64,000 nt of DNA, from assembly GCA_026770705.1 (NCBI GenBank), contig JANJGN010000036.1, positions 2,604,001-2,668,000 of the forward strand, read 5' to 3'. Shown here in pieces: positions 1 through 64,000 of this stretch. The notes under the pieces are model-generated. The model was not told the DNA's origin and made no database searches. It saw only the letters and a list, made by a program, of their open reading frames with translations. Each line of letters starts with the position of its first letter. Positions within the stretch are counted from its first letter, which is position 1. Origin of the DNA: Isurus oxyrinchus (lineage: Eukaryota). Made by a program: the position numbers and the translations under genes.

Positions 1-497
1 GAGATGTGCAGAGAGAGAAAGATGCTGAGAGGCTGAGAGACAACGTGAGATGTAGAGAGAATTAGAGGAGCTGAGGTGGGGGGGGGGAGATTGGAAAGAA
101 CAGAGTGACAAAGGTTCAGAGAGAGAGATGCAGAGAGATTTGTAGGTAGAGCTAAAAAGGGAAACTTTTCACAATTCAGAGAGGTCGAGATACAAAGGAT
201 TTGGAGAGATGGGATTTGAAAGAAAGATGTGGGGAAACAGTGAGGATCATGGAGGAGCAGAGATAGAGTCGCAGGAAGAGGTGGAGGGATTGAACTCAAT
301 GGGATATTGAGTTCAAACTTGACTCAATATTGGGATTTCTGCAGCTCTGTGTCTGAACCTGGATCCCCCGAGTAACATCCCCCTTCCCCAACCTCCTGAC
401 ACTGAACCCAAGCACAGTGTGAAAATTCCACAAGTCCTTTCTCTGGGAATAGGAATGAGTGACAAAGACACGGATACATTTTTATTATTATTTTTCT

Positions 498-751
498 CTC
501 TGGTTTTAGCTCTTGTCCGAGGATTCCTCGCGGCAAATCGATTCCCTCTCTGCATCGTCAATGCCCAGCTTCCAAATCCATTCTCCTTGGGACAGAGAGA
601 GAGAGAAATGGAAATTAATTAAAACAAAGCAAAGGTTATTGAAACAAAAAAGACAGAGTAAGATCCCAGGGCTCTTCTCACTCACTTACATCCACAATCT
701 CGGACAGGCCGGTGGACTGGGGGGAGAGGCACCATTTGAAAAACACATCCC
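498..751 (-). other. Candidate pair of 3'-terminal exons of an unidentified gene (690-751 and ~498-585)
   Basis: Minus strand: acceptor ...tttaataacAG, then a 62-nt exon (best frame xDVFFKWCLSPQSTGLSEIVD), GTAAGT donor, 104-nt intron, polypyrimidine tract+AAG, a second exon and AATAAA near 480. The two best-looking frames are not phase-compatible, and no homology was recognised. Confidence 0.25.
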
Positions 752-1299
752 CTGTTATTAAACACAGACAATAGGAAGAGATTTAAAACGAGATGAAGGT
801 GTAAATGCCTCGTGACCACCCGTCTCCCTCTGTGTTAAACCTGCCAGCTCCAGCTGCTTTACTGCCTCATTGTAAAAAACACACAAACACTGATCATTCC
901 CCCTCACCGTCCCTCTCCCATTCACTGCCCCCACTCCCTCTACCTGCTCACTCCAGGGCTGCTGCTGTTTGGACACAAAATATCCACATTGCACTTTCCA
1001 CTTCTAACACTGTCACCTCTCCCTCTCCCTTTCTCACTCTGTTTCTCTCCCCCTCTCTGTAAATATCCAGCCCACCCCATCCATGCTCATCTTTCCCTCT
1101 CTCTCTCCCACTTGATAATCTGTAGCTACTTCTGTTCTTTTTCCCTTCCTCAGGATTGAACTTGATTGAAAGACAATCTGAAAAGTTTCTGTCTGACCAT
1201 TTGAAATAATGATGCACTGTGGCCATGTTTTATATTTATTGATGATTTACTGAGAGAAATGGGGGGGCGGAAATGAGAATAATCCTCAATCAGCCGGTC

Positions 1300-4200
1300 A
1301 GTAAACTGAACGCAGGGTGGATAGCCATGGTTGCAGTGCAGGACAGACTGCAGGCCAGACATGCACAGCAAGATCCCACAAGCAAGGTGATGGTAGCCAG
1401 GTATCCTTCCCCCCCTCCCCACCCCCAGAAATGGCTAATCTTCCTCTTTTAAACTGGGGTCAGGTGGGGTGGGGTGGTGGGGAACTGATTGTTTTGCAAA
1501 ATTTTGAAGACTTCAGAGAAAACATTGAGTGGAATTAAACCCCCACTCCCCACCCCGTCTGATTCATCATCTGGCCTTCAACACAGGGAAGATAACAGTA
1601 AATAAACAAAATAAAAATAGCAAGGACAGTGGCACATTTAGACATTCAATTCAAGGAGCTCGAACATTGGACAGTCAATACATTAATGTTTACAAGCGCA
1701 CAGCAGGATCCCACAGACAGCACCACGAGAGACATGGCCACAATGCAGAAACTCCAGATCCTGTGTCTCCCTCATAACCGCCCCTCCTTCCATCTGTTAC
1801 CTCCCCACTCAATATTTCCCTCAATCTATCCTCTTTCCCACCTCTCCCCCTCTCTCTCACTCTCTGTTTCTCACATTCCAGAATATGGAGAGGCAGAGAG
1901 AGAGAGAGAGAAAACCACAGTCAGGGCCTCAATAAACTCTGTTCAAAATGGTTCCTGCACATTTCATTAAAGCCTCAATTCATCGCAGTGTCTAAAACAG
2001 CAGCATTATTCGGGGAAACAGCTTCATGTGAACAAGTTTCACTTCAGGCCCTCCCGCCTGCTTCACCAGTCGGTAAATTAATTTTTAAATTGTGCTCCCT
2101 GCTGGTCATTTGGAAAACCCTGTTGGTGTTTGCGCACAGAAAGATCCCACACACTGCAGTCTGCTCACAGTCAGATCAAAGTAGTTTAGGTTGAGAATTG
2201 GTGAAAAGGCAAGGCAGGGAAATATTTTTAAACAAGATAGCACACATTGGCCCCTCAGTGACACAGATTGTTTTCACAAATCCAACATTCTGGAAGGCTG
2301 AGATTGAGGGTCTTTTCTCCAGGGACTGGGAGCCGGGCAGTGACTGCACGCCAGAGACCCCCAGGTCCTCGTCTCTTCCCTCCCTGGCCCTCCATCTCCC
2401 TGTTTTCCTCCCTCTCCCCTTTCTCTCTCCCTCCCTGATAAGTCACAATTGAAAGAGGGAGAGAGAGACAGCAAGAAAACACACAATCACATCCTCAATC
2501 AAATGAATTCAACAGGCTGCTGCACATTTTGTTTCACCATCACATTCATCTCCTGAAACACGGGCCTTATTGGGAAGTTCAGACAATGCTCAGCCCCTCC
2601 CTCAAGGGCCCTGAAATTAGGTCGTGAATTGGGCCCAGTCACAGATTGTGCATTAAATCTCAGGGACAGGAACAGGCCCCAGTCTAACAGAACATTCCTC
2701 TCCCCCCACAGCTCAGCCCAAACCTCACAGACAGGGCTGGAGGTAGTGAGAGGAAAATGGGACCCACTCCCCATCAACCCCCACTCCAACCCCATCCACC
2801 CACCACCCCACAATTCAAACAAGGGCAAATCACACTGGGACTTTTCTATCAGTTTACTACAAGATGAAGTAACGAAAGAAATGTCTGGAAAGAGAGAGGG
2901 AGAGAGAAAGCTGGAGTGACAGAGACAGGGAAAATCCACCCCCTCCCCCAGAAACCCTCAACCTCCCACAAAGACAATCCTGGGGTTTAGAACAAGCCTT
3001 TACTCAGGATCAGGGTCTTTTCATTTGAATGACAGTCAATGAACTGGTTTTTCTTTAACATCGAGTGGTCCCTGTTGGAGTTCAGGAAAAGTTGCAGGCC
3101 ATTTCTGCACAGGGGGATCCCACAGGCAGCAATGTGATGCTATCCGGATGGGGACAGGGAGACAGATTCCTTCCCGAGCCTCATGCCTGCTGTAATCCTC
3201 CCTCTCCCTCTACCCCGGGCACCATGTGTGCTCTGAGTCTGGACACATCCCCAGAAAGGCCTAAACTCCCTCTTTAAAGCTGGAACAAGCTGCTGCTACC
3301 TTGTTGAGAATTTTTGAAATCTCCATCCCAGCATTGATTTTTACAAACCAGGCATGCCCAGGAGCGTGTGACTGAGGCTTTTCTGCAGGGACTGAGATCT
3401 GGGCACTGACTCCACACTGGAGACCCCCCTCCCCATATCCTATGTCTCTTCCTCACCCCTTACCCCCTGCCTCTGTTTCACTGTCTTTTCCTGTTTCCCT
3501 CACTCTCCTCTCTCTCTCTCTGCTGTAACGTCGGGACAAATAGAGAGACAGACTGAATTCAAATGATTTGCTCCAGCTTCCAATTCATCGCCCTGCCTAA
3601 AACACCAGCAGTATTCAGGAATTATCACAATCTTTTACACACTTTCACAGTTTGGACTTGGTAAAGGCTCCTGAGGGACTGGAAATTAGTCCAATCAGCA
3701 CATTTTAAAAATTTAACTCATTGTGGCACAGTATGAAACACTGCAGGCATATTGTGCAGAGCAAGATCCCACAGGGGAAAGTCAGTTTTGGTCAGCACTT
3801 CTTAAATTGGGCAAATATTTACACACAGAGAGAGGGAGCAATTTGGAGAGAGACTAAGACAGTGCAGACCTCCCCCCTTCAGAAGCTCACAAAGACTGAG
3901 TGCTTTACAGTGAAGGAATTAATTTTGAAAATACACTCATTGTTAGTGAGTCACTCGCTTCACCGCCCCTGACTTCATTTTTGCAATTCAGCTTTTCTAG
4001 TAGGAGGTGACTGGGAGCTGGGCAGAGTCTACACATTGGAGACCCCCAGACCCTGTGTCCATTCACCCCCGTCTTGTTTTGCTATCTCTGCCCCTCTGTT
4101 TCCCCTCACTCACTCCCCCTTTGTTTCTCTCTCTCTCTTCACCCATTTCTCTTATTAAGGGAGAAAGATGGAGAGACGAGGGAGAGAGAAGAGGCTGAGA

Positions 4201-5900
4201 ATTTTACAATCAGATCAGTGAAGTGAATTAAATTAGCTGTTGGGCCTTTACCTTTCACTGTTACATTAATTGCTCTCAGACACGCGCCCTGTGTTCTTGG
4301 TGAATTAGACCCGGGTACAAGTTCCGGCCTTTTTAATCCCACACCCATGTGAGTGCTGGATAGAAATGCACTCTGGAAAGTTCCTGTCTTACTATCTCAA
4401 ACAAAAATCCACACCGCACTGGCCATGTTTTATATTGACAATTCCACAATCTGATCCCCCCCTCCCTTCAGTCAATGAAATAGTTATTAGGGCTGCAATT
4501 AAGGCATTTCTGCACAGCAGGATCCCATGAGCGGTCCCACAATGGAGGAGTACACCCCCAAGACCCTGTGTCTCCTTCCCCAGCCTCTGAGCCCGCAACT
4601 CACCCACCCCCTCTTGTCGAATTCTCCCTCATTCTGTTCCTCTTTCTCTCTCTGCCCCCACCTCTCCCTCCACACCCTCTTCCTTCCCCTCATTCTTTCA
4701 TTTTTAAAGTGTGGTCACTCTTGTGGAGGGCAAGGAACAGGTCAGGGTGTGGGGGGCAGACCAAGTGTATGCAGAAAGATCCCACTCCCTACCTGTGTGT
4801 GCCCAGTTAAAAACGTTTTAGTTGAGAATTGGGGGAAAGTGAGTGGGGAATGGGCCTCACCCCCTCTCTCTCCCCCAACACCACCGCCCCCCCCAATTAA
4901 AATAACTACAAATCACATTGGTGTTTTTATACATTTTATTGAAACATGAAATATGGACAGAATTGACTGTAGAGGGAGAGAGAGAAAGATGGAGAGACAG
5001 AGACTGAGGGCTGCTCTCCCCCGACCCTCACCACCAGCACCCCCCAGAGCTATATTAAACTGAATTCAAATGGCTGCTGCCCCTTCCATTTAACCCAGGA
5101 AACCCTGTGCCCCGGCCTGTCTAACACTCACAGACATGACTCCTGGGGTGAAAAGGCTCCAGATTCTCATTTCAGGCCCTCTCTCTCTCGCCAACTGCTT
5201 CACCCTCCATGAACCCATTTTTATCAAGTGTGGTCACTGATGCAGTTCAGGAAAGGCTGGAGGCCTCTGTGTTTTTTTTACACAGCAGGATCCCATGACT
5301 TTCCCTATCTCCACACCTGTTGTGAAAGCCTCTCTCTGCCCCCCTTCCCCATGTGGATTCCCCAGTCTGGGGTCATCTCCTCAGTTCCGCCCCACCACCC
5401 CCCCCCTAACACAACCCCCTGAAAGAGCTGAAACTCAAACTGGGAAGCAGCTGGATTCTCTCAGGAGACATTTTTAAAATCACTCCCTCAGGATTTCAGC
5501 TGGTGTAAAATCCCACTTTCTGGAAGGCCCTGACTGGGAGCTGGGCAGTGACTGCAAACAAGGAGCCCTCTCACCCCCAGGACCCTGTGTCTTTTAACCC
5601 CCCAACCCAACTCCGCTCTGTTTTGTTATCTCACCCCCTCTTTCCCCTGACCTCTCCTTTCTCTCTCTCATGTGGGAAAAGGCCACAGGCCACTGTGGGC
5701 ACAGCAAGATCAGCTGGATGGAGAGAGAGAGAAATCCACAAACAGAAGCAGCAAAAACTGCATTAAAATGGTTCCCCTTATCCCTCATCTGTCTCCAGAA
5801 GGTGCTTAACTCCCTGTCTTATTTTGGAATTATAACAAGCTTTTAAACAGCTTCAGGTTTCAGATTTTTAATCTCTTTCTCACACACCAAAGGTTTAATG
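1300..5900. repeat. Ancient degenerate tandem array, ~7-8 units of roughly 0.45-1 kb
   Basis: Motifs recur in fixed order. GCACAGCA(G/A)GATCCCAC at ~1363, 1698, 2134, 3107, 3756, 4512, 5281. GACTGGGAGCTGGGCAGTGACTGCA..GAGACCCCCAGACCCTGTGTC at ~2324, 3390, 4009, 5533. Then CT and GA tracts, then CTGAATTCAAATGG at ~1938, 2503, 3553, 5059. Confidence 0.6.
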
Positions 5901-7120
5901 TGTTTGTGATTAATTGCAAGGCCATGCTATTTTAAAGAGCCCAGGATTCCATCCCCATCCTTCACAGTTACATTATCTCTCAGCAACATCCTAATACAAA
6001 AATATCCCAGTTATAAACCAGAGGCTAAAACAGATTGAGAGACCGGTCGGTCCCTCCCCTATGTTTCTCTTTGTATCTCTCTCTTTATCTCACTCACATC
6101 CCAGTCCCCCTCACACTCTCTCTCTCTCTCTGTCTCAGAGATAAAAACTAAAACTTGATCGGGATAATAAACAGACACACCTCACATGGGTGAAGCCTGT
6201 GGACCAGGCCTCAGTCTATCCCCCTCTGGAAGAAGCTCCTTGTCCTTGTCTCAAACTTTCCCTCTTTGCATCCTCACCTTCCAGGTTTCAGATTACAAAT
6301 TTCTCAGAAAAAGAGATAAAATTGGTTAAAAAGACAAAAGCAAGGACATTTTTTCAAAACAATATAGCACAGCCAGAGTTTCCATTCTCAAGTCAATCTC
6401 TCAGCAACTTCCCAACACAAACAAATCACAGTTTGAAAGCGGAATGAGACACATAGAAACACACACAGACATTGAACCAGAGTGAGGAGGGTGTTCACTC
6501 TCTCCAGAGAGAGAGTGTACAGGGAGTTTGTTGGATTGGGACTGGTTTGGGAATATCTTGATCCACATTGATCCTGGGTGAGCTGTATACAGACTCCACC
6601 CCCTTATTCTCGGATTTGTTTGGAATGTCTCTCAGTCCCACCCCTAGGATGCCCGTCCATTGAATGTTAATCCCAGGACAGGACACCTTGCTGATCCTGT
6701 CAATTGAGGTGTTAATCCCAGGACAGACATGGTTTCAACAAGGGTCTGTCTTTATTTCTGGGTTAATTTTAAATCTATCTTTCTTTCCCCTATTGGTTGT
6801 GTTACTCCAGTTCCAAACCCTGATCCCACACAAAGCCCTAAAACACTGGCAGTAACACTCGCTCCCCCACGACACACAGGAAGTAGACAGAGAATGGGGC
6901 TTTTTACTGAGGTTGTGTCTGTGGATGTTTTACTGACCTCACTGTGGATTGTACAGTTTGTGAGTTTGTCCCTCTGTGTGTGTCCCTCTGTGTGTGTCTG
7001 TGTGTGTGTGTCTCTGTGAGTAGTGTGTGCATCTCTGTGAGTGTGTGTGTGTGCATGTCTTGTCTGTCTGTGTGCATCTGTGTGTCTGTGTACATGTGTC
7101 TGTGCACATCTGTCTTCTAG

Positions 7121-7181
7121 AGTATCTCTCTGTCTCCTGACACTTCCTGCGCTGCCTGGTGAAGACATGTAAAGAACTCGA
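7121..7181 (+). pseudogene. Relic 61-nt exon (copy 1; phase 1-2)
   Basis: tcttctAG|...|GTTAGA. Translates xYLSVS*HFLRCLVKTCKELx. An indel-free paralog lies at 16373-16433. Confidence 0.35.
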
Positions 7182-7726
7182 GTTAGACACAACCTCATTC
7201 CCCTGCCCTACATTTTAAGAGTAATTACTCTCTTTCTTATCACCCATTACCCACTTTCATCCCACCCAGATGAAAGATCATCCTCACTGTGAGGGGTAAT
7301 AAATTATCTCATCTCATTTCTTACTCATCTCTCTCTCTCCCTCTCACCCCAACTCTTTCTCCCTCTCACCCAACCCAAACTCTCTCTCTCTCACCCAAAC
7401 TCTCTCTCCCTCTCACCCCAACCCTCTCTCCCTCTCACCCAACCCTCTCCCCCTCTCACACCAAATCTCTCTCTCCTTCTCACCCCAACACTCTCTCCCT
7501 CTCATCCCCATGCTCTCTATCTCTCCCCACTCCCTCTCTTTCATCCTATCACTCTTTTTTTCTCCCACCCCATCTCTCTTTCCCTCTCACACCATCCCCC
7601 GCTCCCTCTCACACCATCTCTCTGTCTCGCCACATCTCCCTCTCGCCTCACCTCATCTACCTCTCGCTCCCACACACACATCCTCTCTCTCTTTCTCTCT
7701 CACTCTCTCACTCACACACACACACA

Positions 7727-7757
<31 letters not shown>

Positions 7758-8089
7758 AGATATATTCTCATACACAGACACATGAACACACATACACATA
7801 CACACAGTCACACACACAGATATTTCTCACTTTCACATACACAAACGTATACACATTCTCTCTCTCCTTACACACTCACACACACACATTCTCTCTCTCG
7901 CTCACACACGCATACACGTTCTCTCTCCCGCTCTCTCTCTCATGGCACACACACACACATGCATACACACTTTCACACAGACATGTCTTCTGATACACAA
8001 ACTCGCACACTCTCCCTCTCTCAAGTTCACTCCTGCAATCTCTCACACACAGTGTCTCACACAATCTCTCTCATGCTGTCACTCAGACA

Positions 8090-9050
8090 CAAGCCCTCTC
8101 AAACGCAATCCCTCTCACATGCAATCCTTCTCACACACAATGCCCCTCAAACTTATTCCTTTTCACATGCAATGCCCTCACAAGCAATCCCTTTCACACA
8201 CAATCCCTCTCACACACAATCCCTCTCACACACAATCCCTCTCACACAGAATCCCCCTCAAACATAATCCCCCTCAAACATAATCCCCCTCAGACACAAT
8301 CCCACTCACACAGAATCCCCCTCACACACAATCCCACTCACACACAATCCCTCTTACACATAATCCATCTCACACACAATCCCCCTCATACACAATCCCC
8401 CTCACACACAATCCCTCTCACACACAATCCCCCTCACACACAATCCCTCTCACACACAATCCCTCTCACACACAATCCCTCTCACACACAATCCCTCTCA
8501 CACAGAATCCCCCTCAAACATAATCCCCCTCAGACACAATCCCTCTCAGACACAATCCCCCTCACACACAATCCCCCTCAAACACAATCCCCCTCACACA
8601 CAATCCCCCTCACACACAATCCCTCTTACACATAATCCCTCTCACACACAATCCCCCTCACACACTATCCCTATCACACACAATCCCTCTCACACACAAT
8701 CCCCCTCACACACTATCCCTATCACACACAATCCCCCTCACACACTATCCCTATCACACACAATCCCCCTCACACACAATCCCTATCACACACAATCCCT
8801 CTCACACACAATCCCTCTTACACATAATCCCTCTCACACACAATCCCTATCACACACAATCCCTCTCACACACAATAGCCCTCGCACACAATCCCTCTCA
8901 CACACAATCCTTCTCACGCACAATCCCTCTCACACACAATCCCTCTCTCACACAATCCCTCTCACACACAATCCCTCTCACACACAATCCCCCGACACAC
9001 AATCCCTCTCACACATAATCTCTCTCACACACAATCGCCCTCACCACAAT
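8090..9050. repeat. 16-bp minisatellite (CCCTCTCACACACAAT)n, ~60 copies
   Basis: Directly visible tandem unit with minor variants. Confidence 0.95.
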
Positions 9051-9942
9051 CCCTCTAACACACGCTCTCACACATTTTCTCTCTCTCTCACACAGACTCT
9101 CTCTTCCCCCATGGTCTCTCTCCCAACACACCCCCACAATCCACCCCTCCCCCCCTCCATCTACCCCTACGGTCTCTCCATTTTTGGATGAGAGAGAGAT
9201 GGTGACAGAGTCTGGAGATCCCTTCTCACCCCATTTCTCAGCCTCTTTCTCTTGCACCCCTTCTTTCTCTCACTGTCTGTCCCACTCTCTCTCTCTCTTG
9301 CACCATCTCTCCCATGCCCTGGCTCCTTGACGCTTTCTGTCCCTCTCTCTCACTCCATCTCTCTCTCCTCAGTCCTCGGTCACTATCGCTCCCTCTCTCT
9401 CTTCCCCATCTCTCTGTCACTCCTTGTCCTTTTCTCTCTTACACCGTGTCTCTCTCTCTTGCACTGTCACACTATTAGTCTCTCCCTACTCCGAATCTCT
9501 CTCTCTCTCCACCCCTCTCTCTCTCACCCAGTCCCTCTCTCTCTCTCTCTCTCCCTTTCTCTTTCTCTGTCTCTCGCCTTCACCCTCTTGCTCTGTCCAG
9601 ATCTATCTCTCTCTCTCTCCCTGTCTCTCTGTTTGACTCTATCTTTCTCTCTCTCATCCTGTCTTGCTCCCTCTCTCCCTGTCCCTCTCTCTTGCCCAGT
9701 ATTTTTTGACCACAAATTGGATGTGAAGCTGAGGGGAAAATATTTGCAGAGTTACGGGGAAAGGGTGGACAAGTGAGGACAGCAAAACTGCTCTTGCAGA
9801 GAGTCGACAGTAGCTCGATGGGCTGAATGGCCTCCTCCTGTGCTGTAACCGTTTTGTGATACACACACATATTATGTTTTCGTTCTCAAATAAGCTTTAC
9901 TCCTTCCTCCATTGGAGGTTCCAGCACTTACACGTCACATGT

Positions 9943-10562
9943 GGGGAAGGGATCTCCCTCTACTTTTAAGGATGGAGCAGGGATCTCCCTCTATTTTAAA
10001 GATGGAGAAGGGATCTCCCTCCATTTTAAAGAGGGATAAGGGATTTCCCTCCATTATAAAGACGGAGAAGGAATCTCCCTCCATTTTAGAGATGGAGAAG
10101 GGATCGCCCTTCATTTTAAAGGTGGAAAGCGATCTACCTTCATTCTAAATATGGAGAAGGAATCCCCTCCATTTTAAAGGGGGATGAGGGATCCCCTCAA
10201 TTTTATAGAGGGTGAAAGTTTCTCACTTCATTTTAAAGATGGAGAAGGGATCTCCCTCCATTTTTAGGATGGAGGAGGGATCTCCCTCCATTTTAAAGAT
10301 AGGGAAGGGATTTTCCTCGAGCTCAAAGATGGAGAAGTGGTCTCCCTCTATTTTACAGAGGGGGAAGGGACCTCCCTCCATTTCAAAAATGGAGAAAGGA
10401 TTTCTCTCCATTTTTAAGATGGAAAATGGATCTCCCTTCATTTTAAAGAGACAGAAGTGATTCCCCCTTCATTCTAAAGAGGGAGAAGGGATTTCCCCTA
10501 CATTTTCAAGAGGGTGAAGGGATCTCCCTCCATCTTAAAGATGGGAATTGATCTCCTTCCAT
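9943..10562. repeat. 30-bp palindromic minisatellite (GGGATCTCCCTCCATTTTAAAGATGGAGAA)n, ~20 units
   Basis: Tandem 30-mers without unique spacers. They produce the artefactual ORFs (MEKGSPSILK)n and (MEGDPFSIFK)n. Confidence 0.95.
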
Positions 10563-12294
10563 TTCCTATATTGCTCTGCTTCCCTATCTCATTCTCCCTC
10601 TCTCCCTGTTTTCTTTGCACACACACAGTCACAATCACACAGATGCATTCTCACACACACACATTCTCTCTCTTACAGACACCAATTCCCTCTTTCTCTC
10701 TCTTTCTAACACACACACCAACACCTTCACCCAGACAAACAGTCACACACATACACATACACTCTCTCTCACTCACACTCACGCACCCGCTCAGATACAT
10801 TCTTCCTTACATGCACACAGATTCTCTTACAGACACCAATTCTCTNNNNNNNNNNNNNNNNNNNNNNNNNNNNNNNNNNNNNNNNNNNNNNNNNNNNNNN
10901 NNNNNNNNNNNNNNNNNNNNNNNNNNNNNNNNNNNNNNNNNNNNNNNNNNNNNNNNNNNNNNNNNNNNNNNNNNNNNNNNNNNNNNNNNNNNNNNNNNNN
11001 NNNNNNNNNNNNNNNNNNNNNNNNNNNNNNNNNNNNNNNNNNAAACACCTTCACANNNNNNNNNNNNNNNNNNNNNNNNNNNNNNNNNNNNNNNNNNNNN
11101 NNNNNNNNNNNNNNNNNNNNNNNNNNNNNNNNNNNNNNNNNNNNNNNNNNNNNNNNNNNNNNNNNNNNNNNNNNNNNNNNNNNNNNNNNNNNNCACGCAA
11201 ACATTCTCACACACACACATACACAAATATTATCTCTCTCTCTCTCTTACACAAACATTCTCCTTTCTCTCACACACACAGTCACACTCACACAAATATA
11301 TTTTCTCTCTCTCACACACAAACACAAACAAAGGTGAGATGGCAGCTAACCATTGAATTGAAGGTGTGAGTCTTGTTCACAATGTGTTCAAATCTGGAAA
11401 ACAGGGCTGACCCTGAAAGCACAAATTTATCAATAGCCGCATTGGGCTGCTGTGAATTAAAATACTGTTTTCTCTAAGAATGAATATATTATAAAAGAAA
11501 TTGTCCTGGATGGAGTGATTCACTACCGTCTGCCACTGCATGAAGCCTTTGGCCATTTTAAGTTGGTTCGTGGTGGCAATTTTTACACCAAGTTCCAGTT
11601 TCATCACAGCAATACTTCCTTAATATTGTAGACCAATTGATGGGACAGTGCAGAGGGAGCTTGACCCTCTGTATAACCCTGTGTTGTTCTTCTACAATAT
11701 CAATATTATAACATCTTCTTGTAACATTAGGTTTCCCTGAGTACTGAGTGTAACATTTGCAGCAGGCCAAAGTATATTATTCCTGGTGTTTGCATTGTCT
11801 GAATCCAGCTGTCAATTCTCTCCTAATATTACTAATTTTTCACTGTCAGGCAGGGGAATAGAGTTCAGCCTCTCAGTGATTTTCCAGATTTAACAATTAA
11901 AGGTTGCAAATGGGTTTTTTATGGGGGAATGTTGCAGTGATGAGGGGGGGACCTCCAAAATTTAGACCCCCTTTAATGTCAAGGAGCGTGGAGGACAGGA
12001 GAAGGCAAAATAGGGAAGCTTATATCAGATACTGAGAGCTCAAACACACNNNNNNNNNNNNNNNNNNNNNNNNNNNNNNNNNNNNNNNNNNNNNNNNNNN
12101 NNNNNNNNNNNNNNNNNNNNNNNNNNNNNNNNNNNNNNNNNNNNNNNNNNNNNNNNNNNNNNNNNNNNNNNNNNNNNNNNNNNNNNNNNNNNNNNNNNNN
12201 NNNNNNNNNNNNCACATTTTGGTGCAGCCAACCATCAGGAAGGCATATGGACTGAGTGACTTTATTGTTAAAGAATTGGCACACATGAGCAAGG

Positions 12295-12875
12295 AAAAGT
12301 TTGATGTGGACTATTTATAGGGAGCTTTATTCTGCAGGTACCCCATTCTCTACATGCCCTGGGAATGTTTGATGGGGACAGTTTAGAGGGAGCTTTACTC
12401 TGCATCTAAACCCATTCTGTACCCGTCCTTGGAGTGATTGATGGGGACAGTGCAGAGGGAGCTTGACTCTATATCTAACCCCATGCTGTACCTCTCCTGG
12501 GAGTGTTTGATGGGGACAGTATAGACGGACTTTACTCTGTATCTAACCTCGTGCTGCACCTATCCTGGGATTGTTAGATTGGGACAGTGTAAAGGGAGCT
12601 TTCCTCTATATCTAACCAATTGCTGTACTTGTCCTGGGAATGTTTGATGGAGACAGTATAGAGGGACTTTACTCTGTCTCTAACCCCATGCTGTACCTGT
12701 CCTGGGAGTGTTTGATGGGGACAGAGTAGAGGGTGCTTTACTCTGTATCTAACCCCATACTCTACCAGTCCTGGCAGTGTTTGATGGGGACAGTGAAGAA
12801 GGAGCTTTAGTCTGTATATAACCCAATGCTGTACCAGTCCTGGGAGAGTTTGATTGGGACAGTGTAGAGGGAAAA
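12295..12875. repeat. ~69-bp tandem repeat (GGGAGTGTTTGATGGGGACAGTGTAGAGGGAGCTTTACTCTGTATCTAACCCC...)
   Basis: Unit starts at ~12361, 12430, 12499, 12567, 12636, 12704, 12773 and 12842. Further arrays at ~13790-14135 and ~16470-17000. Confidence 0.9.
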
Positions 12876-12945
12876 CTCCTACACGCAAAGGGTTGTGGAA
12901 GTTTGGAAAAGTCCTAACCAATTATAATTGATGCTCAGCTCAGAA

Positions 12946-13337
12946 GAATGAGGGGGAATCTGATTGAAACTTACAGAATACTGAGAGGCCTGGATAAAGT
13001 GGATGTGGGGAAGATGTTTCCATTAGTGGGAGAGAATAGGACTCAAGGGCACAACCTCAGAGTAAAGGAAAGACCTTTTAGAACAGAGATGAGGAGAAAC
13101 TTCTTTAGCCAGAGAGTGGTGAATCTATGGAATTCATTGCCACAGAAGGCTGTGGAGGCCAGGTCATTGAATGTATTTAAGACCAAGATCGATAGGTTCT
13201 TGATTGGTAAGGGGATCAAAGGTTACGGGGAGAAGGCGGGAGAATGGCGTTGAGAAACTTATCAGCCGTGATTGAATGGCGGAGCAGTCTCGATGGGCCA
13301 AATGGCCTAATTTCTGCTCCTATGTCTTATGGCTTAT
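12946..13337 (+). mobile_element. CR1-clade LINE 3' fragment
   Basis: ORF MRGNLIETYRILRGLDKVD...NFFSQRVVNLWNSLP...GYGEKAGEW is the typical CR1 ORF2 C-terminus. It ends in a short tandem tail (cctatgtcttatggcttat). Confidence 0.9.
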
Positions 13338-13575
13338 AAGTCATTTTTTAATTTTCATATCTACAATAAACCTAATCTGATGCCTTTCATAAATCCAAAT
13401 ATTCCTCTATTCCTCTCTGTCCCTTGCTCAGTTTGTGTATGTGTGCATGTGTGTATTTTTGTGTGTATGTGTGTGTTTGTGTGTGTGTGCCTCTTTCTGT
13501 GTGTCTGTGAGCATGTGTCTGTGCACCTCTTTCTGTGTGTATCTGTTTCAATGTGTTTCTGCCTGTGCATGTGTG

Positions 13576-13644
<69 letters not shown>

Positions 13645-14241
13645 CTGCGTGTGAGTGTGTCCCTTTTGCTCTCTCCAACACACTGGAAGCCTTCACATAC
13701 ATCATTTGGCCATTTTAAGTTGATTCATGGTGGTCATTTTCACACTGAAATTCTGTTTTTTCACAGCAAATCTTCCTTAATATTATACACAAATTGATGG
13801 AACATTGTAAAGGGAGCCTGCCCCTCTGTATAACCCTGTAGTGTACCTGTTTTGCAGGTGTCTGTTGGAAAGTGAAGACGAAGGTTTACTCTGTTTATTA
13901 CATGTGCTGCATCTATCGTGAGTGTGTCTGATGGGGACAGTGCAGAGAGAGATTTACTCTGTCTCTAACCCTGAGCGGTATCTGCCCTGGGAATGTTTGA
14001 TGGGTCAGTATTGAGGGAGCTTTATCTGTGTCTAAACCCGTGGTGTGCCTTTCCTGGGAGTGTTTGAAGGGACAGTGTAGAGAGAGATTTTCTCTATTAT
14101 TAACCCTGTGCTGCACCATCTCTGGGGTATTTGTTGGCAACATTCTCACCCAACACGAAAGCATTCCACCAAGCAGGGCTCACAAAGTGAAAATGAGTTT
14201 CCTTGTTTGATTCTCCTGGGTCTGTTCTGATTCTCTGATAG

Positions 14242-14364
14242 ATACCTGGTGCTTATCCTCCACATGAGCAGTTGTCCTAATCCCGTGTACCTGTCCTGCT
14301 CCCAAACACGGCATCCGACTCCAACAATGCAAGTGATACAGGAGCGTCTCAGTGAGTAAGACAG
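14242..14364 (+). pseudogene. Relic 123-nt exon (copy 1; phase 2-2)
   Basis: ctctgatAG|...gacag|GTTAGT. Translates xYLVLILHMSSCPNPVYLSCSQTRHPTPTMQVIQERLSE*D. Paralogs at 17152-17274 and 41523-41645 are both exactly 123 nt. Confidence 0.4.
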
Positions 14365-14824
14365 GTTAGTCTTGAGCCTGACCTGGTTGTATGTGAGTGA
14401 CTCGGGTTAATCCGACACTCCAGGGACAGTTTAGACAGTTTGAGTGCTACACAACTTTGCCAGAATGAGACCTGGATTCCAAGGGTTAAATGACAAAGTG
14501 AGATTGCACATACTCGGGTTGTATTCCCTGAAATTTAGCAGCATCAGGGGTGAATTGATCAAGCTGTCACAGTATGAGCCCTTTTCCTGTGTAACAACCT
14601 TTTGTCAGACACCTTATGGATTCATTCTTGAAAATCCAAGTATCCTTCCATCACCAGCTCTCTGTCTCTCGCTCACCGTCTTGAACTATATCTCTCTCAT
14701 CATCTCTCTGTCTGATGTTTAAAATTTTAAACCTCTTCACAGCTGCATTCACACAATACAGACAGCAATGTGTGTTAGATTTTGGAAATGCTGCAAATGT
14801 TGTCAAACTCAGCACGCAGGGAAA

Positions 14825-15060
14825 CATCTTAAATATGGAGAAGGGATCTCCCTCCATTTTAAATATGGAGAAGGGATCTTCCTCAATTTTAACGATGGAG
14901 AAGGGATCTCCCTCCATTTTAAAGATGGAGAAGGGATCTCCCTCCATCTTAAAGATGGAGAAGGAATCTCCCTCCATTTTAAAGATGGAGAAGAGATCTC
15001 CCTCCATTTTAAACTTGGATAAGTGATCTCCCTCCATTTTAAGTTTGAAAAGGGATTTTT
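14825..15060. repeat. 30-bp palindromic minisatellite, array 2 (~8 units)
   Basis: Same unit as 9943-10562. Confidence 0.95.
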
Positions 15061-16372
15061 AATGTTCAGGGTTGTTCTTGCTCCATTTCGGCCCTTCTCT
15101 CTCTCTTTATCTTCCTCTCTCATTGTATGTTTTGCCTTCTCTCAACTCATCTGCCTGACTCTCTCTCTCACTACTCACCGGACCTCTTTTTCTTCTCTCA
15201 CCCCTTCTCTCCCTCTCCCTCTCTTGCCATCCCTCTTCTCTCTCCCCTGTCTGTTTCTTTCTCTCTCTCTCTCATCCCAACACATTTCCTCTCTTTCACC
15301 CTGACTCTGTCTCTCTATCTCTCCATTTCCCTCTCTTGTCCTGTCTCTGTGTGTGTGTCTCTCTCTCCCTCTTGCCCAATCTTTCGCTCACATCCCACCG
15401 CTTTTTCTCTCTTGCATGTCTCTCTGTCTCTCCCTAACACTTGCCCCTTCCCCCTCTCTCACTCCTGCTCTGTCTCTCTCTCTTACCCTGTCTCATTCCT
15501 TCTGTCTCTCTCCAGCCCCTTTTCTCTGCCACCCTAAACCCTTAATTCTGTTTCTCTTTCTAGCTCACCTCACTCCTTTAGCTATCAAACCTTCCCATCT
15601 ATCTGTCTCTCTCTATCACTACATCTCTTCTTCTGTCACTTAATCACGTCTCTTTAACTCTCTCCTTCACCCTGTCTCTCTGCCCCCTTTCCCTCTCAAC
15701 CCGTCTCTCTGTCACTCTCTCTCTCTCACCCTGTCTCTCTGTCGCCCTCTCTCTGGCCCTGTCTCTCTCTCTCTCTTTCTCACCCATTCTCTCTCTGTCT
15801 CTCTCTCATTGTCCCTCTCCCTTTCCCTGTCCCTTTTTATCCAAAATTGGATGTGAAGATGAAGGGAAAATATTTTCAGGGTGATGGAGAAAGGGCAGAG
15901 GAGTGCATTGTACAGTATGTGTGAATGTGTCTCTGTAAGTGTGTATGTGTGTTGTTGTCAGCGTGTGTCTGTTNNNNNNNNNNNNNNNNNNNNNNNNNNN
16001 NNNNNNNNNNNNNNNNNNNNNNNNNNNNNNNNNNNNNNNNNNNNNNNNNNNNNNNNNNNNNNNNNNNNNNNNNNNNNNNNNNNNNNNNNNNNNNNNNNNN
16101 NNNNNNNNNNNNNNNNNNNNNNNNNNNNNNNNNNNNNNNNNNNNNNNNNNNNNNNNNNNNNNNNNNNNNNNNNNNNNNNNNNNNNNNNNNNNNNNNNNNN
16201 NNNNNNNNNNNNNNNNNNNNNNNNNNNNNNNNNNNNNNNNNNNNNNNNNNNNNNNNNNNNNNNNNNNNNNNNNNNNNNNNNNNNNNNNNNNNNNNNNNNN
16301 NNNNNNNNNNNNNNNNNNNNNNNNNNNNNNNNNNNNNNNNNNNNNNNNNNNTATGTCTGTCATGTCTTCTGA

Positions 16373-17274
16373 CGTATCTCCCAGTCTCCTGTCAATTCCT
16401 GCCCTGCCTGGTGAAGACATCTAAAGAATTCAAGTTAAATACAACCTCATTTCCCTCCCTCCCCTCTGAACTCTGTTTCTAACCCGTGCTGTCCCAGTCC
16501 TGTGAGTGTTTGATGGGGAGAGTGTGGAGTGAGATTTACTCTGTATCTAACACCGTGCTGTACCTGTCCTGGGAGTGTAAGATGGGGACAGTTCAGAGTG
16601 CTATTTAAGATGCTTCTAACCCTTTGCTGTACATGGCCTGAGAGTGTTTGATGTGCACAGGTTAGTGGCAATTTTGCCTGTCTGTAATCCCATGTTGTAA
16701 CAGCTCTGGGAGTGTTTAAGAAGACATTGTAGGTGGAGATTCATTCTGTATCTAACACTGTGCTGCATATGCCCTGTGAGTGTTTTATCCAGGGAGGTTA
16801 ACTCTGTATCTAAACTCATGCTGTAGCTCCCCTGAGAGTGTTCGATGAGGACAATTTAGATGGAACTTTACTCTGTATCTAATCTCATACTGTACACGTC
16901 CTGGGACAGTTTCACAGGCTAGCTTGGACAGACAGAGCTTTCCGCTGTACCAAACCTATGCAATATATGAGCTGGGAATTTTGATGGGACAGTGTAAATG
17001 GAGAGGTCTGGGATATCTTCATGTGGAGGAGATAACATCTCACATTCTCACCCAACACAAAAGCATTCCACAAAGCAGGGCTCACAAATTGAACATGAGT
17101 TTCTGGGTTTTCTTGTTTGATTATTCCTGGTCTGTTCTGATTCTCTGATAGTTTTGTGGTGCTTATCCTCCACATGAGCAGTCGTTCTAATCCCTGGTAC
17201 CTGCTCTGCTCCAAAACACACCATCTGACTGCAATAAGGCAAGTGATACAGGGGCGTCTCAGTGAGTGAGACAT
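16373..17274 (+). pseudogene. Second copy of the relic exon pair (16373-16433 and 17152-17274)
   Basis: xYLPVSCQFLPCLVKTSKEFx plus FVVLILHMSSRSNPWYLLCSKTHHLTAIRQVIQGRLSE*. The first acceptor is mutated. Flanks 17040-17640 duplicate 14140-14725. Confidence 0.35.
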
Positions 17275-18806
17275 GTGAATCTTGAGCCTGATCCAGGTGT
17301 ATGTGAGTGACTCCGGTTAATCCGACACTACAGGGACAGTTTAGGCAGTTTGAGTGCAATGCAGCTTTGGCAGAATGAGACCTGGATTCCAAGGGTTAAA
17401 TGACAAAGTGAGGATTGCACAATCTCGGGTTGTATTGCCTGAAATTTAGCAGCATCAGGGATGATTTGACCAAGCTGTCACAGTATGAACCCTTTTCCTG
17501 TGAAACAACCTTTCGTCAGACACCTTATGGAATCCCTTTTGAAAATCCAAGTATCCATCCATCACTAGCTCTCTGTCTCTCGCTCACCCTCTGGGGCTGT
17601 ATCTCTCTCACCATCTCTTTGTCTGATGTTTAAAATTTTTCTCTCACCTCATTTTGGATGTGTGGCAATAACAATTGTGAAACAATATTCTAAATCTGCT
17701 TTAACTGTATTTACTGCGCATGTTCGCAACTTGTCAGAGACAGAAAAAAAGAGAGAGAGAAGGGGAGAGGAAGACAGAGAGGGAAGGAGAAATTGAGTTA
17801 GAAATGGAGAGGGAGAGAGAAGGGAATGAATGTGAGGGGGGAGAGAAAGAGAAAAGTACAGAGAGAGAGAGAAGGAAGTATAGACGGACGGATAGTGAGG
17901 AGAAACTTCCATGGAAACCCCATTTTCTGATCAGTGATCTCCTTCAGAATTACAATCACATCAGTCAAACAGGATTTCCCTTTAACAAAACTATACTGGC
18001 GTCCACTGCTCAGTTCACATTGCTGAAGACTCCATCCGCCCTATCCTTAATGACAGATTCTAAAAACTCCCCCACAAATGGCGATACACTGAGAGGTCCG
18101 TGGTTACCTGGTCGTCCTTTCCCCCGCCCCTCTTAAGCCTGTCAGATCGGAAAGATTGTGTATAGTTCCCGACACCTCATTACATAAAGCATCCATTGGA
18201 AGGGGCGCAGCACAGATTAACCATCGTGTTACTGGGAATCCATGGTTTAAATTACGAGGGGGAGTTACATAGTTTGGCTTCGCTGAACTGGGGATTATTA
18301 AGGGAGGATATGAGAGAGATTTTGAGCATTTGGGAAAAAGTAAAGGGGTAAATAGAGAGAAAATACTCTCTTGATAAGGGGGACGTCCAAAACCAGGAGA
18401 CATGTCTTTAAAATTAATAAATCCAATGGGGAATTCAGGAGAAATTTATTAAACCAGAGAGTGGTTAGAATGTGGAATTCGCTCCCCAGGGAGCGGTTGA
18501 GTCCGACGCACAGACACATATTTCCCTATTTCTCTTTTATGTAATTCTATGTATTATTGCCTGAGCTGCCATTATTCTCTATCAGTCCTCTCAATGTCTC
18601 TTTAAGTGTTGAATAATAATGGAGAACTCTTAAGTTCATGGCTGTATTTCATGTTTATTCGGAGCTTCTGTTCACAAACACTACAAGGTCGTTGTCTAAA
18701 GAGGGAATTTATTCCCATTCTACAAGCAGAGAGAATTTACACTGGGGACAATTCGACAGGATATTTCGAGTCACAAAGTCGGACACTCATTTCACTCGCT
18801 TCCGAT

Positions 18807-18812
18807 TTTATT
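18807..18812 (-). promoter_or_regulatory. Probable polyadenylation signal of the IgL gene
   Basis: AATAAA on the minus strand ~145 nt after the C-exon stop. Confidence 0.6.
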
Positions 18813-18956
18813 CAACATTCAGGTTGTTCGCCAAAACCTGACATTGCCACAGCCACTACATTGCAGTAAAAAAGAGGCACGTTTTGCACACATGGAATCT
18901 TCTGCGGAATTACAAGAAACATGAATAAATGAAACTCTAACTCCAACAAAAGTCTC

Positions 18957-19285
18957 TCAGAGTGAGCAATCGCTGAAGCTGATGGTGTTGAGAAGGGGTG
19001 AGTTCAGGGAGCCGTGGTTGACACTGCAGGAATATCTGGAGCCCTTCTTCCAGTCAGTGGCTGGGACTCTCAGGTAACTGCTCAGGCTGTAGGTTTGATC
19101 GCTGTCCGGGGACACAACGCTTGTCCTCACTCCGCTGTCTGTCTCTTTGCCATCCACACTCCAGAGGACCCGCACGAAACCCGGCTTAAAGCCACTCACC
19201 AGGCAGGACAGAGTGGCCGAACCTGAGTCTATCTCTTTCGAAGAAGGAGGGAGAAGAAGGACGGATGGCCTTCGATCCTCAGTAC
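18957..19285 (-). CDS. Ig light chain constant exon, type I / sigma-cart (NS5-like)
   Basis: Acceptor cacacAG|GT. (S)TEDRRPSVLLLPPSSKEIDSGSATLSCLVSGFKPGFVRVLWSVDGKETDSGV...YSLSSYLRVPATDWKKGSRYSCSVNHGSLNSPLLNTISFSDCSL*. C1-set Cys/Trp/Cys and the C-terminal interchain Cys are present. Closely resembles shark type I CL as recalled. Confidence 0.95.
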
Positions 19286-19309
19286 CTGTGTGTGTGAGAG
19301 AGTACAGAA

Positions 19310-19995
19310 AATATATTAATATAAAGAACACTCTGACCTTGCATTTGGAGAGAGAGAGGGGAGAATGCCCCTTAACGTATAGAAAACACTGACGTTTGTG
19401 TGAGAAAGACAGGAAGAAATTCATTACTATATAGGAGACTTTGACCTGTTTTTATCTTAGAAAGAAAGTTCATTTAAACACATAACACTCTTATCTATGT
19501 GCGCACGTGTGTGTGCGTGTGTGTGTATGTGAGAGAGAGAGAGAGAGAGAGAGAAAGAGACATGGAGAGATTCATTATATAGGAGGCTTTGACCTTCCTG
19601 TGTCTTTGAAAGAAAATTCATTCAAACACATAACATTCGTATCTATGTGTGCATATGTGTGTGTGAGAGAGAGAAAAATAAATAAGTCATTAATATAGAG
19701 AACACTCTGACCTGTGTGTTTGTGTGCGTGTGTGAGAGAGACGGAGAGGGGAGAGAGTGAGAGAGAGAGAAAGAAAGAGAGAGAGAGTTCTGTAATATGT
19801 AGAACACTGTTGAACTCTGCGTATGCGAGAGAGGGAGGAGAGAAAATGTATTCATATATAGAACACTCTGATCCCTGTGTGTGTGTGCACATTTTTGTGT
19901 GAGATGGAAATAGTTCATTAATATAAGGCAAGCTCTGACCTGCGCATGTGTGAGTGAGAAAAAATCTCATTAATACATAGATCTCGCTGATCTGA
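19310..19995. repeat. Degenerate intronic tandem repeat (TCATTAATATAGAGAACACTCTGACCTG with GT/GA tracts), ~9 units
   Basis: Motif recurs at ~19312, 19372, 19421, 19572, 19687, 19791, 19851, 19915 and 19968. Confidence 0.75.
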
Positions 19996-20634
19996 AATCG
20001 GACTGGACGCCAAAAGTCAATCACGAATCATTTTAACTTTAACTTAAATTATTGATTAATACACGTGTTCCAACAACTTCTTATTCCCATAATTCCCTGT
20101 CCAATCTTTAAATCCCTTTGCTGACATTGTAACAGTGACTGGGTGAATAATAGTTCGTTGCTTATTAATCTTTTGGGCGCCTTGGGGGGTGCTGAAGGCT
20201 CTGGAGGAAACTCAAAGAATCAGAGGCTGACCCAGCAAAATAAGAGGTCATGCGGCTCCTCACGCCTCTGCTAGTTCTTGTAAGAGCTTTCCAAGTAGTC
20301 CCACTCACCGCCTCTGCTTGCAAAGCACTGCAATTTTTCCCTTTCAAGTATATATCGACTTACACTTTTGAAAGTATCTATAGAATCTACATCCACCTGC
20401 CTTTCTGGAAGCCTGTTCTTTCATAATTTAATTTATAATTTGACCCTGATTCTCTCGTTATTTTCTCCCGGTGCAGTTCAATTCCAAGTCTGACTCAATT
20501 AACAATTCTGGATATAAATTGATCGGATCAAAATTTACGAAATGGGGATTTGACATCCGCTGGAGAATGATGTCGCCTCTAAATTAATAATAATTAAAAT
20601 AATGTGAGTTAGAGAGAGAGGGGTAATCACTTAC

Positions 20635-20671
20635 TCCGAACATTCAAGGTGGTCCCACCTCCGAAGATCCA
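20635..20671 (-). CDS. Ig light chain J segment
   Basis: WIFGGGTTLNVR(S) with the FGxG motif. GTAAGT donor in phase 1, matching the C exon. Confidence 0.95.
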
Positions 20672-20710
20672 CACAGAGCGGCGGTGCAATCGGACGGGTC
20701 ATCTGAAACT
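20672..20710 (+). other. J recombination signal, 23-bp spacer (non-consensus)
   Basis: CACAGAG (20672-20678), 23 nt, TCTGAAACT (20702-20710), directly abutting J. Confidence 0.8.
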
Positions 20711-20896
20711 CAGGCTGCGGGGAAAAGTACAGGATGAAATATTAATAACCTCTCTTTTATCACATTCCCTGTCACATTCTGCCTTTCACATGGGCTAGAA
20801 CACAGAGAACAAGAGAGATATTTCAAAAATAGCGTGAAACCCTGATAATAGTCATCGTTACTGACCAGGGTAATATTGAGAACCGCTATTGAGAAA

Positions 20897-20904
20897 ATGC
20901 AAAT
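20897..20904 (-). promoter_or_regulatory. Octamer ATTTGCAT in the V-J intervening DNA
   Basis: Perfect ATGCAAAT on the + strand, same orientation as the V promoter octamer. Confidence 0.45.
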
Positions 20905-21029
20905 TAACCCTTGGAATCTCAGTTAAATTTCTCAAGAACTTACACAAGGAACACTTTGGAAGTTGATGACATATTCTCGGCCAGGAACACTGCAGCTGCT
21001 GTTGTAATTCTGAGCGGTTTTCTACATAC

Positions 21030-21057
21030 AGTTTTTGTATGGCTCTGTCTCACTGTG
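21030..21057 (-). other. V recombination signal, 12-bp spacer
   Basis: CACAGTG + AGACAGAGCCAT (12 nt) + ACAAAAACT immediately 3' of V. Confidence 0.97.
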
Positions 21058-21383
21058 CAAGCCTGCTGAGCTATCCCAGACCTGACAGTAATAGACGGCG
21101 GAGTCACCGGACTCCAGGCTTCCAATGGTCAAAATGAAATTGTTCCTGGAGGTGTCTCTCGAAGGTTGAAAACGTTCGGTGAAGCCGGTGCCTCGAATGA
21201 CGTTCCCACCTGTGCTCTGATATAGCACCCAGACGGGAGATTCACCGGGTCGCTGCCGGTACCAGCGCACATTGAAGCTCCCCACATTCCCGTTCTGCAT
21301 CCCGCACTGTAATCGGGCGGTCTGACCAGCGGAGACTGGGTCGGAAATTGGGGACTGATTGAGGACGGGAACCGCCAGGACAC
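21058..21383 (-). CDS. Ig light chain V exon, type I / sigma-cart
   Basis: (G)VLAVPVLNQSPISDPVSAGQTARLQCGMQNGNVGSFNVRWYRQRPGESPVWVLYQSTGGNVIRGTGFTERFQPSRDTSRNNFILTIGSLESGDSAVYYCQVWDSSAGL. Open frame, acceptor ttgaAG. Confidence 0.97.
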
Positions 21384-21529
21384 CTTCAATTAAAAAGAGA
21401 CAAAAGAAAATATTCAATAATCTGGAGCAAATCTGTCGTTAATGCATCAATAAACATGGGTCTTTACCGGACCGTTCTCGGTGTTTAACGGATTCTCTGT
21501 AATCAAAACCCACTCCTCCAATATCTGAC

Positions 21530-21578
21530 CTGTTAAATGGAGCAGCAGAGCCCACACGAGATGCAGCACTGGAGCCAT
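21530..21578 (-). CDS. Ig light chain leader exon
   Basis: MAPVLHLVWALLLHLT+G (49 nt, phase 1) with donor GTCAGA. Splices in frame to V. Confidence 0.9.
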
Positions 21579-21682
21579 TTCCTCTGGATGAGCGCCTGCC
21601 CAAATTTCCCACTGTACCGGTTCTTGTCAACCCCGAGAGCGGCTCCGGTTCCAGTGCCAGTTTTACCGAACACTCCAGCTCC

Positions 21683-21704
21683 ATTTATGTAGCAGAATGC
21701 AAAT
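21683..21704 (-). promoter_or_regulatory. IgL V promoter: octamer ATTTGCAT (21697-21704) and TATA-like CATAAAT
   Basis: Octamer ~120 bp upstream of the ATG in light-chain orientation. Confidence 0.85.
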
Positions 21705-22959
21705 GAGTGGGAGCGGCCAGGGAAACGGTGCAGGCGAATTTACATTTCGAGTTGTTTTTTTTTGGCTGGTAAAGTTATTGTTAAAATCTTAACCTTTGAT
21801 TTATAAATATTTAATCTGCAATTGGAATTTCTGTTTTGGGAAGATTCCAATATTTCTAAGATCATTGCATATATATACATATATATTATGTATATATATG
21901 TGTGTATATATATATATTTCTGCCGCCCCTGAAGATTATCTCACTTCAATGTTACATCATTATTTAACAAATATGCATTTGCTTTCAAACTTATATCTCC
22001 CGCCAACCCATCCATCAAGAATTTAATGCATTTCCCTTTGGCCCCCAATTACTTGATATAAATTAGATTGAATTTCACTTTTAGAAAGACGAATCAAAAC
22101 TCAGCATGGAGACATTGAGGTATACACCAGGGAGATTTGGAGTCATGGCAGAGCCTTATTGAAACATATAATATTCTAGGGACGGTGGGATTTGACAGGG
22201 CAGGTGCTGTGAGAATGCTTCCCTTTGTGGGGTCACAATTTCAAATTAAGGGGTACACAATTTAGAAATTAGATGGGGTTTCAACTGCCAGCAGTGGAGC
22301 CTGGGTCATTGGCTATGTTCAAAGCTGAGTTAGATATATGATTGATTTACAAGGGAGTCAAGGGTTATGGGGGCAGGCAGGTAAGTAGAGTTGAAACAAC
22401 AACCAGATCAAACATGATCTTATTGACTGGTGGAGTGGGTTTGAGGGGCTGAATAGCCGGCTCCTGCATGCGTTCTTATGTCCCAGAAACTTCTGACCCT
22501 GCCGTCTTTTAAGTCACACAGGGTTTGCAAGGAGAACTATACACGTTAAAATGAAGCAATGGAAAGGCAAAATGTCATTTAAAAATATTGTGCCAACTTT
22601 TAACGACCTTGTAGTGCTTTAGAATGAGCAACTCAGGCTATGCTGTATCAAATTCCCTCTGCTCAGTATCAGGATCTATCATGTCGCTTTCCCCCTCCCT
22701 ATGCAGAGTTATTCAATCTCTCTGGGAGTTTCAACTACTTAATTAAGAATCTGGTTTTCAGAAGATTGAAATAGCTGCTTTTCATGGAGCGTTATAAAGA
22801 CACCTTCCTCAGTACTGTTTTACTCCACATTGAGAGCTGGTGAATGAGATAGTTATAAGCGTTCATTTCTATCTAAGTGGAGATTGTTTTCCTGGTTTTT
22901 CCCTTTAATTTAGCATTTAAGTAACATTACTCCATAAGTTAGAAGTTAAGTTTTATTCC

Positions 22960-25470
22960 GGCCTTAAAACAGGGGTATGCCAGCTTCCTGGGAGAGCTGC
23001 AGCTATTTAATTAAGTAGCAAGATTAAGCTGGATTTCAGATCACCGAATTAGTTGCTTTCCAGGGTGTGAGGACTTCCTCAGTGCTGCCCTGTTTGCACT
23101 GAGTGCTGCCTTGTGTGCACAGTGTGTAAAGTGAGAGTTCGTTGAGAGAGGGAATTCAGTGAAGAGGGTCAGGAGGTGATCCTATCTTTTCCTACCTTTT
23201 TTGAGCCTCCAGTAGCCGACTCTTACTGTGGTTCAGGGGAAAAAAAAGCTGACCAACGAGTTACTGGTAAAGTATTCTGTTCTACTTACTCTAACTGTAA
23301 TAAATAGGTTTTGTTAAAGTTATGGTGTGGCAGGTCAGGTGTTCTGAGAGGAATGTACGTCCTGTCATGTGGGAAGTCAGGAACGCACCATATGTCCTTG
23401 ACAAACACATCTGCAGGAAGTTTCACCAGCTGCAGACGCTTGGGCGCTGTGTTTCAGAAGGCCAGTGCTGACTGGAGCCACTGTTGTGCAGAGAAGAGCG
23501 TGGGTAGCAGGTTTAGTGGGTTTATCAGGCTGCAGGTTCGGAGTGAACAGGCAGGGAGGGAATGGGTGACCGCCAGGCAGACTAAGAGAGTGTAAGAGAA
23601 CCAGACAGGCAGTTCAGGAGTTCTCTGAACCTACCTTGCTTCGTAAACTTTTTTTTAAAAAATGGATGCTGTGAGGGAAATGGTTTGTCAGAGGAATGTG
23701 ATGAGACCCAAATCTATGGCAGCACAGGTGGCTGATCTACACCGGACGGGAGGAAGGAGAGTGGAAGAGCAATGCTTACAGAGGATTCTACAGCCAGGGG
23801 ATCAGACAAGCCTTTCTGCTGCAGTTAACGTTACTGCAGGGAGGCGTGATGCCTCCCTGATGCCGGGATCAAGGATGTCACGAGCAGCAGTAGGGCATCC
23901 CCTTCTGGGGGAAGGTGAACAGCCAGGGAACATCATCCACATTGGTACCAATGATATAGGAAGGAAGAGTGAAGAGGTCCTGAAAGCAGATTTTAGTTTT
24001 TTAAACAGGACCTCAAGAGCAGTAATCTTAGGATTGCTCCCAGTGCCATTTGGTCATGAGCTCGGGGATAGGAAGACTGATCGATTGAATGCGTGGCTGT
24101 AGAATTGGTGTAGGAGACAGTGAAACAGACTCCTGAGGCGTTGGGACTGGTTCTGGGGCAGGTAGGACCTGTATAAACTGGATGGATTACAGTTTAACAC
24201 GATCGGCACTAATATCCTGGCAGGGAGATTTGCTCGGCTGTTGGGGAGGTTTGAAACTAGCTTGTCAGGGAGATGGGGACCTGAGGGGTAAGTCAAGTTG
24301 GAAGGACATCAAGCCCGTAATGGGAAGTTGGAAATTGGTAAGTGAAATTAGAAGGCATGTGAACGAAGGGCAGCATCAATTAAGCTTAGAATGTGGAAAA
24401 ATTTGTGTCAAAGACACAAACTTAATGGCTCTCTACCTGAATACACCAAACATTCCCAAGAAGGTAGATAGTTTAAAGACTCAAATAGAGGTAAATTGGT
24501 ATGATCGGATTGTCAATGCATGGCTGCAGTGTGAGTAAAATCTGGGGCCGAATTTAATATTTTCAAGTTCACAAAGCTAATTGGAAAGTTTGTTGCGAGG
24601 AAGAGGCAAAGCGGCTTCATGATGATTTGGTTACACTTGGTGAGTGGGCAAGGACACAGCAGGTAGAATAGCATTTGGAAAAATGTCAAGTCATCTAATT
24701 TGCTTGGAGGAAAAGATGTGCTTAGTATTTCTTAAATGGTAAGAGATTTGAGAGTGTAGATGTACAAAGGGCCCTGGGTCTCCCATCGAATATGTCCCTG
24801 AAGGCTCACATGTAGGAGCAGCAGGCAATTAGGAAGGCTAATGTAATTTTAGCCTTTATCACAAGAGGATTTGAGTGCAGGGGTAGTGAAGTCTTGCTTC
24901 AATTATATAGAAGCTTTGTTATATCTCACCTGGAGTAGTGTGTGCAGTTTTGGTCCTCTTACCTTGGGAAGGATGTTACTGCCATAAAAATAATGTAAAC
25001 AACGTTCACCAGGCTTGTTCCCGTGATAACGGGATGATTCTATGAGGAGATATTGGTGAAACTTGGCCTGTGTTCTCTGGAGTTTTGAATAATGAGAGGT
25101 GATCTCAGTGCATCATACAAAATAGTTAAAGGGGTAGACAGGGCAGATGAAGGAAAGATGTTTCCCCTGTTTGGCGAATCTAGAACCAAGGGACACAGTT
25201 TTAACATAATGGGGAAGCCACCTTGGACCAAATTAGGATATTTAAGTTTTCCTTTTAACTCCCGGGATTGTGGAACTTTAGAATTCCCAACCCAGGGGGC
25301 TGTGGAAGGTCAGTCATTGAATATGTTTCAAATACAGATTGACAGGTTTCTAAATACCAATGAAACAAAGATGTGGTGATAGTGCAGGAAAAAGGCATTG
25401 GAGTGGATCATCTGCAATGACAGAATTGAATGGTGGAGCAGGCTTGATGGGCTTAATCCATAGAACCATG
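22960..25470 (+). mobile_element. Decayed CR1 LINE: 5' region, ORF1 (Zn-finger remnant and SGNH esterase) and ORF2 3' part, with a large internal ORF2 gap
   Basis: HIGTNDIGRKSEEVLK...ILGLLPVP is the CR1 ORF1 esterase motif. MRGDLSASYKIVKGVDR is the ORF2 C-terminus. Confidence 0.8.
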
Positions 25471-25980
25471 GCAAAGTTACAGCACAGAAGGACATTCTCC
25501 CCATCTTGTGCATGCCAGCCCGAGGACACCCAGGTGCCCTTACTAATCCCACCTTCCAGCACCCGGCTCTTAGCCCTGCAGCTAACAGCACTTTAGATGT
25601 AGATCCAGTTACTTATTAAAAGAGTTTAAAGTTCCTGCCTCTCCCACCAACTTGGGCAGTGAGTTCCAGACACCCACTGCACTCTGTATAAAAAAGTACT
25701 TCCTCATGTCCCCCTGCACCTTCTGCCAAATGCAGGAGGGATTTTTGAAAAAGTGTTTGATGAATCCAATTTTGGCTCAATGATGATTGGGAAAAATTAA
25801 TGTCATTTCAAGATGAAATGTGTGTTTTAGGGAGGCAGAACAATTTAAAATGTGAAGCAGGATTTCCGAGAGGAACACAATGTTATCGCAATGATTCAGG
25901 GTGAGGGGTCTCAGTGAATCCACATCTCTGCATTCGACAGCTCACATTTCTGTGGCACAACAAATTTATTATTAACCTAG

Positions 25981-26100
25981 TCAGTGCTGACGCTGGCACT
26001 TCCTGACAGTCGAAGCTTTCAGGACAGAACATTGGCTCTAATGCGCACTGAACCTCAGGATCCACAAGGAGATTTTCCAAAAGCAGAAGGCATCATTGAG
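25981..26100 (+). other. Candidate isolated 120-nt exon relic
   Basis: aacctAG|...gag|GTACTA. The phase-2 frame reads QC*RWHFLTVEAFRTEHWL*CALNLRIHKEIFQKQKASL. The phase-0 frame is also open, so the frame is ambiguous. Confidence 0.25.
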
Positions 26101-28939
26101 GTACTAATGAAATACATTGCATTTCTCTGCACTATAGTCCCGCAGTGTATCATTACACAGAAGCAACTAATTCACAAAACGATAGGTGAAAGGAAGAGCA
26201 GCAAGATGGATACAAGATTGGCTCAGATAAAAGCAGAGAATAGTAAAGAGTTCTTTCTGATATCAATGGAAATAAACAGTGGGCTTCCCCCGGGGACAGT
26301 ATTTTATGCATAATAATGACTTGGAATTTGTCACATAGGCATAATTGTAATGTTTTCAAAAGATACACTTGCGAGTGCAGTACATGATGAGACAGTAAGC
26401 AATGGATTTCAAGAGGGCAGAGGCTGAAACATAGCAGATCACTTTTAAAACAGAAGAATTCAGTGATACATTTTATTATGAAGCGTTGGAATGGCAATGG
26501 AAATAAATGCTGCAACTTTAAAAGAAGATACAGGAATACACACAAACAACAATCTGACAGGGGAAATTCCTTCTCATTTCTAATAGACACCGTGTGTGGC
26601 AGCTTTGAATGTGGCCGGATGAATTAAGACGATTTTTTCAAAAACAAAAAAGATCCCTTGTCTTTAAATAGCAGAGGAATTCAATACAAAAATAAGCACG
26701 GAATCTACGTGAAACCTTTGTAAAACACTGGCTAGACCACAAATGCAGCATTGTGTACAAATATGTCCCCACACTCTGGGGACTAGTCAAGGCCTTGGAG
26801 ATGGGTTAGATGTGATTTGCCTGCTTGACTCCATGAATGAGGAACGTCAGTATTGTGGAAAGACTTGAAAAATTGTATTTTTCTCCTGAAAGCACAGAAG
26901 ATTAAGAGGAGATTTGATAGAGCTTTCACCTGCTGCAGACTCTGTGACTGTGAACAGTCACCTACTTTAGAGGGAATGACTGTGAACAGTCACCTAATTT
27001 AGAGGAAGTGATTGTAAACAGAGGTGCCTATGATAAAGTGGCTAACTGTGAATTGAGAGACCTGCGATAGAGGGACTGACTGTGAACATAGACACCTACT
27101 GTGGGGGGAGTGAGGATGAACAAGGAGACAAATGATATGGAAATAAAACAGGAAAGTGGAGTCGAAGAAGTAAGGACAGATCTACTGAGCACAGAGATCT
27201 CCAATGGGGCCCAGAGAATCACATGTGTTAAAGGGGTCACTCCCTCAACCCACCGTCAATTGTGTGCGTTAACTTCAGAGAAAATGTTTCTTCACATAAC
27301 GAAGAGCATAATTAGAGGTCATCAATATAACACAGCAACTAATAAATGCAATAGAAAATTCAGAAGAATCTTCTTTACCCAGACAGTGGTGAGAATGTGG
27401 ATGTCACTACCAGAGGGAGTGGCTGGGGTGAATGGAAGAAGAGTTTTCTAGGAAATTAGACACCCATTTGAGTGAAAAGGGTGGTTGTTAAATTTAGATT
27501 GAAACAAGAAAAAAAATGGAGGAGGCTTGAGTGGAGAATGAGCACTGGCTTGGACTGGTCAGGCAGAATGGTCTGTTTGTCTATTATACACCCTTTCTAA
27601 TCCTGTGTAATAATTAATCATCTAATGGAGAGAAGTGAAAAGCAGATTTTTTTAAAGTTTAGGGGCCAGTCAATGTTGGCAATCAGAGGCTTTTTTGAGT
27701 GCCCATGTGCACAAATCACAGGCAGTTAACATTCAATTCAGCAAGATTTTGGCAAATATTATGTCAGTCGTTATTTGCAAGGGCGTTGGAATGTAAAAGT
27801 AAGGAAGTATTACTGCAATTGTACAGGGCTGTGTTCAGATCATACCTGGGCACTTTCAAGGTGGAAGATGTGTCATGTGGAGTACGAAAAGGAACTTTGA
27901 GAGGGCTTCAACTATTTATAATCTCTATTAATAACTTAGATGAAGAGACCGAGAATAATATATCTAAGTTTGATGACAATGTAAAGCTCTGTTGGAATGC
28001 AAACTGTGAGGAGGACACAAAGAGGCTGCAAAGAGAGGTCATCAGTTTAAGTAAGTAGTCAACAAGGTGGCTGAAGGGGCATAATATGGGGAAGTGTGAC
28101 ATTATTCACAGTGGTTGCAAATATAGACAAAAAGGCACATTTCTTTGCTTCTCCTCATCCAAGGGACTGAGATTGATCTATTTTTGGACTCTATGTGAAT
28201 CAAGGGATCTGGGGATAGTGCGGGAAAGTGGAGCTGAGATAAGAGATCAGAAGAGAACTTACTGAATGGTAGACTAGGCTGTAAAGGCTGAAAGGCCTCC
28301 TCCTGTTCCTGTTCCTTCTGTGGAGGCAGAGCCTAACACGTCAAATGGTTTTGGAAAATCTGGATGTCAGCCAGGGGTGGAGTTAAGACAAGGCAATACA
28401 TTTTACTCATGTTTGGATCACGCTGCTGGTTTAATTTATGTTTGAGTTGTGCTGGGGTTGCAGTGAGCTGTTTGGCTGGTGTGTGCTACAAGTTATCAGA
28501 GTTATGTTAATGGAGGGCCAATCACTCGTGCTGTATCTTGCAACCCTCTTTTCTAGAGATCAGACCCCAGCAGCAAATGGGGTCCCTCTTCCTTGGACAG
28601 TATTTCCACACTCAGTAATTGGCTTTTGACAGGATGTCGTAAGGTGATCAGTTGTTTTGAGGGTGGATGTGGCATTATCTACGCAGCCTGCAGGTGATGA
28701 CAGCCCAAGCCATTCAGCCCATTGATCTGTGTTATCCCTCTGAAATAGCTCCCTGCTCACCCTTAGTCTACACTCCCCTCAGCTCTTAAACTGTTATTTT
28801 TGAAATACTGTTCAATTTCCTTTTAAGATGTATTCGCAATTCTGTTCCAAGAGAGCAAGTCCCTGACTAGTAACCCATTGTCTAAAAGATATTATCCTCT
28901 CCTCTTCCTCAATTATTTTTGGCAATGATTTTAACTCAA

Positions 28940-30000
28940 TAGTGGCCAATGTAACCATCTCTGAAGAGAGCTCGGGTGGAGGGGGGCGGTGATAATAAAA
29001 AGCTCTGACTGAAAGTAAGCAGTAATGAGGAGATAAAGAATCCGCAAAGGGAGAAAGTTGATTGGGTGAGAAAGTGGCAGAATGAGTGTAATGTTATGAA
29101 ATGTGACGTTTTGCTTGGGGGTGCAAAGAATAGATACGCAGGGTCTTTGTAAAAGTTGAGGGACTTGGAAATACTGGTACTCTGAGGGATTGGGTGCCCT
29201 TGTAAACTTAACGCAGGAACGAACAATCAGGGACAGCAAGCACATTAGGGAGGTAAATCGTTTGTTCAGGCTCATTGCGAGGAGGGTTGGAGTAGTTTAA
29301 GATTAAGGGGAATCTTAGTGTAATTGTAGAATGTGTTACTGAGACAGTACCTGGACCTTATCTGGAATAAGGTGTGCAGTTTTGCTCTACTTACCTAAGG
29401 AAGGATGCACTTGCCTGAGAGGGAGTGCAATGCGTGTTCACTGGGTTGATTCCTTGGATGAGAGGATTGTCATATGATAAGAGATTGAATAGAATGGTTC
29501 TATATCCTCAGGAGTTTAGAAGAAATATTGATGATCTCATTGAAAAGTGTAAAATTATCGGAGAGTTTGACTGGGCAGATGTTGAGAGGCTTTTCCAGCC
29601 CCGTTATCCCCAGCCCCCCAACACCGCCTCCCTGCCTTGGCTGGTGTGTTCAGGACTCAGGATCACAGTCTCAGAATTATGAGTCAGCTACTTTGGGCTG
29701 GGTTATGGAGAAAATTCTTCACTCAGTGTTGTGAAGCTTTGGAATTCTCCATCCCAGGGAGCTGTGGGTGCTCAGTCACTGAGTGTATCCAATGCAGAGA
29801 TACGAGAATATAGAGTTGAGTGACTGCGTATATTCAAGGCTGACATCAATAGATTAATGCACACTAAGGGAATTAAGGGATGTGGAGATAAGGCAGGGAG
29901 GTGGCGTTGAATTAGACGATCGCCCATAATCTTATTGAATGGTGGAGAAGGCGCAAAGGGCCAAAAATCCTCCTCCTGCTGTAATTCCTGATGTTCTTTT
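28940..30000 (+). mobile_element. Decayed CR1 LINE 3' portion
   Basis: FTGLIPWMRGLSYDKRLNR...IDDLIEKCKII motif and a CR1-like 3' end. Confidence 0.75.
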
Positions 30001-30739
30001 GTGTGAAGGTCGGTGTGGGGTGTACAATAAGTCTTGTTGATTTAAAGACTGCTTTAGACCTTCACACATTTATCAGTCCAGTTGAAACCACGACAGTGAT
30101 GATTCACATTTTCCAGCAACCAGGCCCCAGTCTGTAGCTGAAAGCAGCACTGAAAGCAGCTCAGCCCCTCTCTATCCACTCACACACAACGTGGCTGGTG
30201 CTTCAAAGGTCTTAATTTAGCTCCTAATACCGAATGGTTGCTTTTTTTGGCCTGTTTGTGAAGTAGTGCAGGTGTTGTGGTCATTCACCTCAGGCAAAGG
30301 GGGAGAGCGTCACAGGAGGAGGAACTGAAACCTTTCTGTTCACTGGCCGATTAGCAGCCAAGGGTGACAGCATCTGTCCCCAGCTTCCACTCTGAAATTT
30401 CACAGAAGCGGCTGTGGTTTCACACAGGAAAAGGACAGAAATCTCAGAGGCACATTTGAACCCGACATTCTTGGACACCTTGCACTTTACAGAAACTGAC
30501 AACCCAATGTGGGCCGGGCCACACAAAAACAACCAGCAAAACTCCTATTATTTATCCCTGGACTGTCTCACTCTTCACTTCTCGACTCTGTTTCCAAACA
30601 AACCTGCCTCATAACCTAACTCGCACCAAGTATCATTCACTCATCAAACCACCCCAGCCTGTGGTCCCTGCTTTGCTTAGGCTCGCAGTTATGCCATGCC
30701 TTGATTTTAAACTGTTCATCTTTGCTTTGAAATCCCACT

Positions 30740-31670
30740 AGTCTCTCTCCCCTCCCTATCTCTGTAAAAGTTTTCCAGCCCCTACAGACCACCCTGTTCC
30801 TGTAACCTCCTCATGCCTCCATACATCTTCTAATCTCTGTGACCTGATCAAGCACTGCACACCTCTCAATCTCTGTAACTTCCTCCAGACCCTACATCAT
30901 TCCCTCTCTGTGACATATTCAAACCAGTACAAACCTCCCTATCTCTGTAACTTTATCCAGCACCCACCCNNNNNNNNNNNNNNNNNNNNNNNNNNNNNNN
31001 NNNNNNNNNNNNNNNNNNNNNNNNNNNNNNNNNNNNNNNNNNNNNNNNNNNNNNNNNNNNNNNNNNNNNNNNNNNNNNNNNNNNNNNNNNNNNNNNNNNN
31101 NNNNCGTTCTCCCAAACCTATATCACTCCCTATCTCTTTAGGCTTCCTCCATCTCCTAAAATACTCCCTCTCCCTGTAACCATCTCAGACCAGTACACCC
31201 CTCAGAATCTCTGGAATCCTCTAAGACACCAACTGTTTCTGTAAACACCTTCAGACCTTACAGCCCTCCATATAACTGTATATTCCAATAGCCCCTACAC
31301 CACTCCTTTTCTCTGTAATGACCTCCAGTGCCAAAAACCTTCCCTATCTCTATAACCTGATGCAGCAGCTACAATGCTCCCTATCTCTGTGACTTGATTA
31401 AGTCACTGCAGCCCTCTTTATCTCTGTAACGTTCTTCAGACCCTACATCACTCCCTTACTCTGTGAATTCCTCCATCCCCTCAATCCTGCCTCCTAATTC
31501 TTTAACTTTCTCCAGCCCACACCCCCCAAATAGCGCGGTCTCAGTATCCCTGCTCCAGCCGCTACACACCTCAATACCTGTCTAACCTACTAGAACTGCT
31601 CTAATACTCCTTATTCCTGTACCCGCTGCAACCATCACAACTTTCCCTATGCATGCAACCTTCTCCAACC
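30740..31670. repeat. Degenerate ~37-bp minisatellite (CTCCCTATCTCTGTAACCTCCTCCAGCCCCTACA..), resuming at 33605-33785 after a LINE insertion
   Basis: Recurrent ccctatctctgtaacc and ccagcccctaca on both sides of the CR1. Confidence 0.8.
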
Positions 31671-31674
31671 ACTG

Positions 31675-33600
31675 AAACAATACAAATTGGCCAGAAAAAA
31701 ACAACAGACCTGAGGATTGGGAGCAGTTTAGAATTCAGCAATGGAGGACCAAATCATTGATTAAGAAGGGGAAAATACATTACAAGAGTAAGCTTGCAGG
31801 GAACATAAAATCTGCCTGTAAAAGTTTCTATAGTAGTGTAGAGAAAAAGATTGGTGAAGACAAATGTAGGTCCCTTACAGTCAAAAACAGGGGAAATCAT
31901 AATGGGGAATAAAGAAATAGCTGACCAACTAAATACATACTTTGGTTCTGTCTTCACAAAGGAGGACACTAATAACATATCAGAAATGTTGGGGAACACA
32001 GGGTTTAGTGAGAGGGAGGAACTGAAAGAAATCAGTATTAGTCGGGAAATGGTGTTGAGGAATTTGATGGGATTGAAGGCCGATAAATCCCCGGCACCTG
32101 ATAATCTACATCCCAGAGTAATTAAGGAAGTGGCCCAAGAAATAGTGGCTACATTGATGGATGGTCATCATCCCAGATTCTATAGACTCTGGAACAGTTC
32201 CTACAGGTTGGAGGGTAGCTAATGTAACTCCACTATTTAAAAAGGGAGACAGAGAGAAAACAGGGAATTATCGACGAGTCCGCCTGAAGTTGGTAGTGGG
32301 GAAAATTCTAGAGTGCATTATAAAAGATTTAATAGCAGAGCACGTGGAAAGCAGTGGCAGAATCGGACAGAGTCAGCATGGATTTATGAAAGGGAAATCA
32401 TGCTTGACAAATCTACTGGAATTTTTAGAGGATGTAACTAGTAGAGTTGATGAGGGGGAGCCAGTGAATGTGGTTTATTTGCACTTTCATAAGACTTTCA
32501 TCAAAGTCCCACATAAGAGATTAGCACGTAAAATTTAAGCACATGGAATTCAGGGTAGTGTATTGAGATGGACAGAAAACTGTTTGAAAGACAGGAAACA
32601 AAGAGTGGGAATAAACGGTTCATTTTCCGAATGGCAGGCAGTGACTAGTGGGGTACCACAGGGATCGGTGCTGGGACCCCAGTTATTCACAATATATATT
32701 AATGATTTAAATGAGGGAATTCAATGCAATATTTCCAAATTTGCAGATGACACAAAGCTGGATGGGAAGGTGAGCTGTGAGGAGGATGCAGAGATGCTTC
32801 AGTGTGATTTGGACAGCTGAGTGATTGGGCAAATCCATGGCAGATGCAGTATAATGTGGATAAATGTGAGATTATCCATTTTGGTAGCAAAAACATGAAG
32901 GCAGATAATTATCTGAATGCCGAGAAATTAGGAGAGGAGAATGTGCATCGAGACCTGGGTGTCCTTGTACTCCAGTCACTGAAGGTAAGCATGCAGGTGC
33001 AGCAGGCTCTAAAGAAGGCAAATGGTATGTTGGTCTTCATAGCCAGATGATTCGAGTACAGGAACAGGGATGTCTTGCTGCAGTTGCACAGGACCTTGGT
33101 GAGACCACATCTGTAATACTGTGTGCAGTTTTGGCTCCTTATCTGAGGAATGATGTTCCTGCTATAGAGGGAGTGCAGCAAATGTTTACCCAACTGATTC
33201 CTAGAATGGCGGGACTGAAATACAAGGAGAGATTGATTTGATTAGGATTATATTTGCTGGAGTTCGGGACAAGACAGCGGCGATGATGGTGGAGTCGAGA
33301 ATCAGGAGTCACAGTCTGAGGATATGGGGTAGACCATTTAGGGCTGAGATGAGGAGAAACCCCTTCACCCAGAGACTGGTGAGCCTGTGGAGTTCGTTAC
33401 CACAGAAAATAGATGAGACCAAAACATTATATCTTTTCAAGAAAGATGTAGATATTGCTCTTGGGGTGAAAAGGATCAAAAGATATGGGGAGAAAGTGGG
33501 AGCAGGCTATTGAGTTGATCAGCCATGATCATAATGAATAGTGGGGCAGGCTTGAAGGGCCGAATGGCCTACTGCTGCACCTAGTTTCTATGTTTCTATG
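31675..33600 (+). mobile_element. 5'-truncated CR1 LINE, ORF2 reverse transcriptase with frameshifts
   Basis: SQHGFMKGKSCLTNLLEF and SGVPQGSVLGPQLFTIYIND...KFADDTKL. Tail (tttctatg)2. Confidence 0.95.
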
Positions 33601-34269
33601 ATTATCTGAACCCCTCCCTATCTCCATAATCACCTCCAGCCCCACCGTGACCTTCTCTGTGACCTTCTCCAGCAACTGTAAACCTCCATATCTCTGTCAG
33701 TTTTTTGCATCCTTACAACAATCTCTGCAACATTCACCAACCACCACAACACTCACCTATCTCTGTAATCTCCTCCAGCCCCTGAAATTCTTATCCGTTT
33801 GCGTGGCCGAGTGGCCCACTCCTGCTCCTATTTTGTATATTTGCGTGTTTATATACGCTGCAGGAATTCACCAAGGCTCCTTCATCAGCACCTTCCAAAC
33901 CCATGACCACTGCCACCTAGAAGGGCAAGGGCAGCTGATGCATGGGAACATCCTTGCAGAGAGAGAGAGAGAGTGAAATAGACAAAGGGAGGCCAATAGC
34001 CAGGGAGCACCGATTATTAAAAGGGGCATAGAGCACAAGAGCAAGGAGGTTATGTTGATTATTTATTAGGCACGAGTTAGGCCTCAGCTCGAGTATTGTG
34101 CCCTGTTCTGGATGCCACAATTTAGGAAGGGTCTGAAGCCACAGGGCAGAGTGCAGTAAAGTTTTACGAGAATGGTTCCATGGGTGAGGAACTTCAGTTA
34201 TGGTGATGGATTGGGGAATTTGGGACTGTTTTCATTGGAGAAAAAAAAATGAATGAGGGCAGAATCTAT

Positions 34270-34520
34270 AGAGGTACACAAGATCCTGTTGGGGTGTTTG
34301 TGACACACTGGTTAATGCCCCTACCTCTGAGCCAGTCGCTCCAAGTTTGAGTGCCACTCAGGACTTGATGGCCATGGAAGGTGCGTCCATAACGTGGCCG
34401 AACTGGTTTATTATCAGCCTGGAAATCCTTCCAATGTGTCAGATGGCAGACGGTAGAAGTGGGAGAGACTCCAGGTCAGCCAGAACCTGCTGAAGGCAAT
34501 GGCAAAGCACTGCAACACCT
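34270..34520 (+). mobile_element. tRNA-derived SINE (degenerate)
   Basis: A-box-like tgacacactggt and B-box-like gtttgagtgcc at tRNA spacing, followed by a SINE body. Confidence 0.55.
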
Positions 34521-34969
34521 TGTCAAGCATAACCATGGAGTAAGGCATGGAAGGCAAAGGCCATCTTAGGACAGGGTACCTGAAGAAAGAGAGATTTAAG
34601 ATCATGAGGATTCTGGACACTCGGAGACGGTGAGAAACTATTTGTGCGTTTTGAGTATAACAACATTGTTAGCATCTTATCAGTCAATACAGGCTGCAAA
34701 ATATATTCTATGAATCCAGGCTTGTAATATCCAGACAAGCAGATACACACAAACTCAGGTATACAAATACAGACGGACAGACACAGACACACATGAGAGA
34801 ATAATTCCCATATGTCACATATCTGTTTTCCTTCCTTAGGTCTGGGGATGAAAACTCTCCTCAGTAATCCAGGTGTTCTCTCAGCAAAACACTTGCAGCA
34901 AGATGTGCTTACTCTTAAACTCCAACCCCTTTGCAATGAAGGCCAAAAGTTCATTTACCTTTCTCTTGG

Positions 34970-35180
34970 TTACCCCTCGATTAGATTCTAGTCTGTAACT
35001 CACTCCCAGGTACCTGTTATTCTACATATTAACCATCCCGAACCCCTTGATTAGATTCTAGTCTGTAACTCACTCCCGGGCATATGTTAACTGATATATA
35101 AACCACCACAAACCTTTCTATTAGATTCCAGTCTGTAACTCACTCCTGGGTATCTGTTATTCTATATATAAACCACCTCG
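34970..35180. repeat. 70-bp tandem repeat x3 (..GATTAGATTCTAGTCTGTAACTCACTCCC..)
   Basis: Units at 34973, 35043 and 35113. Confidence 0.9.
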
Positions 35181-35210
35181 AGGAGATTCCAGCACTTCCA
35201 CATCACAAGT

Positions 35211-35548
35211 TGAGAAAGGGATCTCCCTCCATTTTAAAGATGAAGAAGAGATCTCACTCTAATTTTAAGGTTGAGAAAGGATCTCCTTGCATTTTAAAGA
35301 TGGGGATGGGATCTCCCACAATTTTCAAAATGGAGGTGGGACCTCTCTTCAATTGAAAGAGGGAGAAGGGATCTCCCTCCATTTTAAAGATGGGAAAGGA
35401 ATCTCGCTTCATTTTAAAGATGGAGAAGGGACCTCCCTCCATTTTAAACATGGAGATGGGATTTCCCTCCATTTTAAAGATGTAAGACGGATCTCGCTCC
35501 ATTTTAATGATGGAGAAGGGATCTCCCTGCAATTTCAAGATGGGGAAT
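35211..35548. repeat. 30-bp palindromic minisatellite, array 3 (~11 units)
   Basis: Same unit and the same 5' lead-in (ttccagcactt..catcaca) as array 1. Confidence 0.95.
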
Positions 35549-36169
35549 GGATATGTCACAGGATATGTTACTTTATACCCAGTAATGATTACAAATCTTT
35601 GAACATTTCCACTTTTCCCCTGCTCTGCCTCTTTCCTTCATCCTGTCTCATTCCTTCTCTTGCTTTCCCACCCCATCTTCCAGTCACTCTCACCACATTT
35701 CTCTGTTTCCCTGTCTAACCTCATCTCTTTATCCCACACTCACTCCCCTCTTTTCAGCTCTTACTCTCTCACCCCATCCCTGTTTTTTGGCGCGATCCCC
35801 AATATCTATCTCACTTTCTCGTCCCATCTGTCTTTCTCTCTCACCCTGTCTTTCTGCTACTCTGTCCCTCTATCTCTTGTTCCATCTATCATTCTCTCTG
35901 TCACTCTCTTCCTCCGTTGCTCTACTCCTCTCTCTGTCACCCCCATCTCTCTCCCTCTCCCNNNNNNNNNNNNNNNNNNNNNNNNNNNNNNNNNNNNNNN
36001 NNNNNNNNNNNNNNNNNNNNNNNNNNNNNNNNNNNNNNNNNNNNNNNNNNNNNNNNNNNNNNNNNNNNNNNNNNNNNNNNNNNNNNNNNNNNNNNNNNNN
36101 NGCCAAAATTGGATGTGAAGCTGAATGGAAAATATTTTCAGGGTCACGGCGAAAAGGCAGATGAGTGAG

Positions 36170-36740
36170 ACCAGTGAAACGTGGATACAAAATTGGCTGA
36201 GGGATAGCTTGGGTATTTATCAGGCTGGAAGTAGGATTGCAGTGGAGTTCCCCAGGGGTTGATATTGGGAGCTTTGATTTTCCTGATTTAGATCTTGGTG
36301 TGCAGGGGACCAATTCAGAGTTTGTGGATGGCACAAAACTTGGGAGAATTGTAGACACTGAGGGGGACAGTGTAGAGCTTCAAAATAATATTGACAAGTT
36401 GGTGGAGTGAGCAGATAGTTGGCCAATGATGTTCAATGTGGAGAAGTGTGAGGTGATGCATTATGGTAGGAGGAACATGGACAGACAAAATAAAATGAGG
36501 GGTGACATTTTGAAGGTGGTGCAGGAGCAGAAAGACCTGGGTGTATATGTGCAAAGATCATTGAAGGCTGCAGGACAGGTTGAGAGAGTGGTTTATAAAG
36601 CATATCGTATTCGGGGCTTTATTAATAGGGGCATTGTGTACGAGAGCAGGGAGGTTCTGCTGAATTTGTATAAGACACTAATTAGACCTCAGCTGGAGTA
36701 TTGAGTACGGTCCTCAGAGCCAGACTACAGGAAGGATGTG
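36170..36740 (+). mobile_element. CR1 LINE ORF2 fragment
   Basis: MMFNVEKCEVMHYGR...KDLGVYV...LYKTLIRPQLEY. Confidence 0.85.
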
Positions 36741-38693
36741 ATTCCTGGGGCAGTGTGATTACGTGGGATGGAATTGAATTTTACACCTCTTCTGTGTTTG
36801 ATATTGGAGTCATCTTCACTTGGGGTGTGTTGTGTTTTGTAGACATTTTCATATATTTTTAAAATAATTCCCTTTTTTCATAGGCTGCATCAGGTTCAGT
36901 GTGAACTGGAGCTTTGCATCCATTTTAAAAATTCTTTGAAAATATTTTTAAACTTTGGCCCCTAGTTCCAATCTCTCCCACAAGGAGAAACATCCTCTCC
37001 ACATCCACCCTGTCAAGTCCCCGCAGGGTCTCATTCTTTCACTAAGATCACCTCTCCAAATTCTAAACTCCAATCGACACAGGCCCAGCCTATCCAACCT
37101 TTCCTCATAAGAAAATAAGAATCATTTCCTCAAAAGATCAGAGATGATGAGAAATGCCTCACACAATTGGCCTTGTCCTTAGCTTCATTGTTTTCTGAGC
37201 AACAATCATTTTCTATTCTGACTGCACTAAACCAGGTCTCTGTTTCTATTACACGAGACCCTGCCTCAGTTATCACTGCCGAGACATTTTCTAAGTCGAT
37301 ATAACATGCGGCTATGTTTCTGCAAATGTTACATTTCACCCGGTCTCTGCTTGGACTGCACATTTCCCTGCATATCACACAGTAGGCCTTGTCTATACTT
37401 GGTATCTAACCCCATGCTGCCCCTTCCCTGGACTTGGTTGACAGGACAGAGCAGAGGGAATTTTTGTCTCTATTGAACCCCATACTCTATTTGGGTTGGT
37501 TGTGTTTGTTGAACAGTGTGGATGAAGCTTTACACTGGAATTTAGGTGAGGGGATGATTTGATGAAATATTTCAGGTTAAAAATGGAAATAGAGGTGGTT
37601 GATAAAGACTAACTATTTCTGCCGGTTTGGGGAGTCAAAGCCTTGGGTCCATGGTTTTTAGACGATGTTTAGAAGTTTAGAATTTCAGGAGAGAAACTAA
37701 GAAACACTTTAAAACATCAAGAGTAGTATTAGTTTGGAACTCTCTCACGTGAATAGAAATTGACGGTCAGCCACCAGTCCATGTTTAAAACTGAGGTTGA
37801 TAGATTTCTGAAACCTAAAGGGTACAGAGATATGAGACAAAGCGGTTCGATCACAGATCAGGCAGGATCTTATTGAATGCCAAAACAGGGTTGAAGGGTT
37901 AATTGGCCTCTCTCCCTTTCCATGTGCTATGAATAATATCCGTTATTCACTCTCTGGCTCTCAGTCACCCACTCAGTCTGACAGTCTCTATTTCTCATTC
38001 ACTGGATCTGTGTCTTCTCTCCCTCCCTCTCTTATCCTGAGAATCGAGTCTACAAACACCAGTCAGCCAGTTTAGGTTAGTTCACAGTGACCATTTTATG
38101 TTCCCACAGCACTGGAACTAGGCCAGAGTGACCCCTCACTCATCTAACTACTTTAAACGTGACAGAGTCACAAGTATGGAGACATAAATTCCACAAGTAT
38201 TCCTTGGAATATACTTGGGCGTTCAGTCCCACACTTTGCTGTTGTGAATTTGAATCCTGAATTATCTAAAATTGAATCTGGAATTAAAGCCCCCAGGATG
38301 GAATGATTCACATTCTGTCTGCTGCTGCAAAGTCTGTGTGTGTCTCAGTTTCTCGGTATATATTAATAGTTTAAGATAACTGGATAGAATGCCATAAATC
38401 AACTCAGTCATAAGTGTCCCAAGACTCTGACCAATATCATTCTTTCATTGTCTGCCTCTTCATCCCCTCTCACTCTGTGTCTCCCTCTTTAACATTCCCT
38501 CGTTCTGCATCTTCTATGCTTCTCTCTCTCTCTCTCTCTCTCTCAGATTCTGTAAGATAAATCCCCAAACACCAGTCAGCTATTTCAGGTCTGTTCACAT
38601 TGGCCATTTTATGTTCCCACAGCACTGGGATATTTATGACAGAGTTGATTTCTCACGAATGTGCAATTAGCACTATCAATGTGACAGAGACAC

Positions 38694-38867
38694 AGGGATC
38701 TCCCTCCATTTTGAAGATGGGGAAGGGATCTCCCTCCATTTAAAAGATGGGGAAGGGATCTCCCTCCATTTAAAAGATGGGGAAGGGATCTCCCTCCATT
38801 TTAAAGATGGAAAATGGATCTCCCACTGTTTTAAAGATGGAGAAGGTATCTGCCTCCATTTGAAATA
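38694..38867. repeat. 30-bp palindromic minisatellite, array 4 (~6 units)
   Basis: Same unit. Confidence 0.9.
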
Positions 38868-39218
38868 TTGAGGGTCATTTTCGCTCCATTTCATCAGTTT
38901 TCTCTCTCCCTGCCACTTTTGCCTTTCCCCGACTGTCTCTCTGATTCTCTCTCGCTCTCCATGTCTATTTCAGACACTCACTCCTCTCTCCCTGTCTCTC
39001 TCCCTCACCACATCCATTTTTCTTTCACTCAATTGCCTCTCTCTATCTCTTTCTTTTGCCTTCTCTCTCTTTCTCTCACATCCCATTTCCCTGTCACTAT
39101 GTCCCACTCTCTCCCTTGCCCCATTTCTCTGCCTCTCATCCTCTCTCTGTCACTGCCTCTCACTCTATCTCTCTGTCACTCTCTGACCCTCTGTCTATTC
39201 TGCCCCTTAGACACCAAT

Positions 39219-39257
<39 letters not shown>

Positions 39258-41522
39258 TAAACACCCTCACATACACACACGCACACAGACTCACAAAGAT
39301 ATTTTCTTCCTCTCGCACACATACACACACATTCTCTTTCACACACCCACACAGGTATGTTCTCTCTCATGCATAGGCACACACACACACAGAGGCAGGT
39401 ATATTCTCTCTCACACACACAAACACACCAACACAGGTATTTTCTCTCTCATGCATAGAAACAGGCACACACACAAGTTTATATTCTCGCTCTGACATAG
39501 ACGTTTTCTCTCTCTCCCAAGCACACATGCACTCACAAACTCGCACAGATATATTCTCAAAAACAAGCAGACAGACACTCATTCACATACCCTCACACAC
39601 ACATTCTCTCTCAACACACACATATAAGCTCGCACAGATATATTCTCTCATACACACAGACACATAAACAAACATACCCTCACACATGCACAGTCACACT
39701 CACAAATATATTCAGAAATAGTGATCAGAAAAGGGTCATAGTTACAGTCCTAGAATAGTCCAGCACAGGAAGAGGCTATTCGGCTCATCCAGATGTGCTG
39801 GCTCTTTGGAAGAGGAATCCAGTTAGTCTCACTGCCACACTCCTTCCCCCATAATACTGCATGTTATTCTCATTCAATGATTTATCTGATTCTCCTTTTG
39901 AAGGATCCTATTGAATCATTAGCAACCTCCCCAGCAGACAATGCATTATATATTTGTGTTCTGAGGTATTTTGGTGCCCGTGTACAGAAATCAGACAGAA
40001 AGTTAACATACAGGAACAAATAACCAGGAGGAAGGTAAATGTAGTGTTGGCCTTTTTGCAAAGGGATTGGAGTACAAGAGTAAGGAAGTCTTACTGCAAG
40101 TGTTTTGCTGAGACCACGTCTGGAATATTGAGGAGGGTTAACAGATAATTGACATATGTGAATTATTTTCTTATACACGTGTGTCTGTCTGCTTGGATAT
40201 TTCAATGTTGGATTCATACAGCATAATTTGCAGTCAAGATTGTCTGATCTGATGCTGCAAGTTTTGTTATACACAATAATCGATGTTCCCTGGTTATTGA
40301 CCTCTCTTTGTCTCTCTCTCTCTCTCTCTCTGTGCATCTGTAAAAAGGAAAATTCACAAACATCAGTCAGCCATTTTAAGTTTCTTCATCATGGCTATTT
40401 TCTCCTCAAATCCAAGTCTCATCGGAGCAAGATTTACTCTTGTGCACCAAATATTTGACAATGTAAACAAAATGCAATTGATATAAAGTAAGATCACAGA
40501 TAGCCAGTGATCTCATTCAGTGCCAGAACAGGATTGAGTGATTAAATGGAATCCTCCTCTTCCCTTGTGCTCTGACCAATATCCTTCTTTCACTCTCTGT
40601 CTCTCGGCCCCCCTCTCTTTTTTGCACTTGCGCAGCCTGTGACTTCCCTAAGTCTCTCCCCTTCCCTCTGACACACTAATGATAGATTTGTCTCCTCACT
40701 AAGGTATCATTAGTACTTTAAAAATGACAGAGACAAAGCTATGCAGACATAAACGCTGATTGTATTCCCTGGCATATTGAATGATTAGGTGCAACTTGAG
40801 CAAAGTTTACAGGAAAATAATGGAAACTGATAGGTAGATAGAGAGAAATGCTTTCTGGTTGTGGAGCTTCAGACGAGGATCATAACCTAAAAATTTAGCA
40901 ATAGTCTGAAACCCTTTCAAGAGTGAATTGAAGAAACACTTCTTCACACAATGGGATGTAGAAATTCTGTTAATTCTGTAAATGGCCACTCCCTATCTCC
41001 TGTCCCACCATCCTCCAATATCAGTTTTCCATTAATTCCTGCTGTCTGAATTCTCAGACTAGAAAATTAGCTGGAACCTTTCTTTCCTGAAATCTGTGTT
41101 TGCTGTTTGTTTCCGCTCTGCCCCCTCTCTCTTTCTAGGCCTCTAAGTCCTTCTGTCTCTCCCTGCCATAAAAATGTAAGAATCTAGAAATGAGGGCAGG
41201 AGGAGCCCATCCGACCCTTCCCCCTCCCTCCGTCATTCCTTATTGAGCCTTTGGTGTGCTGCCTCTGGGTAGATTCATACAACGCACACGGCAAAGTCTT
41301 TTATACGATGGGAAGCAGCCAACACTGTTTCACTCAGTGCACATGCTACATTCATGATGCAATGTTATAATATCGAGTCAGACAACTGTCATCACACAGT
41401 GGCTAAATTTCACTGGGTCAACATTCTCACCAAGCACTAAACCTTCCCACAAAGCAGGGCTCACAAATCCAACACGATTTTCCTTGTTTGATTCTGCCTG
41501 GACTTTTCTGATTCTCTGATGG

Positions 41523-41645
41523 ATTCCTGGTGCTTATCCTCCACATGAGCATTCGCCCTAATCCCATGTACCTGTCCTGCTCCCAAACACGGCATCCAAC
41601 TACAATAAGGCAAGTGGTACAGGACCGTCTGATTGACTAAGACAG
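41523..41645 (+). pseudogene. Relic 123-nt exon (copy 3)
   Basis: xFLVLILHMSIRPNPMYLSCSQTRHPTTIRQVVQDRLID*D. Perfect CAG|GTGAGT donor; acceptor mutated to GG. Confidence 0.4.
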
Positions 41646-43739
41646 GTGAGTATCCATCCTGACCCAGGTGTGTACGTGACAAGGATTAATTCCAGAGACA
41701 ATAGAAACTGGGCTTCACTCTGCACATAAACCGTGCTGTACCTTCACTCAGTATTGGATGGGATGGTGCAGATGTGGAGAAGTTAATCTTTCAAAATCAT
41801 ATCAAAGTGTGTTTGAAATGTACTGAGCGTTCCTGCCTATCCCACCCTTTCAGAGAGTGAGTCGCTGATCCCCATCAGCTGATGGGTGAAAATATTACTC
41901 CTCTGTTCCAATTAAACCATTCACATTCAATCGATGCTCCCTAGTTATTGACCTCTCCGCTCAGGAAGGAAGGATCCTCCCTATTCACACTCTGTAGGCC
42001 CCTCATCATTTTATATCATCAATTCTTTGGTAGCCGGGTTTCAGCTGGACTGGAGTTGGTAGAGAATTCTGACATGAGCATCACAACCTGTCCTAACCTT
42101 ATACACCTTCGAGCAAACCTCCCCTCAATGGGATCAAATCCAGTTTCTCCAAACTCAGCATGGAGCTAAAATCCCTCATTTCTGCTGATTTATCCACTCT
42201 CAAATATTCTAAGGATCTCGATACTTCCCCTCTCAGTCTTTGTTTTCCACATAGTATTCCTCACTCCTACTCCTTATCCACAATGTCTGCATCGCTCCAT
42301 TGCCCTTTGCAAACACAGACACAGGGGAATTGGATTTTAGAGCTTTACACTTTTACAAGCGAAATTTTGAAACATTTCTAAGCACAAAAGATGGTAGAAG
42401 TTTGGAAGTGACTTCCCCAAATGCTGCTTCCTGATCAGTTCCAAGTTGTGAAGGGAACAATGGACAAAGTTGTCCAAGTGTTAAGGGGAACTGATGGGAT
42501 ATTATTTCGGAAGTGTCTTCCCCAGACAGCAATTGATGCTGAGTCACTGGCTGATTTTTATATCTAAGGTTGACCTTATCTTTACATACCTGTCACCAAA
42601 TCAATACTAAAATACAAATATTTCACAGCTGGACTCACACAACACAGACAGCAATGAATGTTACATTTTGGAAATGCTGTAAATGTTGTTAAACATCACT
42701 GCCTTTTCTGTAAGAACCATTTTGAAATGTCTATAACGTTTCTTTTATTGTATTGGAGCACCTCAGAGTGCTACATGATTTAAGTAGAAAAACTGAATAT
42801 CATTGCACTTTCTGAAATGTATTGTAATCTTGCAAATATTTTATGAATAAAGAATAATTTTGCAAAAAAAAGTTTCTATGTGAGTGTTTCTGAGATTCAA
42901 TGTATGTATTCATGATTTAAGATGATATGCTGGAATGCATGCTGAAATACCATAAAGCTACAAACAGCGGACAGTGGATGTTGAAAGAGAGTTGAGGGTC
43001 CATAGATTTTAGCGCGGGACAGCTTTACTCAAATGATACCAGGAAGGGGTAAATTACAAAGTGGGATTACACAAGGTCGGAATATATTCCCTGGAATTTA
43101 GAAAGATCAGAGGTGATTTCATCCTGCACTTCAACACGCTTGGGTCGGAGAAGTTTAGTACTGTATTCTACAAGTGTTGATTGATGCTCAGACAATTGTT
43201 AATTTTTAAATATAATATTGAACTAAATTTATTCTGTCACTCTCTGTCCCCTGGTGTGTGTGTGTGTGTGTGTTTCACTCCCCATTCTCTGAATCTCTGT
43301 AGATCTCCTCATACATCGATCAGACATTTTGTGTTTGTTTATGGTGGCCATTTTCTCCCTAAAGCTCTGTATATTCACAGCAAATCAGAAAGTTTCGATC
43401 CCAGGGTTAGAACAGTAAAGGTGTGCATGTAGGTGATTATGAGAGTGTCTAGCAGAGGGTAGATTGGTAAAGGTGTGTGTGTGATTCTGATATTATCCAG
43501 CAGGGGTATGGAACAGTGAAGGTGAGTGGGGTATACCAGCGCTCTACTGTAGGTTGATATAAACTGTGTTTTAAACATTTTTTGCCTGGGGAAATTTGCA
43601 CCAGTGCCCCCATTGTTGTGTCCGGTCCTTATTAACCTGATTAATATTGAAAATGATGTGTCAACCTGTACCACCCTCTCCCTGCAGGCGGCAATCCAGT
43701 GACTTAGTTGTTGGGGAAGCAATGTGGGCACATTTTCCC

Positions 43740-44150
43740 ACAATCCCCCGCGGGGCGGGAACGTCATCTATCAGTTACACGGGCCGCGCTGCACTCTGGG
43801 AGGGAGAGACCAGCGCACAAGCGCAGCTCCGCTCCCCACTGCACGTACTGGTTTTTATTTATTATTAATAATCATTATTTATTGTTAACAATAATAATCA
43901 CATACCGGCCGGCTCAGAATCCCAGTTCCCGGCTTATCGTGAAGAGTCGCTTTTTCCTTTTCGCTTTACTATTTAAAGGGGAGGAGCCGTCGGTGACCTC
44001 AGGCCAACATGGCGGAGAAAGCACCGCCCCCTCAGCTGTTGGAAAGAGCAGCAGCCGGGCCGGGGTGTGGTTTAGAGATGTCCAAGGGATGAGCAGCCGG
44101 TGGAACAGTAGGTCTTGAGGAGAGTGAGACCGGCCCCTAGCGGACAGGAG
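43740..44150. promoter_or_regulatory. CpG-island-like promoter segment with no assigned gene
   Basis: Local CpG enrichment, GC box GGGGCGGG (43752-43759) and YY1-type AACATGGCGG (44006-44015). Confidence 0.5.
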
Positions 44151-46564
44151 TGGAAACAGCAGCAGAAATTGTCTCTTCGCAAAGGCTCCAGTTCAGTTGT
44201 TAGAGGCTCTGGGAACCTCTTCAAATATAAATTTCAGCTTCTAAATCCATCACCAACAAGAACCATTCCCTCTGCAGAGCAGCTTTACTCTCCATTCCCA
44301 GCCTGTATTCCACCTTGTTCGCAACAACTGTGCTTCCAGATACTTTATACCCTGAGATATTTACAGCAAAAACTAGTCCTGGATCACATTTAATAATTGT
44401 TTTGGGGTCAGAATTCAGTCATATCATCAATTACATTCCCAACTTGGGCTATGGCGATATATTTGTATTGTCTCATTTCACAAGAAAAAACAACGAGATT
44501 TTCAACTCTGCTTATGTTATTCTTTTAATAACTTACCTGGGTTGACTCGACTGAGATTGACATTAACCCTCCCTGCTCTCTGTCTGTGTGTGTGTGTGAA
44601 GGTGTGCGGGTGTGTATGTGTGAATGTGCCTATAGGTGTGAGGGTATGCGTTTGTATGAGTGTATGCCTGAATGTGTTTATGACTGTGTGTACCAGTGAG
44701 TGTCTGTGTATCTGATTGTGGATGAGTGTGTCTGTGTATGCGACTGTAAGTGTGCAAGTGAGTGTGTGTCTGTGTGAGAAAGTATGTGTTTCTTTATACA
44801 TGTGGGTGACTGTGTTTTGTGTGTGTGTGTCTTTGTATGCAAGTGCATGTGTGCTTGTCTGTGTGTGTCTGCAAGACTGAGTGTGTGTGTATGAACATGG
44901 CTGAGTGTGTGTGAGGTTGTCTGTGTATGCGAGTGTGTACTTATGATTGTGGGTGAGAGTGTATATGTGCTCGGCTATGCGAGTGTGTGCGTGATTGAGT
45001 GTGTCTGTGTGAGATTGATATTATAAAGCAGCAGCACATGCCACCTTTGGAACAGAATCACTTTACCCACCTTGTGCCCAGTTTCTGTTTACAGTATACA
45101 GAAATAACTAAGATATCATTCGGCCTCTGTGTGGTTATTGTGGTTTGGGGAAGGGTCACCAGTTTCACCAGAGTCAACACTGCTTTATGAAAGTTAAAGT
45201 TTCTTCGTTGGAGCTTTTTTGATGTTTGTGGCTGGCAGGGAAAATAAGGGGCAAGAGTGGAGTTATTGCATTTGGATTGCAAATCAGCTGGCCTCTCTCT
45301 GTGTCACCGAAACCTACAGGGGTTCAGATCAAGAGATGAAAAATGGGAAAAGATTGCAGAGCTCTTCACTTCAGGGGCAGCACGGACACAATGGGAATAA
45401 AGGCTGCAAGGAAGTGAACATAAATTCTCTCCTATATCTTCTTTGTGTTTTCAATTAGTTTTTTTTTTCCTAGGGCAAAGAATCTGTGTGATAAATTGAG
45501 AAAACTATCTTGGAAACATAATTAACAAAAACCTTTAACAAAATCCAACGTGTCGTCTGGTTAAAGATTGACAATGTATTGTAGAGGAGTTACAGAGTAC
45601 AGCAAAGTTTATCTCTCCCATTCTGAATGAGATTACAGTCTGATAACTGAACCAAACGTGCACATTGCAGTCTGAAATAATTCCCAACTACCATCGCTAG
45701 ACAATATTTCCAATGGGGAATGAGCAGAGAGCTCATGCAAAGGTCAGGTAGTAAAAAAGGCGAATACACCACCCGAGCGAACTGTGCACCCGGATTGAAA
45801 CTTCAATCCCTTACACTATTGGTCAATATTCACTCTTCATCAGTCTGTTTCCAGATGCAGCCACGCAGCAGCTGAACTTCTCTGAGACTGCCAAAGCGCA
45901 GCACCTGTAGTGGGGGTGAGCAGCCAGCAGAGGGTGGGCTTGTATCACTTTAATCACAAGACAGTGAAACTGGTTTGAGAAGAGGCCTTTTAAAATTCAT
46001 TCCTTCATCAAACGATAACAAGAGACAAAACACTGACAAACGATGCGAGTCCAGGCTGCATCACTGCCTGTGCAGAGGAAGACAGAAATCCCAATCAAAA
46101 CACCTGGTACCCTGTAGAATGCACAATGAACACCGTGCATAAGGAGATGAAACTGTTCAGAAATCTCTCATGTGTCACAATCCGAGGCCTCGTTTCAGTT
46201 TGACATCCTGATTGCCATAAATGTGTGAGCAAACGTTCCAGGGTAAAACAATTAATAAATCTATCAGTGAACCGCTGGCTCCAGCGCTCTGAACCACATC
46301 CCAACTCTTCCTATTTTGGCTTCTAATTGGGGCATCTTGGTGAAAGTGACACCGAGCTCACTGCGCGCAGTGGGAGCATTGACCAAATAAAAATAACTGA
46401 ACAGAATCTCAACACAATGACATCCCTGCAGCTGGGAAACAATTGTAGAATTATCCAAACAAACTAGCTGACAAGAGTCTAAAGATTTATTCTCCATTTA
46501 TATTGCATGTCTGTTATATTGTATAGTGTGACATGGAAAAGGTCGGTTTTCTTCTTTATGGAGC

Positions 46565-49104
46565 TCAATTGTTTTTATTCTTAACAAATTTAACAATCAC
46601 CAGAATCGGATATATCAACACGCTCTTGAACTGTTCTCTGAACCTGCTCTGGATCACTCCATAAATAAAGGTGTTTGTGCAGGAACTTAAATTCAGCAGC
46701 ATAAACCTGATATGCTCAAAAGAGTAATCTAAGAGAGTTGTTCCTTCAATGTTATAATATAAGAATTCTGCAACAAATGGCAGCCACATGAGAAAGAAGC
46801 TGCCTAAAATTGTGAAGAGTAAAATAACGGACTTCCTTCTGCTCTTCATTTCTGGGTCACTGCGGCTCTCTCCATTGTTCTGACCCCTCAGAGCCTTACA
46901 GACTCTGCTGGCTACTAATATGTGTCTGACTGTAAGAATATTAAGCAGTAATATTAGAACACATGGGAGAAGTGGTGCTAACATTATATCAAACCAGTCC
47001 AAAGCCATCCAACCAAGCTCAATAAAAAGTTTGGCTTAACAGAACAAAACCAGGGCGTATTCTCAATTATCTCCACAGGTTCATATATAAAGTACAAAGC
47101 AGCGCTTTTTAAACTCATCAGAATGCACGTCATTGCTATAATTATAGACACAGTTTCCTTTGTGCAATATTTTGTTCTCTGCTTTTGGCAAAAGATGGCG
47201 ATGAAACGATCAAACGAGAAACTAATGGTTAACCAAACTGAGCTCGATGCATGAGTCAGAACAGCGATAGCACTGCACACATGGGTAAGGGAGAGTAAAG
47301 ACCCAGGTAGAGTTAATAACCCACCGAAATAATATGATTTCATTCATACTAACCAGTAGATCCGTCACCACCTTTGCCAGCATGTAGCTAGTGATACATT
47401 TGGAAAGACCACACTTTCCCCGGGTCAGTGTCACCATTGCAATGAAGTTAACTGTAAAAGAGAATGAGAGAGAAGTTGGGGGGAGGAGAGAGAAATGATA
47501 CAGGAAGTTAATGATACATCTCAACAGCGAATTCTAAAAACCTGATTCTAAAAATATTGCGTTTGACTTTGGGGAGATTTCAGTCTTTCCATCCATGTTT
47601 ATAAAAGCGCACTGAGGTAGATCATTCAGAAAGATTAGAAACAAAACTCTGAGTCTCTCAGATTCCTGTTTCATTCTCAATTCCTGGCTGGTCTCTTCAA
47701 CCTAAGACCACGCTTCAAACTAATTCTTCAAACTAATGAACGTGGAGATTGTTCAGATAATTTCAGAATGTAGTGAAATGCATTTAAATGTATTATGTTG
47801 CATTTTAGTAAGAAACCGTTGAAGTAATATTATTAGTATCATGGAGAACAAAAGTGGTCCTTGATCACTTTAGAAAAAAATCACTAAATTTGGAGGTCCA
47901 TGTTCATAAATACATTAGACGTATAATAGAGCAGCATCTGGAATGATATATCTGGAAAGATACAATTGAAAAGAGGGAAATATATGTTAAAGCTGCTGAC
48001 GAATCTTGGTTAGACGACATGTGGAGTGCTGCTTGCATATGGGCGCTTTGGAGAAGCAGCAAAAATGATTCATAAGGAAATGAATGATTATTTCTATCGT
48101 GAAGGAATTAACCGACTGTTTTCCTTTCTCGAATATAAGCGGCTAGAGATGACCTAACCAAAGAATTCTGTTGGAGAAACTATGATTGTTTCAGTGAAGA
48201 AAGTCTATTGTGGAAAGCTTTCTTGGAGATTGACAAAATTGTGTTAGGAATAGACACGTGAGGCAATGGGAATTCAGCCCCTATTGACAGAGGTACAAAG
48301 ACTACTTCATGCTGTGAGTGGTAATGACCTGGAACTCACATTCCAAGGATGGTGGCAGCGGAGAGAATGAATTATTACAAAAAGACATTCACTGAGGCAA
48401 ATAATCTGACAGGCAAAAACCGGAGTCAGGGTTTTACATGCGTTACTCTAATATAACGGGTATGCTCTCCATGGTCGAATGACCTTCTTCCGTGTTTTAA
48501 TAATTCTATGGGTCCATGACTCTGGGAGACACCTGGACCTGTGTCAGATACGCATATAATAAAATAAGATTTCATCCGGGGTATAAACCCTAAACACACT
48601 GAATGCCCAATTAAACTGAATACCATGATTTGGGAGAGATTCCTGATCTCGGCTTCGTAACACTGAGACCGTGTGATTTTCAATTAACTATCGCTGGAAG
48701 CATATTTGTGAAGAAATTTTTCAGAACTGCTGCATTGCTCAATATGAAACCGCATTAGCCCCTGATAATTGTCAGATAATTGTTCCTCTGCCAGGATTTT
48801 GTTCCCAGTGCATTTAATATCGAGGCTAATCCAGTTGCATCATCAGAGTTGGAAATACACAGATAATTTCAAATCTTATGGGGAGATTAAAAGAGCGAAG
48901 AAGAGCGTTAATTCCTTTCATCTTGCACCAACTGAACAGAGCAAAGAGCTGAGAGGGGAAAAATGAGGCGACAGAAATATTGCTACTTGCATCAGCACAA
49001 TTATACATCATTAACAGATGAAATAAAAACTCACCAGGAACTCCAACTGCTGCGAGACAAGGATAGTAAATGTGCTCTATCGGAAGAATGGATGCATATC
49101 CCAT
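46565..49104 (-). pseudogene. GPR139/GPR142-like class A GPCR, two exons (49035-49104; 46565-47451), disrupted
   Basis: MGYASILPIEHIYYPCLAAVGVP|VNFIAMVTLTRGKCGLSKCIT...SVWLTISFSFDRFIAI...LLPCVLILLLNILTVRHIL...DPEMKSRRKSVILLF...LSSCTNTFIY. Frameshifts near 47310 and 47025 give a premature stop at 47222. Confidence 0.9.
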
Positions 49105-49729
49105 GGTAGAGAAACACTGAAGCCGGTTGTGCTGAATCCACAGCTCCAATGGGCGCGCCGAGATTCAGCATTTGAAGAAGCCTTGATTTAAAGACATCTT
49201 AAACCTGCTCTGGTCCGGCTAATCCCCAGATCATTGCTATTAGATACACTCACATAAACAAACAATTTGCATCAGCAGCTTTGATTGCAATGCGAATAAC
49301 AATGTCGTGCAAAACACAAACATCTCCAGCTGCAGGTTGTTATTTTTAGAAACCATTTAGTTGGAATCGCGCTAAAAAACTAAGCCTGCAGAGTCGATCC
49401 AACAATAATTAACCAATCGCATTGGGCTTTCATTCTGTGAAGCCCCTTCTCTCCTGCGGGCACATTGTTAAATGTTAATGATCACTTCGCAAATTGTACA
49501 TTGTGCCCAGGGATCTGTTCCACTGCTTCCACGTCAAAATGCAACGTCTCAGACCCTGACCCGAGGTCCATTGAAGGCCTGGTCCATGAACGTAGTCTAG
49601 AAATTACTGCGATTGATGCCAGGAGGAGAACAATGAACACATTCTGTTGACATTCCTCTCTCCGTCACATCCCTGCTGCTTCCACATTAGCTCAAATTTC
49701 CAGGACGATTTGGACTGTGATACCACATG

Positions 49730-50560
49730 ACTGCATTCCTCGGGTTCAATCATTGTCGAACGCTTTTCACCCTTCCTCCTGCTCTCTTTGTGGCATCAGC
49801 AAATTTACCAACCATACCTTCAGCCCCTCCATTAAAGTCATTTATATAAAGTGGAAAATGTTGAGTCCCGTGTACTGATCCCTGTAGAAAACAGCTCGCT
49901 AGAACATTCCAACCAGCAAATAAATACCCATTTATGGTTACCCTCTGTTTCTGGTTAGCCTGATAATCCGCTAGCCATGTCCATATGTCACTCCATCCGC
50001 CATGAGCTTTTAACTGTCGCAATAACCTGTGATGTGGCAGCTTATCAAATGCCTTCTGCCAATCCTAGTTCAGTATATTTACCAGTTCCCTTTGATCCAC
50101 AGCACATGCAACTCCTTCAAAGAACTCCATTAAATTGATTAGACATCATTTCCCTCTCAAACCCATGTTGACTGTGTGGAATTGCAATGAAGTTTCCTCA
50201 GCATCCTGCCATCACATATTCAATAATATATACCCACATTTTCCCACTGACAAATGTTAAGCTATGTGGCCTGTAGTTTCCTACTTTCTGTCTCCTTCCC
50301 TTTTTGAATAAATTCCTTGCATTTGCTGTTTTCCAATCTCATGACACCTTCCCTGATTCCAGGGAATTTTGACAAATTAAAACCAAAGCAACAACTATCC
50401 CGCTAGCCACTTCTTTAAAGACCCGAGTTTGAAGTCCATCAGGACCCGGGGATTTGTCAGGTCACAGGGCCAACAATTTGATAACTAACACTTCGCTAGT
50501 GATTGCTATATACTTGAGTTCATCTCTCCCTCCCAAATCCTGATTTACAGTTATTTCTGG
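49730..50560 (-). mobile_element. Decayed CR1 LINE RT fragment
   Basis: QKQRVTING...LQGSVHG...LYINDF...KFADATK. Confidence 0.8.
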
Positions 50561-51985
50561 GATTTACTTATCGGGAGAAGTGATGCAAAATGTGGACATG
50601 GACTCCTTCAGTGTTTGCGGAGTTGCAAATGGTGCTGAACATTTTGTAATCACCAGTGAACATCCCCACTTTTGATCTTAGGCTGGACGCAGGGTCACCA
50701 AAGAAGCAGCTGAAGATGTTTTGGCCTAGGACATTACCCTGAGTAACTCTTAAAATTATGTCTTCAATTTGAGATGATTAAACTACAACAACCACAAGCA
50801 TCTTCCTTTATTTTAAGCATGACTCCACACAGCGGAGAGTTTTCCACCTGATTCCCATTAATTCCAGTTTTGCCGGGGCTCCGTAATGCCACAGAACGTC
50901 AAATGCTACTTTAATTTCAAAAGCAGTCGCTCTCACCTCACCACTGGAGTTCATTTCTTCTGCCAATGTTTGAACCTAGGCTGTAATAATGTCAAAAGTT
51001 GAGTGACCATGGCGGAACACAAATTGAATGTCAGTGAGCAGGGTATTGATAAGCAGTGCCGCTTCATAGCACTGCTGATAACCCCATTGCATCGCTTTAA
51101 CGATGATGGAGAGTACAAAGATAGGGCAGTAAATGGCCGGTTGCATTTGAACTGTTATTTCGTATACATGACGTACATGAGCAATGTTCCACATTGGCAG
51201 AGAATGATACAGCCCAAAATGAGGCCATTCAGCCCATTGTGTCTGTGCTGCCTCTTTGGAAAAGTGCCACTGTCACGCGCCTCTGAGAATAGAAAACCCT
51301 CCTCACTCTCCTCTGAAATGAGACACCTCTCATGATGAAGCTGTGCCGGCAAATTCTAGATTGGCCCCGCGAGGAGCAGATCTGGTCAATCCCTCTCAGA
51401 AGGCTACATGCTTCCATAAGATCTGGTCGATCCCTCTCAGAACGCCAAATGCTTCAATAAGATCACCTCTCATTCTTCTAAATCCGATATTTGTGGCTCC
51501 ATCCGGCTCAAAGTGTTCTGCAAAACACGCCTTCATCTCACTGAGCCTTCACAGAACTGACTCCCATGTGAGTCGTACACATGTACATATAAACACACAC
51601 ATACACACACACTCACATACTGAGTAGTACGCACACAGATAAATACAAATACATCAAAAAGGACAAAGGCAGCATGGGAACACCACCACCTGCACTTCCC
51701 CTCCAAGTCACACATCGTCCTGAGCTGCAATGAGATCGCCGTTACTTCCCGGTCGTTGGATCAAAATCCTGAAACTCGCTTCCAAACAGCACTGTGGGCG
51801 CACCTACATTACATGGACTGCAGTGGGTCAAGGAGATGGCACATCACCAGCTTCTCAAGAGGAATTAAGGATAGGCAACAAACAGTGGCCTGGCAAGGAA
51901 CGTTCACACCTCATCAATAAATAAAACATGCATATACACACAGATACACTCTCACTTATGTACAAACAAGGGCAACAAGGCACAC

Positions 51986-52580
51986 ACATGAACACGGACA
52001 TATACAGAAATATAACTGCATACTCAAATCTTGTATAACACTGCAAAATGTGGCTTCCTCTAACAAACAGAACCGGGAGGGATAACACTCTAGATCAGTG
52101 TCTGTTGAAGGAATTCCTCCCTGATACTTACCTGACCCTTCTATTATTAGATGTCAATGCGGTTTCCAGTTAGAACGATAATGGGGACCGGATGCAAATA
52201 AAGGTGATGATTACAGACTAATGTCCTCTGTTAACGGGGAGACATATCCCTTGCAATCTGGAGCTAAATACAGAGAAAAGTGTCGAACAAGCATTGCTGG
52301 TTATAAATCTAACAATGAGAGATAATTTCAATGAATCATATAAGATTCTGAGGGAACTTTGATAGGGTACATGTTGAGAGACTGTTTGCCCTCATGGGGA
52401 ATCTGGAACTAGTGTCTACAGCTTCAGAAATTGCGTTTTCTCAATTCCGACTGAGATGAGATGTTTCTTCTCTCCGATTGATTTTTGAATTGTCCTGCCC
52501 AGAGAACAGTTGAAGCTGGGTCAGTGAACCAACTGAAATCTGAGTCAGACAGGGTTTTCATTGACAAGGTCGTCCTGAAA
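51986..52580 (+). repeat. ~600-bp direct repeat, copy 1 (copy 2 at 58576-59165)
   Basis: Collinear similarity from acatgaacacggac to ttgacaaggt, including the non-TE 5' part. Confidence 0.9.
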
Positions 52581-53108
52581 TAAGAATTCGTGACTCGACA
52601 AACCTGGCGCCCGGCATCAAGTCAATGGGGGTAAATGGCTTGATTTCTGGGTTAAAGCGACACTGGGAATCGGATCCCTTCCTCCACCCGCACCACAACC
52701 CCTCCCCCGAACACCACACGCCGCCCCCTCCCCCTCCCCCATCCCGCACTCCCCTCCCCACCTCCATCCGAGCGGCGGAAATGATAAATCGACGAGCGTT
52801 GTGCAAATTCGTCGTTTAATTTTGGACTCCAAACCCCGCCTCCCACACATGTTAAAATGCGAATTGTGTCCTATTGCTCTTTGCAGGCAGGACCTGTGTG
52901 TGGGAGCTGAGCGACTAAAGAGGAAGCTCAGAGTCACCGTTTACCTCCTGCTGCATTTTCCATCCGCCTGTGTTTAAAAGGCAGCGCCTAATTTCCGCGG
53001 CTCCGCATTTCACTGTTTCACCCGGTTCCCCGTCTGGATTGAGGTTCCCGACCCCCCAGAGGAATAAGGGACGAACTCACAACTTCAGCGCAGCCTCGGC
53101 CGCCGACA
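52580..53108 (+). promoter_or_regulatory. CpG-rich promoter region of the VJ-C1 receptor gene
   Basis: CpG-rich. RUNX cores ACCACA (52692, 52713), GC box (~52834), ETS/PU.1-like AAAGAGGAAG (~52917-52926), TTTAAAA at 52973. Confidence 0.55.
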
Positions 53109-53151
53109 ATGGGCGTCATCACTCTCTGCGCCCTGCTCCACCTCTTCCCAG
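53109..53151 (+). CDS. VJ-C1 receptor: leader exon
   Basis: Kozak gacaATGG. MGVITLCALLHLFP+G, donor GTTAGA, phase 1, in frame with the VJ exon. Confidence 0.8.
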
Positions 53152-53774
53152 GTTAGATTTCCTTACTCCTGATGAGCGGGGGGACCCCAGGGGAAGCTCG
53201 CTGAGGAATGTCAGGAGGGTGAGGAGGCGACGCCGCCGCTTTCTGGAATATTCCTCCTCTGCCGAGGGACTGAATGGTCTAAAGGTCAGAACTCCAGGTA
53301 AATCGAAATGTCCCACATCTCATGGCTGCAATTGTGAAGAGGACAGGACAGCCCTGACTGCGCCCCCGACCGAGACTTATCCCTTCACCCAGCAGTCTGT
53401 CTGATTATTACCACGGTGCTATTTCTGGGATCTTGCTGTGCGCTAACTTTTCGCCGCATTTCCGAGAATGCAAGAGTGACCGCCCTTGAAAAAGTAATTC
53501 ATGTGAAGAGCCTTTATCTCCTTCCTATACCTTTCTTTTTCTCTCTCTCTCTTTCTTTTTTTCTTTGTTTCTTTGTTCCTTCCTCTCTTCCTCCAAGTCC
53601 GATCTCAAATTTAACCCTCAGCGCTTTATCCCGGCTACAGGTCAGGAACTGGCGATCCTTCCTGACAGAATGTCCCTGTCACCAGGTGACAGGCGGAATG
53701 TCTCATTGGTATAAAACAGGTTTTATGTTTCCCTGACATAACAGGATGTCTTGTGATGTGTTCTGTCCCCTCAG

Positions 53775-54113
53775 TGACCGTCTCTCAGGCCGCGTTCCCG
53801 CAAACTCCGGCCGCTCAGACCGTCTCGGTGGGCAGTAGCTTCAAGGTGCATTGCCACACAGGCTGGTTATCAAGTGGAGCTGTTTACTGGTATAAACAGC
53901 GGCACCGAGAGCACCTGCAGTTCGTTCACAGGGTGAGAAAGCACATCCCTGCAGAGGGAAGGTTTTCAGGAGAAATCAACGACAAATCTACCATTTACTC
54001 CCTGGTGATCGAGGAGGTCCAGAGAAATGACTCGGGTGTTTATTACTGCGCAGCACGGAAACCCCATGGAATGTCCCTGGTCTTCGGGACCGGCTCCAAA
54101 TTGTTCACCACAG
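53775..54113 (+). CDS. VJ-C1 receptor: single exon encoding a complete V domain with fused J motif
   Basis: (V)TVSQAAFPQTPAAQTVSVGSSFKVHCHTGWLSSGAVYWYKQRHREHLQFVHRVRKHIPAEGRFSGEINDKSTIYSLVIEEVQRNDSGVYYCAARKPHGMSLVFGTGSKLFTT. cAG/GTAAAA sites, 339 nt, phase 1-1, no RSS. Confidence 0.93.
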
Positions 54114-54169
54114 GTAAAAATAAAAAGAGAAATGAGATTGTTTACTCGCTTTATCACTGTTTTTTCCTT

Positions 54170-54520
54170 CGATCACGGGATGTGGGTGTCTCTGGCTCGG
54201 CAAAGCATTTATTACCCATCCCTAATTACCCTTGTTCAGGAGGCATTTAAGAGAAGGTGTGGATCTGGAGTCAGATGTAGGGTCAGAACGGGTAAGGGCG
54301 GCAGATTTCCTTCCCTAAAGGGCATTAGTGAACCAGATGGGTGTTATTTTCTTAATGATGACAATCGATTCCTGGTCATCATTAGACTTTTAATTCCAGA
54401 TACTTATTCCGTTCGAATTCCTCCCTCTGCCGGAGGTGCGATTCGAAGCCGGGTCCCCAGAGCATTACTCACTCTCGAGATTACCCCAGCACAGTGAAAA
54501 CACCACTCCGCACCGTGTCC
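54170..54520 (-). mobile_element. tRNA-derived SINE in the VJ-C1 intron
   Basis: Reverse complement has an A/B-box-like head (..ggcttcgaatc..). Same family as the + copy at ~57410-57865. Confidence 0.7.
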
Positions 54521-54587
54521 CCCAAACTACCAATAACCAGGAATTCATGGTGAATAATAATTATATCTTACGTTCCAAACTCTCCAG

Positions 54588-54890
54588 GTACGCCGACAAT
54601 ATTCCTCTTAGCTCCGCCGGTGGGTGAAGCTGTTGGGATGAAGACTGTCCCATTGATGTGTTTGGTGACCAACGCGGCCTCTGTTACCCTTCCCGTCCGC
54701 TGGAATGTTTCCACGTGGGAGACCGAGGGATGGACGGATTCTGGAACAATCGACTCCAAAGGGGCGTACAATATAAGAAGCCTCATCAGGGTCCCGCCAG
54801 GGACGTGCAGCGGGAGCGGGTTCTGCACTTGCTCTGTTCAAATCACCTCCACTCAAAGTCTCATCAGTGAAAGGTTCTCATATCAGAGAG
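54588..54890 (+). CDS. VJ-C1 receptor: C1-set Ig domain exon
   Basis: (G)TPTIFLLAPPVGEAVGMKTVPLMCLVTNAASVTLPVRWNVSTWETEGWTDSGTIDSKGAYNIRSLIRVPPGTCSGSGFCTCSVQITSTQSLISERFSYQR. 303 nt, phase 1-1, with PxIFLLxP, CLV, VxW, DGxY-like and xTCxV hallmarks. Confidence 0.9.
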
Positions 54891-54999
54891 GTAATTATTG
54901 AAAATATCCCTGTACTGTATATTTAATTGCTGATGTGAGATTTAATTGTTCGCTAATACCGCATTTATTTTAATAGTCGTTCCCTTTCCCTGTGTATGG

Positions 55000-55625
55000 A
55001 TCACAGGCACAGAATCGTAGAAAGTTTACGGCACAGGAAGAGGCCATGGTGTCTGCCCAATAGAAAAAAAGAGCCACCTATCCCAATCCCACTTTCCAGC
55101 ATTTGGCCCGTAGCCTTGCAGATCAGAGCGCTACAGATGCACATCCAACTGTCTTTCCAATGAATTGATGGTTTCTGCCTCTACTGCCCTTTCAGGCAGT
55201 GAGTCTCAGACCCCTGCAACCCTCTGTGTGAGAAAAATCTTCACTCGTCTCCCCTCTAATCTTTCTACAAATCACTATAAACCTGGACACTGACCTCTCT
55301 GCTAAAGTAGAAAAGCCATTCTCTCCCCCTCCATCCAGACTCCAAACAATTTTGTACACTTCAACCCAAACTCCCGTCAGCCTCCTCTGCTCCAAGGAGA
55401 ACAGTCCCAGACAATCCAATGTTTCCTCATAGCTACAGTTTTCCAGTCGTGGTAACATCCTTGTGAGTTTGTTCTGTACCCTCTCTAATGCAATCACGCC
55501 CTTTCTGTAATGAGGTAACCAGAACTGCACACACCACTCACGCTGCAACCTAACGCATGTTTTATACAGTTTCAGCATAGCCTCCCTGCTCTTGTATCCT
55601 AAAGCTCGTCTAATAAATGAAAGGA
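55000..55625 (-). mobile_element. CR1 LINE 3' fragment
   Basis: MLKLYKTCVRLQREWCVQFWLPHYRK...LGLFSLEQRRL. Confidence 0.85.
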
Positions 55626-55949
55626 CCTGGGGCTAATTACCTGGTCAATTACCTCTGCCACATTTCTCAATGTTTCAGTGTTTAGCTCACTGAAAGTTGA
55701 AGTTCATCTGTTTAACTATGCCAGAGTTATATGGTGGGAGATAAGGAATCAGTCTGAAATTTTGCAGTTTAAATTGGAAAATTGAAATTCAATTTCCAGT
55801 TTGAAACTTGAGCAGTATTTTGCTTCTATCCTCCCAAACGCACAATACCATCAACATGTGCTCTTACTCTCATATCCCTTTTTCTGCCGTGTGTTTAAGG
55901 AGTTTCTATGCAATGTGACTTTCCGTTCTAGCCATTTCCACATTCTAAC

Positions 55950-56105
55950 GATAAAAGCAAAATACGGCGGATGCTGGAAATCTGAAGCAAAAGCAGGAAA
56001 AAAAGACTTGGAGAAGGGTCACGCAGACTCGAAACGTTACCTCCGTTTCTCTCTCCACAGATGTTGTCAAGCCCGCTGAGATTTTCCAGTTTTTTTCTAT
56101 TTTTG
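55950..56105. mobile_element. Short insertion (Penelope-associated hairpin-type repeat) with a 14-bp target-site duplication
   Basis: TTCCACATTCTAAC at 55936-55949 and 56106-56119 flanks it. A related copy lies at 57559-57690. The family assignment is from recollection. Confidence 0.65.
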
Positions 56106-56776
56106 TTCCACATTCTAACCACCCTGAACAAAACAAAAAAAAAAACACGGTTTCGCTTGAAAGCCCAATTGGGATTCATAATTGGTAGAAGAGTTGAAAG
56201 CTCGACATTCCAGGAGACAAAGCGGACTTTGCATTAAATTCAGATTGATACAAAAGTATCGGGATAGGTCCAAATAGTGGAGCCGATGTTTGATTCCTTT
56301 GGCGAAGAAGAATGTTCTACAATGGACACTAAACCACAAGACAACAACACTAGCAGAGACAAAGTAAGCCACTTGATTGGCACCTTATAAATACTCACCC
56401 TCTGCATGGGCCCAGTGGCAGTAATATCTACCATCTACAAGGTGTCCTGCAGAATCTCGCCATGGTCACGTTGTTCTCTAATCTTATTGTGTTTTCTTGA
56501 ATTTACCTCTTAATCCTTGTCTCTTCCAGGCTCGCTCTGTCTCTCCACCAATCTGTCTACCCCTTTTCATTTTCATATTTTTATTTCACTCGTGTTTTTG
56601 ATTATACTGGTAAAACTAACTTTGAGTCCCCATCCCTCGCTCTTTTGAGTGGGCGTTGGTGTGTAATCTTGAAATTTTGAAAAGTGACAGGTGGCACGGG
56701 TAAGGGATTTTTCAATATTGTTTCTCCGCCCGTCTCCTCCCCCACCCCTCACCCCCTCACCCGCCCCCTTCTTCAG

Positions 56777-56890
56777 AGCCGCGAAAATGTACTTGCTACC
56801 TGTTGATTTACCGAAGTTCATTGGGGACCATTCTCTTTCTATTGACCTTGACTGTCGTCGCTAGATGGAGCTACGCAAAGCGACACTCAG
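56777..56890 (+). CDS. VJ-C1 receptor: connecting peptide and transmembrane exon
   Basis: cttcttcAG|...|GTAGGA, 114 nt, phase 1-1. (E)PRKCTCYLLIYRSSLGTILFLLTLTVVARWSYAKRHS. Confidence 0.8.
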
Positions 56891-57026
56891 GTAGGAAGGG
56901 CTGCAAATTTTTGGGGCTCTACACCCCTGCAAGTGAGTCGATGCACACTTTGCCTCTTTTTGACACTTTAATTAACCCGATAAGGGTAAAATTTGCAGAC
57001 ATTTATGTCCTTTTTTTATATATCAG

Positions 57027-57085
57027 GCAACGGGAGCTCGGATAAAACTTTCGCGGATTCTGGGCCACGTGAACGGAACCAAGAG
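57027..57085 (+). CDS. VJ-C1 receptor: first cytoplasmic exon
   Basis: tttatatatcAG|...gag|GTAAAT, phase 1-0. (G)NGSSDKTFADSGPRERNQE. Confidence 0.75.
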
Positions 57086-57409
57086 GTAAATACATGGAGA
57101 CTTTTTTGCAGTTTCCTGTCGCTGATTTTATACAACAACGTTGATATGGGATAGCTATGGTCCCGAAAGTTCACTAAACTTCTCATAGTCAAAATAGCAT
57201 CATTTACAATTTTGCTAGAACTGGAAACTGCTGGAAATATATATCTGGAGATTTAATATCAGTAATGATATTTAATGATTTTTCAATCGAACGATAATAG
57301 AGTTAAAATGGTTGAATTATGAGAACAGGTAGCACATATTCGTTGTTTATACTGAAGAATAAATCATGTTCCAATTGTAATGCTTACGCTGCTTAAATTA
57401 TCTATGAGG

Positions 57410-57865
57410 GATGTGGTGGCAGAGTGGGATTGTCACTGGGCTACTGTTCAACTGTAATTTCCTGGATACCCGGGTTCCAATTCCAGTGCAGCAAAAGGCT
57501 CAATTTTAATTCAGTCCAAATTTGGAATTAAAAAAATCTCTAAACCATAGGTGATTGTCTGAAGAAGGTTCATATGGACTCGAAATGTTAATTGTTTTTT
57601 TCTCTCCACAGATGGTGTTGTACCTGCTGAGTTTTTCCAGCATTTTCTGTTTTTGTTCCAAATTTCCAGCATCTGCAGTATTTTACTTTCATTATATTGT
57701 CTGGTGCACTAATGCCCCATAGGGGAGAAGATCTGCCACCCTCACCTGGACTGGCTGGCACGTGACTCCAGACCCACAGCAATGTGGTTGACTCTTAACT
57801 GCAATTAGGGATGGGCACTCAGTGCTGGCCTAGGCAGCGACGCCAACATTATATGAACGAATGAG
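57410..57865 (+). mobile_element. tRNA-derived SINE carrying a nested hairpin-type repeat
   Basis: gtggtggcagagtgg (A box) ... gggttccaattcc (B box). The 3' tail aattagggatgggca..gctggcct is shared with the LINE end at ~51860-51925. Confidence 0.7.
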
Positions 57866-58177
57866 GAAATGATTGGATAAGACGAGAAAATCTGTTACAG
57901 GCGCGAATGCTCAGGGACAAAACCTTAAAATTGGGAGCAGCCGTTCAGAGGTGACATCAGAAAGCACCAGCACACACGAGGGGGAGGTGGGGATCTCAGC
58001 TAGATTTTAATATTTACTTTCAATCCTAAAGCATTGCAACGTATTTGAAGATAGAGACCAACATTGGTCTAATTGAATGGGGTATCAAGTTCCAGGGGAG
58101 CTCCTAATGTTTATATGATGATAATAGTTACAATTTCCCCTCATAGACTCTTGATGCTCGACTGGTGTTTACTGCAG

Positions 58178-58279
58178 ATCCGGCGTCCTGACGGGGAAGA
58201 ACAGTTATTAGATGAAGCAGGAGATGACGCGTTGAAGAACATTTCCAACACGGAATTCAATAAGAAATATTGTCCAATG
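58178..58279 (+). CDS. Candidate cytoplasmic exon ending in YCPM
   Basis: ttactgcAG|...atg|GTAATT, 102 nt, phase 0-0. IRRPDGEEQLLDEAGDDALKNISNTEFNKKYCPM. Confidence 0.55.
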
Positions 58280-58575
58280 GTAATTCCAACAATATTTCCT
58301 CGATCTTGTGCCGTGCTCGTGTGTTTGGACGCTCATTGGCATAGGTGTGGAAATGTAACTTAGAAGACCTCTAGGTGTCAGCACTTCCACTAGACGGAGT
58401 TTCACTTTTATGTTAGTGAGTAACAAGCACTTGTCACCAACGAATGACCCCTCAGATGTATTTCCAATATAGAAACGATTTAGCACCTACTGTGGATTTG
58501 TCATTATTATTGTTCTCCTTCTTGTTCTTGCTCTTATTATTATCCGTCACGTAAATGTCCATCGGTGATATCACA

Positions 58576-59165
58576 ACATGAACACGGACGTATACAGAGA
58601 TATAACTGCATACCTAAACCTTGTATAACACTGCAAAATGTGGTTTCCTCAAACGAACAGAAGCGGCAGGGATCTTATTCTGATTCTGGATCAGTGTCTT
58701 TCGAAGGAATTGCTCCCTAATACTTAACTGACCCTTCTATTATTAGATGTCAGTGCGGTTTACAGTTAGATCGATAATGAGGACCGGATTCAAATTAAGA
58801 TGATGATTACAGGCTCCTAATGCCCTCTGTTTACAGAGAGACATATCCCTTGCAATCTGAAGCTAAATGCAAAGAAAAATATCAAACAAGCAGCGCTGGT
58901 TTTAAATCTAAGAATGAGACATCACCTTCCTGAAACATATAAGATTCTGAGGGAGCTTTGACAGGGTAGATGTTGAGAGGCTGTTTGCCGTCGTGGGGAA
59001 TCTGGAACTAGTGTTCACAGCTTCAGAATGAGGGTTTCCCATTTACAACTGATACGATGTGATTGATTTTTAAATTGTCCTGCCCAGAGAGCATTTGAAG
59101 CTGGGTCAGTGAACATGCTGAAGTCTGAGTTAGACAGATTTTTGATTGACAAGGTAGCCAGAAAT
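58576..59165 (+). repeat. ~600-bp direct repeat, copy 2
   Basis: Paralog of 51986-52580, offset 6590 bp. Confidence 0.9.
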
Positions 59166-59816
59166 TATGGGGAGCAGACAGGAAAGTGAAGCCAAGGCCA
59201 CAAAAGGTTCAGCCATGTTCTTATTGAATGAGGGCACAGGCTCGGGAGCACAAATGTTCTACTCCTGCTCATATTTCTCAGGATAGTTTAATATTTGGTC
59301 AATTGAAATAAATGTTCAGATCGTAATTGTTGACTGGTCTAAAATCAATCTTAAAAGGAAAATATTTTAACAATTTACACCAAAGGACTCTGTGTTAAGG
59401 TGAACTGATTTTCACACCGTTTTAAATACAGTGAGACTTAGTTAGGAGATTTACAAAATGGTTCCATTGCGCCATTGCTTCGTGGGAGCTTTTCACTCCG
59501 CTTCCTGAAACAAGGAGCTGCAATGGGTATTTAAAATTGACGTGAATTAAACAAACGCTCATTAAAATGGCCTTGTTAAACATTAATATCGACCCCAGCA
59601 GCCAGATTAATGAATCCGAATCCCAATTAAGATGAAGATGAGAAACCGGTTTACCGCGATGCTCATCGCAAAGGGTCAAATTGCTGCATCCCAATCGACA
59701 CAAAACATTTAGAATCTTCTGCTGGCTGAAATCATTCTTTTGTGGGACTCTCTCATGGAAAACTTGAGCCAATTATAAAGTTAAAACAGCAAATCCGTGC
59801 TGCAAATTCTCCACAG

Positions 59817-59865
59817 GATCCCAAGTCAAGGAATCTTCAGGAGAATTCTGAGCGACGGAAGCTGG
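59817..59865 (+). CDS. Candidate cytoplasmic exon
   Basis: tctccacAG|...g|GTGAGA, phase 0-1. DPKSRNLQENSERRKL. Confidence 0.5.
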
Positions 59866-59988
59866 GTGAGAAGAGAGAGATACATTCATCTTAATGTGAC
59901 TAACGAGATAGAATGAAATACAGTCAGAATGGGTTCTGAAATGAGCAGACAGTGTTGTCCCTCACTGAGTGCCTGAACTGTTTTGCAG

Positions 59989-60182
59989 AAATGCTTGACC
60001 TTGAAAAACAAAGAAGTGAGTCAGTGACCCTTGCAGCAGAGAGCGGGGCTGGGCAGCAGAGAGGCTGTGACAGCGAGCTTCAGAAAGACTCCTCGATCAC
60101 AGCCCATTCAGAGAGTGTGAAAAGCACATCGAGGGCGGAAATCGTTGACCCAGATTCTGATCACTTTACATTTGAGATATAA
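59989..60182 (+). CDS. Candidate terminal exon A
   Basis: ttttgcAG|, phase 1. (E)MLDLEKQRSESV...DPDSDHFTFEI*, with AATAAA at 60428. An internal GTGAGT at 60016 could instead make this a 27-nt exon. Confidence 0.45.
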
Positions 60183-61299
60183 AGTTGTTCGAGGCAGAAG
60201 CTCTTAGTGGGTTTCCTGTTATTTTACCGTATCTTATGCAAGCTTCACGTACCGAGCTGCCTTCAGAGGTGAAACGCTGGGTATCAATGTTAAACTGCTG
60301 AGAGAAGGCGGCTTGCTCCAAAGATAGATTCAACTGAACAGAGAAGAGGCTGGTTTACAATGAACCTCATTTACAGCGCCCTTATCGATGTGGCGTCTGT
60401 CACTGTTTATCTTCAATCCCGGTTTAGAATAAAATTTGCAGGTTCCCAATATTATTCACAAATGATGCCTTTACTTCACCTGCTGCTCACAACGAATAAT
60501 CTGTCTGTTACCCACGCACAGGCAACACTGCAACAGCTCACTCAGGCTTTTAATGTAGTTTTGAATACACCCCACACACAAGTCATTGAATATGTTTCAG
60601 TCTCGGTATTGAGCTGATAGTATCGGGAATTTTGCACACCACGGTGCCATTCAGGTGAGGTTATTGGAACATATATTACTTTACTGAGACTTTATTTTTG
60701 GGGAAATTTTCATGGCGTCCTGTCACTGAATGTTTCACGTAGTTAACAGAGAGCTTGGTCAGTCTGCAGCATCTGATTTTATGTCAAATCCCACTCGTCC
60801 GTTTAACTGGAATCGGAACATATTCCTCATCCTTCTCCCGCTCTGATAAAATAAATGATAAGTTAATGTCCAGGAAAGAATTCACCTGTCAGACTTAATG
60901 CGAATTTCCAACCTTTTCCCTTCCAACGTTCTCCTTTCATTCAGTTTATCTCTACAATGAAGCCATTCCACATCCCCTGCCTCTCTCTTTCCTCTCACCT
61001 CCACCCAACTGTTTTGCGTTCATATATAAGCCCCTGGAATTGCAGATATGGCCAATCCGAACCCAATGTCATTTTACACTTATGGCAAAATATGTTTCTG
61101 TTTTTAGTGACAAAGATGGAATCAGTTGGCACAGAAAGTACGTTTGTGTGTGTGTGTGTGTGTTGCGTGTGTGTTTGTGTCTTTTTATGTGTTTGTGTGT
61201 CTTTTTATGTGTGCATGTGTGTGTATGTGAATGTGATTGTGCGTACCTTAGTGGGTCACTGTCTACCACTGTCTCCACCCAGCTCCCTCACTCAACTAT

Positions 61300-61720
61300 A
61301 CGCCCCTCAGAGTCATAAGTGGAGGGTTCGAGTCATCACGCCAGAGAATTGAGCAAGAAGTATAGACTGGCTCATCACTGAGGGAGTGCTGCACTGACTA
61401 AGGTGCCGCTTTCAGATTCAGTGTTAAACCTTGGCCCATTCTGCCCGTTGATTGGAGTGAAAGATGCACCATCGCTATTCCGTGAAGAGGTGGGGTGGGG
61501 ATTGGGTTGTCTCCTGTGACCTGGGCGATATTTAATCTCTCGACCAACATCTACAAACACATTTTCTAGATCATAATCTTATTGTTTTATTCCTGGGATC
61601 TTTTTGAGTGCAATATAGCGGCCCCATTAATAACATTAAAAACAGTGAGTGCACTACAAGAAGTGTCTGAAAAACAAATGGAGTTCCTGAAACCTTGAAA
61701 AGCGCTATATTAACTCAAGC
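61300..61720 (+). mobile_element. Deu-domain-type SINE (degenerate)
   Basis: B box ggttcgagtc, actgagggagtgctgcact, ctgggatctt..., ending in aaagcgctatat. Confidence 0.7.
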
Positions 61721-62258
61721 CTTTTAATTGTGTGTGTGTGTGTGTTATTTGATCTGGATACAATTAATTCTGTGGGATCTCCCCAACCGTATAGATAGGA
61801 TAGAGCGAAAGATGGTAATCTGATTGGCGACTTAACATCAATGCAATCCAATAAACTTGAGATTCATCACCCCAATTTTCTGATTACACCTTGGTGATTT
61901 CTGTATTAAGTTGCTTTCTGAATTCTGCTTCTCTATTCCAATACGATAATTCAGGCAACTCTTGCAGCGGCACATTTAACAAATCAATTATAAAACTGAG
62001 ATAGGGAGCAATGAAAGCAGAGATAAAAAATACATTTTAAAAGACATGCATATTTGTGGCAGAAAAAAATGCAAAGTTATGGGAAAGGAGATGAGTTCAC
62101 TGGGACGAATTGGGTTACTTTTTCAAAGAGCTGGTATAGACACCATGGGCCGAATGGCTTCCTTCTGTGCTGAATCATTCTATGATTCGAAAAAGTTCTA
62201 TTACAGCGTTAACCTGACTTCACCTCTAACTATTTTTGAATGTGAATACATATCCGAG

Positions 62259-62318
62259 ACTCAGGGCGGACCTCTCTACGCCTTCCTTGAGTTTGCTGCA
62301 TTGCAAAATAAATCATAA
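62259..62318 (+). CDS. Candidate terminal exon B with an ITIM-like tyrosine motif
   Basis: Phase 0, TQGGPLYAFLEFAALQNKS*. The acceptor is weak (ccgAG). AATAAA at 62688. Confidence 0.45.
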   Translation, partial: TQGGPLYAFLEFAALQNKS

Positions 62319-64000
62319 AGAAGACGGGTCGCAGATAAGAATCTGGGCATTTTCTTTCTGACGAAATTTGGAGGAGGCAGGATTTGCCCAATAACCCACA
62401 GCCTCGTGGATACAAAACGGAGCCATGGAGACCCCCATGAATCAACTAAGCTGCTCGTGCCAGAAGTTACAAAAAACAGTCTCCTTTTGTAAAATGTGAA
62501 ATAAGTTGTTTTCAGGATTTTGCGGGTATTCCACTGCCTTCGTGTAATTCAAATATGAAAAAAAAACACTGAACAAATCTTAGGGACATTCTTCAGTTCC
62601 TCTGGACCTTTTCTGCTGATCCTGAAATTCCAGTCACAGACAGGATTTTTAATTCTTTGCAAACGTCTGTATGTAAAGTATGTATGTAATAAATTATTCT
62701 TCCATTATAACGATTCATCAGAGATGTGTATCGATTAACAATTAGCTTATAATTAAATGCCAATGGATGAAACTGCAAATCATGTTGAGCTGACAAAATC
62801 AGCACTGGATTGAAATGGTTTGGTGGTGGTGTTCCCTGCCTGAATTTCATTTACATAATTAGAACACAGCAGGAAAAGGACACGGGCCCTCATGCTGGAA
62901 CCTTGTGATGACCCCATTTTAATTTTACAGAGTGTGTTCTGCTTTGAGCTTAGTTTTAAATACATATGTCAGAGTCTTTGGTTCAGTGCAGTGTGTTTTG
63001 GAAAAAGAGGTGACTTTGCAGATATGTTTCCCCAAGCCGATCACCACTGGGCCATTCACTGCTCATGCCTGCAATGTTGTAGACAAATTAATAGGGATTT
63101 ACTACCATAGCAACCCAATGATCATCGTACCACTGAACCGCCAGCCTGGCAGGGTGCAATCTGGATTGATGGGTTTTTTTCTGTTTGTCTGTTTTTATTT
63201 CCCTATTTTCCTGATCTCTGGTTTGCAAAATTTTGCAACAATGTTTTCAATCAGAGAGATAGAGGATTGCACAGAACCCGGGCACACGTCATTGACGATC
63301 AAGGTCATATCAGTCTATATCTTGTTATTCTGTTTATTCAGGAACCAAAAGGTAAAGACGGACGAGATAAATAAGCAACATAAACAGCTCCTGCTAAAGT
63401 CACTTTCAAGATCCATCTCGCAGAAACTGTGCAATAAACCTGTTGATTATTTAATTGAGCTCCTGACTGTGGTGACCTGGTTAATGTGAATTTAGCTTGT
63501 ATTGTAGTGTTATTACAGCAGATATAATTTTACCAGGACTCGGGTTAAGAAGGTTAAACAAGAAGAATAGGTTGCTCAGACTAGGCTTGCACTCCCTCCG
63601 TGATGATGTTTCTGGTCCACACGAGCCACCTCCCACCCTCTCTGCATCCCACCCCATGAACAAATCATTACATCTATTTTTTCTCTCATATAATTATTCA
63701 AATTCCCCTGAAAAGCACGGCTGATAGTCACCTCAACTTCTCCCCCGGGATCGATTTCCGCATTATACCCACTCTCTGTGTAAAGAAGATTATCTTGAAT
63801 TCCCCACTGGATTTATTAGCGAATATCTTAAACTGATTGCCTGTCGTTCGTGTTACCCCTTCAAGTATCCAATAATTTCATAATTTTGAAGGCCTCTATC
63901 AGGTCAGCCCAGCAGTCTACTCTTTTCTAGACAAAAGAGTGCCAGCCTGTTCAGTCCTACCTGAAATCATAAACTCTTATTTCTGTTATCATTCCAGGAA

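Follow-up and report, generated by a model that had tools for sequence, protein, structure and literature searches.

A tyrosine-less member of a non-rearranging VJ-C1 membrane-receptor family near a rearranging IgL minicluster in Isurus oxyrinchus

Introduction

Does the region 53109-62318 of an Isurus oxyrinchus contig encode an antigen-receptor-like chain that needs no rearrangement, and is its product equipped to signal? Non-rearranging V(J)-C1 genes are the best living models of the receptor that was split by the RAG transposon into antibodies and TCRs. The window analyzed here was 64,000 nucleotides of contig JANJGN010000036.1. In an earlier note on it, a gene of five exons joined in phase had been proposed, with a product of 400 aa, a long multi-exon tail and a putative role as an innate-like lymphocyte receptor.

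The locus is a real shark membrane-receptor gene; it has the layout of one antibody or TCR chain, and rearrangement is unneeded. Most probably, it is a six-exon gene for a 300-aa type I membrane protein of an elasmobranch non-rearranging VJ-C1-TM family (in our reading, the branch of PRARP in cartilaginous fish), and this copy is signalling-altered or decaying.

Exon structure of the gene

Exons were placed by homology to 300-aa relatives. The resulting gene lies on the plus strand at 53109-58191 and comprises six exons encoding 300 aa, the length of the homologues P0001, P0048 and P0049. All splice junctions are GT-AG and their phases match (phase 0 at the end of exon 5, phase 1 elsewhere), and no stops, frameshifts or broken splice sites were found across the six exons. 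The core of the earlier note was recovered, with leader, VJ, C1-like and TM exons that join in phase at GT-AG sites.

Exon 1 (53109..53151, plus strand) contains the ATG at 53109 and the first 14 residues of a split leader, MGVITLCALLHLFP, and ends in phase 1 at a GT donor. It was matched in tblastn by the leaders of P0001, P0008 and P0012, and 13 of its 14 residues are those of Cetorhinus P0051. Exon 2 (53775..54113, plus strand) encodes the end of the leader and a V domain with a germline-joined J motif, YYCAARKPHGMSLVFGTGSKL (Pfam V-set, E 2e-15). As had been claimed, V and the FGxG motif share a single exon (YYC...FGTGSKL), and the RSS heptamer (CACAGTG/CACTGTG) was not found in this VJ exon; it therefore does not rearrange. 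The V domain scored 184.7 bits against the family V profile, the highest value among all rows, and 106 of 112 residues of exon 2 are identical in P0050. Kappa V and TCR V domains were its PDB matches (E 1e-15; among the matches listed, the best 60 of several thousand).

The C1-like constant domain (PTIFLLAPP...LMCLVT...RWNVS...CTCSVQ) is encoded by exon 3 (54588..54890, plus strand). Pfam C1-set was reached only at E 1e-3, which is below the family cut-off, but the best PDB matches were IgG CH3/CH1 (E 1e-9 to 1e-7, again among the best 60 of several thousand), and a C1-like domain is upheld. Exon 3 shares 89 of 98 residues with P0050 and scored 148 bits against the family C profile; the domain features the family's F-strand CxC motif and WNVS sequon.

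Exon 4 (56777..56890, plus strand; tblastn to P0001 residues 235-269) encodes a membrane-proximal Cys, a second, additional Cys and the transmembrane helix, which is predicted in the model of the homologue P0050. Two small cytoplasmic exons follow. Exon 5 (57027..57085, plus strand; tblastn to P0001 residues 266-286), NGSSDKTFADSGPRERNQE, agrees with P0050 at 16 of 19 residues; exon 6 (58147..58191, plus strand; tblastn to P0001 residues 287-298), TLDARLVFTADPAS, terminates with TGA at 58189-58191. The cytoplasmic tail is about 44 aa in length and not the long multi-exon tail described earlier, and the gene stops at 58189-58191, as do all complete relatives at the equivalent position, and not at 62318.

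Short contigs from sequencing runs X2, X7, X4 and X6 matched at 95-99% identity. They cross introns, so the reads are DNA of low coverage, derived in part from paralogues or another individual, and their depth over exons 4-6 is almost nil. Splice joints were not seen in them, and among the sequencing runs returned by a single search none was recorded as RNA.

Relatives and family assignment

The family to which the gene belongs is large, and although many genomes carry annotated members, it is barely described. When the C1 exon was compared with 1.84 billion representatives, 47 matches were obtained, the top ones being V-C1-TM proteins of about 300 aa from sharks and rays; the earlier claim of family membership was correct. 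Named matches came from Scyliorhinus, Mustelus, Cetorhinus, Rhincodon, Chiloscyllium, Hemiscyllium, Stegostoma, Heterodontus, Pristis, Hypanus and Mobula. Distant kin were present in Callorhinchus (chimaera), Latimeria (coelacanth), Protopterus (lungfish), a caecilian, a frog, turtles, crocodilians, squamates and birds. The automatic names of such entries (“Ig kappa light chain-like”, “Ig gamma-1 heavy chain-like”) are misleading. A literature search returned no description of the family in cartilaginous fish.

Both Ig-domain Cys pairs, the W, the membrane Cys and the tail Y-A-x-L never vary among the 30 homologues aligned. The most variable columns fall in the three CDR-equivalent loops, which may bind ligand. 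The Cys at the membrane edge would permit disulfide-linked dimers, and the tail Tyr, if phosphorylated, would recruit SH2 phosphatases, making the family's members inhibitory leukocyte receptors. This copy has the split leader, the single-exon VJ with FGxGS/T, one C1-like domain, the TM-edge Cys and the length of about 300 aa; the tail motif, also a feature of membership, lacks its tyrosine here.

For fold modeling, P0050 (the 95%-identical homologue) was used as a stand-in for this protein. The model superposed on TCR and Fab chains with Z of 15-17. A homodimer prediction with two P0050 ectodomains (score 0.13, mark 0.32) speaks neither for nor against dimers.

A phylogeny of V and C1 domains had been proposed as a check. 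In a C1 tree covering VJ-C1-TM proteins and the available Ig C and multi-C1 proteins, all VJ-C1-TM proteins were placed apart from the others, although the deepest node is weak (72). The present C1 domain was grouped with Cetorhinus P0050 and P0051 (support 99).

PRARP, as described in 2019 by Fu et al., is said to have a non-rearranging V with a J-like FGxG motif in the same exon, a TM segment and an ITIM-like tyrosine in its tail, and to form disulfide-linked homo- or heterodimers at the cell surface. It is reportedly found in bony fish, amphibians, reptiles and birds and absent from mammals; cartilaginous-fish members and multigene clusters were reportedly not part of that description. The shark family was set beside PRARP by layout; neither a chicken PRARP sequence nor any entry named PRARP was found in the libraries searched. 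On that footing, the PRARP lead of the earlier note is apt. The layout would fit the shark family (this copy being without the tyrosine), the relatives of the shark gene span the same taxonomic range, and the conserved membrane-edge Cys would be compatible with disulfide linkage.

The altered signalling end of this copy

At codon 58153-58155, Asp is found in place of the invariant tail Tyr (TLDARLVF vs. ...ETLYAxLxF), and the ITIM/ITSM-like motif therefore cannot work. The remainder of the motif and the position of the stop are retained. The Asp-for-Tyr change is a single-base difference in one assembly, with nil read coverage at that position. Codon 56812-56814 specifies Arg; lamniform and catshark relatives have Gly at this site, which falls within the predicted TM helix, in its outer third. 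From these two changes it follows that the gene is either a signalling-altered paralogue (a decoy, or activating through a coupled adaptor) or a copy in early decay, between which sequence alone cannot decide.

It is possible, at rather less than even chance, that this is a young pseudogene, unexpressed or functionless, whose frame is intact and whose signalling end has been drifting since function was lost. Besides the missing Tyr, the TM exon carries the extra Cys and the Arg, and identity to P0050 falls from 95% in the VJ exon and 91% in the C1 exon to 76% in the TM exon and 79-84% in the tail exons; the TM and tail exons are thus far more diverged from the closest relative than is the V exon. 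Set against decay are the six exons free of stops, frameshifts and splice-site damage, and the retention of every family-invariant residue in the V and C1 exons.

Somewhat less probable, by a small step, is that the copy would be the activating or decoy partner in a paired-receptor system, in which the TM Arg might couple an acidic adaptor (FcR-gamma, DAP12) and loss of the Tyr would remove inhibition, by analogy with SIRP-beta, activating KIR and LILRA. The location of the Arg in the helix is consistent with this account, as is an ectodomain that was kept at 91-95% identity despite the loss of the Tyr. Other tail-less or tyrosine-less relatives are known (P0052, P0015 and P0023), and SIRP clusters were the nearest named ones by language-model features (0.94-0.95), which is a lead only. 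However, the tail is of full length, unlike those of usual activating partners; a single copy in a single genome is concerned; and the Gly/Arg column is not strictly conserved across the family.

Sequences downstream of exon 6

A terminal exon of a second (“B”) subfamily, ITIM-like and orphaned, is located at 62259..62318 on the plus strand; it encodes TQGGPLYAFLEFAALQNKS followed by a stop and shares 60% identity with the P0037 tail across 20 aa. AATAAA overlaps the stop, and the AG acceptor is in phase 0, which is compatible with exon 5. B-type V or C1 exons were found nowhere in the window. This exon may be part of the present gene, an assignment that is uncertain.

Two other candidates were considered. 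A TM-like hydrophobic ORF at 58473-58565 was discarded, since each phase-1 AG acceptor meets a stop or shifts the frame and no relative matches it. The putative exon 59989-60182 was rejected because it has no homology to any relative.

It is very improbable that V and C1 are spliced to a long multi-exon tail (to 60182) or to alternative tails (to 62318), giving a receptor of about 400 aa. The 400-aa product through 60182 could not be reproduced. In principle, the exon at 62259, with its phase-0 acceptor and poly(A) signal, could be joined to the phase-0 end of exon 5 and stand in for the tyrosine-less exon 6, but it belongs by sequence to the other subfamily. Moreover, a tail of that kind occurs in no relative, and neither 59989-60182 nor the ORF at 58473, which is not enterable in phase, has a match.

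The neighboring IgL minicluster

A rearranging IgL minicluster, a sigma-cart candidate according to the earlier note, was located on the minus strand about 31.7 kb upstream of the gene, with V at 21022-21417 (12-spacer RSS), J near 20665 (with RSS) and C at 18999-19268; it is transcribed divergently from the gene, as had been reported. That the gene was copied from a rearranging IgL or TCR gene, in germline-joined or processed form, is scarcely credible: the minicluster is nearby and sharks do have germline-joined IgL genes (PMC12227049), but the split leader and introns are retained, the gene has a TM exon and a cytoplasmic tail, the C1 domain is only 29% identical to the neighboring IgL C and the V domain had no match to the neighboring IgL V at E 0.01 (hence not a copy of that IgL), and its nearest matches in two very large protein libraries were all VJ-C1-TM proteins and none Ig or TCR.

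The gene resembles IgL and TCR chains in its V(J)-C1 order, its split leader and its fold. It differs from them in having V and J in one exon without an RSS and in an identity of 25-31% at best, and from IgL also in its TM segment and its own signalling-type tail. The earlier note was right to class it as something other than an IgL or a TCR chain.

Comparison with other germline-encoded receptors

SIRP-alpha and SIRP-beta also have a V domain with a J-like motif, C1-set domain(s) and a TM segment; the inhibitory form bears ITIMs in its tail, and the activating form has a basic TM residue and no ITIM. They differ from the shark family in having three Ig domains and several ITIMs, and the likeness is one of protein-language-model features only. 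In the present gene, one C1-like domain and one motif position were found, not the V-C1-C1 order with several ITIMs, or the short tail with a TM Lys, of a SIRP. SIRP chains were not among the PDB matches listed (the best 60 of several thousand) or the fold matches (the best 50), which says little, because antibody and TCR entries take up these lists.

In teleost NITRs and the lamprey TCR-like gene, a germline V domain bearing a J-like motif is combined with another Ig domain, a TM segment and ITIM tails. The NITRs form multigene clusters, and their second domain is I-type, not C1-like; these are different lineages.

A two-domain VJ-C1 gene was postulated as an ancestor in Fig. 2 of PMC12227049, where UrIg and UrIg2 were singled out. 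The shark family has exactly that two-domain layout. It extends from sharks to birds, is expanded in sharks, here adjoins a rearranging IgL cluster, and has been obscured by the names in public annotation. It is a speculative and improbable extension that the family is the surviving form of the ancestor of UrIg and of Ig/TCR postulated by Flajnik and colleagues, that the neighborhood in which the RAG transposon split a VJ exon is preserved by the way the family is interleaved with rearranging IgL miniclusters, and that copies which, like this one, lack the tyrosine and bear a TM Arg make up the activating half of a germline-encoded paired receptor system in sharks. The corrected gene model and the natural tyrosine-less, TM-Arg variant offer a pair of forms for inhibitory vs. 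activating signalling. The significance of the locus itself is more modest, namely one further family member with its exon structure corrected.

The gene is like UrIg and UrIg2 (PMC12227049) in its non-rearranging single-exon VJ and split leader, followed by C1-type domain(s) and a TM segment. UrIg2 is likewise sited among Ig and TCR genes (PMC12227049). It is, however, a single gene with 9-11 C domains and no ITIM tail; the shark gene has one C1-like domain, and its family has a tyrosine-motif tail and many paralogues. The UrIg/UrIg2 layout calls for at least three C1 domains after VJ; only one C1-like exon is present in the window besides the IgL C. In the C1 tree, the C1 domains of P0010, a presumed UrIg2-like protein of the great white shark, fell outside the family.

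Gene model of the receptor locus

The receptor gene occupies positions 53109-58191 on the forward strand and comprises six exons. Exon 1 (from the ATG at 53109; 43 nt, with a GT donor at its end) encodes the leader, and exon 2 (53775-54113) carries the rest of the leader, the V domain, and the J motif. The V domain features a Cys-Trp-Cys core and DSGVYYC, and the J-type sequence FGTGSKL lies within the same exon, which was matched to Pfam V-set (E = 2e-15). Its best matches among solved structures were kappa V and TCR V domains (ca. 1e-15), and no RSS heptamer or nonamer was found within or flanking it. Exon 3 (54588-54890) encodes a constant-type Ig domain; its match to Pfam C1-set (E = 1e-3) was just below the family cut-off, and its best solved relatives were IgG CH3 and CH1 (1e-9 to 1e-7). 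For these three exons, the non-rearranging leader-V/J-C1 layout proposed in the earlier note is right, far beyond what chance would give.

The window exons were used singly as queries. The C1 exon was queried against a representative library of 1.84 billion proteins, and two of the resulting matches were used as further queries. The relatives obtained from the protein libraries were nearly all ca. 300 aa in length. By aligning them back onto the window, three more forward-strand exons were placed by homology: exon 4 (56777-56890; membrane-edge Cys and TM helix), exon 5 (57027-57085; first cytoplasmic exon), and exon 6 (58147-58191; second cytoplasmic exon, with the stop codon TGA at 58189-58191). 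All junctions are GT-AG; four of them split a codon (for V, G, E, and G), and the fifth, the last, is in phase 0. The exons total 903 nt (300 codons and the stop), a length equal to that of the database homologues P0001, P0048, and P0049. The leader, V/J, C1, and TM parts of the architecture described in the earlier note were retained, but its long tail could not be reproduced and was replaced by the homology-placed exons ending at 58191. Two open reading frames were rejected as receptor exons: a hydrophobic one at 58473, in which in-phase entry always meets a stop, and one at 59989-60182, which had no match to relatives of either subfamily. The receptor locus is a genuine gene.

A further forward-strand exon at 62259-62318, previously taken as the end of this gene, is real. 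It is an ITIM-like last exon of the type found in a second subfamily (B), and it encodes TQGGPLYAFLEF..., followed by a stop overlapped by AATAAA. Its peptide includes GGPLYAFLEF and shares 60% identity, over 20 aa, with the tail of P0037, a subfamily B protein. No B-type V, C1, or TM exon was found within the window; because B-type V and C1 exons are missing there, the exon was regarded as an orphan remnant. As it is phase-compatible with exon 5, its use as an alternative 3' terminal exon is conceivable.

Relation to the neighboring IgL minicluster

An unrearranged IgL minicluster is found at 18999-21417 on the reverse strand. Its V segment (21022-21417) is followed by CACAGTG, a 12-nt spacer, and ACAAAAACT; its J segment (WIFGGGTTLNV, near 20665) is preceded by an RSS-like arrangement of a heptamer-like CTCTGTG and a 23-nt spacer; and its C domain is a single exon (18999-19268). 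The divergent linkage of the receptor gene to a rearranging IgL cluster, also proposed earlier, was confirmed with a gap of 31.7 kb. The possibility that the receptor gene is a joined or processed copy of this neighbor was rejected, since the IgL C is only 29% identical to the receptor C1 and the IgL V has no match to the receptor V at E = 0.01.

Family range and conservation

Close relatives of the receptor gene (42-95% identity in V) have been annotated in Scyliorhinus, Mustelus, Cetorhinus, Rhincodon, Chiloscyllium, Hemiscyllium, Stegostoma, Heterodontus, Pristiophorus, Pristis, Leucoraja, Hypanus, and Mobula. Among the labels given to them by automatic annotation are “immunoglobulin kappa light chain-like”, “gamma-1 heavy chain-like”, “lachesin-like”, and “T cell receptor alpha chain MC.7.G5-like”. 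In several species, paralogues of the VJ-C1-TM family share one scaffold. Subfamily B, characterized by a degenerate J together with the tail xLYASLEF, occurs in sharks, skates, and rays, and in chimaeras via the elephant-shark member P0031. Distant V-C1-Cys-TM-tyrosine proteins were found in coelacanth, lungfish, one caecilian, turtles, crocodilians, squamates, birds, and one frog. Some tetrapod relatives are misleadingly named in public records: P0046 (Rhinatrema bivittatum, 305 aa) is “programmed cell death protein 1”, and P0153 (Alligator mississippiensis) is “putative immune-type receptor 1n”. The V-C1-Cys-TM layout is seen in each of them; P0046 retains the tail motif xTxYAxV (as ETDYAFV), and the P0153 model has a different end without it.

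When 30 full-length relatives were aligned, no variation was seen in either Cys pair, in the Trp, in the membrane-edge Cys, or in three residues (Y, A, and L) of the tail motif. The V columns vary most in the three CDR-equivalent loops and hardly at all in the frameworks and J motif. The V-C1-TM-tail architecture, its conservation, and the range of the family are established. In a tree of C1 domains, all family proteins fell on one side; shark subfamily A (which includes the gene studied) was supported at 94, subfamily B at 85, and the tetrapod branch at 92. On the opposite side of the deepest split, the support for which was weak (72), were the C domain of the window IgL, IgM domains of gar, and all ten P0010 C domains. 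P0010 (Carcharodon carcharias “titin-like”, 1105 aa) contains ten domains of C1 type, arranged as alternating pairs that are nearly identical; it is probably a mis-named model of UrIg2, a non-rearranging multi-C gene of elasmobranchs, and agrees with the published UrIg2 description.

The AlphaFold model of the Cetorhinus homologue P0050 has a mean pLDDT of 70.9 (>85 in the V domain) and superposes onto TCR and Fab chains with Z of 15-17. Language-model neighbors outside the family's own clusters were SIRP clusters, which were treated as a lead only. The V loops would be expected to bind ligand, and the membrane-edge Cys may mediate dimerization; the ETLYAxLxF motif, when phosphorylated, would recruit SH2 phosphatases, and the protein would then be an inhibitory leukocyte receptor.

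The best-fitting known family is PRARP (Fu et al. 2019, a paper cited in PMC10751288), to which the receptor family likely belongs. PRARPs are reportedly VJ receptors that do not rearrange, carry an ITIM-like tail, and pair as disulfide-linked dimers; they are said to range from bony fish to birds and to be absent in mammals. The name PRARP was absent from every protein library searched. The receptor gene is a new member of a kind that is known but has been poorly described. UrIg and UrIg2 share with it a single-exon VJ and a split leader, but each is a single gene with many C domains. The authors describing them postulated a two-domain VJ-C1 ancestor (PMC12227049), the layout of which is the same as that of the receptor gene.

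Features specific to this copy

The closest relative of the receptor gene is P0050 of Cetorhinus maximus, which places the window in a lamniform shark or a close relative. In a per-exon comparison, identity to it declines along the gene (VJ, 106/112 residues; C1, 89/98; TM, 28/37; tail exon 1, 16/19; tail exon 2, 11/14). The tail here reads TLDARLVF, with Asp at a position occupied by Tyr in 30 of 30 aligned relatives; judged from its sequence, this copy cannot signal through the tail tyrosine of the family, since that residue is absent. The outer third of its TM helix has YRSSL in place of YGSSL, and a second Cys has been gained beside the conserved membrane-edge Cys.

Activating partners of paired receptors (SIRP, KIR, LILR) characteristically combine a basic residue in the TM with loss of the ITIM and conservation of the ectodomain. 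All three are present here, and by analogy this copy may be a signaling-altered receptor, e.g. such an activating partner, although its tail is full, without truncation. The Asp/Arg state could also be drift or a base error; the altered TM and tail codons are known from a single assembly, and read depth over them is nil. Early decay is possible as well, but the open frame and splice sites are intact, with no stops, frameshifts, or damaged splice sites in any receptor exon. The tyrosine-less, TM-Arg state was judged the sole locus-specific feature worth a bench test.

Other features of the window

Summed contig depth over four DNA-like runs was 10^3 to 10^6 at 54253-54452, 55853-56052, 57453-57852, and 58853-59252, and mostly 1-10^2 in the adjoining bins; these stretches are high-copy interspersed repeats inside or just downstream of the receptor gene. 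Spurious “joints” were numerous between 56061-56069 and 57622-57634. An intronless rhodopsin-type GPCR sequence (46565-47524, reverse strand) is broken up among three reading frames that overlap, and resembles a pseudogene with frameshifts; its last third matches Pfam 7tm_1 (E = 7e-9), and the motifs DRF and NTFIY are present. The region 8000-10000 is strongly C-rich (GC skew -0.68), and one frame encodes a repeated ...SLSHTIPLTHNPPHTQ... peptide, which points to a tandem or low-complexity repeat.
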